NCBI GenBank assembly: GCA_020891255.1
Contig: BQFW01000007.1
Span: 1,488,001-1,552,000, forward strand
Direction of reading: 5' to 3'
DNA length: 64,000 nucleotides
From: Entomortierella parvispora E1425
Taxonomy: Eukaryota; Fungi; Mortierellomycota
The translations under genes were made by a program, and so were the position numbers. A model generated the notes under the pieces. That model ran no database searches, had not been told where the DNA came from, and worked only from the letters and a program-made list of their open reading frames with translations. The stretch's first letter is position 1; each line of letters begins with the position of its first letter. Of the stretch, positions 1 through 64,000 are shown in pieces.

Positions 1-313
1 TTGCGAATTTGGAAAGCTGACCAGAGTCGTCGCTGGAGGCATTGCCTCTCAGCTCTGGGTTCCAAAGAGGATGGTTACGGGTGTCACGGGTCAAGCGGAT
101 CTGGGGACGGGGGCTGGGTGTCCGGAGGGTGAAGGTCGCACCGTTGGAGAGGACGATGGTCTGGTCAAAGAGTTCCGGGGTCCGGGAGACATAGTCTGAG
201 GACGTTGCTGAGGACGATGTCGAGGAGGACTTGTGACGGAGGGTGACGAAAGAAGAAGGAGCGATGCGGGTGGCCCTTGAGAGGGGGGCCATTGACCGTG
301 TGAGGAGGGACAT
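1..313 (-). CDS. MRPL36: Mitochondrial ribosomal protein bL31m/L36, 3' end beyond window
   Basis: Manual translation from ATG 313: MSLLTRSMAPLSRATRI...FDQTIVLSNGATFTLRTPSPRPQIRLTRDTRNHPLWNP. Presequence-like N-terminus plus the fungal L36 motif; this frame is not in the ORF track because no stop falls in the window. Confidence 0.85.
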   Translation of the reverse strand, partial: MSLLTRSMAPLSRATRIAPSSFVTLRHKSSSTSSSATSSDYVSRTPELFDQTIVLSNGATFTLRTPSPRPQIRLTRDTRNHPLWNPELRGNASSDDSGQLSKFA

Positions 314-492
314 GGTGCTGTGTGAGAATGGAGCGATGGACACTGAGGGGAAGGAAAGAAAAAGGAGGACTGGCAGGTGAGTAGTTTTGAATGAATGACC
401 TTCAATGTCAATGGAATGAGCCTCCAGCAAGGTACAGAGGACCTTCCCCCCGAGTGTTGTTGTTGGTCAAGCTCAGCCACGAATCTGAGGAG

Positions 493-525
493 TCACGTGA
501 ATCTTCAATAGATATCACGTGATAT
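493..525. promoter_or_regulatory. Two TCACGTGA E-box palindromes in the MRPL36/PSMG4 divergent promoter
   Basis: TCACGTGA at 493-500 and the 14-bp palindrome ATATCACGTGATAT at 512-525. Confidence 0.45.
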
Positions 526-612
526 ACAAAAAAGCCCTATTTTTTAGTATGGCGAGAACCTTGCATTCGCATCATTATACCCAGGTTCACGACAACTTCA
601 GCATCTTCAACA

Positions 613-1368
613 ATGGCAACTTTTACCCCTGCACCCTCTGCCGCGCCCCGCCTCAAGGTTTACAGACAGACTCATGTGAACCCCATTGGCATGTCTGCCA
701 CGGTCCAGGTCACTGTCATGGACGCGTCTTACTGGGTCTGGATATCTGTCAGGACCCAAGGAGAAATCACGGACGAGGTAGAACTGCATCAGGTCACGCC
801 CGAAGAACTGCGTCAAGGCGGTCGGGACGCAACGCGTGCCTTTGGAGATGTATCCATCTCCATGCCCCCAACAAAGTTTCAAAAGGTATTACCCAGGAGG
901 AAGCAAGAAAGAAAGAAAGAAAAAAAAAAGGGATCACATCGATTGTCAGTCTGCAAACAAAATGTCCGAAGTGCTGATCCTTGAGGCTATCATTGTAGGT
1001 CCCTGCATGCGTCAACTTGATCGGAAACAGAATCGACGAGACCTCTCTTCGGATGGCAATGCGCTTCGGTAAGTTCCTTCCGCCTGGTCTTTCCTCTGGA
1101 TCTTTTATCCCTAGATTAACCGTGAAATGTCTTTACATATCCAAATGCCAACGCCTCCTTCTTAACAACGGATTCATCTTTCTTGAACTCTATAGCTATG
1201 AGGTTCAAGCGCCAGTTCATTGTCAATCTCGACGCCGAAAACCCACAACAAAACGAGATGGCATGTGCTTATGGAGAAAAAAAGGCCCTTGATATGATTA
1301 CAAAGATTGAGGCATTAGAATCATCATCATCATCAGCAGCAACAACAACAGCCGGCAGCGAACAATAA
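613..1368 (+). CDS. PSMG4: Proteasome assembly chaperone 4-like protein; exons 613-885, 999-1068, 1196-1368
   Basis: Spliced product ...ATVQVTVMDASYWVWIS...FGDVSISMP...VPACVNLIGNRIDETSLRMAMRFAMRFKRQFIVNLD...YGEKKALDMI follows the PAC4 pattern; canonical GT-AG introns in compatible phases. Confidence 0.7.
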
Positions 1369-1431
1369 AGTCGTGGAAAATATCAAATTCGTCGAGCGAA
1401 AAAGATATTTTATTTACAATCCAAAAATTCT

Positions 1432-2820
1432 TTACAAAGAGTTCTTGACAGCAGAGGCGCGCTTGGCCATCTTCATGTTGGACTTGAAGCCCATCAATCC
1501 ACCACCCCAAGCCTTGCGAGCAGTCTCGTTCTTCTCAGTGTAGTTGGACTTGATGGCAGAGATCAAGGAGGCGAGCTCAGCCTTGTCCTCGGCCTTGGTC
1601 TCGGTGAAAGCCAAAGCGGTGGCGGTCTTCTTGTGAACAACAGTTCCGAGACGGGCCTTGCCCTTGACAATGCAGTATGGGATACCCATCTTGCGGCAAA
1701 GAGCGGGCAACCAGACAACAACCTCAATGGGGTCAACATCGTCAGCAATGACGACGAGGGAAGCCTTCTTGGCCTCAACCAAAGCGGTGATGTGGTTGAT
1801 ACCGTACTTGACGACGAAGGGCTTCTTGGACTCGGCCTTCTCACCCTTCTCGACCTGAGCGGCGGCAGCAGCGGTCAAACGCTCCTTCTTCTCGACGCGG
1901 GTCTCGGGGCGGTACTTGTTGACGAGCTTGAACAACTGGGTGGCAGTGTTCTTGTCCAAGACCTGGGTGAACTGGTTCAAAGCTGGGGGAACCTTGAGAC
2001 GCTGGTTCAAGATCTTGCGCTGGCGCTGGAGGCGAACATATTCGGGCCACTTGACATAGCGGGAAAGATCCTTGATGGGCTGGACATCCTGACCGACACC
2101 AAAGTTCTTGGGGGTCTTCTCGATCAAGGGGTTGACAGGGGCCTTGGCGGCGCCCTTCTTGGCAACGGGGTAGGGAGCGGGAGCAACCTTCTTGGCAGAG
2201 CCAGACTTCTTAGCGGGGGCCTGATAAAGTTGATAAAAAAGAAGCAAAGAAAAGGGGAGGGTATTCCGTTAGGAAGCTGCCTGGTAAAGGGTCATTGAGA
2301 GTGGAGTAGGAAGGAGGTTTTTGTTCCCGAGATTATCAACAGAACACAGCCCTCGAGGAGGGTATGAACTAGTTGCCAATCTCGAAGAGCAAGTACACAG
2401 CTTTCTGTTTCCAGAGCTCTAAGAGGATATCGCCCATCTCATGAACCAAGCACACAACACCTTCTTACAACTGAATGTCAGCAAGAGTAAAGAAGAGAAT
2501 TGAGATGATTCATTTCGACGGACGGATATCCTCCACCAGGGTATGCATCATCAGAAGAGCAAAAGGGGATGGAGACATCAACTGGTGATCAATCCACTCT
2601 CCCTGTGGAATGATGAAGGGCAAGAAGAGAATTTTCATTCAATCCAGATGATGGACCTGAATCGATCATGACGACATGATGGACATTTGGTTCATCATCA
2701 TTGAAGTTGAATTATTGTTTGTCTTTGCCTTCCAATCATCCTTGCCTTCGTCCGAACGCAAGAGAGAAAGAAGCCCATCCAGATCCTGGATCCTGTTCCA
2801 TGGCGGCGTGATCATACCAT
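1432..2820 (-). CDS. RPL8: 60S ribosomal protein eL8 (L7a/L8); exon 1 is ATG only (2818-2820), intron 2221-2817, exon 2 1432-2220
   Basis: APAKK...[29 protein letters not shown]...[10 protein letters not shown]...[32 protein letters not shown]; ATG|gtatga donor and tttatcag|GCC acceptor. Confidence 0.97.
2319..2460 (-). ncRNA. Candidate intronic H/ACA snoRNA-like element in the RPL8 intron
   Basis: ANANNA box (ACAGAA, 2403-2408), then a long hairpin (ttcgagatt/aatctcggg base, ccctc/gaggg top) ending at ACA (2322-2324). The 5' hairpin is weak and no rRNA target was identified. Confidence 0.3.
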
Positions 2821-2958
2821 TGCGATTTCGAGGAAAGGGAAAGAGGAGGAACAGAAAATTTTGCGGGCTGCAAATGAAATAAATATGGCGACCTGAGCCC
2901 ATTGGCCCCTTAAGATAGGTTTGCATCGGTCAAATCGCCCATCCAAAGGGGTGGCGCA

Positions 2959-2966
2959 CAGTCGCA
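2959..2966. promoter_or_regulatory. Homol-D-like box (CAGTCGCA vs CAGTCACA) upstream of RPL8
   Basis: One-mismatch match about 140 bp upstream of the RPL8 ATG, inside a 180-bp divergent promoter. Confidence 0.25.
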
Positions 2967-3000
2967 CACTGCTCGTTCCTTTGAGCAACCCACCTCAACA

Positions 3001-4357
3001 ATGATCCCCAGGAAACTGCCCCCATTACCCCCCATTCGCGACCTCATTCGTGTGTATGGCCTGTCTGCAGACCAAAAGTTCTCTCAGAACTTCATTCTTG
3101 ACAAGAATGTCACTGGTTCGTCTTTCGTCCATGGGCAACCTGTGTTGCTTTTTTTTTCTGGTTGCAAACCAGACGACTGACCGCATGGCTCTTTATTCTT
3201 CCAACAACACTCCGTTTACACAGATACCATTGCCCAGCGCGCCAAGATTTCAGTAAATGATGACCTCGTCGTAGAGGTTGGTCCAGGTAGAGCAAAATGC
3301 AGGGACGTGTTGCCCAACATTGATTTATTTAGTTTTTTTTTTTTTTTTTTTTTCAACTCACCTGTATCTGACTTTCTCTTCCGTGATCATTGCCCAGGCC
3401 CTGGACTTTTGACCCGATCCATTCTTGATGCAGGAGCAAGGCGCGTCGTTGTCGTTGAAAAGGATACCCGATTTGTACCTACACTGGAGCAATTAGCGGA
3501 GGCCTCTGATCAACGACTGGCCGCTATCATGGGAGACATGTTGACAATTGATCATGCAGAGATCCTACGAGTGGGCGCCGCCATACCAGTCCAACATTTT
3601 TCGTCCGCCTCTGAAGAGACTACACCACTGACACCTGAGCAACAACAACAGCATCGAGAGTCATTAGAGATGTATCAACGACCCATGGATCCCAACAACG
3701 CCACCATACGTCTTTTGGGCAATTTGCCTTTTGGAATTGCATCCCCTTTGCTGGTCCAGTGGCTCAAGATGATGGCGCTCCGGCAGGGAATCTTCCAAGG
3801 TCGGAATAATGTCTCCATGACCCTCATGTTCCAAAAGGAGGTTGCGGAACGGATAGTCTCCCCACCCGGTGGAGCCCACAGGAGTCGACTCTCCATTTTG
3901 GCACAAAGTTTATGTGATGTGAAGATGGCCTATAAACTGCCAGCGGGCGTTTTTGTTCCAAAACCAAAGGTCGATGCTGCGGTTGTACATTTCGAAAGAA
4001 GGGATGACCCAATGATGCCAGGTAAGGCAACCTTGTACCTTGCTCATCTCATCCTCTGTTGACATTTTCGCCTCACTCAACTGACATTTCTCTTCCTTGT
4101 CAACTTCTTGATCTGTAGGGTCATTGGATCGATTGGAGGATGTGGCTCGGTTCTACTTCAACAAGCGCAGAAAGACAATGGGACACAATACCAACCGGTT
4201 AGCCAAGGCCGTGCCAGAGGCGAGGCCTATCTTGGACGAGTGGATAGCAGAGGGTAATTGGAATATGAACGCTCGAACAGAAGAAGTCAGCACCTTCCAG
4301 CTCTGTGCCTTGGCCAGAAAACTGGAGCAAGCACAACTCAAGATTCCATTAACATGA
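3001..4357 (+). CDS. TFB1M: Mitochondrial rRNA adenine dimethyltransferase / transcription factor B (KsgA/Dim1 family), 4 exons
   Basis: MIPRKLPPLPPIRDLIRVYGLSADQKFSQNFILDKNVT|D...VVEVGP|GPGLLTRSIL...VVEKD...GNLPFGIASPLL...MFQKEVAERI...PKPKVDAAVV...RRK, the TFB1M-type motif set. Confidence 0.88.
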
Positions 4358-4542
4358 AAAAAAAGGGACTCAAAACAATAAAATCAACAACATACAGTGT
4401 AGAATAACGTTTTATCTATGAAGCTTTCAAACTGAGCGAAAGGGTTTCTGGTTTTTTTTCTTAAAAAAAAAAAGATGATAATCGAAATAGCAAGAATATT
4501 AAATAGTATAGGCCCAAAAGTAGGGGGGTAAAGCTTCCTATG

Positions 4543-6529
4543 TTAGGCGGTACCGCTCACTACATCGGCAACAGGGTAGTAGAAGACAGCAATGGCAATG
4601 ATAATATACGTTGAAATCAACATGACACCCTCGAGCCAGTTGGACTCTCCATCCTGGATCAAGTAATTGACAATCAAGACCGTGACAAAGAGCACACAGG
4701 TCTCAAAGGTGTTGAAGAAGAGAGTCATGGGCTCGCTGATGATCCAGCCAATAATGACCATCAAAGGCGTAACAAAGAGGGCAATCTGCATGGATGAGCC
4801 AACGGCAACGCCAATGGCGAGATCCATCTTGTTCTTCATTGCCACGGAGACGGCCGTTACGTGTTCGGCTGCGTTACCAACAATGGGCAAGAGAATCAAT
4901 CCAATGAAGGTGCGGGACACGTTCCATGATGAGGCCAAAGGATCGATGGCACTATGGAATGAAGAAAAAACGGACAAGTCAGATATTGGACCCTCACAAG
5001 AAAAATTCTCGTGGATGTAAGGCTTTGACTCTCTTACCCAACCAGGTACTCTGAGCAGAAAGCGACAATGACGGTGATGATCAACAACATGACAACTCCC
5101 AGCCAGAGAGGCAAGGTAGGCTCCTCTTGCTCCTCTTCGTTGCTGTTGGAGTAGAGATGAGTGTGGGTCTTGAGTTGGAAGTACAAGAACAAGATATAGA
5201 CGATAAGAAGGACAATGGCCGATCCCTGGGACAAGTGCTGGATGCCTGATGTTTGCTCAGTTGACTTTGCAGTCGAAGCAAAGGCAGCGGGAATCAACAG
5301 GGAAAGGCAAGACAAGGACAAGAGCGAAGCCGACGTTTGGGCGGCAGTCTGATTGAACTTTTGGGAAGAGAACTTGAAGCCACCAGCGACAAAGCAGCAT
5401 CCCAAGACCTAGCAGATAAAAAAAAAAAAAAAAAAAAAAAGTCGCGTTTAGAAAATGTTGGCCTGACGCCCCGTAATCATCAAAGCGCAGCCACAATTAC
5501 GCCGTTGTTGTGGCTCTTGGACCCTTTTTTTATTCAAGAGACCACACACGTCCCGCCCGTTCCTTCTCTTTCGAGACATTTCTTCACCCCTGCCAAACCA
5601 TATTCATAATTGAAAACCACGAGTAGGATAGTGCGCTTGGCCCAATTGTCAGGAGCCAACATGAGGAACCCAAAAAAAGGAGAGTTGTTGATAATAATAA
5701 ATGAGCAATACAACGAGTGCGCAAATTGGGAGGGAGAACTTACCAGCAGCAGGTTAGAGAGGACAGAGCCAAGAAGCGAAGCTTGAACGACGTCAATCTT
5801 GCCCTCCTTCAAGGCAATGATGGAGAGGATCAACTCGACGGCGTTTCCAAAGGATGCGTTCAACAAAGCACCGAGGTTCTATTTTCAGATGGTTTTGAAT
5901 GGGAACAATGGACGGGAAACTCAAAAACAAGTCAGATTACCCAAGATAGACCACGATAGATTTTTTTTCTTCATTCAATTCTTTTCTTTCCCGGGTGTCC
6001 CTGGGCTGGGGGACAAACAAAGGGACCTATTGTTTCTGTGGTTTTTGACCGTTTTTTTTTTTCTTACCTCGCCAAGTCTCAGTGAAATCTCCTCCGTGGC
6101 GAAACCAAGAAGCTTTGCCAATGGCACGATGGCGATAAAGTTGAAGATAAACACAATGATGGGCGACCATCCGACCTGGTCAGCAACGATTCCAAGAGGA
6201 ACGAAAACAAGGAGGACGTTCAACCAGGTCGAGAAGATGATAGCCTTCAAACATTGAAGGATGGTAAGTGGTGGAGGACGTTCGCCCAGAAGAGTGCTTG
6301 AACGAGTAGAAGGAGGGAGTGTGTTCCTGAGCGAGCGTTCTGAACGAATAGTCACCCTGGGGTTGGGGTTCGTGGAGATGGGCGAACGTTCAGCCTCGCT
6401 TTGGGGCTGGGTTGAGGAGCTCAGGGAGGAGTCATTGTTGTAGGCTGGGATGCGAACTGAAGGGGGTTTGCTGGAGCCAGGAAGGGGATCCTTTTGAAGG
6501 TCTGACTCGTGAAACTCTGCTTTCTCCAT
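4543..6529 (-). CDS. VCX1: Vacuolar Ca2+/H+ antiporter (CAX/VCX1), multi-exon
   Basis: [11 protein letters not shown]...[18 protein letters not shown]; [12 protein letters not shown]...[10 protein letters not shown]; [17 protein letters not shown]...[12 protein letters not shown]...SNWLEG (both alpha repeats). Confidence 0.95.
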
Positions 6530-7260
6530 GAGAGATGATGGAGATGACTAGGACAGGGAGAAGGATGAGAAGGAATCACAAAAGGATGGACGCAAGGCAA
6601 AGCAAAGCAGGCACGCGAAGGATGAAGCGTGGAGGTAGGACAGGAGGTTTGGCGAAGTAAAAGAGAAGAAAGAGACACTTCTCTGAACTGTGCCCTACTG
6701 CCCAACAAAGACGATGCGGCTGAACGAGCCACAAAATCTGGGAATCCTCGGAGTTGGCCTCTTTTTGGAGAAAAGGCAGCAGGAGGACCGGGCCAAATCG
6801 ATGGCATCCCACAGAGTGCCCCTGCTCTCTTCTCGAACTCGTTGAGTGGATTCCTGCTTATCGTCTTGCTGCCCCTTATTTGTCCTTGGCTTTGGCCTCT
6901 TGTTTGGTCTCCTGTTGTGGCGAAAACAGCCAGTGGCAGGCACAAAGGTCGCTGCGTCGAGTCTACCCTGCAAAAATGGAGTTGCGGACTTGTACCTTCC
7001 AAGTCAGATGGGCCTGGTCGTCCTCTTTTGTCCCTACCCTGACCCGCCGACCAAAATGTCGCCCCTTGAAAATAAACGACCTGCCTCGGGAGGATATATA
7101 CTATTTTCATTGCTCTAGTGCTCATTAGGTTCAAAAGAAAAAAAATGAAGAGAATAGAATTCCTGGCCTTCTTTTTGTGCCCTTGTGGCAAAGTTTTTTT
7201 TTGGGCTTTCGGTGCTTGGGTGCTAGGCGGTGCTCACACACAAGTTGTTTGTATTGTCGT

Positions 7261-7320
7261 GTTTGAGCCGTGGTGTTTGAGCCGTCGTGTTTGAGCCGTC
7301 GTGTTTGAACCGTAGCGTTT
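7261..7320. repeat. Four-copy 14-bp tandem repeat (gtttgagccgtcgt)
   Basis: gtttgagccgtggt / gtttgagccgtcgt / gtttgagccgtcgt / gtttgaaccgtagc. Confidence 0.85.
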
Positions 7321-7883
7321 TCCTGAAGAAACAGGTTCGGTTTCGACGCCGCGTGGGTTTCGCGGCGTGATGCTGGACATGTAGCGGACGATCTAGATCC
7401 GTTCATGGCAACTTGTGCAACTCCAAAAGAAAAACTCGCGTTCTTCCTTTTTTCCCTCACCACCCTCCAGCCCCAACATGCTCATCAGATAACTCTGAAG
7501 TTGTTTACTTTTTTTTCTTGTTTTCACTTTATTGTCGATTCTCAGAATAGACTTGGTAAGAGCAACCCGCGGCTGTATCTTTTGAAAAGATGGAGAGCGG
7601 TAAAGGAGAAGGGAGAACCTATTGTCCAGACGCGATTGAGTCTTGGAGTGAGGTGCATGCATGGAACATAGCCATGAGGGGGTCACGGTGAGGAAGAGGG
7701 GTGTGGTACACGTTGGAGCAGGCGATAAAAACGAAAAGACAAAAAAAAATATACAGGAACAAGGCGTACTATACTACAATTGCAAATGTTGTGAGTGAAA
7801 GAGACTCAAAGAGTCAAAGTCGAATGCAATAAGTTGAAGAAAACAAAAAAAAAGAACGAAAAAAAATGAGGCGAGAACATGGT

Positions 7884-10220
7884 CTAATTGACCAAGAGGC
7901 TGGACTCGATAATTGATTGTTGTTTGGGCGTAAGAGGCATGGTTGATCCATGTGGAAAGTTGACGTTCTGGAACGCATCGGCCTGGATGCTAGCCGTGCT
8001 ACTGTATGAGGCTGTGTACTTTCCGATAATCTTCTTGAGAGCGTAGGGCAAGACCTTCCAGGGAAAGACCTTGACGTCCTTTTCAATGTTGCGAGGTTTT
8101 GGGTTGGGGAATGACATGATCAACTTGAAGAAATCCGCACACTCGGATTTGCCCTTGGACACTGTCAGAGGACGGAATCCTTCGAGGTTGCGACGAATCC
8201 GGTTTTTTTCTTCGACGGTGAACCGGACCGCAATTAGGGACTCGAGCAAGTAAATTGTGTCGACTGACGTCAAGAAGCAGTCATTCTTCTCGGCCCAGTA
8301 GATACAAGAGACTACAATGCTATTCGGTTGACGGTCTGCAGGTGCCACAGGAGCAAAGCTGCAAGCAATATCATTGTTGTCCTGCCTCCGCCAGAACTGC
8401 ACCAAACGACGCTGGTTATCCCACTCTTCTGCACTCCAGTTAATGGCCATATCCTCCATATTGCCAGAAAACTTGAGGTTAGCCTTGTTGACTAGACTGG
8501 CATAGGGGTTATAGCTGCTGGCTGCCATTCCAGCCGCCATGGTGGTTGCTGGGTGAGATTGAGTTCTGTAGGATGAAGGTGCGACGGACTGCTGGCCACT
8601 GATATAACCGACGGCACTCGCGTCAGTGGCCGAGGGCAGGGTGTAGGCAGTGGCCGATGCGATATCTGTTTGGCCATAGGAGGAGAGGTATGGAGCGATC
8701 ATTTGGTCTACAGAGCAGAAAAGAGGAACAGAGGGCCGGATTAGAATCCGGAAGGAGCGAGGGTTCTGGCAAGAGAACAAAGAATCAGCTACTTACTGGC
8801 ACTGTAGTATCCGTTGCGGGCAAAGGATGGAGCTCCTACGGGTGACTGTGGGTTATAGGGACTGTCAAGAAGACCCTGGGAGTAGAGCGAGGGATCATAT
8901 GCAGCGGTAGTTGAGGGCATGGCAAGGTAGTCGTCGTCATTGTCTACAGTTGATGAGAATAAAAGGAAGAGGAAAAAAAAAGAGCGAGAAAAGAGAGAGG
9001 GGTGAGCGGAGGATCGTCGAATGTTGTTACCGAGGGAAAACGTTTCCTGCTCCAGCGAGCTGGAATTTATATTTTCCTTTTTTTTTTTGTTTGTTCTCTG
9101 GGCTTGCCGCCCTTTGATCAGTACTTTTGATCGTTCTAGAGATCGAGAAGCAATCGATGGTCGACTTACGGTCAAGGGATGTGGGCGTCGAAGGCAGAAG
9201 CGGTGAAAGCTCGAGGCTAGATGACAGTTGCTGTCTCTTGGTGGACACAGGGCTACCGTCAGAGTCTTGACTGAGTTCAAGCTTGTCACCGTTGGATCGC
9301 TTGTTTGCGCCACCGGCCTGCGCTGGGTCTAAAAAGAGTAACGAGAACAGATAAGTCAAACGATGCTTGCGACAAAGGCAGTCAAAAGAGTGCTTGCGGA
9401 AGGATGGATAGAGGGTGTTACCATCGTAATAGTTGAAGGAGCCAAAGGGCCAGCTCTCCTGGACCATATCGTTGTCCATCTGGAGGATGTAGAGAGGCAC
9501 CTTGTTGACGAACCATTTTGTGATGGCAAAGTTGGGGACTGTGCAGCTCAAGGTGATGTAGCCATTGGCAGCGTACTGCTTGCTTTCGACCACGAGGGTA
9601 CCAAAGCCGATGCGGAGGACCTTGTCTGTGTTGGACTGGAGAGTGGCGGTGAAGGTTTGACCTTCGGGGCCGTAGTGTGGGTTGTACTCAAGGACGCGCG
9701 GGGGGGTGTTTGCAGTTGGCTGTGAAGAGGTGATTTCGTCGGTGGTGGAGACGACGTTGGCGGCGTCCATTTGCTGAAGATCAGACAGGAGTGATTGGGG
9801 TGGGGTCGGTTGCTGATGTGGGTCAGAGGTGGAGGCAAACTTGCGAGGAAAGTCTGGAGTGGGGTCAGAGGTCAAAAGAGATAAAGAGAGAGGCAGAGCA
9901 GAGGTGAGTGGGGGGAAGAAGGACAGTGGACAGTGAGTGGTGACTGAGTGACTGATGGAACGAAAGAGAGAGTGAGCGAGACCGATAGAGTGTGCCAGGA
10001 CACACGGTCTTAAATCAGTGCGAGAAGGGGAGAAAAGTGATCACAGGGAGACACCAAGGATCAACGGGAATGAATGAATGGGTCAAGGTAGCAAGGCGCA
10101 CTGCAAGAGCGTGTGTGTGTCTACTTGCATGGTTGCAATGTCGTGTGTTTGAGAAGGACAATGACAGGTTTGAGAGCTTCGGCGATCTGTCTGCTCAGAC
10201 AGACAGACAGACTTGGGCGG

Positions 10221-10253
<33 letters not shown>

Positions 10254-10410
10254 CGCCCAGCGGAATGATGCAGTTGCATGGTGGCACAAAGCAAAAGGGA
10301 AATGAAAAGGGGGACAGACAGAGAGAGCCGTTGGGTGGGGAGAGGGAGAATAGAATGTCTACTGGAATGAACAGGCGGCATGACCTACTTTGAATGGCAG
10401 ACATGTCCAT
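7884..10410 (-). CDS. medA: MedA/Medusa-like developmental regulator (DUF7082 domain); first coding exon 10389-10410, second exon starts 9853
   Basis: RRLVQF...IVVSCIYW...FLTSVDTIYLLESLIAVRFTVEEKNRIRRNLEGFRPLTVSK...IMSFPNPKPRNIEKDVKVFPWK.L..ALKKIIGKY; N-terminal IPT/TIG-like PRVLEYNPHYGPEG; MDMSAIQ(A)|gtaggt joins ccag|AC in phase. Confidence 0.8.
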
Positions 10411-12849
10411 GCTGTGAGTGTGTAGAGTGTGTTGTGTGTTTGTTGATCCCAAAGTATCAGCGTCGATGTAAAGGGGATCGGGAAACAGGCAAAAGTGGGG
10501 AAGACACAAGAGTTGAGAGTTGAGGTAGGTAAATGAATGAACAAGAATGAGGGAATGAGCAAGAGAAAAGAAAGACGGCGAGTTGAGTGAAAGACGATTT
10601 CTTCTTCCTCTTCTTCCTTGGCCTCTGCGTCCCTTTTTATAACAACCGGTGATGATTTTCATGCAGACCAGCCGGTCTTCTGGAAACGCGACTGGGCCAG
10701 AAAGCCGTCCAAGGGCAAAGGATACATCCCACCTCTATCCCTTCCCATCCCAGATTGCCTCCCTCTCTTGTACCCTTGTCAACATAAAAGAAGAGAGAGG
10801 GTTGGGGGCCGCTTTGCTCTTTTCCTCTTGTGGACACCTGGCCACCCACCCCGATCTCTTTTTCTCTAGCGGACTCTTTCTGCAAAAAGCGAGGCAGAAT
10901 GGCCGATTTGTGTGGGCCAGTCACTTTTGACAAAAAGAAAAAAAAAAAAAAAAGAGGCGCGGTCTATCCCATCCAGCTGGCCTGTCCGCTATTCATGGGC
11001 GCTTTCTGGTTGGTCAGAAAGCAGAGAACGACGGTCCTGCGGTCCTTGACCTTCTATCCCTTCCTTCCCTCCATTTCTTTTCTGCAAGATAGCCAACAAT
11101 AAACCAGTGATCACCCCCGCTCACGTTGCTTACCTGCAGAGGGATAATTCGCTCGATTGTTTGTTTGTTTGTTTGTCGTCCGTGTGTTGGTTATGAATGT
11201 TTTCTGCCTACTCACAACGGCCTTTTTTTTTTGCGCGGGAAATTTGAAGACTCACCGAAAGAGTATATGCAAAAAGAGTATCAACAAGAAAGAGAAAAAG
11301 ACGCACACCCCGTTGCATTTGTAACAATTAACTTGCAGGGTCCGATTCTCCAGTGCGTGCCCATTCCGAACGATGGCCAACACTCTGGACAGGCGACGAC
11401 ATTCCATCTACCGTTACATCCGTGCCCCAAAAATTTGCATTGAAATCTCAACCAAGAAAACGCAACGCCTTTCTCAACGGTCAATCATGAATTGGCAAGC
11501 GGTCTGGATCGCACAGGAATTCAGATCCAAGCTCGGTCGTTCCTGGTCAACTGCCTTTTTTTTGTTTGTTGAATGACAAAACAGATAGGACACGAGATTG
11601 AACATGGACTGCTGGACTGCGTTCATGGCATGATCGTGAAGAAGGAAGGCCATTATTCGCCGATTGGTCCGTTAGAGAATCGCGCCAACTGACTAATGTT
11701 TTTGGGGTCAGGACACCTACAGATCACACATTCATCTCTTCTAAATCTCCTACGCTGAAGAGAGGGAAGGAGGAGAGGAATCTTGAACCTAGTGGGCGAG
11801 GGGTCATCGCGAATTAGTTCGTAATCAACTTTACATTTCGCACCCTTGCAGTTATGGAGGGCATAGTTCATGCTCGCTCCAAAAAAACAGCCGGCTTTGG
11901 TCAATGCAGTGCCTCTAATTTGCGCAGAGATTGGTGGCAACATATCTACACGCAGCACATCCTTCTCTCCAAACTGCCCGATGGCTTCAACAGCCATTTA
12001 GGCACACTCTCTTTATCCCAACGAATATGCAACCAACACTGAGGGGCCAGTTTAGGTCATCCCATGGCTTCGTCCCCCTTCCCCTTTCACCGTTTTTTTG
12101 TAGTGCGATTTACGCTAGCGGATGAGCTGAGCTTTGTCCCCTCAAACAGCTGGTGTGCGCCAGAGCGTGCGCCAGTGCGGGCTTGTTCCAGGCCAGTCCA
12201 ATTCTCTTGGGGGTAGTACGCCTCCTTGTGCCCCCTACCGCCAGGCTGGGCCCACCAATTTGGTGGGCGCGTGCCCACTGAAGGTCCGCCAACGATCATT
12301 GAACCACAGCAATTGTTCTTTCTCGGCACTATCCTCAGGGTCGTGAACTTGGGACAGGGACAGCAAGGACATATCTCCAAGACCGGACCTGAGTCTCCAG
12401 GTCAAAGCAAGACAAAGAATCCAAAACAGAGGCACGTCATTGAGGGCGGAAGAAAGGTGGAGATCGCGACCCGACGGACTGGGTCATTTGTCTTTTTGAT
12501 CTGATTCACCGCCTACAGAACGGTGAAACGAGACGAGACGAACAAACAACTGATGAAAAAGTGGTCTCATCTCGTACTATGATTTCTACACGCAATGCAT
12601 ACTTTGCCGCCATTTTCAAGTCTTTGCGCCAACGAACAACTGCATCTCTTCTGCTGTAGCTTCTGCAGGCAGGGCACAATTGAAGAGAAGTAAAGAGGCT
12701 ATGCAGAGATACAGTACAAAGAGGAAAAAGAACGAGAAGGTGCTCTTGGGCGCCGACCAAGAGTCAGAGCTGCATGGCTCTGCCGTTTGGAGCGACAACT
12801 AAAAACAAGCTGCGCGGTCTGGTTGGTGCAATCGAGCCTGGCGTGGTGA

Positions 12850-12880
<31 letters not shown>

Positions 12881-13007
12881 GAAAGATAGAGTTTATTGGC
12901 TGCTGGATGTCTACGAGAAAATAGGTCTTCGTGCCCGATAGGGGAAAGAAAAGAGGAGGGATCGAGATGACAAGAGGCGAGAGCACAAGATGGATGCATT
13001 CCTCTTG

Positions 13008-13077
13008 CAGACGATGTGAACAGACGATGTGAACAGAGGATGCCAACAGAGGATGCCAACAGAGCATGCCAACAGAC
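13008..13077. repeat. Diverging 13-bp minisatellite, about 5 copies
   Basis: cagacgatgtgaa x2, cagaggatgccaa x2, cagagcatgccaa. Confidence 0.8.
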
Positions 13078-13346
13078 CCACAAGGGGCTCTGTTCCAAGG
13101 CAACAGGACGCAAAGCAGCTCCAAGCCAGGGGTGCACTGGCAGCCAGTCATAAATAAATAAATCATGAAAGAAAAGGGGGGGCGGGGAGCATGGCAGCAA
13201 GCAATCAATCAATCAATCAATTAGGCAGGGCGTCCCTTTCCCTTCCTTTCCTGGCCCTTTCTTCCTTTCTTTTCTTTTCTTTCCTTCCCTGCCTACAGTA
13301 CTGTCTGTCTCTCATCCTCATCTTCCGCGTCGCTGCATTGCATTCC

Positions 13347-13347
13347 T

Positions 13348-13444
<97 letters not shown>
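13347..13444. repeat. (CT)n microsatellite in the 5' region of the downstream gene
   Basis: About 90 bp of near-perfect ct repeats. Confidence 0.95.
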
Positions 13445-13493
13445 TTCATTCTTCCCCTCCTTGTTGGTCAGCTGCCTGAACCAACTTCCACGC

Positions 13494-16455
13494 ATGCTTC
13501 GGACCGCCGACGACTCTTCAACCGCTCGACTCGACCATTTGGCAGAGCTTGCCACGTCCCCAACTCAGGCCGCTCATCCTTCGCATTCTTATCCTCATCC
13601 CCACCATCCCACTCATCACTCGCACCATCAGTCCCATCCTTCTTCTCCTCTTTACCAGGACAGACATCCGATGGACGATCCTCGAGGAGGACCACCTGCC
13701 GTAGGCAGTCATCAGGGTCACCATCACACCCCGGGCTCGGACCGATATTCGGGACCACCCTCACACTCACAGCAGCATCCACATTATCAACAACAGGCCC
13801 ACCATCAGCAGCACCAGCAACAACAACAGCATCCGCACCACCACTCGTCCTACAGAGGCGAGCCTCGCTCGCATCCTGGTCCACCTCAACAGTCATATCA
13901 GCAACAACAGGACCAGGATGCAAACGCACCCTGGCGTTCACCCATCACGCCTACGACAACCCGCAAGTTCAATAGGATGGCCATCCACGAGGTCTTGGAC
14001 TCTCATCAACAGCATCAACACCCATACGGAAATGAGGGACGAGAGGACTCACCACCTTTCAAACGTAAGGGATCGCCCGAGGAGTTTGCATACTCGGATC
14101 CTCCACCAGGGTCCTCTGGAGGGCCCTATCCAAGCGGGCACCATGCTCCACGGTAAGATTTCCGTTTTGGCTTTAGCCGATTTGACTGCAACTTCTATCA
14201 GGATGATTTATGTAATCGGGACAGAGACGACTGGCCCCTCGTGGGCGCGCAAGTCATGGAGAGAGGCAATACTCAGGGTACCTAGTAGCCCTCCATGGAT
14301 GGCGTATAGCGACGGCGAAACAGCAGAGACAACAGCTCTTTTTGATCTGCAGAGCTCTCTGGGACTAGAAGAATGACAAAGAGCCGCAGGATCAAAGGTG
14401 CCTCTGTGTCTCTTTGAGCAGCCAGCAGGGGCAAATCACTACGCGCACGCCCGTGGCGTCAGGATTCCCACCTTGCACATATTGCACATGCAACCCACCG
14501 CCCATTCATTATCGACCGGCGAGAGCAGATCCCATCCATCTAGCAGGAAGCATATCCACACGCAGACACTGACAAACAAACACACGCACAAATTAAGCGC
14601 ACACTCCATCTCCCGATCATGACTGACACCGCTCGATTGGTGCAACAAGGGGGCGAAAAAGAAGGGAAAAAAAATGGAAACAGACAGGACGGGAACCCCC
14701 TTCCCACACACACACATACACACAATCAATCGCCCATTCATGCGTGTCCACGACCGACGTTTGCGTAACTTTTCGACCTTCGACCACCCCACGGCGCATC
14801 ATTCCCCTTGTTGCAGGGGCATGCTTATCTCAGGGGCGACGACTCCAAAAAGGTTCTGAGAGAACAAAAGGTGCTAATTCACCCATATTCCGATATATCT
14901 TAATAGCAGCTACGGTCGTCAGCATCCAGACCAACACCAGCGCCCCCTTTCACCAAGGTACCGCCAGGAATCACCCATGCCTGGCTCCAACTCGGAGGAC
15001 GAGGATGATGACATTCGCAACTACAAAAAGCGAAGAATGGCTCAAATGCAGGGTCAGAGAGGCGGTCCACAGCAGCAGTCGCCCCCTTCATCATCTCCGG
15101 GTGGACCACCAGAGGTCCTTGATCAGGTGCGCTCGACATTGAAGCTGAAGCAACAACAAAAGGCCATTATCGAGTCCAGACAGGGATCTCAGCCACAATT
15201 GGCCTCACAGCAGCATGGAGGCATCAAGCCCAACTCCTCCAACGGCGGCAACCAGCCCATCACCGAGACGACACCCAGTGGTCTCTCTGTCTTTCATGGA
15301 AGTGCATCGTTTGCATCTCTGAACCGACGCCCTCAACCTTCGCCCAAGAATCCCAAGAATGCAAAGTCTCTGACAATTTTTGCTCCATCCTACTCAGAGT
15401 CTTCGCTCTCTATCCACTCAGCACCGCTGCAGCCTTCGCAGAGTCACCAGGCGATGAGTATGAACCCGAGGACATCTCAGCCTCTTCTCCAGCGACAGCA
15501 CCCCCACCCGTATGCACAGCACTCTGGAGCCTTCCAACAGCCTTTGCGATCGCCCAGGACCGCAGGTCATTCCAAAAAACCATCACGCGTTACAATTCGC
15601 CAGTCTGATCATAGGTATGGGTCCTGTCCCAAGACTGTCATTGCGCGGCATGGGTCATGATTGACCTTGTTGTTTGGGGTTTGAACTAATCCGTCATTTC
15701 ATCTGCCTCTCCTTCCGACTCTTAGCTCTGGAACTTTGCCAGCACCCATCTTGTCATCGCATACTGGACCATTGCCGTCACCTTCGATGTATCCACCAAC
15801 ACCATTTCATTCGAACCCCAAGCAGCACTTTTTGGAGACTGTCTCGACTCTTTTTGACTCTGTGGATTCGTCCAGGAACCTCAAATACACACTGGAGGAG
15901 CAGATTAGGAAATCAGCACAGCTTTTGCAGACACTGCAATCTAGTGGGACTATGATTGAGAACTTGGTGCGTGGACAATTCAAGGAACTGGAGAAGGGCG
16001 TGATTGACCGTTTTGAGGGCGAGATTGAGCACTTGACGGCGCGAGTACGGCAATTGGAGGAGCATCAGGGACTTTTGCCTCCACCCCGAAAGCCAAAGAC
16101 CAGTGCTCCCGCTGCAGGACCATCGTCCGCATCTACCTCTTCCTCCACACCTCCATCATCCTTGTCCGCAATGACGGGCGTGACACTGACCTCCACTGGA
16201 CCTAGCTCTGGGTCGAGCTCTGGCTCTGCAACAGCAGCGGACTCAAACACCAACGCCCACAGGGACGCGTCCCCAGCGACACAGCAAGGAACGCCTGATA
16301 GCGGGACGTTGCCTACGCCACCCTTGACAAAGACGCAAGATTCAGCCATGGAGGTGGAGGATGAGGGCGAGGAAGGCCCTGAGCGTGCCGAGTACCAATC
16401 GTCGGTGCAAAAGTTGCAGGAGCGCGTTGAGACGCTGGAGGCAAAGAGGGACTGA
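13494..16455 (+). CDS. Hypothetical His/Gln/Pro-rich disordered protein with a C-terminal coiled coil; introns about 14153-14906 and 15615-15725
   Basis: Three phase-compatible ORF segments; ordered block KQHFLETVSTLFDSVDSSRNLKYTLEEQIRKSAQLLQTLQSS...EIEHLTARVRQLEE. Confidence 0.75.
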
Positions 16456-17370
16456 ATGATACCTCTATTATTTTTTTGACACAGATGATACCTTTCTGCC
16501 ACCGGCCCCGCACTGCAAATAAAAGAGCGACTTCCATCAAACGCACTGTAACAGAGCTTTGGTGGCAGCCAGCACTCCCATGAAGAGCAGACGCAGCAGA
16601 ACCACCCTGAAGATGTATGGAAAGACAAGTCACGAAGGACAGGAAGCACGTCGATCGCATATGCTGCAAAGGCCTTTCTTTCTTTCTTTCTTTCAGGCGG
16701 TCTCTGGTCTCCACATTTCTTTGTCCCTTCCTTTCTTTAATTCATACATTCATCTCCATCACCCCCATCCTCTCCATCCATCCCTTCATCCTCCCTTCAT
16801 TCTCCCTTCATTCTCCGGTCCCTGCTCTGTTGCAGCACAAAGCAGATCAGTCGCGCATAACCCTCTGTCTTTTGTGTTCATCCCTCCCTTTCGCTTCCCT
16901 CCTCGCCTTTTGTGCACCTCACCTCTCCTTCCCTTGGACCACCTGCGTTCGCGACAGTGAGCGCCTTGCCAGCCTACTTTCTCATCCAGCCACTCTCATT
17001 CTCAACTACACCCAACACCATTGCTCTTTCCTCGGCCTCGGGTATGGACACACACCTCCCACCCTGCTCCTTTCACTAACACAACCAAACATCTCTGCGC
17101 GACTGCATCCTATAAACAGGGGGCTGTCCATCCTGCGTTGAATGCAGAGAGCCCTGACTATCCATCGAGTGTCTCCATGCCAACTGCTGGTTGCTTAATT
17201 ATTCGAGTTCAATCCTTCACGCGCCCTAATCGCCATCGGCTCCACTTGCTCCTCTTTATTGTTTTCACTGTCCATAGCTCTCGCTCATATATCCCCTACC
17301 TTCTGCCTCCATACCAAGGCCGCATCGTTTCTAGAGCAGGAGTAGATCGCTATTGCCTGAGGGCTGGAGA

Positions 17371-18923
17371 ATGAACTCGACCATGGTAACCGCTATCGAA
17401 CACCATTCTAATCAGCAGCAGCCTCCCTACAGTACTGGCGGTAATATTCAAACCTCAAACATGGGCAGCAGTTCCAGGGGACCGAAATCACCAGGACTCA
17501 ACTCTCCCAATGGCAGTGTCCTGGTCAAAGGAGGCCAGTCCAAGAAAGCTGCTGCCGCTGCTGCCGCGGCAGCAAAATCGCTTTCCTTGCAGACAAAACC
17601 CGCAGACATTCAATCCGCCTCTCCCATGTCAACGAGTCCCCTCACGGCCCTCTCCTCGCCAGGAATCCCTGGTTCAGCTACAATTCGAGGCATGAAAAGA
17701 CCTTTAGAGAAGGTAAGTGTTGATCATTCCTCCATCACATAGATGGTATCTCCAAATTTAAAAACAAGATTATTTGTTGCTTCGCCTGCTAACATGAATT
17801 GCTTTGCCTGTTCGTATCCCAAACTTCCTTGTAGAATGCCGTGAAGAAAGGTAGCATATCCTTGCAGTGCCTCAATTTTTTTTTTTCTGGAGACGGATTG
17901 TGCTGAAGAAGTATGAACTGACGCTTTCCATTGACATGTTTTTAGATCTCGTGGCAAAGTACAAAAACAGACCAGCCTCATTCATCATTCACCTCTACCC
18001 AACCCACTTCAAGTTTGAAAATCAGGTGGGTTTGTTATCTTTTACTCGAGGAATTAACAGCGAAGAGACTTATGCTAATGTCTTTGCAACGGTTCTTTAA
18101 ACGTGTGATAGGATGGAGTGTTTCTGTTCAATTCGCCAATGAAGGTACGGTGATAAACATTCTTCTTCCAAAGGTTCTGATAGTCAATACTGACTTTGTG
18201 CCAACTTTGCCATTTTCAATATTTAGATCTTTCTGAAAAGTATACAAGAGCGGAAATTACCTGCAGGACTTGTGGATATTATCAAGAATGCCCAGTGCCC
18301 TTATTACGAAGGTATGGATCACGCTTTGATGCGTTCAAAGCTTGCGATGCACTTTCTCAGTTTTAACATCGTCTCTCTCTTTGTATTCTAGGCTCACTCA
18401 TTGCAGAAGTCGTAGATCACAGGACAAAGCCTGGACATGGAGCGGATGGATCGAGTGTGAAAAAGGACGGAGAACCTACAATCAAGCGCGTTGTTCTTTC
18501 ACCCACTCAGGAAACTCTCTGGGCAGATCTGTCTTTGCTGCATGAGGAATCTGGCGAGGGCTGGTCGAATCAATTGATGCTGGAAGTGGAGTCCAAGATC
18601 TTGGTATGATTCTAGCTATGGATGTGGAATCATGAAAAGGTCACTTTTATCGTGTTATCGTTCTGAACCTCTTTTTTTAAAAAAAATTATTCTGTGCCCA
18701 ATTTGATAGATCGCAACCGAAGAGCCTTTGTGTCTTGATCCATCTCCTATGGTGACGGTTTTGAGCAACGAAATTAACTATCGCCAGGCATCCGCCACTC
18801 AACGACCAAAGAAGAAGAGAAAGTGGAACTCTCTAGAACGCGAGCAGGAAGCCGCCAGGAAGCTCGAGGAGGACAAGTTGATGAGCATGATGGACGAGGT
18901 AAATTTCTGGAAGATACAGAAGT

Positions 18924-18958
<35 letters not shown>

Positions 18959-21900
18959 GGACAAAGATCTTTGGAAAATCTCTGATGACTGATGCTATTT
19001 TATTGAAACATCTTTCCCCACTACAGAAAGCGCTCGTGGACTTCCAACCAAGTTTTGGGCGTCTGGCTTTCCTCAAGGAGTGGCGCAACAAAAAGAAGGC
19101 GGAAGAAACTCAGGCCATTCCCGTGCTGGATCCAAAAAAGTCAAAGGCAAAGCGTCAGGAAATGTCGGTTTTGCCAGATGGTCGCAAAATTGTTCGCACG
19201 ATACGTTTCGAACGCGAAGACAAGAAACGCTCTTGTAAGGATTTTGTTTTTCTTCTACTCACCTGTATTCACTTTATACCGGGGGATTCGTTCATTGCAA
19301 CTAACATTAGACTTTTTCATTTCGGTTAGACAAAATGTATTACATGTTCAATATCATGCAGCGTCCAGACTTGTCGTTCGAGGGTATCATGCGTTGGGGT
19401 ACTGCGCACGATTCAGCTGTGAATGGTGGCATCAGAAAGTAAGAGCTTGACAGAAATTGAGTGCTGAAAGACCAGGACATCAGAAAAAGTGCCTTTGCTG
19501 ACGGATTCTCCTTTCAAAAACACAACATAGGTTTTATCTTGGACCAGAGCAGTGCGCCGACGCGTATGTGCAAAGTCTAAAGTCCATGTACTTCCCAGCC
19601 AACTCACTGATCAGCGATACGACCCCCACTTCAACCAATACAGCTCGAGCCAATGCTGCCGCGGCCGCAACAGCAGCAGCAGCAGCAGCGGCGGCGGCAG
19701 CGGCGGCAGCGCAAGCCACTGCAACTTCAGGCGCCAACAACAGCATGAGTCCAGGAGTCAACAACTCTACAAACGGTGCGGCGGCGCCTGCTCAAAATAG
19801 TGGCGCCAATAACGTTAGTGGCAACAGCAATACCAACAGCAATACGACCACTGCAACAGCTACAACACCCACAGCCGCCCCTCAAGCAGGACGCTATACC
19901 CCGGTTCCACAAACCCCTCAAATGGGAGCCATGCAGTTACCTCAACAGCAACAGCAGCAGCAGCCACAGCAACAGGCACAGCAGCTCACGCCACAGCAAC
20001 AGCAGCAGTTTCAACAGCAACAGCAACTTTTGCAACAAAATACGCAGCAGTTGCCCCCTCAACAGCAGATGCAACAGATGCAGCTTCTTCAACAGCAGCA
20101 GCAGCAGGCACAAGCGCTCCAGGCTCAGCAGCAGCAACAGCAGCAGCAGTTCCAGCAAGATCACCTACGACAGCAGCAGTTGCAAGTTCAACAGCACCAG
20201 GCTATGTTGGCTCAACGTCAGCAGGAGCAGCTGCTGCAGCAGCAACTCGCTCTTCAGCAGAGGCAACAACAACAACTTCGAATGCAGCAAGCGGGCCAGG
20301 GTCAGGCTCTTGCAGGTCAACCACAGGCTGTTGGACAGCAGCCACAAATGATGAACCCAGCTGCAAACCAGCTGCAGCAGCTTTTGATTCAGATGCGACA
20401 ACTTCAACACAGTCAAAACGGTCAGCTAACTCCTCAGCAGCAGGCTGTATTCCACCAACGCCACGCAGACCTGACTCGCCAAGCCCAGGCTTTCCAACAA
20501 CAACAGCTTCAGCTTCAGCAACAGCTCTTGCAGCAACAGCAACAGCAACAACAACAGCAGCCACAACAGCAACAACAGGCTCAGCAGCAACAGCAGCAGC
20601 CTCAGCTTCAATCGCCTCAGCAAGGTGCCCAAATGCAGGCTATGGGAGTTACGGCCGGTGTTACCGCATCTATGCCAGGTGTAGCCGGTGCAGGACTTGC
20701 CAATCAGCAAGCAAATGGTCAAAATCAAAATGCCGCTGGAATGATTGGCTCACCATTGGCAATGCAGAGAACAACGTCGAACAATGCCGCTGGCGGTACT
20801 ACGGCTGCAAGTGGAGCGACTCCTGGCACGCCAACGATGAATCAAGCTCAGTTGCAATTGCAGCAGCAGCAGCGCATGGCTCTCCTTGGAAATCAGCAGC
20901 AACAGCAGCAGCAAATGCTTCAGCAGCGACTGAACCAACAGCAGCAACAGCAGCAACAGCAACAACAGCTGCAAAACAATGCCGCTCAGGGTCAACCCAA
21001 GCAATCTCCTGCTTTGGCTCCCAATACTATTGTGAATGGAGTACCGACAACTCAGGATGGAAGCCAAAATAACGGAATGGCCAATATGAACCTGGCTGGC
21101 AATGCCAACGGCATGATGTCGCCCAACATGAACCCAGCAGCAGCGAACCCACTGCAAGCCAACGCCGGTGCAGCAAATCCTCAGGTGCGACATCAGCAAG
21201 ATGCTTTGAAGGTAAATTCAGAATTCGACAGCCAATATTGAATACGGATTTTCTCCGCGACAATTGTATACTGACTATTGCTTTTCATATCCCAGGCGAT
21301 CCTATTAAACTTCCAAAAGAACCAGCACCAAATGGCTCAGGCGGCAGCAGCAGGACGAGGCGCTGGTGGGGCTAATGCTGGTGCATCGGCAGCTCCTCTT
21401 GCTCGTATGTTCCATTTAACTCGTTCAAATATTTAATTGGCCCCGTTATTTTGTTGTCACGTTCTAATCAAGTCTACGTTGACTTTTTTTTTATTAGAAC
21501 TTGCATCTCAACTAGCAAGTATCGGCTTGTTCGCTCCTCAGCAGTTGACTCTTCCTCTTCAGCAGATCTTGAGCAGTGCCGGTATTTCCATGGAGCAGTT
21601 CCAGAAAGTGAAGCAATTCCATCAGCAGCGACTCATGCATCAGATGCAGCAACAGCAACTTCAGCAGCAGCAACTTCAACAACAACAGCAGCAACAGCAG
21701 CAACAACCAAACCAGCTTAATAACCAGCATACATTGAACAGTCCCGTTCAGCAAAACGGATCAGTTGGAACACCAGTGATGCGACCAGCATCTGTCGCCG
21801 GTGCCGCGGAATCGCCCAAGCTCGGAAACGTTCAAACAACGCAGTTTGCCTCCCCTCAGCAAGGAGCAGCCAATTTGAACACGGCCACACCTCTTTCGGG

Positions 21901-23941
21901 ATCGACAACCAATTCGCCCATGGCTGCGGTGGTCCCTGCGGGAGGACAGCCGGGCACCAACGCGGCCAATACAGTCTCAATGCAGGCAGGTGTCGGCATG
22001 GCCAATACGCTCTCTGGAGGACTTAGTTTGCCCAATGCGGCAGGTATGGCGAATAGCAATGCTGGATTGAACGCTGGAAACCCTGGGCTATCGGCCTCTA
22101 CCATGCCAATGGCTCAGCAGTCTGCAGTCCAATCTGTTGTGGCTATGCAACAACAACTTCAGCACGTCCAGAGTCAAATCACGATGGCGAAGCAAAGTCA
22201 TGATCAACAACTGCAGCAGTTTATGGCCATTGTTCAGAATCCTGCCGGGGGCTTGAACGTGGAGACGGCTCAGAAGCGTCATCAAGTCCTGCAGCAGCAA
22301 TTCAAGCAGCAACTCATGGTCCTTCAGCAGACAAAAACAATCATGGAGGCGAGACAGCAACAGACCATGGATGCTCTCCGCAATGCTGGTGTCACAACTG
22401 ATATGATGAAGGAACTCATGGCCAGGACGCCGACGATTCCAAACCAGCAGGCCATTCAGGCAGCGCAACAGTTGGCTCAACAAGCCGGTGCTCAAGCTGC
22501 ACAGCAGGTGGCCCAAGCCCTCAATATGGCGCGTACCAACAGTGCCAATGCAGCAGCACTAGCTGCGGCGGCAGCAGGGAACAACGTGAATGCTGGAGGT
22601 GCAACCCAGATTGCCAGTGGTACATTGAATGCTAGCGGCACCCCAGGTCTAGTTCCCAACGCCGCTGCGATGCTCAACAACACCAATGCGAACGCAACGG
22701 CTATGAACCTCAGTCTACCTGGAGCCGGTGCCGGAGCCATGAATGCCATGGCCAAGATGGGCCTGGGACGTGGTCGGGGCATGGCGTTGCCAAATAGCGC
22801 TGGAGGTCTTGGTGCAGCCGCAATGGCTGGTCTTGGTCGTGGCCTCCCGGTAACAGCGGCAACGGCGGCAGCGGCAGCAGGAGGTCTTGGTCGAGGCAAT
22901 CCGTTGCAAGCAGGAACAGCAGGAGGTGCGCTTTTGAATGGAGGACAGATCAAACCTGCTGGTGTAGCTGGTGTCTCTGGACCTGGAGCAGCCGCGACTG
23001 TTACAGCTGCTACTGGTGCCACCATTGCTGCACCAGGCACGGCGGTGAGTACTTCTGCAGCCATTGCTTCTGCAGCAGGTGGCATGCCCAACTTGGCTGG
23101 TATGACGGGGCTTACTGTTGGTATCTCTCCCACAGGTCAGCAGGTCATCATGCTACCGAACGGACGCTCAATTACTCCTCAGCAGTATCAACAAATCCAG
23201 CTTCATCAGCAGCGAAACACTCTCCTGGCTCAGCAGCAACAGCAGCAACAGCAGCAAATGATGCAAATGCAACAGCTGCAACAGATGCAACAAGGACAGG
23301 GGCAGCAACAGGCGAATCAACAGCAACAACAGCAGCAACAGCAACAACAGGCTGGTCAAACGCCTCAGATGCAGCAGCAGCAACTTGCAAACAATAATAG
23401 TGGTATTGGTGGAGCCAGTGCAACCGGAGGTCCTCAATTGCAGTCTCCTGTTTTGCAGTCACCTCGCCTGCAGTCGCCAAGGATGGCAATCCAGTCTCCC
23501 AGACAACAGAATCCTCAGCTGAACAACCAACAGAACCCGGGACAGCAAGGAACCCAACAGCAGCAACAGCAGAATTTCATGCAAAGTCCCCAAATGCAGT
23601 CTCAGCAGTTTATGATGATGCAGATGATGCACCAACAGCAACAGCAACAACATCAGCAACAGCAACAGCAGCTGCAGCAGCAAATTCAACAGATGCAGCA
23701 GCAAGGTCAACAGGGACAGCAGCAACAACAACACAACATGCAGTCGACCTCTGCGCTTTTAGCCCAGGCGGCTGCCAACGCTGCCAATGGAGGTGGAACT
23801 CCACTTATGAACGCTGCCATGATCAATAATGGTGGCAATGTTGGAGGCGACGGGTCTGGAGGAAACACACAAGACCTCATGAATCAAGCTGGTGGCGCTT
23901 CTGGAGGCGACGCATCCGGTGGAGCAGATGGATCCTCGTAG
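17371..23941 (+). CDS. SPT20: SAGA complex subunit Spt20 with a very long polyQ/Ala/Asn C-terminal region; many introns including a 16-nt micro-exon 17835-17850
   Basis: KYKNRPASFIIHLYPTHFKFENQ...FLKSIQERKLP...YYEG.LIAEVVDHR...LSPTQETLWADL...EVESKIL.IATEEPLCLDPSP matches the Spt20 SEP domain. Confidence 0.85.
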
Positions 23942-24386
23942 TGTTCATGGGAAATGAGGACGAAGAGATAGTGGAGGAAGCAGACGACTTTATTCCGTTT
24001 TGTTTTTCATTTGTTTATTATTGTTTTCTCAGCCCTGTTTGAACTTGATATTTTTATTCCTTTGCTTGCACTCATCCCTTTCCTTTATTTTTTTCTTTCT
24101 CCTTTTCCCTCGCTCTCTCTCACATCATTCAAACCTATTATCGCAGTTGCGACCATGTAAATATTATTCTTCAGAGTCGAATAAAACGAACGAAAGACAA
24201 CATCAGACGACAAAAGGGGACCAAACTTGCGCACTTTTTGCCGCCACGCTTTTTGCCATTCCAATGATTCCGCTCCCAGGGGGTGCACTTTTTTTCGCTT
24301 TCCACCTTGATCACCCCTTTCATCCTTTCTTTCCCTTTTTTTTGAAGGACGTCTTACATTACTGGACCAAGCTTTTTTCAGGACCC

Positions 24387-26629
24387 ATGGAGACAACAAC
24401 AGGAATAGGGATCTTGCACCTCCCTACAGAGGTCCTGGAGTTGGTCTGTCAACAGCTCAGCCAAGCTACGCTTCGATCCAGCGCTCGACTGGTCTCGAAG
24501 CTATGGAACGTCATTTGCACTCGCTACATTCACCGGACAGTGGTTTGGACCCCCTTGTCAGTGCAGAATGACCAGCGGCTGCTAGAGGCACTCCAGACAA
24601 GAGGCTCTGGCCAGCAAGGCGGAGAAGGAAGAGGCGGAGGGGCAAGGGTAGCCATCCACTCACTCGAGTGCCGGATTCAACCAGACAATCTCAAAGACTT
24701 TTTTCTTGGCCTAGAACCAAAGATTCCAGGACCGATGACCATGGTAGAGAAGGTCGATGCCTGGAAAGCCTTCCTACAGCTGCTTCTCACAACACCTTAC
24801 GAGTTGCTGCAGGACGACAAGGACGACCAGCAGAATTCAAGACTTGAGAGCCAAGACCATGGCAAGAGTCGACCGTGCGTGATGGACAAGATGCGAAGGC
24901 TTCGATTTTACTGCAGTCAGTTTACGCCCATCCGAGCCGGGATCGAGCAAGCTTTGGCTGGCTCTCACTTTGGCTCACTTCAGACCCTCGAGATCCGTAT
25001 CCAGGTCGAGACGTATCGTAATCTGGGATTTTTATTCTTTTGGACAATTGTCCGGTGCTACGACAGGTGAAGGTCTCGGGACCACAGGAAGGAGGTTTGG
25101 ACCTTGTCTCTGCATTCGAAGAAGAGAATGAAGAAGCTGAGCTGACTTGGGGGCCACGGCCTTATTTCAACCCGAAGCGGACGCGTCTTCTTGCTGCAAG
25201 GGCGGCGATCCAAAAGGTGACTCGGCAGCCACAGGACCCGGACCTTGGACGAGAACGACAATACAGACTAGAAGTGTTGGACTTGATCCGCGTCAATGCC
25301 CGACAAGAGGACCTGGAACGGATCGCCCACACCTGTCCCTATCTCCAAATTTTTCGAACTATTGATTTCCTTCCAGGACTTCGTACAAAGTCGATTGTTT
25401 TCAAGGAGGGTGAAGCGGCTCTCCTTCAACGCCATGCCCGAAAATCCCTTTTGGAAAAGGACGGGATTCTTCAACATTTCAAAGCATCCTGTCCGCTGTT
25501 GAGCTCGTGTGAGGTGATCCCCAAGACATGGGGACTGGGACTGACGTATTCTCGACGACTCTTCCGACATTCGTTGATTCTGCCTCATCTCCAGAGCGTC
25601 ACGCTGTGCAGTGCGCATCGGGAAATGGACGATGCGAGGGAAGAAGAGGCGTATGACAGCGATGAGGAGGAGGGGTTTTATTACGACAGGATCCATTGGC
25701 CTTTATCCGACGAATCTGGATTCCAAACCGTGGGGTTCTTGTCTCGGCTCACGACTCTAGAGATCCAAAGGACGAGTTTCTTTGCTTTTTATTCTCGGCT
25801 GTTGAACCAGCTCTTGTGCTTGACCCCGAACCTGCTGCATTGCATCGCGGCTGAAGAATGCTTTAGCGCACGGCTTCTTAATTCAGAATCAGACTTGACC
25901 ACGACCACCGCGACCGCGACCGCTACCACATCAGAGCAAGAGACGACAAGATGGATCTATGGCCCTCCTTCTGAGGAACAGAACGAGAGCTCTGCCACGT
26001 TAGAAGATACCCAAAATGACGGCCAGGAGCCTGGTTTTGCAGTGTCAACGATTCAGGTGCCCAAGGTCTGGCAGTGCAGACTCCTTCGAACGTTGCACTT
26101 GAGAGTCAGATGGAACCATTCGGCATCGGCCCTTTCACTCATCGGGATCTATGTCAAGCAACACCAGCTCTTCCAGAAGCTGACTTTTCTTCAACTGTTC
26201 ATGACCGAGTTGCACCTGGGGCAATGCAAGCGGAGGCCTCCAGAGCCAGGAAAGGAAGAAGCACAGGCGGCGGTGGTTGTCCCCCGATATAGAAATGACT
26301 TGGAAACGTTTCACGATCTGTTGCCATCTTTGGAGGAATTCAAGTTGGAAGGGCAACATCTGAATGGGTTCCTGCAGGCGTCCGACTTTGAGTTTCTGAG
26401 GAGACGGCTTGACACTGAGAAGAGTGAGGACGGTGGCTGTGAAGATAACAAGAACGGGAACAGGGTGCAAAGCTGCCGTTGGCCATGGCTTCAAATGTTT
26501 GTGATTCGCGTGGCTGAATCTCCTGTTTCTGACTACTCGGCCGTGATAGCAGGGATGGAGGAGATACGGCCTGGCGTCGAGTTTTCCATTGGATTATCGC
26601 CTCCCATGTACTTTACGAAAGATCAATAG
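24387..26629 (+). CDS. F-box/LRR-like protein (Mortierellaceae type), split by an apparent 1-nt frameshift near 25029-25041
   Basis: ILHLPTEVLELVCQQLSQATLRSSARLVSKLWNVICTRYI F-box; two overlapping ORFs (24000-25070, 25040-26629) join if one T is added to a T-run. Confidence 0.7.
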
Positions 26630-28729
26630 ATGTCTTTATCTGAAAGGCCTTTACATGTACATGTACAGTAAAATGAACAGAAAAGGAGCAAGGAACTTTG
26701 TCACGCAGGTCTGTGTCGCGCGGTGGCGTTGACACGGGCCATTCCTTTCTTGATGAGAGCGCATGATGTCTTTTCACTTTTCCATTCTCTCGTTCGTCCA
26801 CCACTTTCCCTCTGCAATCACCCATCCATGGCAGATACACTCACATTCTTCTGTCTCATCAGTGGCAACTCCAGATCGAGCGCTATCAAAATCCGAATTT
26901 CAGACCCACATGCGCACGTCGCTGTTCTCCGGGACGCAATCTTTGACAAAGACCAAGACGCCTTTCCTAATATGAAAGCCCAGAATTTGGTGCTTTGGCA
27001 AGCCACGGTCCCCACCAGCAAAAGTGTAGGAGAAAAGAGCTGCATCGAACTTGATGGTTTGGACGACAAAACGAAGCTTGACACAGGGAGAAGTCTTTCC
27101 GAGCTATTCCCTGTGAGTGCTGACAAAAAACATACATCATTGTCGAGCAACCCAAAGATACGTCCAGTTACACCTACGCTAGAAGATTGGCCTATTCTTT
27201 GAAAGATACTTGGAACTCATCGAGTCTCTTTGGCACTGCGTGCTTGACCTTTTTGCCTTGCTTCATAGCTTTGAAAAGACACGGAGAAGGAGATGCAGGT
27301 GAGTGATTGTCTTTTTGCTTTTGTGGCCAATCAGTCTGACATCAATTTTCACATCACCTCGTCGTGCCCCATGCATGCGGTAGTTGCTAATTCTTGGCTG
27401 CCACCCCTTTTGTACAACCCTTTTTTTGTAACTAGGATCCTCTTCCAAGAAGCAGTGTCTTGATATGACCACGTTCAAGGGAGCCATAGCAGCGGCTAAT
27501 CTTACCCAACGGGCAGTAGTGGAGGGCGAGATTGATCTTTCCCTTCTGAATAACAAGCAAAGAGTCGCTCTGCTTGGTGTCCTTGGAGAGGATGTCGTCA
27601 GGTCTGACAATTTCAAGTCTTTGATTCTGGCTGCCGTTGAGCTACGAAACGCCGACATGGGAGAACTGGGCGAAATCAAGGCCGCCGATGGCTCAAAGTT
27701 TCCTAGCGCCAAAGTAAGTGATCTCTATGTTAGACAGGCCTACAAGGAACTTTATGGAGACATCTTCAGAATGTTCGAGAGAAGAGTGAACGAGATTGTT
27801 GTTACAGGTACATCTGGGATCGGCAAATCGGTCTTCCTGGTGTACATGACCATCCGACTTCTTGCTGAGAGCGACGATAACGAGCCCCCTATCGTCATTT
27901 TCCACACAAGCCGGGGCGATGAATGCTACGCCTTTGCGGGATGCTGGACTGTCCGATACAGAAAAATCGAAGACTTCAGGCCTTTCCTTACTCTGTCCGA
28001 GACGTGGTATCTTGCAGATAGCTCTCCTGCTCCAGTACTCAGTAAGGCCAGGACCGTCATTGCAACTTCGCCCGAGATTCTTTTTTCCGAATCCGTCTCT
28101 TACCACGATATCGACAAAAATGTGGCGTGGCGTTATTACTTGGCGCCATGGACTCTAGCAGAATTAACGACATGCCGAAACATTGTTAAAGACTTCAACA
28201 GGGTTCCGTTGCATGTCATGGAAGACACCTACTTGAAGATCGGCGGCGTACCGGGATATGTTCTTGCTAGGGCAATGCAGGTAAAGCGGAGGTTTGACTT
28301 TTCATACGTTGGTCATCGACGAGATAGGACGACCTGCTGTTGTTGATTTGGAAATGCCCTGATTTCTTTGAATCTGGATTTATTGTTGGAAATGAGCTAA
28401 CAATTGCAGTTCTCCCTGAACCAGTTCGTTGGCTGGAAGTAATCGTGTCTCCCGACAATCTTGAGAGTGTCAGAAAGAGGTCATCCGAGCGTCTCGTCAG
28501 AGCTCCCAACAATGTCTACGATCCGGCGATGATGAGGGGCTCTTGGCGCGAGGAAAGACTCGCTAGAGTTCAGTAGCGCCTTGGTTCACCATTGGCCTGT
28601 AGGGGATCATCACGACTGTCGACTGGAATGGGCCTCAACGTATGTTGCTGAGAAGATTACCAATTTATTGAACTAGGATCCTGCACCCAGATGTTAGAGA
28701 GGCTCCCCCAATAAGTGCTACCGGTATTA

Positions 28730-30535
28730 GAGATCTTGCCACAAATATCCATACCTCACAAAACCTAAATTCTCACACCCCTCTGCCTTTTTTTTTTCTA
28801 TTCTCTTCTGATTTTAAAAACTTCATTGACTCTAAACGATGTTCCATGATGGACTGGACTCACTGGGGTCATGTCTACTGAGAACAATGGTACTGAAAAA
28901 AAATAGAAAATACTATGCCTCCTCGTCACTAGAAATTTCACTGTTGTCTGTGTCACTATCAAATTCGCGGTCATCATCGTCACTTTCACTGTAGTTTTCA
29001 TTGTTTTCGAGTCGTCTTTCGTAGAGAATCCGATAGTCCCTCCCAACCTGGACAGTCTTTTTCCAAACAGCAATAAGCTGTGACTCCTGAATGCCAGCGA
29101 AGAGTCCCAAAAGGCGGTTTCGCAGTGACAGCTCAGTCTCGTCCAAGTTAGGATTGGCTGCAATTGGGTTCTTGACCATTCCCCAGACCATTTCAATCGG
29201 CTGTAGCTCGCAATGATACGGAGGTGTCTTGCAAATGGTGTGTCCGTATTCGTGTGCAATTCGGTATGAAGCAAAGGTCTTGGGGATGTTGAGACCTTTG
29301 ATGTGCTCAAGAAGCTCGAGTCTAGACTTGATCTTGCCCCGGTCATTTGTTGGTAGCTCTATGCCATTCTTTTCGAACCACGAATGGATATCTCTCACAC
29401 AGGAGCTTGCTTTCGGTACTGGATTCTCTTCGCGGACATGGTACTTGGCGCCATCCATGTGAATGTGACAAGGCCCATAGTCTTCATGGAGTGTTGTGCA
29501 CAGAGCCTCAAACAATCGCTCAAACAGATCCGCATCAAAGTTACCGTGGTAGTCATGGTAGTCAGGGGCAATACCCGCCTCTCGGACAAAATCAGGAACA
29601 GTCTTCCATAGCTCGTTGTCTGCGGCACGTCCACCCTCTCGACCACGCAATTGACCCTTGACCGGCCAGATGAGGATGCTTTTTCTTGACGAGCTCTGCC
29701 CTGAGCTTGTTGTCAACTCGGAATACCACGAATGCACCGAAAATGACAAGCATTGGCTTTCGTCCTCGCTCATTGACAGAGCCTCCAGAAGGCAACCATG
29801 TCCGAAGACTGTGATGGTCTAGATGACAATATGACTCATCAAGGAACACCTCAGGAACAATTGGAAGACCCTTGGGGTTCAGATTCGAGAGGCGACGCTC
29901 GATGTAAACATCACGATAGTCGATCACCGCTTGGGAGTCATGGAGGATATTCCTCCTGCTTCCTTTGCCGTAATGAAGACCTAGCCGTTTTAATCGACGG
30001 ACCAAGGTTCGCTTCGCGAAAACGATACCGTGTTTTTCCCGCAGCTCCTTCAAAACTAGATTCGTTGTCACAGGCACTCCATCTTTGTTGCATGCCAACA
30101 CAAATTCTCGAATGGCTGCGCCCAAGTCAGTCTCAATGATGTGTTTTGGTCGACCAATGCGTTTCTCCGAAACCTCCCCCACGCCGTTATAAAACTGAAT
30201 AGCTTTCCGCGCCGTATCTGAACCGATCCCAGTTATGAGGGCAAGACGCTTGCGGGCGGTGACTTTGCCACGGTGCTCGTGGAAGGCCCCAGTCCCATTC
30301 AAGTAGCTTTGGACGTTCGCCAGAATGCAGTATTCATTACGAGTCAGTCGTGCTGCATTCCGTTTAAATCGAGGATCCGACATGGTAGAGAGATGGGAGT
30401 TGCATCTCCAGAGAGCTGAGTGGCGTCCCTTTCTCCCCTTGAGTGCGCGAAAAGTCATAACTTTTATTAAGGGGTGGAGATCCATATGAAACCGGACATT
30501 CAAATCAGAGGTATGGATGTTTTTGGCATGGTCTC
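28730..30535 (-). mobile_element. Full-length IS630-Tc1-mariner DNA transposon, 1806 bp, 28-bp TIRs, TA target duplication
   Basis: Left TIR gagatcttgccacaaatatccatacctc (28730-28757) vs right TIR gaggtatggatgtttttggcatggtctc (30508-30535): 24/28 inverted match; TA at 28728-28729 and 30536-30537. Confidence 0.92.
28913..30383 (-). CDS. DDE transposase (about 489 aa if repaired), one frameshift at the A5 run 29680-29684
   Basis: HTH-like GRP...AIREFV...RTLVRRLKRLGLHY; catalytic VFLDESY...HMDGAKYH...PPYHCELQPIEMVWG; 86 residues between the second D and the E. Confidence 0.88.
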
Positions 30536-30591
30536 TATATTCGAAGCCTATGTTCCCCGCACCTTCTGTGATGGAGGATGGTCCTTTTCGA

Positions 30592-30790
30592 TGAAAGTCT
30601 GGATTGTTCTTTCTGACAGACCGTCCGTCGGCTGGTGATACGCTGTGGACACTCTCAGGCGTGTACCAAGTCTGGAGAACAACCAGGTCAAGAGCTCGGA
30701 ACAGAAACGAGCATCGCTATCAGACACGGTGGATGCTAGGAGACCATGTAATCGGACGACTTCTTGAAGAACAAGTCGGCCAAATAAAGA
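30592..30790 (-). mobile_element. Ty3/gypsy LTR-retrotransposon integrase core fragment
   Basis: ADLFF/EVVRLHGLLASTVSDSDARFCSELLTWLFSRLGTRLRVSTAYHQPTDGLSERTIQT, a degenerate form of the rve motif VRLHG.P..IVSDRD..F.S...STAYHPQTDG.SER. Confidence 0.85.
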
Positions 30791-32655
30791 CCCACAGCAG
30801 AAAAACAAAAAAGTTGTCAAGAAACACCTGTGGTGACCATGGAAACGACGCCCATCAGACCAAAAAGTGGTTCATGGAACGATGCATGTCGCCTCTGTTG
30901 AAGTTGATTGGGTAATGAATGTGAATGAAACGTTGCTTTGCCGTGGTTTTCGTGTTTTCCCCTCACTCTCTCCCGGTGTAACAAAGCGGACCGCATTGCC
31001 TCATTGTGCGACATGAAGCAATAATCTCTCCGCTCCGACCTCTCTCTTTGCTTTCTTGCCAAGTTTCATGATCGGGGGAGCAAGCAGCGCAACCACTCGT
31101 CGTGGGACAGCCTGTGGTCCAGCGCACATGGCGCATTCACAGGAGGACGGACGTTCTTCTACAGCGACTTTTCTAACCCCCCCTTTTTTTTTGTACAGAA
31201 TCGGTTTCCTCGGTCGTTGCGCTTTGTCTGGCATCCGGGTACGGGCAAGGACCCCCACACGGAGATCCGGGATGCCTTCACCCCACACAGTTGAGCAATG
31301 GTTAATCGACCTTGGAGAACCTTTGCTCTCTTCACCTTGCCCTTGCCTTTTTTCTGCACTGGGGTTTCCATTGTGGTGCAAAGCTAGTGGCGAGTAGCTC
31401 AAACCGCAAGCCCTCTGCTCTTTTTTCTCTCTCTCCACTTTCTCACCCGTTCGTTTTAGTCCTTGGCAATTGAATGGACTGAGACAAACAAGGTTGTCTA
31501 TCCGATCCCTGGTGGCAAGAGGCCAATAAGCCGACCAGCCACTCCCTTCCAATCTTCAAGGCACAGGTACGCACTGCGACTACCATACTTTCTTCTGGTT
31601 CGCGGCCGATCTTCAAGGTTGGATTTTTTTTTTGTCAAGGTTGGAATTAGGCCTTTGACGCGTGAGCGAATGAGATCAAAGGAGCCCAACAAACCCCTGG
31701 CTTGTAGAAAACCCAGGATTGGTCGGTCCTGGTTCTCGTTAATTTAGTTTTCTTTCCCCTGTTCGGCAGTCTCCTGATTCATTCATCTCGACAACTCAGT
31801 TAAAAAGACGCCAAATTAGCCTCCCTCCAACGACATGTCACTGTTCGCCCCTGCAATGTTCAATTGCGCCTCAGAGTTTTGCACCTTCCTCCTTCCGCCT
31901 CATTCATCCACAACCGTTTTTTTTGGCCCCTGTGATCGATCGCCTTTTTTGCGTTTGTTTGTGTTTTTCCGTTTCGAAAAAAAAGTGGCAATGAATGGGG
32001 GAAGGGTCAAGTCAGTCAGTCCGTTGGCTTTGAAAGACGTGCAGCGTGGCTTGATGGTGGCACAATGTCCATTGGGCAGGGTAAAAGTCCACATGTGTCC
32101 ATTGCCCTAATTTGTCCTCACAGCGCGTTTAAATTGCGGTTTCTATTGTTTGCACAAGGAACGAGCGTCATGCTCTCTCGCCACTGTGTGGTGGCAGTGG
32201 TGGCCCGGTTCTCCCCCCTCTCTCACTGTAGACTACTCTTTCTTTTTCTCTTGAGGAAATAAGGTATAGCGTTTTTTTGGATGTGGACAAAGTACATGTA
32301 CAAGGCAGGAAGGGAAACAGGAAGGGGTGGTTAGAGTTGAATAATCCCCGACAAATCGAACCTGTGGACCCATTCTTCCTCTTTCAACTTTCAACAGTTG
32401 AGATGTGTGGGCGATGATCAAGAATGTCGCAAAGATATAAAAGAAAGGCCTTTCTTTGCTTGTTTTGAAAGGGTTCTTCATCTCTTCTCTCTCTTTTTTT
32501 TTGGTCATCAAAAAAAATAAACGCGATCCCCCCACAAACACTCCTTTCACTGTTGCATCTTTGACAACAGCACAGCTCCTTGTCTTCTTCCTCCTTTCCC
32601 TTCAACCTACTCCTCTCTCTCCCTCTCCCTCTGCCTCTACCTCTCTTACAACAAG

Positions 32656-34041
32656 ATGCGTTTGGTACTCTCGGCTCTTGTAGCCCAGTCCTTGTGGACA
32701 CTCACACTCTTGAACAACCTTTCTGTCGTTGATGCTCTCACCCTCCCTTCCAACGCCGGTACTCTTGATATTGCCTCCAGGGCCACTGTGCCCCACCTTG
32801 GCTCTTCCTCCTCTCCTCTGGCTCATCTCGAAGTGGAGGCCGCTGGTTCGGCCTCCAAGGGAAAGAAGCCCAAACCCGCCCGTCCCGCCTACAGCTGGAG
32901 CCTTGAATACATGCCCCCGACCCTGGCCGATCTCAAGAGCGCCCTGCATTTGGAGGACAGTCTGACCAGCAAAGATGAATTCGATATCGTGCCCGATCCC
33001 ATGCCTTCCAGTGGCAAGCAAAAACGTAGCCTTGATGTTGATGTCAATGTCGATGCGGAAGCGGCCGCGAATGGAGGAGACATGACCCTCGCGGCGACCT
33101 CCAACAAGAACAAACGAGTCCTTCGATCCTTGTATCCGGCGCATTCCTACTCGCAGTCCAAGAACCCTCATGCTTCGTTCACCTCGACCCCGTTGTCGAC
33201 CAAGGCCTTCCAGGGTCCTACGGCCCACTACGTTCGCCTGGAGTACCAAATGCTGTTCCAGCCGGGCTTCAAATGGGTCAAGGGAGGTAAGTTGCCCGGT
33301 ATCTTGGTCGGCACCGAAGAAGGATGTGGTGGCAACGCCGGGTGCTCGGGCGGTGGCACGGCCGAAAACTGTTTCTCCACCCGCATGATGTGGCGCGCCA
33401 ATGGTGAGGGGGAGCTGTACCTGTACGCCGCCAAATCAGTTTATTTCCCCAGTGCCAAACAACCCAGCTGCAGCAACAGCAAGCGTCGCCTCTTGACCTT
33501 GACAGATCGCGAGCAAGAAGAAGAGCTGGCTCAAAGATTGGCGGAGCAAGAGCGTCGCCGGATCGACGCCCTGCGCTTGCCCGAACCCGATGACGAGTTT
33601 GCAGTGCTCAACAAGCGTGCGGGGGTGGAGGACGAGAGCGGATCCTGCTTGAACGGTTACAAGGTCCAAATCAGCCCTGGTGCCAAGAACGAATGCAACC
33701 CCACCTATGGTATCTCGATCGGCCGAGGCGGTCGGTTCCAGTTCAAGTCGGGCCATTGGCACAACGTCACCCAGGTCGTGCGTTTGAACTCCAAGGGTAA
33801 AGCCGTCAAGGACGGGTACCTGGCTGTGTACCTGGATGGTTACCCGGTCATCAAATCGAAAGATTTGGTTCTACTCAAGAACGGCTATGACAGCTCTAAG
33901 AATGCTCCTTCCCATCAGGTCAAGTTTATGTTCTCGTCCTTCTTTGGTGGCCATACCAAGGACTATGCCACACCGGTGAAGCAGTGGATCGCTTGGAAGG
34001 ACTTTTCCATGGCCTCCAGTCCTACCAACTTGTGGGGCTAA
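32656..34041 (+). CDS. Secreted polysaccharide lyase family 14-like protein (alginate/glucuronan lyase-like), single exon
   Basis: Signal peptide MRLVLSALVAQSLWTLTLL...VDA; FQPGFKWVKGGKLPG...CSGG...CFSTRMMWRANGEGELYLY...YGISIGRG.F.F..GHW...TQVVRLN...MFSSFFGG. Confidence 0.85.
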   Translation: MRLVLSALVAQSLWTLTLLNNLSVVDALTLPSNAGTLDIASRATVPHLGSSSSPLAHLEVEAAGSASKGKKPKPARPAYSWSLEYMPPTLADLKSALHLEDSLTSKDEFDIVPDPMPSSGKQKRSLDVDVNVDAEAAANGGDMTLAATSNKNKRVLRSLYPAHSYSQSKNPHASFTSTPLSTKAFQGPTAHYVRLEYQMLFQPGFKWVKGGKLPGILVGTEEGCGGNAGCSGGGTAENCFSTRMMWRANGEGELYLYAAKSVYFPSAKQPSCSNSKRRLLTLTDREQEEELAQRLAEQERRRIDALRLPEPDDEFAVLNKRAGVEDESGSCLNGYKVQISPGAKNECNPTYGISIGRGGRFQFKSGHWHNVTQVVRLNSKGKAVKDGYLAVYLDGYPVIKSKDLVLLKNGYDSSKNAPSHQVKFMFSSFFGGHTKDYATPVKQWIAWKDFSMASSPTNLWG

Positions 34042-34282
34042 ACAAAAAAAGGGTTCCTCAAGGGATCTGGCATCACCTTCTGGCCTCTTTTACCATCTAT
34101 CTTCACCATCTACCCGTTGTATTTATCTCATCTGTTTGTACACATGTTCCGTTTCGCTCGCTGGCCATTCGTGGCCCATGTTCAATCATGTCATGCCAAA
34201 AAGAAAAAGAAAAAGAAAAACAACCATTAAAAGCTTGTCTTCATTCATTCTAATTGAGATTGGGACTTCTAAATGCTATTTT

Positions 34283-37200
34283 CTAGTTGGGTACTGGGGT
34301 ATCCATCAGATTGCGAGGTGCGGCTTTGGTTGTAGGCGAAGCGACAGTATCAACGGCCGTCTCATCCGCGGTGACCTCCTCTAGTGGCGACGACTTGGTC
34401 GCCATGGCCAGCATCAACGCCGGCAAGTATTGTTCACAAAAGGATGAGAAGTAAAACTAAGATGGTGCACGCGCAACCACAAAAGAGAAAAAAAGGAAAA
34501 AAAAAAAAAAAAAAGGCGTTAGAACCACATTGCTCAACAAATTGCTCGCAAAGACGGCCTACAACATCGATGACGAAAATGCTTTACCTCGTGCTGGCTG
34601 TTGTGATCTCCCACAAAGTTATGTGCCAACTCATGAGCCAAGGTAAAGAACCAGTAGATCATTCCCTCATCTCTCGCAGAGATGGTCTTGCCCTGCACCT
34701 TCTTTTGACTCGTTCCTGCACCTTCATCATGACCCAAAGCAACATAGTATCGCCAGTTGAAAAACAAGGCCCCACCTCGGTTGAACGCGATCGTTGAGCC
34801 TTCAGGATCAAAGTACACGTGCATGGTCGAGGGCTGCAATTGAAAAACTTCCTGAGCCAACACCATCAGCAGCTTGACAAATCGAGCCAAAGACTTTAGG
34901 TTTTCCTTGGTCATGATGGCATCCGCGTCACACGATGTATCCAAGTACAGCTCGAGCTCGCCCGCATGTCCAGCAAAGTTCAATTGATGTCCCGGCTTGA
35001 CGTCGCAGTATGAGCTTGTCAAAACCTCAGAGACCTGAGAGACGGTCGGCTCACTTTTGATATCATCCCGACCGTTTGAGCGACAGTTGGAGACGGCCGC
35101 CTTGAGAGACTGCTGGAGATTTTGTTGGTAATCAGGAGAGAATCCCTTGATCACTGGGTTGAGCTGGGGAGGTGGCGGGGTTCCCTTGGTCGTAGGTGCA
35201 CCGGATCCAGAACTTTCAATACCAGTCAAGGTTCCATTCTGAGCCAAATTAGAGGCTGCCTTGACAATACTAGAGTCTCGTCCCCATGTCTTCAAACGAC
35301 TAAAGAATCCTCCTCCTCCAGTAGAGCTGGTGGAGGATGTTGAGGCTTCCTGGGTGTGGCTTGTAGTATTTGCCACAGGAGCAGGTGGCAGTGTGGATAT
35401 AGTCGAGACGTTCGAGGGTTCCTGGGCAGTGGGGAACGATCCTGGGACAGGAGGGACGGGCCTGTTGGTGTTTCCATTTTTGATCCTAGGATATCCCCCG
35501 TCGAGCAACTTCATAGTTACACGCCGCACATGGTCTTGTGTCTCTTTGGAAATCATCTCTGTCAAGTACGCAGGGTCACAGTCCGGGAACACCTCTTTCA
35601 ACTGGGCCAGGTATTCTGCTGTTTGCTTAGGTCCCAGTTTGGCACTGGCAGCAGCCTGAGCAGCGGCTGCCGCATCTGCTTTCGCAGCTGCCTCTACCCG
35701 CGCAATCTCTGCTTTTTTGGCATTCAAAATTCTGTCCACTTGGAAGCCCTAGAAAAACAATAGAAGTGGAATAATGGTAAGTAACATTCCATGTAGTGTA
35801 TACACAGAATGGACATTGCAGTGAGCCTTCTTCCTTACCTTTCGCTTCAAGCTAACCAAGCTCGAGTGGAGTAGATTGGACCACCAGATTGAGTCATTCA
35901 GCTTCTTTTTCTTCAGCATCAGTGTCGCAAGCGCCTCGGCGATATCAAAGTAATCCATGTCACCCTTGGCCGTGACTAGGAGGTAGTATGCCTTGGCTTG
36001 ATCTTGAACGATGCAGGCTGTTGTCGATTCAACATGGGTTGCACCTGTTGGTATAAATTCCCGGCGTCGTTGGATCTCAGGAACATGGCGCACCTTCAGT
36101 TTTGTCGTCAGCCAGTCAAGATTGAAGTTGAGTCTGTTGGCAGGGTGGTCACTCAAAAGTAGAGGAGCACGTTCAACAATTAGCTCCTGCAGGCTCTCGG
36201 ATCTTCGAGTGACTGCCAGAGATCCTTGGGGTCGACAGGTTTCCTTGACTTGGCGCGAGATCCATGTACTACCCAGCGTTTCATATAGGTTCTCCAAATG
36301 ACTTTCCATCGGGGCGCTAAGAGGCGTAAAGATCTGCTGAAGCACCGTGTCGTCAATCAAATAGATGTCGCTAGCCTTGGCCAGCTTGTACTGAACCACA
36401 ATCTGACCCAGATTTGCATTCTCCTCGCCCTGCTCGCCTCCAGCTTCCGTCGTCTCGTCCTCAGCGATTCGTTTTTCGGCCAACAAGAAGGGCGTGCGAA
36501 CCATCTCTGCCATAAGAGTCTTGTGACCTCCAATAACATGCATATGGGAGGCGATCTGGCGAAGGATAGACTTGTAGCTCTCCACACCTCCATTCCTGTT
36601 CAAGAAATCCTGAGGTGATCTCACGACAAGCTGCGCCAACTCAACCGGTGTGGGTTCCTCCTTGACACCACAGGCCTTCAAAAACAGGTTGGCCGTTCTT
36701 CCAAAGTCAACAGTCGTCAAAAGGTCTTGGTGATATGCCGAGTCCTTCTTGTCAAAGTAGCAGCCTTGAGGTTCTACGTAGTTTTTGCCGGTATCATCCA
36801 ACGGAATGAACTTGAGTATCCTTAAAGCCGACCAATGATGATGACCAAACTCGCCTTGAAATTTCCCAAGGAACTCAAAGATCTGGCGCGCCTTTTCCTT
36901 GGTGGCTGGCGGTTTCTGAGACAGCCGCTCCAAAAGTCGGACAGGTAGAGGATTTTCACGGATGCCGAGCATTGCAGCATGGATTCGGAGATCCTCTCGA
37001 AGAACTGGGAATTCCATCACACTGCACGCAGGATTGGAAAAGCAGCCCTAGCACAGTCAGATGGGACCACGGAAGAGATGTTAATATAACTATCTATTGC
37101 TAAATCCAAGTCCAAACTCCATCTGTTTCGTCATTTACCTCTGGTGTTTCCATGGTATTGGTTGTGGTTGGCAAAAACGCGACTTTATACTTGCTAGGAC

Positions 37201-40200
37201 TGTACTGGAGGGCATAGAGTGTCTTGAAGTTCTCCAAGAAGTAGTTCAGTGCCTTGGCTTGGATGGACTTCTCTGTGGGTGGGGCAGCTAGCGCCAACAA
37301 TGCCTCCAAAGGCGGGTGCGTGATCAATCCAAGTTCCAGCAAAAGCTTGGCTTCATCAGAGGTTGATCTCCAGCGACCCTATTAATGGAGTAGCAACAAG
37401 TAGTTTGGGGTCAGCAACCATTCACAAAGGTCCCCACAATAATTCAATCCATGTGCTGTTTTTTTTTTTTTTTCTTTGAAATTATAATTACCTTCCATTC
37501 AATCACAGGAAGACCAAGTGCAGCATGAACCTCGCTCGGCGCATAGAGGGTGTTGGCAGGGTACCTTTTGACTGGAATGGGCGGAGGTGGAGGAGTTCCT
37601 GCTGATTCGCGGTCATCGTCGGGCTTGGGAGGTGGGGTTGGAGGACTGGTGGGTTTATCCACCGACAGATCTTCTCTGGGAAAGATGGATGTCGCTTTCA
37701 GACGCTTCATCTCTCCAGAAGAAAGGGTCTCACGAACAGAAGTGAGGTACTTGACCAATTGCATATGATCCCAGCTACCAGCATTCACCAGACGATCAAA
37801 TACAAGTTGCAGTTCGACACTCTACACGAAGAAAAGATGAAAAGCCATCAATATTCCGAACTAAACGTGCTCTTCAACAAATTTCGCCAAGGAATACCCG
37901 TGGCTTTTCTTTCTTACCTTGCGAGCACCCATAGAAACAAGGAGCTTTTCCAATGGTGCTTTTTGGAAAATCATAACGGGGAGATCCGGGAAGAGTGTCA
38001 CTGTCCTGAAGTAGGACTCGTTGGGCAGCTTCATACCATACTTGGTGGGTATGCACTTCTTCTGTGACAACATGGCGACAATAGCTCTTTGGTTGCTCTC
38101 TGGAAGCTGTGCCCATCCACGAGATAGAACCAAAAGCACCTTCTCCGCAAACACTGGAGACGTCTCCAAGTCGGGATCGTTGACAATAAATTTCGTCCAC
38201 TCCAAAAGCGAGAGTTCATTCCAAGATCCAGAGATCCGGATCAAATCTGGTTGCGTGAAGGATTTCGTGATGTCGTATGGTATCGTGTTGGGCGGCAAGG
38301 GCATATCGATAGGCGTCACTTTCGGGTTCACGAACCATTTGAGCGCGGATAGAGGTTTCACAGTGTCGCCAGAGCAAACCAGTGCCAGCTGGAAGAAGGC
38401 ATTCACCTCAGAGTCGGGAAGAACGTACTTTGAGCTAAAGTCCATCCACCACCGCAACATGGCCACCATCTGTGCCTCAGTCAAGGTGCGATTCTCCAAT
38501 TCCGTCAAGACATCCTTGAAAGTGATTCTGTGGAGTTTTCCTGCCTTTTCCAGTTTGTCCATGTACTTTTGACTTCCAGTGTAAACGTTGGAGGAGATTG
38601 TGGGCAGTTTTGTCAAAAAAGTGGACATTGAGGGTTCTGGAATACGGACTTTGTCCAAGTCCTTGACACCGTGAGATGACAAAATCGACAGCGGCAAAGT
38701 AGACATGCGGAAAAAATAGGCATCGATATAATGGCCTACTTGAGGGCTGGGTGTACTTGGGTGGAACTGGAAAGCCTGAAGGGCATGCAAAGCTCGCTTT
38801 TCAAGCCAATCCCGAGCTGTTGCAGTTCCTTCGTCATCAGGCTGGTCGGGCTTTTGGTGAGTCAGGATCATCTCATTGTAAAGGTTGCCAATCTGCGAGA
38901 GTTCATCTATGATTGTCGGACAAAATTGCGGGTCAGCCCAACACAGTAATGCTGTGCCCAGTCAATATATGTTTGATGCCTTTGTTGAACATACCTTCGT
39001 AGAGTGTCCGGGAAAGCAAACCTGCCATGGACAGCAACTCGTGGTTCCAGACTTGTAAACATTTGTCAACAAAATCCAAGCTCTCGCGCTCGACAGTAGG
39101 GATGAAGCGACCGGCGACATGACTGCTGAATCCGGTCGTCTGATGAGTGGGGAAGCCAATAAAGATGCGTCCTTGTTCTGGGAACGGGACAAGGTCCTTG
39201 AAGATGGATTTGTTGTCAGCAGAGGCTTGCTTTTCGTCGTGTCCCACGTACAAAATCTGGATCGCGGTTTGACTTGGCGGGTATTTCTTAGTGGTGCGCT
39301 CCATTTCTGTCGAGAATTGCTTTGAGACTTTGACATCCAGGTTTCCAGAAGCTGTGCGAAGGAAAATTGTTGTCGTGCTAGTTGAAACCTCTCGAGTCCA
39401 ACGTGAAACCTCCATCCTGGTAGCGTCCAGCTGCACGCTCTGAAGATCGACAGATTTGAGCGTAAAAATCTTTTGAGGAGAGGTCATGTACATCGTCTTG
39501 GGGAGGGTCATAGGACGAGGCTCGCGCATCTTTTTGGAGATGTTGAGTAGGCGGTGGTGATCGAGAAAAACAGACACATCTCGCAAGTTGGCTGTAAACC
39601 CGAGAGATCTGGCCAAAAACTGTCCAAAGTCTTCCATATTGACCATGTCGATTGGTTCTCGCATGTCCAAGAGAAAAGTTGTCCAGCTGTCCTTTGTGGC
39701 CTCTTCATCGGGGATGGCGGCTCGTTTGGCATAGAGTTGATCGTTTCTCCAGTAAAAAGCCATGCACTCTTTTCCTGATGATACGCTACGAGGAGTACAA
39801 AGAGTGGTTAGGAACTGTGTCGCTTCGTGCTACAGAACAATGAGCATAGAATCAGTGCTTACAATGGCTCCTCACAAATGGAAAAGAGAGAGTACTAGTA
39901 ATTGAAAGCGGAATGTTAGTAGCCATCCGAAGATCAGTATATAGATGCTTCTCATCTTGTCGCCAAGAACTCACAAATCCGACTCCAAAAGCGCCAATCT
40001 ATCAATGTGTTGATTGTCAAGAGTAAGTTAGACCACAGATTGAACATGACTTCTCATAGGCGTACGATCGGTTAGCAGCAAAGCCATTACCTTTGATTCA
40101 TCCGGGTTTCCCTCGGCAATCTTTTTGAGTCGATTCCAGTCCTCGGGTCTAAAGTCCATTCCGTTGTTTTTGAAAAGCACGCGGGTGATCTTTGCGCTAA

Positions 40201-40916
40201 GGCTTGGGGCCGATTCCTGACTGTTGGGATTTGCCGTCTCAAAAACAATCTCGATGCCTTTGGCCCCAGCATCGTCTATACAAGTCACAGACAGAACAAT
40301 GAATAAGCGAGTCGGTGTTCCTAGAAAGATAACGTTGCTTCGCAGAAAGATATCTCTTGTTGTTGGTTCATAGAGAGGGTCCCATACCGGAGTTTTGCAT
40401 CAGTTCTCGATAGACGACGAATTCAGCAGAGTATCTATATACGAGCAGTAATAATGATGATCCATTAGAAAAAAAAAATCCAGAGATCTGTCCTGTACAC
40501 TGAAAGATGGGATATCTACATAGATGATGCCTCTGGTGCACATCCACAGAAAAGTCTGCACCACCCCATGTGGCCGACTGAGGGGCCACATCGCAATTTG
40601 CTAGTGCGCAGATCACGACCCTTGATCAGGTGGTCATCCTTGGCAAGGAGAACAACAAGGGAGAAGCAAAAGTATTTCTGGTTTTTACCTGGCCAGAATC
40701 TTGTCGATGAGATGGCGTTGATTCACTAGAGAGATGAGAAATGCGAGAGGTTGGGTAAGAAGTCGTTTCAATGAGGGAGACTGAGGTTCGATAAGAGCAG
40801 AGATGGATGGGCGGGTGGGGGATGGGCATGCATGTACCTTCGACACGTTCCTCCGCGCCAGTCTTTGACAAGACCTGGGAGCGGAGAGCGTCGAGGGCCG
40901 ACTTTTTCGTGGCCAT
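34283..40916 (-). CDS. Large GHKL/sacsin-like ATPase (DUF3684-type) with CUE-like domain and C-terminal HExxH motif; many exons
   Basis: VNQRHLIDKILAR|YSAEFVVYRELMQN.DDAGAK...NNG.DF..EDW.RLKKIAEGNPDESK|IGAFGVGF|YSLFS; EVFPDCDPAYL...KLLDGGYP; IAFNRGGALFFNWRYY...TLAHELAHNFVGDHNSQHE. Confidence 0.85.
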
Positions 40917-41114
40917 GAGTGGGAATGTGGGCGGAGTAGGGAGCAGAGCGAGATGAGACGAGTTTCCAGAGTTGTGGGCAGTGATGGTGGTGATGGTAGT
41001 GAAGAGATGATTAGAGGGGAAAGGCAAAGGCAGCGAGAAGGCAGGGAACAAGGGACTGATGCATGCATGCATGCGAGCACCCTCTATATGTATGAGTGCG
41101 GAGTGGGACTGCCA

Positions 41115-41123
41115 TTTGCCACC
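41115..41123. promoter_or_regulatory. PACE-like element (TTTGCCACC, reverse complement GGTGGCAAA) in a divergent promoter
   Basis: Exact 9-mer inside the 334-bp gap between the two start codons. Confidence 0.3.
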
Positions 41124-41250
41124 AAATTAAGAGTGGCACCGAAAAAGGGTGTCAAACGACAATGGAATGGAGGCATGACAAATTCACCTTCCCTCCTTCT
41201 CGCTTTCTTGCTTGCCATTCCTTCCTTCCTTCCCGCTCCATCATGCAATC

Positions 41251-44129
41251 ATGGCAATGAACCTCGAGGCACGCGAGACCCTCTCAAACCTCATCCTCGC
41301 CATCACTAAAACAGGCGATCTCTACCTCGACCCAGAACAAGTCAAGGTAAAAACCTGCCTTCTCCTCCAGCGTCAAACGAGATTACTCCTGCCAAGAAAA
41401 CGCTTGGGTCTACGCAAGCATGCCACGTTTTTTTTTCTTTCCTTCTTTGGACGTATTCACTGCTGACGATATTCTTCTCGATTGTTCTTTTTCAGCAAGT
41501 GAAGGCAATCTGTAAAAAGTCGGACGTTAACGTCAAGACTGCGTATGACCTTTTACTGATTCAGCTGCAACGCAAGCATGCACAGGTAAGCCTGTCTTAC
41601 GTGGTGACCTCTGGATGCCTCCTAAAGAGTGCCCTTTTGAAGAAAGAACAAAGTCGAGTATCTCCTCGCGTCTAGTTTGCTGACATGTGTTTCTTGCATG
41701 ATGTAGATTCGCTACTCTAGCACACAACTGATCGCCGAGCTGTTCCAACGTTCTCATGTCTTTCGAGAACTGTTGGTCGCCGACTTTTCAGTCTTTTTGC
41801 AGTTGACTGTAGGGATTCACCAGAATACTCTACCACCTCCCATCCTCTTTGCAGAAAAGACCAAGCAACTTGCCATTTCTTTGACGAATGAATGGAACGG
41901 AAAATACGGCGCAGTCTATAAGCAGGTGAAGCACCATTTCATTCGTTTTCCGATGTCAGACTTCAGGGGGTGTTTATGAGCTAACCGGAGGTCCCTATCC
42001 CCTTTTGGACACTTTGCAGATTGCTCTCGGCTACGAGTTTTTGAGATATCATTTAAAAGTCGACTTTACAAACTTGGTCCCCGTCACGGAAGAAGCTCGA
42101 AGTGCGGAGCAAAGGGCACAAGAAGAGCTGAGCAAGCGCATTCGACAGCGCAAGTTTGAAAAAGCGGCTGCGGAACTAGAAGACCAATCCGATGCCATTC
42201 AAGAGAACTTGAAGAGAATGGTAGAGTGGCATGTGGATACTTTGGTTCCTCCGCATTACAAAGGTTCGACACTAACCTCCTGTGCTGTCTGATATAGGAC
42301 TCTTGCTTTGATATTTTGGTACCCAAGCTGGACGACGATGCGACCCTTCAATCTATTTTTCAAACATCCTCGGAATCTGTCGATGGTGACGATGACGATG
42401 ACGATGGTGATGGCGGCGACGAGCAGGATGGCCAGGACGATGGTGGAGTGGAGCTTGATGACATTGAAAACGAAAACGAAATGAACGAGGCTCTTATTCG
42501 ACATGATCCCATGGGCATTTACGACAATGCTTTGGGATCAAGTCGCTACAAGCTCACGATCGAAGTCAACAAGGACAACCCGGTGGATGTTCACGAGTCT
42601 GAAGACAACTCAGAGCTATTTGCGACTCTGCGGGAGTGCTATCGATTGATTGTGAAGAAGCACTGGCCGTTGGTCATGGACTGGCTTGATGCCTTCATGA
42701 AAGCTGATGCGGATTCGGGCGTTCAACGAGCCGAGTACGACCGATTGTTGAAGTTGGCTATCAATCTCAAAAAAGATGTGGCAGATGCAAAGAGCAAATG
42801 TGAAGATTTGGGTGTCAATATGGACACCATGTATGGTAAGTTGGCGTCAGAGAGTATCTAGGAGCGGTGTGCAGGTCGAGTGCTTTGATGCTGATAGTAC
42901 CTTCTTATCTAGGTCCCCATGAGCAGGATTCTGATGAAGACGACGCGGATTTTGAAGAAGTTCAGATTCAGGAGAAGGCTAGTGATAAGAAGAAAGGAAA
43001 GCTGCCAAAATACAAGGCTCCTATTTCAGAGCCCAAGAAGCCAAAGAACGCTGTCTTTGCCATGCATGGGGCTGAGGTGTTGCCTGACGATCCGACGTAC
43101 GTTGGAGGCACGCGTATCACTCCTGCTCGAGCTGTTGCCATATCTAGTCCATCTCCTCAATCTGAACAAGCCTCCTCCTCCCGTGCTGCGAGTGAAGTGT
43201 CGACGCCACCTGCGGAGGGTGAAGAGTCTCGAGAAGGTAACGATTGTTGGTCCTGCTCCTTGATTCTCTGATTTAATAACAGATGTATTAATTCGCTCCT
43301 CCTTTCAACTTTTTTGGCAGTTTTATTGGCAAGAGCACCTGTTATTCCATGGGACGACGATTTGGCAGTTTGGGATAAAAAAGAAATGGCCTTTAATACT
43401 TCTGGACTCGAATTTTCGCATCGATTCCTTGGTGTCGGCGACGGTAGTAATCTTGTCTCACAAGCCACGTTGGACAGGATGAAGATGCGAACGACTATTT
43501 ATACTCCAGAGCTTCCAGCTGTGATTAAGGTAATAGCACTTTTGTGTTGCTTGCTGGTGATATTAGATGGATACAGACCAAAAACTCAATTGTACCTGTC
43601 TTTTTCATTCAAGGCTTGTCGTTATCCCATGAGCAATGGACGTCTCTGTATGAGACGAGATTTGGTTCGATGTCCCTATCATGGCCCTGTAGTTCCTCGA
43701 GACGAATACGGACAGATTCAGCGACCAGAAGATGAAGGCGGTTTTGTACCTGAGGAGAAGGACATGTTGAATGATGAGCAGGAAGCGGAACTTATTCAGA
43801 GGGCAATCGCAGCAGCCTCGTCCTCGCCTTCATCTCGAGCTCCTAAAGATAAATCCACTTGGGAAGACATTGAAGATGATGTCCACCTTGCTTTGGGGCT
43901 GGAGAAGATTGAACCAAAACGAAAGCGCGGTGCTGGAGGCTCCTCCTCCAAGAAGAAGACAAAACCCCCCTCTGCTCTGGTCAACATCAACAAGAAGCCA
44001 GACTCTTCCCGTGTCCGATTGCTGCGTCATATGGCTAGCAGAGCCACCAGGGGCTCTGTGGAGGAGGATCAGAGAATTGCAAAGTCGGAGCAATCTAGAG
44101 ATACCAACATCCACCGATGGACGAAATAG
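41251..44129 (+). CDS. UVSSA: UV-stimulated scaffold protein A (transcription-coupled repair), multi-exon
   Basis: VHS-like N-terminus (VKAICKKS...LLLIQLQRKHAQ|IRYSSTQLIAELFQRSHVFRELL) and C-terminal Zn finger CRYPMSNGRLCMRRDLVRCPYHGPVVPRDEYG. Confidence 0.88.
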
Positions 44130-44681
44130 AGGAAAGGATTCTCCACCGACTACCCCGACTACCCCTAATGTGTAACTATGTCTGATTGGCCAGGAAACTT
44201 TGCGATTACATGGTAAAAATCTGCTAGCACATAGAGGGTTGAGTAGTGACCTGCCATGAGTAAATAGATGAAAACCTCGAGCTTTATTTGTTGAAGTGCG
44301 CCTTCCTCTCAAGTACAGAAAAACGGGATCTGACTTGTTGTTTCCCAGCGATCCAGGTTTGTAAGACAGTCTGGCGTATTTTTAAAAAAAGATGTGCCCC
44401 CGCAACTGCCGTCTGAAAATCAAGACTGTGCAGGCAAATTTGTACTGCCCTTCAGATCTGGAACCCACCCCTGCACTGGTTGCAAAACTGAAAAATTCTC
44501 CTGGACAATGGCTGGTTGCAAGGATATCAAGAGATGTACAAAGTCAGCAACTGGTATTGGTCGAGCTCAATCCTACAATCAAAAAAATTCCTTTATTCAA
44601 ATACAGTCCAGTTTTTTTTTGTTTTCAACCGGCAAGTCAGGAGGCATCTGAAATACATTTCAATGAAGGACGCGGCTTGCT

Positions 44682-45308
44682 TTAACAAGTTTCCCGCCAA
44701 GATCCTCGCCATTCGCGGCACGACCTGGTGGAGTCACAGCAAACGAAATTGTCATTTTTGCAGTCTCGATCCTGCTCGCAACTTCCGTCCTCTGCACAAT
44801 AACAAATGTCACTGCCGTCAGTGAGAATCCCTCGACCGCAACATCTGCGATCAATTGCTGGTTCGCCACACTCGCCGCAAAAAAGGTATCGGCACGTCCC
44901 CTCTCGGCACTCAATGACTCCTTGTGGATCAAAACGAACACAAGTAGCAAGCGGGTGACAATCGGATCCCGCGCCAACAAATTTCAAGAGAGTGGTTCCG
45001 GAACCACATACAACTTCATATTGAGGGTGCTGAAACTTTGTATAATCGTATGGAAGTTCTGGGTCGGGACATAGGGTGCTATTTCCAGGAAAGGGGGGCT
45101 GGTCGTCGTTGTTGCAGTAGGCACCGACCACCACACAAAAGTTGGCCATAACGTAACGGCCGTCTAACTGTGCAAGTGAGACCACGTTTGTGGCAAAGGG
45201 TTCGTCCGGTATCGTATCGGGACTTGTCTGACCAACTGGGGTGTCTTGAGCCGCAACGAGACCTGTCGCCATCAGAAGTGCGACAGAAAGACCATGACAG
45301 TGCAACAT
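44682..45308 (-). CDS. Small secreted cysteine-rich protein, 208 aa, unknown function
   Basis: ATG at 45308; signal peptide MLHCHGLSVALLMATGLVAA|QD; 21 Cys in total, 20 after the predicted cleavage; intronless ORF. Confidence 0.7.
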   Translation of the reverse strand: MLHCHGLSVALLMATGLVAAQDTPVGQTSPDTIPDEPFATNVVSLAQLDGRYVMANFCVVVGAYCNNDDQPPFPGNSTLCPDPELPYDYTKFQHPQYEVVCGSGTTLLKFVGAGSDCHPLATCVRFDPQGVIECREGTCRYLFCGECGEPAIDRRCCGRGILTDGSDICYCAEDGSCEQDRDCKNDNFVCCDSTRSCREWRGSWRETC

Positions 45309-45795
45309 TGTGTCTGTCGTGTTGTTGCACGTTAGTATGTTGACAAGTCAGCACTGTTTGATGGAGACGCGAGTGCGATTCTTCACCTGTTATTTAGAAA
45401 GAGAGATGTGCGAGAGTTCTCGTGAGGGCGGCCGATGATCTTAGAAAAATGGCTGTGTGATGGGGCTTGGTAGAGGTGTGGAAGTTTCGAGGAAGAAGCT
45501 GAAAACTAAAGAAACAGGAAGGCGACTTAAATAGTAGGAGAGGCGCGTCAAGCTTTCACTTTCAACGAAAAGACTGATGTGCAAGGCAGATTCCTGGTTC
45601 AGAAAGAAAATTTCGAGGGGCCCGAGACTTCGCCTCGGATGTCCTGCACGCTGCATGGTTGACCAACGATTTCATTCGTTACGCCACCAAAACACATTTT
45701 CATTAAGGGTATAACTTTCATTTCTCATATTGACCTCCAAGGGTCGGAGCTGATCGACTTGGTTTTGCATTCAGTCCTCCGCATTCACTCAGACC

Positions 45796-47426
45796 ATGGC
45801 CAGCTCGATCACATTCCGGGCGCTCCTCAGGACCAGGACATGGACCCCATGCTCCGCACGGAACGCTGGTTCACCCCAATACAGCCATACCTTGTTTGTA
45901 GCAGGACCTCAACGGCATGCTCTCTTCTCCACCTCTTCACACTCTTACTATGCTAAACCAGCGTCCAAGAAAGGTGCCCCTGTGGAAGAGAAGGCTATCC
46001 TCGGAAGACCCTCCAATAACCTCAAGAGTAATGATGCTACTTTTGTTATCCCCACTTGGAAAACGATATTGATTTTAAATCTACAAACCAAAGAAAAGGT
46101 CGCTGACAGAATCACCTTTCCCTATCAAATTAGTCGGAATCCTGGGAGTACCCAATATTGGAAAGTCGACATTCTTCAACGCTTTGACCAACTCTTCTGT
46201 CCCAGCAGAGAACTTTCCCTTTTGTACCATCGACCCTTCCGAAGCCCGTGTGGTGGTACCTGACGAACGGTTCGATTGGTTGGCAGAACATTACAAACCC
46301 GAGAAGGAGACACCCGCCTACCTGACCGTCATTGATATCGCAGGATTGGTTCGAGGAGCCGCTCAGGGCGAGGGACTCGGAAATGCCTTCTTGTCCCATG
46401 TTCGATCTGTGGATGCACTTTTCCATCTCTGCAGAGGATTTGAGGACCCAGGAGTGATGCATGTGGACGGTAGCGTGGACGCTGTTCGGGATCTGGAGAC
46501 GATTCATTACGAGTTGTTGCTGAGGGACATTGATTGGTTGCAAAAGATTCATCAAGAGTACAAGGTTGTGGCTGGACGGTTAGGCACTGGCAGTTCTGGA
46601 TCTCCAGTGGAGAAGAAGAAGCGGGATGATTTCCCTGCGATCGAGAAGGCATTGGCTTGGGTTGAACAAGGCAACGATATCCGGACGGGCGACTGGACCA
46701 ACAAGGAGATCGAGGTCATCAACTCTCAATATCTCTTGACCGCCAAGCCCATGATCTACCTCGTCAACATTAGTGAGCAGGATTATCTGAATCTGGCAAA
46801 GACCCCCAACGCCGTCATTCAAAAGATTCAGGACTGGATCGATCAACATCACCCAGGCGATTTGTTGATCCCCTTCTCGGGATCGTTCGAGAACCAGCTC
46901 TCGTTGTTTAACGATTCACCCGAGGATAAGCAAACGGTTCTCGAGGATGCTTCCCAGCAGGTCGGCTCGCCTATTGTCTCTGCCCTCCCAGAGATTATTA
47001 TCAAGGGTCGCGAGGCTTTGAGCTTGCAGCAGTTCTTTACTGCTGGCCCTGGAGAAGTTCGAGCTTGGACCACTCGCAAGAACACCCTGGCCCCTCAAGC
47101 AGCTGGTGTGATTCATACAGATTTTGAGCGTGGATTCATCATGGCTGAGGTAAAAAAAAATAAGGGGGCCTTCAGTTCAAATAGTTTTGATTTGAGGGGT
47201 CTTTGTCATGTTTACTCAACTGATTGCTCTAACCTGGATCTCGATTTTTTTTTCTTGCTGTGTACCTGAATCTTAGGTTATGAAGATGAACGATTTGAAG
47301 GGGTTGGGATCAGAAGCTGCCGTCAAGGCCGCTGGAAGATACTACTCCAAGGGCAAGGACTACCCCGTTGAGGATGGAGATGTCGTTTACTTCAAGTTTA
47401 ATGTCACCAACACCAAGAAGAAATAG
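45796..47426 (+). CDS. OLA1: Obg-like ATPase (OLA1/YchF family) with a predicted mitochondrial presequence, 3 exons
   Basis: LGRPSNNLK|IGILGVPNIGKSTFFNALT...NFPFCTIDP...DIAGLVRGA..GEGLGNAFLSHVR...FFTAGPGEVRAWT...APQAAGVIHTDFERGFI...VEDGDVVYFKFN. Confidence 0.9.
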
Positions 47427-47576
47427 ATTTAATGTTGTTGTCAATATTATAATAGTTGTATACTTTGTATTCTATGCAATTGAAAGATGAATGGAAGGGA
47501 TATTGGGTATGTAGGATATACCAACTTTGTAAAGAGAGAGGAGAGAGGCAGAGAGAGCCATGGAGCGACGGTCGAT

Positions 47577-49430
47577 TTATACGGCTTGATTATTGCCGTG
47601 TCCGCCCTTGGGGGCTTCTGTTCGGATAAGGGCTGGGATGGTGACAATCTCCTTGTAATTCGGAAAGCTACGCTCGACCTCGACAATCTCTACGGCAACA
47701 GCTCTGTCAACCTTCAAGAGCTCAAAGGCCGCCTGACGTTGTTCCCAATCCAGCTCCATGACGGCACCGGGGTTTTGCTGGACCATACAGTTGGTGTCGA
47801 AATTCCAGATACCGTCCTCGTCCCGCATGTAGGCGTTGTACTTGAGGTAGGGGGAGTTGGCCATGTACTTGTTGACGACCAGTCCAGAGTTCCACCAGAG
47901 AGGTTTGCCTCGGTAATCGAAATGAGCCAGGTTACCGCACACGCGATCAAAGCTGACGGTCTTCGTCCGCTGTTTACCGTCTTTGATATTGATTGGATGA
48001 ACAGTGGTCTGGGTTTCGCCCTTGTTGTAGAGCTCAATCTCGTCTGCTGGCAAGTTCTCGTTCCAGAACGAGATCATGTCGCCCCAATTACCCAAGACTC
48101 CACCACCATAGCGCAAGAACGAGTACCGTTCCTGAATCATTTCCAGTGCAATCCAGAAGGTCTCCTTATCGCCCCATGTCCGCACGTAGGTGACTTGCTC
48201 TCGCTCATAGTAATCGTTGATGGCGCAGATAGCCAGCATACCCAAGAAATGACGGCCCTTGTCCAAGACCACGACACCCGACTCCATCTCGTGATCGCCC
48301 TTGGATCGGAACCATCGACTCTTGGCTGGGTGGTTCGACATGGTGGGCAAGAACGATTCCATCCATTGTTTCTTGTCGCCTCCAGCTCCGGGAAAGACTG
48401 TACGGTCGTAGAAAAAGACTGTGCCAACCTCTTTGTAACCATCGTCGTCAAACAAAACTTCTGGATCCTGAAAGAACGCCGCATCCGAATCCAACATCAT
48501 CACCTCCTCAAATCGGGTCATCAACATCATGAATGGCTTTGCGGCCCAGCCTCCGAGTCGCAAGAGCTCGTTATCGATCAAGGTGGTCAAGTCGATTGTC
48601 CGCACATTCTCAATGCGCTCGAACCAATTCCTGTGTTCCTCCACCAGATCGTGAGCGCCCGAGTAATAAATCTCAATCGGCAAAGTGCAGCCGAGGACCT
48701 CACGCAAGTGCTTGACCGTTGTCCGAGCGTACTTGGCATGCCAGTTGCCCACGGACATGACAATGCCGCGTCCACCCCCTTTTGTCTCCTCAAAGAGGTC
48801 AAAGGTGGTCTCGTACCGTTTCAGCAGCCAGGGGAACGTGGTCTGCTCAATTTTTTGCAACAAATCAATAGCAGGGGCGAGGTCGCTGGGTGGGCCTTCG
48901 TAAAAGTGACGTCCGTTGACGGACTCTTCGTCTTCTTCAATCACCTCCAAACCGGCGTGGTAACTCTGGAGGTGTTGCCACAATGCTCTAAAGACCCTGA
49001 GTCGTTTCGTCAGTGTCAAAAAGTGGTCGTCCTTCAGAGGCGACAAAGCATGGAATCGCTTGTTGTCGTCCAGGGACGGGTCCAGTTCAATCCTTCCTCG
49101 TTCCTCAGGCGATAGCCTCTTGAACTTGGTTCCAGTCAAGGATTTTACGATATTTTGTCCAGCAATTGTTCTCAGAGCCTCGGTGTCGCCCTTGGTCCAG
49201 TCCTTGAGATCCTTGGGATCGTAGGTGGCAATATGGTGGGTATAATGGACGTTGTGTTCCGAAGCCTCCGAGGGGACCGACTGTACTTGACCATCCTCGT
49301 CAATGGAGTACTCAAAGGAGCCTTGATACCGGGACACAGAGGCCAGGAGGAAGAAAATGACGATGATGAGGATGATTCGTAAGGTTTGGGTCTTGCGAAT
49401 GGTCGCCGAGAAGATTGCGACCGGCTGCAT
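47577..49430 (-). CDS. Type II membrane alpha-mannosyltransferase (GT71, MNN1/MNT family), single exon
   Basis: N-terminal TM (IILIIVIFFLLASV); RGIVMSVG; LPIEIYYSG; KPFMMLMTRFEEVMMLDSDAAF (DxD); EMESGVVVLDK; WGDKETFWIA. Confidence 0.9.
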   Translation of the reverse strand: MQPVAIFSATIRKTQTLRIILIIVIFFLLASVSRYQGSFEYSIDEDGQVQSVPSEASEHNVHYTHHIATYDPKDLKDWTKGDTEALRTIAGQNIVKSLTGTKFKRLSPEERGRIELDPSLDDNKRFHALSPLKDDHFLTLTKRLRVFRALWQHLQSYHAGLEVIEEDEESVNGRHFYEGPPSDLAPAIDLLQKIEQTTFPWLLKRYETTFDLFEETKGGGRGIVMSVGNWHAKYARTTVKHLREVLGCTLPIEIYYSGAHDLVEEHRNWFERIENVRTIDLTTLIDNELLRLGGWAAKPFMMLMTRFEEVMMLDSDAAFFQDPEVLFDDDGYKEVGTVFFYDRTVFPGAGGDKKQWMESFLPTMSNHPAKSRWFRSKGDHEMESGVVVLDKGRHFLGMLAICAINDYYEREQVTYVRTWGDKETFWIALEMIQERYSFLRYGGGVLGNWGDMISFWNENLPADEIELYNKGETQTTVHPINIKDGKQRTKTVSFDRVCGNLAHFDYRGKPLWWNSGLVVNKYMANSPYLKYNAYMRDEDGIWNFDTNCMVQQNPGAVMELDWEQRQAAFELLKVDRAVAVEIVEVERSFPNYKEIVTIPALIRTEAPKGGHGNNQAV

Positions 49431-50895
49431 GGTTGATGTCCAGGTTCCTGTTTGTCGGTTTTGGGTCGCAGTGAAAAGTAAAAATAAAAAAGTAGTAGCC
49501 GACAAGGAGGTAGTCGAGATACAGTCCCCTGCGAATATGAAAAGAGTCCTCGGTTGCTTCCAGTGACAGACAGATGGAGACAGAAGGAAGGAATGGGAGG
49601 AATGTGGGAGAAAGAGTAATGAAGAAAGAGAGAGGGAGAGAAACAGAACACAGAGACCGACAATAAACACCAACCACAGCCCATTTGCGCACAAGCAATC
49701 ACAATATTCTCTCACTTGCGCCCCATGGACTTTGCTTTACGCCTCTATTGCCTATTGTTATCAATCAACTCCGGAAGCCGTTGAGCCTCCTGCGTCCCGA
49801 GGCCCCCTCTCCACCCTGCCATTGAAGGCAAAATGGGTGCACCTGCAGGCAGGCAGGGGGAGCGACAACAGGTTGGGTTTGGTTTGCCCGAGTTTGGCTC
49901 TGAAACCATTGGGCAGGCTATTCCCTGGCGGGGCTGGTGAAGACTGGCTGGCTGGTCGGTCCCCTTGGACTGGAAATGTGTTGTGGCTGTTGCTGCCAGG
50001 GTGACCTCCAGCGACAGTGAGTCGACGGACTAATTCTTGGGTCAGTGCTTTCTATCCTCTCGAGAATCAAGTGCGAATCAGAAGGAGAGGCCTACGAGAG
50101 TACTACGAGTACTGTAGGGCAAAGCGACCGTCACTGAGCTTGCAACCAGGGATCCTTACTACGGAAAAAGGGGGGGACACAGAAAAAGATAGGCCGTTTG
50201 CCGCGTTTTTTTTGTTCTTGCATGATGTTGGTGGCGCGCTTATGGTACACATATATATATTTTATTGCAGAAAGCAGTAGGAGGGTCAAGAAGAGGAGGC
50301 AGAGTGAGAGTGATCGCACAAAGGGGAGGAAAGGGAATGGAGGGAGGAAGGGGGGGGATGAAGAAGGGATGAACGGACAAGAATGAGGGAGAATGGAGAC
50401 AAACGGGGTTCAGCTGGCTATGCAGGCGGGTCGTTGCATTCTTGGGTCAGGTCAGTCAGCAATGCAACCTGTCTGTCTGTCTGTCTGTGGATGCCATGCA
50501 TGCAGCCACTCTCTTGGGATCAGTGTTCTTTTTTTGGGTTGGTTGAATGATGTATGAAGGCCAGTGCGGTGTCATGTGCATGCATGCATGCATGCATGTA
50601 TGTATGTGTTCCTTTCTTTCTTTCTTCCATTCCTTCCCTTCTGTTGCTTCCTTCGCTCTCTTCTCTCTCTCTCTTCCCTCCTTCCTTCTTGGCTGCCCTC
50701 CTTCCCTCCATCCTGCCTAGACACACTCCTCCTCTCCCTCCTCTTCTTTCATCCATCCATCCTCGCTCTCATTCGTTCATATATTCATTATTCCGTCACA
50801 TTCACTCTCTTCCTCCCATTACTCACACACCATACATACACACACACACACACACACAACTCATCACTGACTGAGCAAACTAGAGCAGTGGACCA

Positions 50896-53800
50896 ATGAA
50901 CCCATCCTCATCCCAAGAGGCCGGTCCATCATCCACGCCTAATCCACAGCGGGCCGGTCATCTCCACAGGTCCCCTTATGGCACCTCCTCACCTTCCCGC
51001 CCTGACGACTCTCCTGGTGGCCCTGGGTCCGGGTCCGGGTCTGGGTCTGGCAGACAAAGAGTCCGAACAGAACCATCCCCCCGTCATGCGCAGGCATCTT
51101 CAGGCTGGCTGGGATCCTACAACGAACAGCCCCCACCCATGCCCGCCCGATCCCCGCGTGCACCGCGACTAGCCACGACACCAGACAGGACACAGGCTGG
51201 CGGCGGCAACTCAGGATCAGACAGGATTCTGGACACACACAGAGCACTCGGAAGCTGGCAACACGACGGAGCAAGCCCTTCCACCGCTGGATCGGACGGG
51301 GGCTTTAGGCGGAGGAACTTTGAGCCAAAGCATAACGAGCGTCCTACCGGCGGTCAGATGGAACCGTCGAGCAGCATCCAGAGTCTTGTCGAGTCGATCG
51401 ACGACGACCATGTCTTTAGACTGACAGAGATGACAAAGAAGCGGGTCGAGCACAACAATCCTTCACAGAAGCGACCTCGGGTCGTGTCGCTGCCGATCAC
51501 CGACGTGTCGTTAGGTGAGTGAGACCACATAGGAAAAGAAGAGGGGGGACACAGAAGGACCCATGCGGACAGACTGGTCAGTCATCATGTGCAGGCCATT
51601 TTTGCGCGCTTCGTGGCCTGGACCTACCAAACTCCGGCCGATGGGCGATAATTGCACATGGACTGAATGGCGATCCGATCGCCGCTTGTATCTGTTTTTG
51701 AGGGTGTGTAACGATTAACGAGCTTGGGCATTTCCACTTCCCGTGATTCATTTTAGTAGCGCAATTCCAACCCTCGGAAAAGACGCTCCTGCTGTCAAGC
51801 ACATGCAAGACGTCTCTCGAGACTAGATACACGCAACTCTACCAGTCCATCAACGACGGACATCCTATCAACCGGCTGGATCAACTGCGCCAGCTCTTGC
51901 CGCGGATCAAAGCAAAGTCAATACCCAAGCATGGAAATGAAAGCAAAACATCCATGGATCAATCTCGGCCTCGCCGACCCAAGGTCGACAAGTACAAATT
52001 TGTGGACAAGGTGGAAGAATCAAGCTGTATCTGGGATGTCGATCACATGGAGGCTAGAGCTCTTGCCACCGAGGCTGCAGAGGCTGCACAGGCAAAGGCT
52101 GCCGCAAAATCGACCTCGACCGATAGCTTTGTGCAGACCTCTTCTTCCTCTCGCGACTCCTTTGTGTTTTCAAATGCATATCATGATTCTCCGATGGCCT
52201 CCATGGATTCAAACAGCGTAGCAGCAGGAATGTCACCTTCCAGCACTCTCACGTCTATGAGTCAAAGACCGCATGGAATGCTGGATTCAACGTCAACATT
52301 TTCATTGGAACCCACTGGACAGAGTCGCTCCTCCAAAGATCTCCCTGGCGATTCAAGGCTTCGAATTTCAGAATATCCAGATTCTACGCCACTATCCCAG
52401 CAAACAACACCTCCCACCATCACCTTTGCGAAAGGGGAACTCCCTGGAATACAGGAAGCACAGGCAATGGAGTCATCCCCCTCGAAAAGAAGCTCCTTTC
52501 TGGGAATCTTTGGACCCCGGAGCAAGAAGGGCGGTCACGATGGCAGCGAGCACTCTTACCAAGAGTCTCCTCAATCGACCAGCGCATATGGCAGCCCGCG
52601 TCTTGGTGCTTCTGGACTAAATCCGGATCGTCGGTCTCTGGATATTCCACAGAGTCCACATCTGCAGCCGGCCGGGCCAATGCATCCGAACCAGCGCTTG
52701 CAACCCACTTTGGAAATTGTTCCTCCTTCATCCTACAGCTCACCTTCTGACCCGTTTGCAGGACAAGTCACCTCTGCATTCTCGAGCAAGCGAACATCAA
52801 TAGATGAGGAGCATCGGACAAATCATTTTGGAGATCCGGGCAGTGCAGCCATGACAGATGATGACACTGGAGGCCACTGGGCCCCTCCTGCATTCTGGCC
52901 TCAAGGAGAACGAATGGATGATAGTCAGGACGAGAGTGACACGGCATTGGCGGCTGCGCAAAAGGTAATATATCCACGTCAGATACTTGGGGAACTCCCA
53001 CCTCAAAAAAAAAAAGTCAGAATATCTTACCACATTTCATGTGAAATTGATAGCGCTCGTCCATTCGACGGCTTAAAGACAAGATGTGGAAACGAGGACC
53101 AAAAGCATTGTCATCCATACACCCTCACCCTGTAGAGTCCAACAGCAGTTCACCAGATACCATCGGAGCACACCCCTCCCCCAGAGTAGGACCGCAAGGA
53201 GTTATGATCATGTCCGACTCGCAAACGCGTGTTGAACACAAGTCGCCTTTGCTGAACCCAAGGACAGACAGTTTCAATAGCACATTCAACAGCAGCAACA
53301 CTCGATCTCCTCTGATGCAACCTAGTATTTCTCGACCCGAAAAATCGCCCATGCTCCAACCCGCTCGAAATCTTGAGAAGTCACCTTTGCTGCCGCCCTC
53401 AGCCATGTTCTCCAACGAAGAAGGGGGAACTCACCAAAACAGTCCGGCCATTACCGCAGCTGGACCAAATCTGACCAGTACAGAGGCGGCGAAACCAATG
53501 GCGACGGTTCCTACTTCCCGTCTAATTATTGACGTGGAGCGGATACCCAAGAGGATGCTTGATCGACTAAAGTTACAACCAGAGCTTGCCTCTGTCGAGT
53601 GGAAGGCGGAAACAGGTACTCCTGCTACTTTTGCACGTTGCAGACTCGACTCTCCAAAAGAAAGTACTAACTTTGTGATACCTTTTTAACAGTGGATCTG
53701 AGTGCCCTTTCGGTTTCCAAGGACCTGCTGACCTATGATGAATTCGCGGGAATCACCTCAGCCATGAGAGAGTCAGACATGTATCCTAGGTACTTGGATG

Positions 53801-54933
53801 ATGTCGACGTTATTCAGCTCCACCTTGCTATTGGCCAGGAGGATGTCAAGGACGAGCTCTCTAAAGATCGAGCACGTAAATGGGATCATTTGGAACTGCG
53901 CGTTGATCAAGAATTGGAGCAAGGCGACAAGTGGCTCAAAGAAATCATGAGCTGGTCAAACACGAAAGCCGACACAATTGAGCGACACTGTCGGCCCGAG
54001 GACGAAGGGTGGGTCAATGGTGAGTGGCACTTGGATGCCAACGCACCTCTAGTAGAGGAGCCAGCCGAGGAGAATGCCGATGAAACCACCACATCCACCT
54101 CCGCCGGGAGTCCGACGGCCACCAGCATGTCCATGTTCTCGTCCTCTTCTTCACTGGGAAGCACGGCGATGGCGGATCAAAGTCGCCCAGATAGTAGCCA
54201 GGTCGCGGCTCAGTCAGGAGAGGACTCGAAGCATACACGCATGCCCCACACTGCGCCTCTGGAGACGTTTAAGGCTCGAAAGCAACAGCGGGATCTATCG
54301 CTGACATCCACTCGCGATATGCATGGGTCCATGTCCTCACTCCATGCCACAACAACCACGTTTTCATTCAAGGCTAGTTTGGAGTCGACCCGTGAGTCTG
54401 TAGCCGAGATGAGAGTGTACTTGAAGGAGTGTCGGGATCGACTGTTCCAACTGGAAGAAGCCACAGGAGCGCCGTTGCAGGAGAAGGAGCCAGTGTTCAA
54501 GGACATTGTGGACAAGTTTACGACGGAATGGAACGGATCTTATTTCGTGGCGCTCAAGGAGGTGGAAGATCAGATCCAGGTTATGAACTTGAAGAGGATC
54601 GAGAACCCGTGGATGGATATGCTCTTGATCATGTTGTCATGGGTGATCCGTGGACTTTTCTACTTGGTCGAGGGTGTCACAATCATGATTATCATTGTTC
54701 GGCATGCTTGGCGAAAAGCCAAGAATGGGTACGAGGTCATCCGGAACACCCGACGAGAGCAGGAGCGTTTGAACCACCATCGAATTGGCAGTGGTGGACA
54801 TCCAGTGGGATCCTCGGGCTCGATTATGGACGGAAGCGCTACCGCTGCTGGAGAAAACGGCAAAGGCTCGGGTGCGAATGGCCATGCCCAGGCCCATGCT
54901 GGAAGAACCGTTGGAGCGTGGTCTTCAAACTGA
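50896..54933 (+). CDS. Hypothetical Ser/Pro-rich protein with C-terminal coiled coil and hydrophobic segment, about 4 exons
   Basis: Consecutive long ORFs linked by GT-AG introns (donors near 51517, 52966, 53616); C-terminal PWMDMLLIMLSWVIRGLFYLVEGVTIMIIIVRHAW. Confidence 0.7.
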
Positions 54934-55492
54934 AAGGCTGGAAGTTTGGTACGCCTAGTTTTTTCTTTCTGCAATTAATGATTAATCCCTTTTTACTCTA
55001 CTATTCCACCTAATCCTAATACAAACATCGTCGAGAGATCTGCTTCTGCTATTGTCATGGGTATCTTGGCCTTGCGACGATGACAGTAGGCCTCCTTTTT
55101 TCTCTCTGTGTGGCTCATTCCCGTCTGCTCTCACTGTCTGTCTTCCCTGCAACCCGCAGCCACCGTTGAACCGATCCCCCTGGACAATCCCCTTGGACAA
55201 ACTGTCGCTGCAGACAGTCTGCTGACGGAAGAGAGACCGATCGACCGCGCTTGTCCAAAAGAGGCAACCCAACTCCGGTCTAGATGATGATGAGTGAAAT
55301 AAATTTTTCCCTTTATTCTTTCCTTCTTCGCTCTCAACACCTTCCTCCCTCTCTTTCTCTTCTTCAGTCCACTTGCGCCTCTCCCCCCCACCCGTCTTCC
55401 CACACGCCCCTCTGTCGTTTGCTTATTCACCCGCTCGCATTCCTCTCATTCCCTGCTTTGCTTTTTGTCATTCAACCCTCATTACTGCCACC

Positions 55493-57482
55493 ATGGACTT
55501 CTGTGCAATGTTGGGCGACAAGGACAAGGGCGATTGCCCTGACAACAAGCCCATGGTCGAGCTGCAATGGTACCATGTTGCCATCGCCTCAACCCTAATC
55601 ATTGTCAACGGTATGCACTCCATTCCCACAACTCGAGTAGAATGCACTGCTCCTGCATACGTGTTCTTTCAAAAGAGCACAGAAATCTAACTGCAGCTCC
55701 TTCTCTTCTTATTCGCTGACTTCTCCCTACTCAGGCCTACTGTCGATCATGCTGGGTCTTGGTCTAGAGAAGCGGCTGTTCATCAGCGCCATCCGCTGCG
55801 TCGTCCAATTGACCATCATGGTAAGGTTTCTCCTCCTCTGTGAGGCTTTGAGGGGTTTAACGATTTGTTTACGGTTTGGGTTGAGTTGCTCACGCCATTT
55901 ACCATTTATCGTTTACGTTTTCTTCAACCGCTAGGGTATGGTGCTTCAAAATATCTTTGACGCCAAAAGCCCAGTGCTTGTGATGCTTATGGCGTGTAAG
56001 TGAAAGATAAAGCGCTGCGCCAAAGGACAATATGACTTTTTTTTTTATGGTTCTGCAGAGCGCACATCATGATTTAGGATTGTGCGCTGACGGTGTGTTT
56101 TCCTTGTCCCTCCTTTAGTGCTCCTGATCACCCTTGGTGCCAACGAGGCTGTCTTCAACGTCAGCAAGCGCCGTCATATTTACATGGTAAGGGAAAAGGA
56201 ATGAGATGCTTATCTGTATCTATAGATTTGTCAAATAGACCCTAACAGACTCTCATCTTGCTAGTTCCCCTCTGTTCTCGTCTCGATGGGCTGCAGCTGC
56301 TTGATCATTGGCACCTTTGGTAAATGATTTGAAACTGCTGGGGTCTAAAAACTCTGGTCATGATGCGTTCCTTCTCGATGATGACTGACGCCACCAACCT
56401 ATAATCCCATAGGAACGCGACTCGCCATGGGTGTCGATCCACTTCATTCGGCCAAGGAGTTCATCCCTGGTAAGAGAGAGAGAGAGAGAGAGAAACGATG
56501 GTGAAAATCGGATAGTCATCACCACAATTACTGTCGTTCTGACTTTCATCTACCATACTTCGGGGAAATAGTACTCGGCATGCTTCTTGGAAACACAATG
56601 ACAGCCATCTCGTTGGGCCTTGATCAGTGCCTCAGTCAGCTCAGGTGAGTAGCAACTCTCGAGCAATTTTGTTCTCGACCAAAGTGTCAGGAATTGTAAT
56701 GACTTTTGTCTGACCTATGCTTTTTCACTGCTGATAGTGAGAATAAGGAAAAGATTGAGCTTTACCTCTCCATGGGTGCAACTCGATGGGAGGCTTGCCG
56801 CCCCATTGCAGTGGAGGCGATGCGCCGCGCCATGATGCCCACAATCAACCAAATGAGGTAACAGCTTTTCTCTTTCGAGATCAAAGCACAGTCGTTTCGT
56901 TTTTTCTTGTTCTAATAGTGAATCATTTCCTTTGTATTGCACAGCATCATTGGACTCATCTCGATCCCAGGCATGATGACGGGACAGTTGATTGCTGGAG
57001 CCTCTGTCCTGAACGCAGCCAAGTCGCAACAGATCATCATGTTTTTGATCTCGGGCGCTGCTGCCTTTGGCACCCTGTCTTCTGTGTTGGTAAGTTGACC
57101 ACCACTCCCTTGTGCCTTTTCAAACAGAGTAATAGCCACAGGTCCCTGACTCCTTTCTTGTTTTTTTTATTGGTGTTGACAATAGATCTGTCTTCGGGTT
57201 TGCTTTGATTCCTCCGACAGACTTCGTCCAGAACGCATCATCAAGACAAAGTCCGTTATCCCAAAGGCATGGCGGGATTTCGCGCAGCGTACTTCAGACC
57301 GCCTGGGAAATGCCCTTTGTTGTTGCTGGTACAAGTCGTCATCGTCGTCGCCATCGGTGGAGGAAGGAGGACGCCGCACCCCAACACCAGAGAGGGAGAG
57401 GAGCCGCGACCAAAACGAAAGGACGCCCAATGACCAGCACGTGGAAGCCACAGAGAGGACACCCTTGGTGCGCTCGTCGTAA
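55493..57482 (+). CDS. UPF0014 family membrane protein (YbbM/FetB, ALS3/STAR2-like permease), many short exons
   Basis: LGLEKRLFISAIRCVVQLTIM|G...GMLLGNTMTAISLGL...IELYLSMGATRWEA...AMMPTINQM|SIIGLISIPGMMTGQLIAGAS...AAKSQQIIMF. Confidence 0.88.
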
Positions 57483-57658
57483 ACACCCAAGCTCATAGAT
57501 TCTATACGATGGCCGTATACCTATCTTTTATTATTGTCATTTTTCATTTTATATCATAAACCCACCGTATTTCAATCATCTCCGAGAGTAAGGCGTGGTT
57601 CATTGTAGAGATGAAAAATAGACAAGGCTGGTATATTGATAACAACTTTTGGCAAAGC

Positions 57659-59296
57659 CTACATGTTTCTTCCTATCGACTTTTTCAGAAAACAAGCATA
57701 GATGGCATAGCCACTTTGAAAATCAGGATCCATCATCTCTTTTGGCATTCTCACCATCCGGAATCCAGCTGCTTCGAGTCCTTCCAAGAAGGCCAGGTGG
57801 ACATAATCCGTTCTCAGTTCCTGAGCAAGTAGAACCACCGTCCTCTTTAAAGGGCGACGCTTCCGACTCGAGTCATTCTGCGCGAGTGCGTCTGCCAAGG
57901 CAGAAAGCCTCTCATAGTTGTCACCGTGCCCAACAGCGAGGTCGTGTCGTACTTGCTCTCGGACCATACAAAGTTCCAGCAGGGTGTCGACCAACTTTGG
58001 GACAATGGACTCATTATAGACCACATCCGTCGCCACGACAAAGTCTACGCCCAAGCCGCGTTTTAGATCCTGGTCCAAGTCCTGGCCCCAAACGAGCTCC
58101 TGCACTTGGATATGACAAGGTTTGATGGTCGAGCCCCCCGCCAATGACGAAGGGGCAGTTTGTCCATCGCGGTTCTTTTTCTTGAGGGAGGCTGGCGTCG
58201 TCAATGCAGCCTCATCGGAGGTCGAGTCCTGGTCAAAGTATTTCTTGTCCAAATTCTTGCGCAAATTCTTGACCAAGAGCGGCAAGACGGGTTTTTGGTC
58301 CGTCAGCAGTAAATCCTGACAGAGCTCCGCCATGACGATCCCAAGCAATCCACATCCAGAGCCCAGCTCCAGGATACTGGTTTCAGCAGGGTCAAATACC
58401 AGTCGCTGATCGGCCTCCAATTGTGCCTCAGAGTCCAGCTCCGCGTCTTCGTCGTCTGCACCGTCGTCCATTCCATCACTGTCTTCCTCTGCATGCTTCT
58501 GAGCCTGTTTCAGTCGGTGACGCTCTTGATCTTTGCGTGAAATGTGGAGCTCCAATTTTCTCTTTGTTGGTGGGTCTAATGAGGACGAAGCCGGGGGTGC
58601 CTGTGGTTCTGGTATTGACTCTTCGCTCTTTCTCTCGAGGCTACCGTCTTCCGAGACGGACAAATGTTCTGCCTGCTCCTCCAGTCTCCGGATCTGTTGC
58701 TGATCAATAGCGCTACCATTGTGACCCTCCTGATCCTGCTGCTCCTGCTGAAGATAGCAGGCCATGGACAATCCTTGGATCGAAAGAAGAAACTTGGACA
58801 TGAGGATACTGCTGTCCCAGACCACGGTGCCTGTCTGTCCTGGCTGAGAAAGGGTCGAAAGGGATTGATGGATGACAACAGGCTTCTTGGGGGTCGTGGG
58901 TTTGCCGAGCTGTTCCTTTCGACTTGATTTCCGACTACCAAGAGAAGGTTTTCCGGCGGGCGTCCTGACTCTTGGGAGTCTACCATGGCTGCTGTTGACG
59001 TTGCTACTACTCGGGTCATCGAGGGAGGTGACGCCTGGCAACGGTGATTCTAGGAAGGCAGCACCACCAGACAAGGACGCGCGCGAGTCAGGTCGTGAGC
59101 TAGGGCGGCTCGCGACTGGGGAAGGTGCAGGCGTGTAGTCGAGTTCGAGCTCCAGACGGGTCGCATTTTGGGCAACGGAGCGGTTATGGGCCCAGGGGGC
59201 GTCAGAGGTCTCTGTGGTGAAGAGTTCAAAGACCTCCTCGTAGGGATCGCGGACGGCGACGGCGTGGGGGATGGAGCAAAAGAATCTGGCTGCCAT
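57659..59296 (-). CDS. Protein-lysine/seven-beta-strand methyltransferase (METTL21/Rkm5-like), single exon
   Basis: TGTVVWDSSILMSKFL; SILELGSGCGLLG; LTDQ...LLVKNL; ELVWG; DFVVATDVVYNE. Confidence 0.85.
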   Translation of the reverse strand: MAARFFCSIPHAVAVRDPYEEVFELFTTETSDAPWAHNRSVAQNATRLELELDYTPAPSPVASRPSSRPDSRASLSGGAAFLESPLPGVTSLDDPSSSNVNSSHGRLPRVRTPAGKPSLGSRKSSRKEQLGKPTTPKKPVVIHQSLSTLSQPGQTGTVVWDSSILMSKFLLSIQGLSMACYLQQEQQDQEGHNGSAIDQQQIRRLEEQAEHLSVSEDGSLERKSEESIPEPQAPPASSSLDPPTKRKLELHISRKDQERHRLKQAQKHAEEDSDGMDDGADDEDAELDSEAQLEADQRLVFDPAETSILELGSGCGLLGIVMAELCQDLLLTDQKPVLPLLVKNLRKNLDKKYFDQDSTSDEAALTTPASLKKKNRDGQTAPSSLAGGSTIKPCHIQVQELVWGQDLDQDLKRGLGVDFVVATDVVYNESIVPKLVDTLLELCMVREQVRHDLAVGHGDNYERLSALADALAQNDSSRKRRPLKRTVVLLAQELRTDYVHLAFLEGLEAAGFRMVRMPKEMMDPDFQSGYAIYACFLKKSIGRNM

Positions 59297-60027
59297 ATGA
59301 AAGGTGACTAGGGAGGGAGGGAGGGAGGGAGGGAGGGAGGGAGGGGAATGCTCTTTTTGAGTTGGATCAGGGCAGGGTGATGAGAGCGAGAAGAAAAGAG
59401 ACGAGTGTGTGTTTGTCCTGGATTGCGACAATGAGGAAGCCAGGGAACAGAAATGACAGGGAGGGGATGGTGCCTGTCCGTGGGACAAAGAACATCAAGG
59501 AACAGAAGAACAAGAGAGAACAAGAGAAGAGGACAAGACAGACAGGCAGACAGACGGACAAAGGTGTGCAAAGACAAGGAAGTTGGTGGCGTTTTATTCT
59601 GGGTGGCTTTTTTTTTTTTTTTTTTTTTTTTTTTCGTTCTGTGAGGTATAGTAGCGAGGTGTGAAACGGAAGTGCTCCCTGCACTACTACTGCGACCACG
59701 TTGCGTCCCATCCATCCATCGACTCTATTCTTGGGTTCATCTCTGCCTTCTTTTCTCTTCATCCCTTCTCTCCCTTCGTGCCTTCTGGCTGCACTTCTCA
59801 TTGCCCCTCCCTACTCCACTCTGCTCCTCACTCTCTCCCACTAAGGCACGACAGTGGCTCTCATACCAACCCTCTGCCCCCTTTTCTTTTCTTTTTTTTT
59901 TTTTTTTTTTTTTTTTCCTGTTCTTTTCTTCATTCTTCTCTTTTCAATCTCAGGTCTGCTCTCCTCCCATCATCTTTCTCATCATCCAAGCAGCCAAGAA
60001 TAATATATATACCCTGCGCTTGCCACC

Positions 60028-60559
60028 ATGGATATTGGCAACATCTTTGAGGAATGGGATTTCTCTGGGTCCGTGCCTTTACCCTACCGCGTTCTGCTGA
60101 TGGGCTGCATCGGCATCTTTGCATGGGCCAGCAACCTCCATATCCTCGCCCATCTCCGCGTCGATGTCTCCAACCTCCTCTTCTCTAGTCCACCCCTCTC
60201 AGGGAACTACCCGGGTCATCCAAGGCATCATGGCTTTCGGGAAAACAAATACTTCAAGTCCTCTCCGCTCGCCATCCTTTATCGATCCATCTATACCCTG
60301 GGACTGGCCTTTCTGGCCATGGTCCTGATCAACATGTGGATGTACAAGTGGGTCGTTGCTGGATCCTTGTCCGATTCGACCAGTGATGCACGAGCAAAGT
60401 CAACAGCAGCAGCCACTGGAGATTCAAGAGGAGGCATGGGTATGACAGGAAACCCCAGGACGGGGATCATGGTCCCCATTCTCGGTTATTTGACCGTCGT
60501 GGCCATGATTTTCATCCCCTTCAACGTCCTCTTCAAGAAGGATCGCTATCGATTTTTGA

Positions 60560-60595
<36 letters not shown>

Positions 60596-62104
60596 TTTTC
60601 TTCTTTCAAAGCAAAGGATATGCCTCATCTCTGTATACAAAAAATGCTCACCTCTTGTCCTTTCTTTGCATTGTGCGTGTAGATCGATGAAGAAGGCGCT
60701 GTTCTCGGGTTTCAAATCAGAAGTGACATTTGCGGATGTGATCCTGGCCGATATCTTGACCTCGTTTGCGCGAGTCTTTGGCGACTTGGCGGTGGCTCTT
60801 TGCTTAATGTTCCTGGATCGGGATGGTTCGCGGACGGATGCGTGTTATGGAAGCATTCTTGTTCCCATCATGACAAGGTAAAATATAGACTGTGGTGCTG
60901 GTGGTGGCAGTGTGGTGTCACGAAACCGAAAATTTGCCCTGTCCATCAATTGGAATGTTTGTCAACTAAATTCGGCTTGGGCACCCACTCCATCTTTTTT
61001 TTTGCAATCTTCAACAGTATCCCATATTGCATCCGTCTTCGGCAATGTCTCTCGGAATGGATCGAGTCCAACTATGTGACGGAGAGACATTTAATGAACG
61101 CACTCAAGTATGCCTCTGCGTTCCCCGTCATTATCGTTTCATCCATGCAAAAGTCGGCAAAGTCTGCGTCGCTGAAAGGAGTGCCATACGACGGGTACAT
61201 GTCTGACAATACCCTCTTCCGTCTCTGGTAAGGATCCAATACTCGATACACTTGTCTGCTGTCTTTGACCTTTCCAAAAAAGATATGTATATTAACAGTT
61301 GTTTTCCTCTTTTTTGTATTCAGGCTGTTCTTTGTGGCGATCAACTCGTTTTATTCATTTTACTGGGACATTTACCACGACTGGAACCTGATCCAGCCTC
61401 AGACTCAGAGTCGTGCAGGCTCTTTGATGATCAACACTACAATTGCCAACTCTGCCATGGCATCTGGATCATCAGGCCCTCATAACCGATCTTCAGGAGC
61501 CTTCTCTCCAACGACACCCAAGTCAGGATCCTTGTCTTTGAACGATGGCAACAATAACTCTTCCTCAGGTGCCAACACCCTCAACAGCAGCAGTGCGCCC
61601 TTGATCGTCAACCTTGGCAGTGAAAAGAAGATGCAGCAACAACAGGATACAAAGCAACGGCTTCGCTATGGGATGCGATCCTATTTGCACTATGAGGACA
61701 AATTTTTCTACATCATGGCGGTGGTGCTCGACTTTTTGCTTCGAACAACCTGGATGCTCAAGCTGGTCTCCAACATTCAGATTGAAGAATATGAAGGAGG
61801 CGTGTTCACGATGGAATGTCTGGAAGTCCTTCGGCGGTGGATCTGGGTGCTTTTCCGTTTAGAGTCCGAGATGGTGAAGCGGAACGGATACACGGATGCC
61901 CCAACCACACTCTTGATGGAGACGATGGGAGGAGGCGGAGTGGGCGGGAGCGGCAGCGGCAGTAATAGCAACCATTCTAATCTTGTAGGCGGGAACAACA
62001 GTGCTATGGGAGACTCTGACATTGACATGTCCGAGATTCGGCACGCAGATAGCACTAATGTGATGATCGAGAATCTAGAGACATGGCAACAAAAAGTGAA
62101 CTGA
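60028..62104 (+). CDS. ERD1: EXS-domain protein without SPX (ERD1-like), 4 exons
   Basis: LPYRVL...FADVILADILTSFARVFGD...IPYCIRLRQCL...HLMNALKYASAFP...INSFYSFYWDIYHDWNL...DFLLRTTW...LEVLRRWIWVLFRLESE. Confidence 0.85.
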
Positions 62105-62389
62105 AAAAAAAAAAATAGAAACATAATAAAAAAACAAATTGAATCCCAACAGGACTGACGACTCCCCACCCATGATTTTCTGCTGACTATCTGGAGCACG
62201 ATGGTGTCGCTCTGCTGCTCTCTGCTGAAGAACGAGACTAATTTCACTACACCGCGTCTAATTCGAACTGTTCATTCCATCAACTGGGCGCCGCTTATTT
62301 TTATTTGCTTTTCCAATGTCTCTTCACTGTGATCTTCAGATGGAAATATCCAACAACGAGGGTCTGCTCTTCCGAAAAAGAAGAGGGGC

Positions 62390-62690
62390 TTCTTCTCCTT
62401 TTCGTCTCCAGACTCTCCAAAGGTAGCCTCACCAACTGATTTCCAACACCCGATGCCCAGAGATCTGGATCCAGCAGCAGTTTTTGTCCTGGTGCTAGGA
62501 TGAGGAGACGCCGTAATTTTGGTAACGGCCATCCTCGTCCAATGTGGACCTCGGGTACATCCACCGGCTGAAAGTTGTGGAAATTCTGAAGAGGCGTATA
62601 GGCGCTAAAAAGGGTCAGCGTCTCGCCAAATGCAAAGACAATGTTGTCGTCCAGTTCATCCACAAAGAGCTCTGGGGTGCAAGAGGGTTC
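62390..62690 (-). pseudogene. Isolated fragment of a Mortierellaceae-type LRR-like gene
   Basis: PELFVDELDDNIVFAFGETL...VHIGRGWPLPKLRRLLILAPGQKLLLDPDL resembles repeats I recall from that family; no ATG, upstream stop. Confidence 0.5.
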
Positions 62691-62973
62691 TCAGGGACAA
62701 AGCACCATTGAAGAGAAACAGGCACACGCGCGGGCCAGCCAACGCGAAACCATGACTAAAGGTTAAATTAAGCCATGTTTTTTAGTCCTACTCCATGGCG
62801 TGACAGATGTGTGTGTGTGAAGGCTGAAGGGAAGGATGATGCTTCACTATTGCATCCACTCCTCCTCCCCTTCTTCCTCCCATCCGTGTTCTCTCCTCCT
62901 CCCTCCTCGTTTCATTCTTCCTTGACCCTGCTTCTTTGCAATCAATCCTTCTCTCCACTCTTGTAATCTCTCC

Positions 62974-64000
62974 ATGGCCTTGGACGCCCCTGTGCTCCAG
63001 AGCACTCGTCCTGTGGACAGTCCATCAAAACCAAAGTCCATCGACACTGCCGCCGCTAACGCCGGCGCGGCCACCGAAGGCGAGGATGCTCCTCTCTCTC
63101 CCGCGCACAAGAAGCTGCTTCTCAATGCGGCAGAACGTTTCACCCTCGGGATGAAGAAGAAGCCCGTGTCTTCCAACGCTGTCTCATTCACGCCTCCCCA
63201 GTCGCTCTCTCGCCTCTCCCCTGCTGGAACGACCCCTTCAGGGCAACCCCTGTCGGTTCAGCCACAGCCACAGCCTCAGCCTCAGCCTCAATCACAGCCT
63301 GTGCACACGCAGGAACAGGAACAGGACCATGACCCTTCCTCCTCTGCGTCTGAACAGCCTGCAGACGCCCCTGTTCATCCTACCTCTGATAATCCATTCG
63401 ACTTTGAGTTCAAGAACCCTTTCAAATTTCACCTGGGCAGTCATCGCAAGAGCGCTGACAACCGCCGCACGTCGGTCATAGTGCCAGGAACAAGCAACAA
63501 TGCGGGGGGTTCCTCCTCTATTGCTGTTGCTTCTGGTTCTGACCCCATCTCGCCCGAGGACGATCCTGCACGCATGATGCAGCTTCGCCAAGTCTTTAGC
63601 AAGCTTTTCAAACGCAAAAAAGACAAGAAGGGCAAGAGTGCAGATCAGGTTTTTGAGATTGAGGATTACCAGCTCTGGAACAACCTGTCTCCTCTTGTGT
63701 TCCAGCCCTCTGCTGTCTTTATGGGCCTGTCCTTTATGACTGAGGATAAGGGCAGTGCTCTGACCGACAAGAACACTGTAGACTGGAACATGAATATCAT
63801 CCTGGCGCTTGTGAAGGTATATACGAGAATTACTGCGTGCTTATGTGGAGCGGAGAAGGGAGATGAAGTCAAGAGAGCCTTGGGCGTAAAGCTCAGTGGA
63901 CAACGAGCGAAATGCAGAGAATATGAACAGCCGCTCCGAAAATGGGCATGCTCTTCAAAACCAGTTGGGGAAGAGAAAGGCTGGCGACATGCGTTTTCCT
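62974..64000 (+). CDS. 5' part of an unidentified gene (disordered N-terminus; probable intron from 63817)
   Basis: Open frame MALDAPVLQSTRPVD...LFKRKKDKKGK...VFMGLSFMTEDK...NIILALVK|gtatat; no stop before the window end. Confidence 0.65.
   Translation, partial: MALDAPVLQSTRPVDSPSKPKSIDTAAANAGAATEGEDAPLSPAHKKLLLNAAERFTLGMKKKPVSSNAVSFTPPQSLSRLSPAGTTPSGQPLSVQPQPQPQPQPQSQPVHTQEQEQDHDPSSSASEQPADAPVHPTSDNPFDFEFKNPFKFHLGSHRKSADNRRTSVIVPGTSNNAGGSSSIAVASGSDPISPEDDPARMMQLRQVFSKLFKRKKDKKGKSADQVFEIEDYQLWNNLSPLVFQPSAVFMGLSFMTEDKGSALTDKNTVDWNMNIILALVKVYTRITACLCGAEKGDEVKRALGVKLSGQRAKCREYEQPLRKWACSSKPVGEEKGWRHAFS

Follow-up and report, generated by a model that had tools for sequence, protein, structure and literature searches.

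A compact Sailor-group transposon with DD86E spacing and a TA duplication in Entomortierella parvispora

Introduction

A transposase with 86 residues between its second catalytic Asp and its catalytic Glu may come from a member of the known Sailor group, from a new fungal sublineage, or from a canonical Tc1-like element that has acquired extra residues. Which of these applies, and whether the element still moves, are the questions raised by a locus in a 64,000-nucleotide stretch of DNA (the window, to which all positions refer). The preliminary description had placed the window in an early-diverging fungus, and indeed the genome encodes Entomortierella parvispora EMPS_07014 at 100% identity.

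In the Sailor (DD82E) superfamily, the Glu follows the second Asp after a spacer of 78-111 residues, in most cases 82 (Shi et al. 2021, PMC8533490). This spacer exceeds that of Tc1-like elements owing to inserts of approximately 13 and 36 amino acids, and an additional insert lies between the two Asp residues (D1 and D2). The target-site duplication is given as 4 bp, predominantly TATA, with TATT, TAGA and TACA also tabulated, and the terminal inverted repeats (TIRs) usually begin with GT or CC. Sailors with DD87E and DD88E signatures have already been published from Mortierellomycetes (PMC8533490).

Ends and target site

A repeat search of the window revealed inverted-repeat arms of 30 nt at 28728-28757 and 30508-30537 with 87% identity. 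Counting the TA, 26 of 30 positions match; without it, 24 of 28 match, which agrees with the imperfect 28-bp TIRs of the preliminary description. Immediately inside the TA, both ends begin with GAGA (GAGATC and GAGACC), and the arrangement TA-GAGA...TCTC-TA is found in all 13 copies in the genome, with no constant base beyond the TA. Only two of the 13 are bordered by TATA on both sides. A paralogue of the flank (92% identical; G000 C7, approximately 1.70 Mb, L042) represents an unoccupied site, where the junction reads ACCGGTAT-TA-TATTCGAAG. Because this empty site contains a single TA, TA is the target-site duplication, as had been proposed, and the element proper extends over 1806 bp from 28730 to 30535 (Table 1). 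A search of the element for internal direct repeats of the IR/DR kind yielded only short matches at chance level.

Table 1. Positions in the window of the features of the element
Feature	Positions	Strand	Basis
TA target-site duplication, left copy	28728..28729	.	present in 13/13 copies; one TA at the empty paralogous site
28-bp TIR, transposase 3'-end side (GAGATCTTGCC...)	28730..28757	+	inverted-repeat search; 13 genomic matches
Transposase coding region, 523 aa in intact copies, broken here by a 1-bp insertion	28913..30485	-	ORFs, intact frame, DDE_3, model
Catalytic E431 codon (PPYHCELQPIE)	29192..29194	-	invariant column; aligns with the NPIE Glu of SB100X and canonical rows
Second D2-E insert, residues 375-412, 38 aa, two helices	29249..29362	-	alignment and model; matches the 36-aa Sailor insert
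First D2-E insert, residues 352-363, 12 aa	29396..29431	-	alignment; matches the 13-aa Sailor insert
Catalytic D344 codon (HMDGAKYH)	29453..29455	-	alignment
D1-D2 insert, residues 266-312, 47 aa	29549..29690	-	E-INS-i gap pattern; absent from DD34-41E elements
T5 run (coding-strand A5) containing the frameshifting extra base	29680..29684	.	alignment of 13 copies; T4 in intact copies
Catalytic D216 codon (FLDESYCH)	29838..29840	-	near-invariant column; matches D1 of DD34E and IS630 rows in the alignment
Predicted N-terminal DNA-binding region (residues ~48-170), two helical HTH-type modules	29976..30344	-	model, HTH_33, Mos1 alignment
28-bp TIR, transposase 5'-end side (read inward GAGACCATGCC...)	30508..30535	-	inverted-repeat search; 13 genomic matches
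TA target-site duplication, right copy	30536..30537	.	copy comparison and empty paralogous site

Transposase gene and its frameshift

The transposase frame ends with a stop codon at 28913-28915 and is split in the window copy by one extra base into ORFs of 303 and 286 amino acids. Thus, the earlier designation of the transposon as complete holds for its structure but not for the transposase of this copy; intact copies occur elsewhere in the genome. An intact frame is located at L005:1553-3121:+, and natural intact copies of this kind took the place of a repaired window copy. The starts of homologues and the low-confidence N-terminus of the structural model suggest that translation begins at M35 (30381-30383), which would yield a protein of 489 residues.

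The same extra base is present in four copies, the window copy and three others. In principle, it could be an assembly error. Arguing against this possibility are two homopolymers of the element, T10 and A8, which are far longer and yet unchanged in all copies, and for this reason the shared frameshift is more likely a real mutation.

The ORFs that flank the element are ordinary neighbours encoding an F-box-like protein, a polysaccharide lyase 14 and a DUF3684 protein. A short integrase-like frame adjoining the element had no match in Pfam.

Copies in the genome and activity of the family

The 13 full copies are distributed over six contigs and have identical boundaries. Their flanks are all different, and they therefore represent separate insertions. 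When they were aligned, only two columns varied, each owing to a 1-bp insertion, and no substitution was found in 1.8 kb. Eight copies contain the intact 523-residue frame. A search of the genome with both end sequences, allowing up to three mismatches, recovered exactly 13 + 13 matches, all at the ends of full copies; hence the TIRs bound every full copy, and neither MITEs nor solo ends were found beyond these 26.

With the frame broken in five of the 13 copies, it might be argued that they are dead relics or assembly duplications and not a mobile family. This is very improbable in view of the eight intact frames, the 13 different flanks on six contigs, and the presence in every copy of both ends with TA on either side. 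In relics, moreover, substitutions would be expected, and none is seen over the 13 copies.

In three pairs, the copies are 17-55 kb apart, where approximately 0.22 such pairs would be expected (P ~0.0015). Local hopping is a known pattern of Tc1/mariner elements, and the clustered copies fit this pattern. From the identity of the copies and their intact frames it is concluded that this is a very young family, probably still capable of moving. Since four copies share one frameshift, they were most likely spread by transposase from intact copies. To judge from the intact copies, the frameshift common to four sites and the clustering, the family looks active today. We give about even odds to the more specific statement that it is a currently active, autonomous and compact (1.8 kb) Sailor that, by the empty-site test, duplicates TA rather than four bases.

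How such a young family came into the genome can be viewed in two ways. It may have entered recently by horizontal transfer, which has been claimed to be common among Sailors (PMC8533490), or it may have persisted vertically and then expanded from one old master copy. The genome is devoid of diverged copies as well as of solo ends and MITEs; it contains only one distant DNA fragment at 73%, and its transposase paralogue is only 49-52% identical; among 5.8 billion clusters the nearest proteins, all metagenomic, are 54-62% identical. These observations would fit a transfer. However, no donor or near-identical element was found in another organism among the records searched, which may lack genomes close to this one, the GC content of 0.46-0.50 resembles that of the surroundings, and the same picture would arise if only one master copy had survived and then multiplied in a burst. 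Transfer is therefore regarded as possible, though rather unlikely.

Catalytic domain and fold

In the intact copy the two catalytic Asp residues are separated by a D-D spacing of 127, and 86 residues lie between D344 and E431. Counting to the earlier Glu of CELQ instead would give 81. The value of 86 is correct because it is E431 that pairs with the NPIE Glu in alignments to Sleeping Beauty, DD34E and IS630 elements, and the spacing reported at the outset thus stands. Pfam DDE_3 matched at 32.8 bits, above the cut-off, and a comparison of the family profile with the catalytic domain of Sleeping Beauty (E 1e-5) aligned PIE with NPIE.

An AF2 model of the transposase (pLDDT 82.5) gave Mos1 and Sleeping Beauty as the best Foldseek matches. 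In VIA-align, the catalytic domains of Mos1, SETMAR and Sleeping Beauty scored Z 16-17.6 (SETMAR: Z 17.6, rmsd 2.6 Å over 190 of 197 residues; Sleeping Beauty: Z 16.3) whereas retroviral integrases reached Z ~10 or less. N-terminal to this domain, the model shows helices at residues 49-99 and 119-167, HTH_33 matches weakly at residues 140-187, and the full-length alignment to the Mos1 paired-end complex starts at residue 43-48. Bounded by TIRs with a TA duplication and encoding an HTH region joined to an RNase-H-like DDE/D domain of the Mos1/Sleeping Beauty type, the element falls within the IS630-Tc1-mariner assemblage.

The DD86E signature is produced by the 12-residue and 38-residue inserts between D2 and E. 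Their positions are shared by every relative found, namely by 42 eukaryotic and metagenomic rows of the alignment (spacing mostly 81-89) and by 19 bacterial and archaeal rows (82, in one case 86). The D1-D2 insert exceeds the published 12-15 residues owing to a eukaryote-specific stretch of 30 amino acids: residues 279-308 are absent also from all 19 bacterial DD82E rows, and most close eukaryotic relatives show a D-D spacing of 127-137, compared with 90 in bacteria. Within this insert, residues 278-288 have a low pLDDT in the model.

Membership in the Sailor group

A tree was calculated with IQ-TREE (LG+C20) from 173 shared core columns, with the insert columns excluded. Its references were one verified Sailor (P0037), DD34E elements of the same genome and bacterial IS630 proteins, a selection and not the full set of PMC8533490; it had no mariner, maT or usable pogo rows, and several canonical rows were on long branches. 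A search of the same genome with Pfam Transposase_1 for a mariner reference found none, and the sole usable DDE_1 frame (L039), intended as a pogo reference, was dropped on account of its poor alignment, with P-D-Q at the triad columns. P0037 is the published Sailor of Rhizophagus clarus, as identified by its length, coordinates, contig and DD81E signature. The element and P0037 belong to a clade of 29 rows supported at 100/99, the eukaryotic rows form a group of 39 at 93/96, and between all long-spacer rows and the DD34-41E rows runs a branch supported at 95/92.

These results bear on the possibility that the element is a canonical DD34E Tc1-like transposon whose extra D-E residues are private to this copy or family. 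The Pfam match is weak and is to the general DDE_3 model only, and ordinary DD34E elements with DDE_3 domains are present in the same genome, as this explanation would have it. Yet the spacing is 86, the inserts are common to all relatives, and even with the insert columns removed the element remains with the long-spacer rows across the 95/92 branch, away from the DD34E elements of its own genome. The alignment and the tree thus refute this explanation, to which we assign practically no weight, and the DDE comparison with these references shows a long-spacer grouping with residues that are not peculiar to the window copy.

Assignment to Sailor, which had been suggested from the spacing, is supported by the spacer of 86 (identical counting of P0037 gives 81, in agreement with its listing as DD81E in PMC8533490), by the inserts of 12 and 38 residues compared with the published 13 and 36, by the further insert between D1 and D2, and by the 100/99 clade. 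The motifs FLDESYCHLDH, DYHGNF, GPCxIHxDGAxYH and PPYHCELQPIE also occur in Fu-Morsp and Fu-Lobtra of the published Sailor alignment. Two published traits are not displayed by the element: the empty site has a single TA and not a 4-bp TATA duplication, and the ends begin with GA instead of GT or CC. Both are descriptive traits of Sailor. The TATA duplication is not treated here as a defining one, and it may have been mis-assigned in PMC8533490.

The extra ~30 residues between D1 and D2 and the duplication of TA instead of TATA could also mean that a new lineage of fungi and oomycetes deserves separation from Sailor. Consistent with this proposal are the lack of residues 279-308 in the bacterial rows, the longer D-D spacing of most close eukaryotic relatives, the 93/96 group and the single TA of the empty site. 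However, the rows Fu-Morsp, Fu-Lobtra and Fu-Oehdia and the oomycete rows of the published Sailor alignment carry the same extra segment, and P0037 is among the published entries. Because the set of PMC8533490 already contains these sequences, the fungal and oomycete group is a subgroup inside the published Sailor, and a separate lineage is improbable. Likewise, the new fungal sublineage considered earlier as an alternative does not apply at the superfamily level, as Sailor was already known from Mortierellomycetes. On the basis of protein sequence, the element is a new family-level member of the known Sailor group, since its best protein relatives are only 54-62% identical. Three further long-spacer relatives occur in the same genome.

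Proposed mechanism and significance

It is proposed, with a probability of about 0.9, that the region represents a single copy of an autonomous class II (cut-and-paste) transposon belonging to the Sailor group, within the IS630-Tc1-mariner assemblage, and that its family is young and probably remains mobile. A single intronless gene would encode the transposase, whose paired helix-turn-helix region at the N-terminus presumably binds the inverted 28-bp ends. The RNase-H-like domain, a Tc1/mariner core with three inserts of 47 (D1-D2), 12 and 38 (both D2-E) residues, would then excise the element using D216, D344 and E431. The excised element would be pasted into a TA dinucleotide, which is duplicated in the process. 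Frameshifted copies are most likely mobilised in trans by the transposase of intact copies.

Sailor has been defined by computational surveys only, and we know of no member that is experimentally active. The family occurs in a culturable fungus, has eight identical copies with an intact frame, clean ends and a TA duplication that has been verified, and offers a good start for studying what the ~100 residues of the inserts do. If it is indeed active, it would naturally lend itself to building the first experimental system for Sailor transposition and to insertional mutagenesis in Mortierellomycota. For this element, the descriptive trait of the group is corrected in that the duplication is TA and not TATA; should this hold across the group, the 4-bp hallmark of Sailor would consist of TA plus two conserved terminal bases. 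For annotation, 13 loci of ~1.8 kb in the assembly are explained.

Comparison with known systems

The element shares with Sailors the long spacer, the two D2-E inserts, the extra D1-D2 insert, the motifs and the clade with the R. clarus entry. Among the Sailors of Mortierellomycetes are those of Mortierella sp. BCC40632 (DD87E, 2427 bp) and Lobosporangium transversale (DD88E, 6979 bp) (PMC8533490). The first bases of the former, TAGAGTCCTGGCCAGAAAT (Data S1, PMC8533490), resemble the TAGAGATCTTGCCACAAAT of the element when compared by eye. The element is smaller (1806 bp compared with 2427-6979 bp in these two full-length fungal Sailors), has shorter TIRs (28 bp compared with 52-1362), and differs in its TA duplication and GA ends from the 4-bp duplication and the GT or CC ends of Sailor. 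The identity of its copies is far above that of the published fungal entries, which have 2-9 copies and a TIR identity of 0.92-0.99.

Prokaryotic IS630-like DD82E proteins, the bacterial Sailors of PMC8533490, were found in Desulfobacterota, Legionella, Chlamydiota, Planctomycetota, Bacteroidota and archaeal MAGs, and are ~27-32% identical to the element over ~400 residues. They have the same two D2-E inserts, the motifs YLDE, DNAxYH and PPYHPELQPIE, and, like the element, are placed on the long-spacer side of the 95/92 branch. They differ in their length of 415-470 residues, in a D-D spacing of 90 instead of 127, and in lacking residues 279-308 and the acidic C-terminal tail. Of the close metagenomic relatives, L160 has long TIRs of ~120-150 nt, and no convincing TIRs were found around L159 and L161.

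With Tc1/mariner elements, the transposon has in common the TA duplication and a third catalytic residue within an (N/Q)PIE motif. In the model, its catalytic domain adopts the same RNase-H-like fold as Mos1, SETMAR/Hsmar1 and Sleeping Beauty (rmsd 2.5-3.5 Å, ~190 of ~200 target residues), and its N-terminal helical region aligns to full-length Mos1. The tree, which has no mariner, SETMAR or Sleeping Beauty rows, separates it from DD34E elements of its own genome and bacterial IS630 only. From Mos1, SETMAR and Sleeping Beauty it is distinguished by a sequence identity of ~12% and by ~100 extra residues in the three catalytic-domain inserts, and its DD86E spacing contrasts with DD34E in Sleeping Beauty and DD34D in Mos1.

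Ends and target-site duplication

A repeat search identified an inverted repeat of 30 nt, 87% complementary, that bounds positions 28728-30537 of the window. Once the terminal TA is removed from each side, 24 of 28 positions match, the same count as in the preliminary description. All 13 copies found in the genome have the form TA-GAGA...TCTC-TA, with no constant base further outward. A paralogue of the window copy's flanks lies on the same contig at a distance of 185 kb; it is 92% identical, and its junction reads ACCGGTAT-TA-TATTCGAAG, without the element and with TA present only once. The single TA at this empty site identifies TA as the duplication, so that the element proper extends from 28730 to 30535 (1806 bp). 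The TA duplication first noticed on both sides of the window copy is thus confirmed by the empty site and by the TA flanking 13/13 copies. A search within the element for direct repeats of the IR/DR type yielded only short matches at chance level.

The paralogous sequence corresponds to window positions 28128-28727 and 30538-30576; its sole 92% paralogue is G000:C7:1701838-1702441 (locus L042), and to the right of the insertion point the similarity extends for only about 40 bp. A short minus-strand frame at 30548-30820 looks integrase-like by eye and has no Pfam match.

Features of the element, its transposase and its surroundings (nucleotide positions refer to the window)
Feature	Position	Strand	Remark
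Inverted-repeat arms	28728-28757 and 30508-30537		terminal TA included
Two overlapping ORFs, 303 aa and 286 aa	between arms	-	two halves of one protein
Extra segment 1 versus canonical rows	residues 266-312		47 aa
Extra segment 2 versus canonical rows	residues 352-363		12 aa
Extra segment 3 versus canonical rows	residues 375-412		38 aa
Neighbouring frames, ordinary genes	24000-26629, 32656-34041, 35749-37020	+, +, -	products: F-box-like protein, polysaccharide lyase family 14 protein, DUF3684 protein

Transposase

The first ORF matches HTH_33 weakly and the second matches DDE_3; the three reading frames show that the frame of the window copy breaks in the T run 29680-29684. The intact frame has D216 (FLDESYCH), D344 (HMDGAKYH) and E431 (QPIE) as its catalytic residues, with 127 residues between D216 and D344 and 86 between D344 and E431. 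The D-E spacing of 86 originally proposed is correct provided that the Glu is that of PIE, and the alignment with Sleeping Beauty agrees: the family profile aligned PPYHCELQPIE with SPDLNPIEN of SB100X (E 1e-5), and the E431 column contains Glu in every DD34-41E row aligned.

An AlphaFold model built from 43 relatives had a mean pLDDT of 82.5, and its top Foldseek matches in the PDB were Mos1 and Sleeping Beauty. VIA-align yielded Z 17.6 for the SETMAR transposase domain (rmsd 2.6 A, 190/197 residues), about 17.4 for Mos1, 16.3 for Sleeping Beauty and about 10 or less for retroviral integrases. The alignment with full-length Mos1 begins at residue 43-48 and takes in the N-terminal helices, 49-99 and 119-167. 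Model confidence is low for residues 1-32 and for the acidic tail past residue ~500. Homologues start at residue 35 in 11/42 cases and within residues 35-56 in 28/42, and an in-genome paralogue likewise starts at M35. Given these starts and the low-confidence N-terminus, the transposase probably begins at M35 (489 aa).

The element is TIR-bounded and TA-duplicating, with a DDE transposase of the Tc1/mariner fold whose catalytic domain holds three conserved inserts. The HTH region would bind the 28-bp ends, and D216, D344 and E431 would catalyze cut-and-paste transposition.

Copies in the genome

When the assembly that contains the window (38.9 Mb, 20 contigs) was searched at the DNA level, 13 full-length, essentially identical copies were found, spread over six contigs, plus one distant 125-bp fragment. 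Only two columns vary among the aligned copies: the window copy and three others have one additional T (A on the coding strand), and one copy alone has an additional A. The remaining eight are 1809 bp long and retain the 523-aa frame (for example L005:1553-3121:+). Since the T10 and A8 runs of the element have the same length in all 13 copies, the extra base in a 4-base run, common to four copies, is likelier to be a genuine mutation than an error of assembly. These four copies presumably moved in trans.

The 12 bases flanking each side differ from copy to copy, so the insertions are separate events. In three cases two copies lie close together, at distances of 17, 20 and 54 kb, versus ~0.22 such pairs expected by chance (P ~0.0015), which is the local-hopping pattern familiar from Tc1/mariner elements. 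That the TIRs bound other copies was borne out genome-wide: each end sequence, with up to 3 mismatches allowed, has exactly 13 matches, all at the ends of full copies. The same search with both ends yielded no MITEs or solo ends, and no degraded copies of the element occur in the genome. The near-identity of the copies, the intact frames, the shared frameshift and the clustering suggest a family that is mobile at present or was until very recently. It may have originated either by horizontal transfer or by a burst from one old copy.

The genome encodes the Entomortierella parvispora NCBI protein EMPS_07014 (100% over 406 aa), so the host is indeed an early-diverging fungus. No published description of transposons of this species was found. 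EMPS_07014 is itself a single-copy paralogue (G000:C9:1136341-1137852; L153:1207-2718:+) whose open frame of 504 aa shares 49% identity with the multi-copy transposase; it retains the DDE residues (HMDSAKYH) and the spacing of 86. No convincing TIRs were found around it; it may be domesticated, or else an old copy that no longer moves. A further locus, G000:C1:505170-505487 (L037), has a 602-aa open frame with the triad D-90-D-131-E and falls on the Sailor side of the tree on a long branch; its spacer of 131 exceeds the 78-111 published for Sailor. A third long-spacer relative, 33-35% identical to protein P0008, lies at G000:C6:2083256-2084626 in a 634-aa open frame.

Long spacer and Sailor membership

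The extra D-E residues are not private to the window copy. A word-based protein search retrieved 110 relatives, among them many from Rhizophagus, several from Mortierellaceae, and others from Rhizopus and the oomycete genera Aphanomyces and Phytophthora. Most of them have 81-89 residues between D and E, as judged from motifs and alignment. Even the closest proteins known share only 54-62% identity with the transposase. Scanning the genomes of prokaryotic species yielded 183 stretches that encode DD82E relatives (loci L043-L122), in Desulfobacterota, Legionella, Chlamydiota, Planctomycetota, Bacteroidota, Thiomargarita and archaeal MAGs; nine prokaryotic species were listed with Sailor in 2021 (Shi et al. 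2021, PMC8533490). The 19 extracted prokaryotic rows are DD82E (one DD86E) with a D-D spacing of 90, and residues 279-308, inside the first extra segment, are absent from the bacterial DD82E proteins. Ordinary DDE_3 elements of the Entomortierella genome are DD34E, and the IS630-type elements that five of the bacterial genomes also carry are DD34-41E. Delta proteobacterium NaphS2 carries at least 10 copies of a DD82E relative, and the rows from Candidatus Levyibacteriota (L083) and Chlamydiae (L086) do not differ across the core columns.

According to Shi et al. (2021), Sailor has D-E inserts of 13 and 36 aa, to which the second and third extra segments correspond. The motif set of the transposase also occurs in Fu-Morsp, Fu-Lobtra and Fu-Oehdia of that paper's supplementary DDE alignment. 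The tree (IQ-TREE, LG+C20) comprised 80 rows and 173 core columns common to canonical and long-spacer proteins, with the insert columns excluded; the canonical rows were DD34E elements of the Entomortierella genome and bacterial IS630-type elements, with no mariner or usable pogo row among them. Its sole published Sailor reference was P0037, a Rhizophagus clarus protein encoded on BLAL01000033.1 within the coordinates published for the R. clarus Sailor, with which its length of 457 aa and DD81E signature agree. The transposase groups with P0037 in a clade of 29 rows (support 100/99), and a 95/92 branch parts all long-spacer rows from the DD34-41E rows, several of which are on long branches. 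The proposed Sailor membership is thus supported by the two matching inserts, the motifs and the clade with P0037, and the element is a new member, at family level, of the published group.

The R. clarus Sailor (L015), whose length and left end are given as '?' in the published table (PMC8533490), has clean TIRs of 31 nt (94%) at L015:2789-2819 and L015:4474-4504, on contig BLAL01000033.1; the element so bounded is ~1.7 kb long and encloses the 457-aa gene.

Comparison with published Sailor elements

Sailor has been recorded in 12 fungi, among them the Mortierellomycetes Mortierella sp. BCC40632 (DD87E) and Lobosporangium transversale (DD88E) (PMC8533490). The fungal class of the host already has a recorded Sailor. 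The added value is modest and consists of the TA duplication, the evidence of recent activity and the compact size. Published Sailor duplications are predominantly the 4-bp TATA, and the TIRs usually begin with GT or CC (PMC8533490), whereas the Entomortierella element duplicates TA, as revealed by the empty site, and its ends begin with GA; TATA is present on both sides of only 2/13 copies. The Mortierella Sailor is entered with 'TAGA' and a TIR beginning GTCCT, and its printed sequence begins TAGAGTCCTGGCC (PMC8533490); compared by eye, the Entomortierella element starts TAGAGATCTTGCC. By analogy, the Mortierella 'TAGA' may be a TA followed by the element's own first two bases. The two fungal Sailors listed at full length measure 2427 and 6979 bp; the Entomortierella element is shorter than both, and its TIRs are shorter too.
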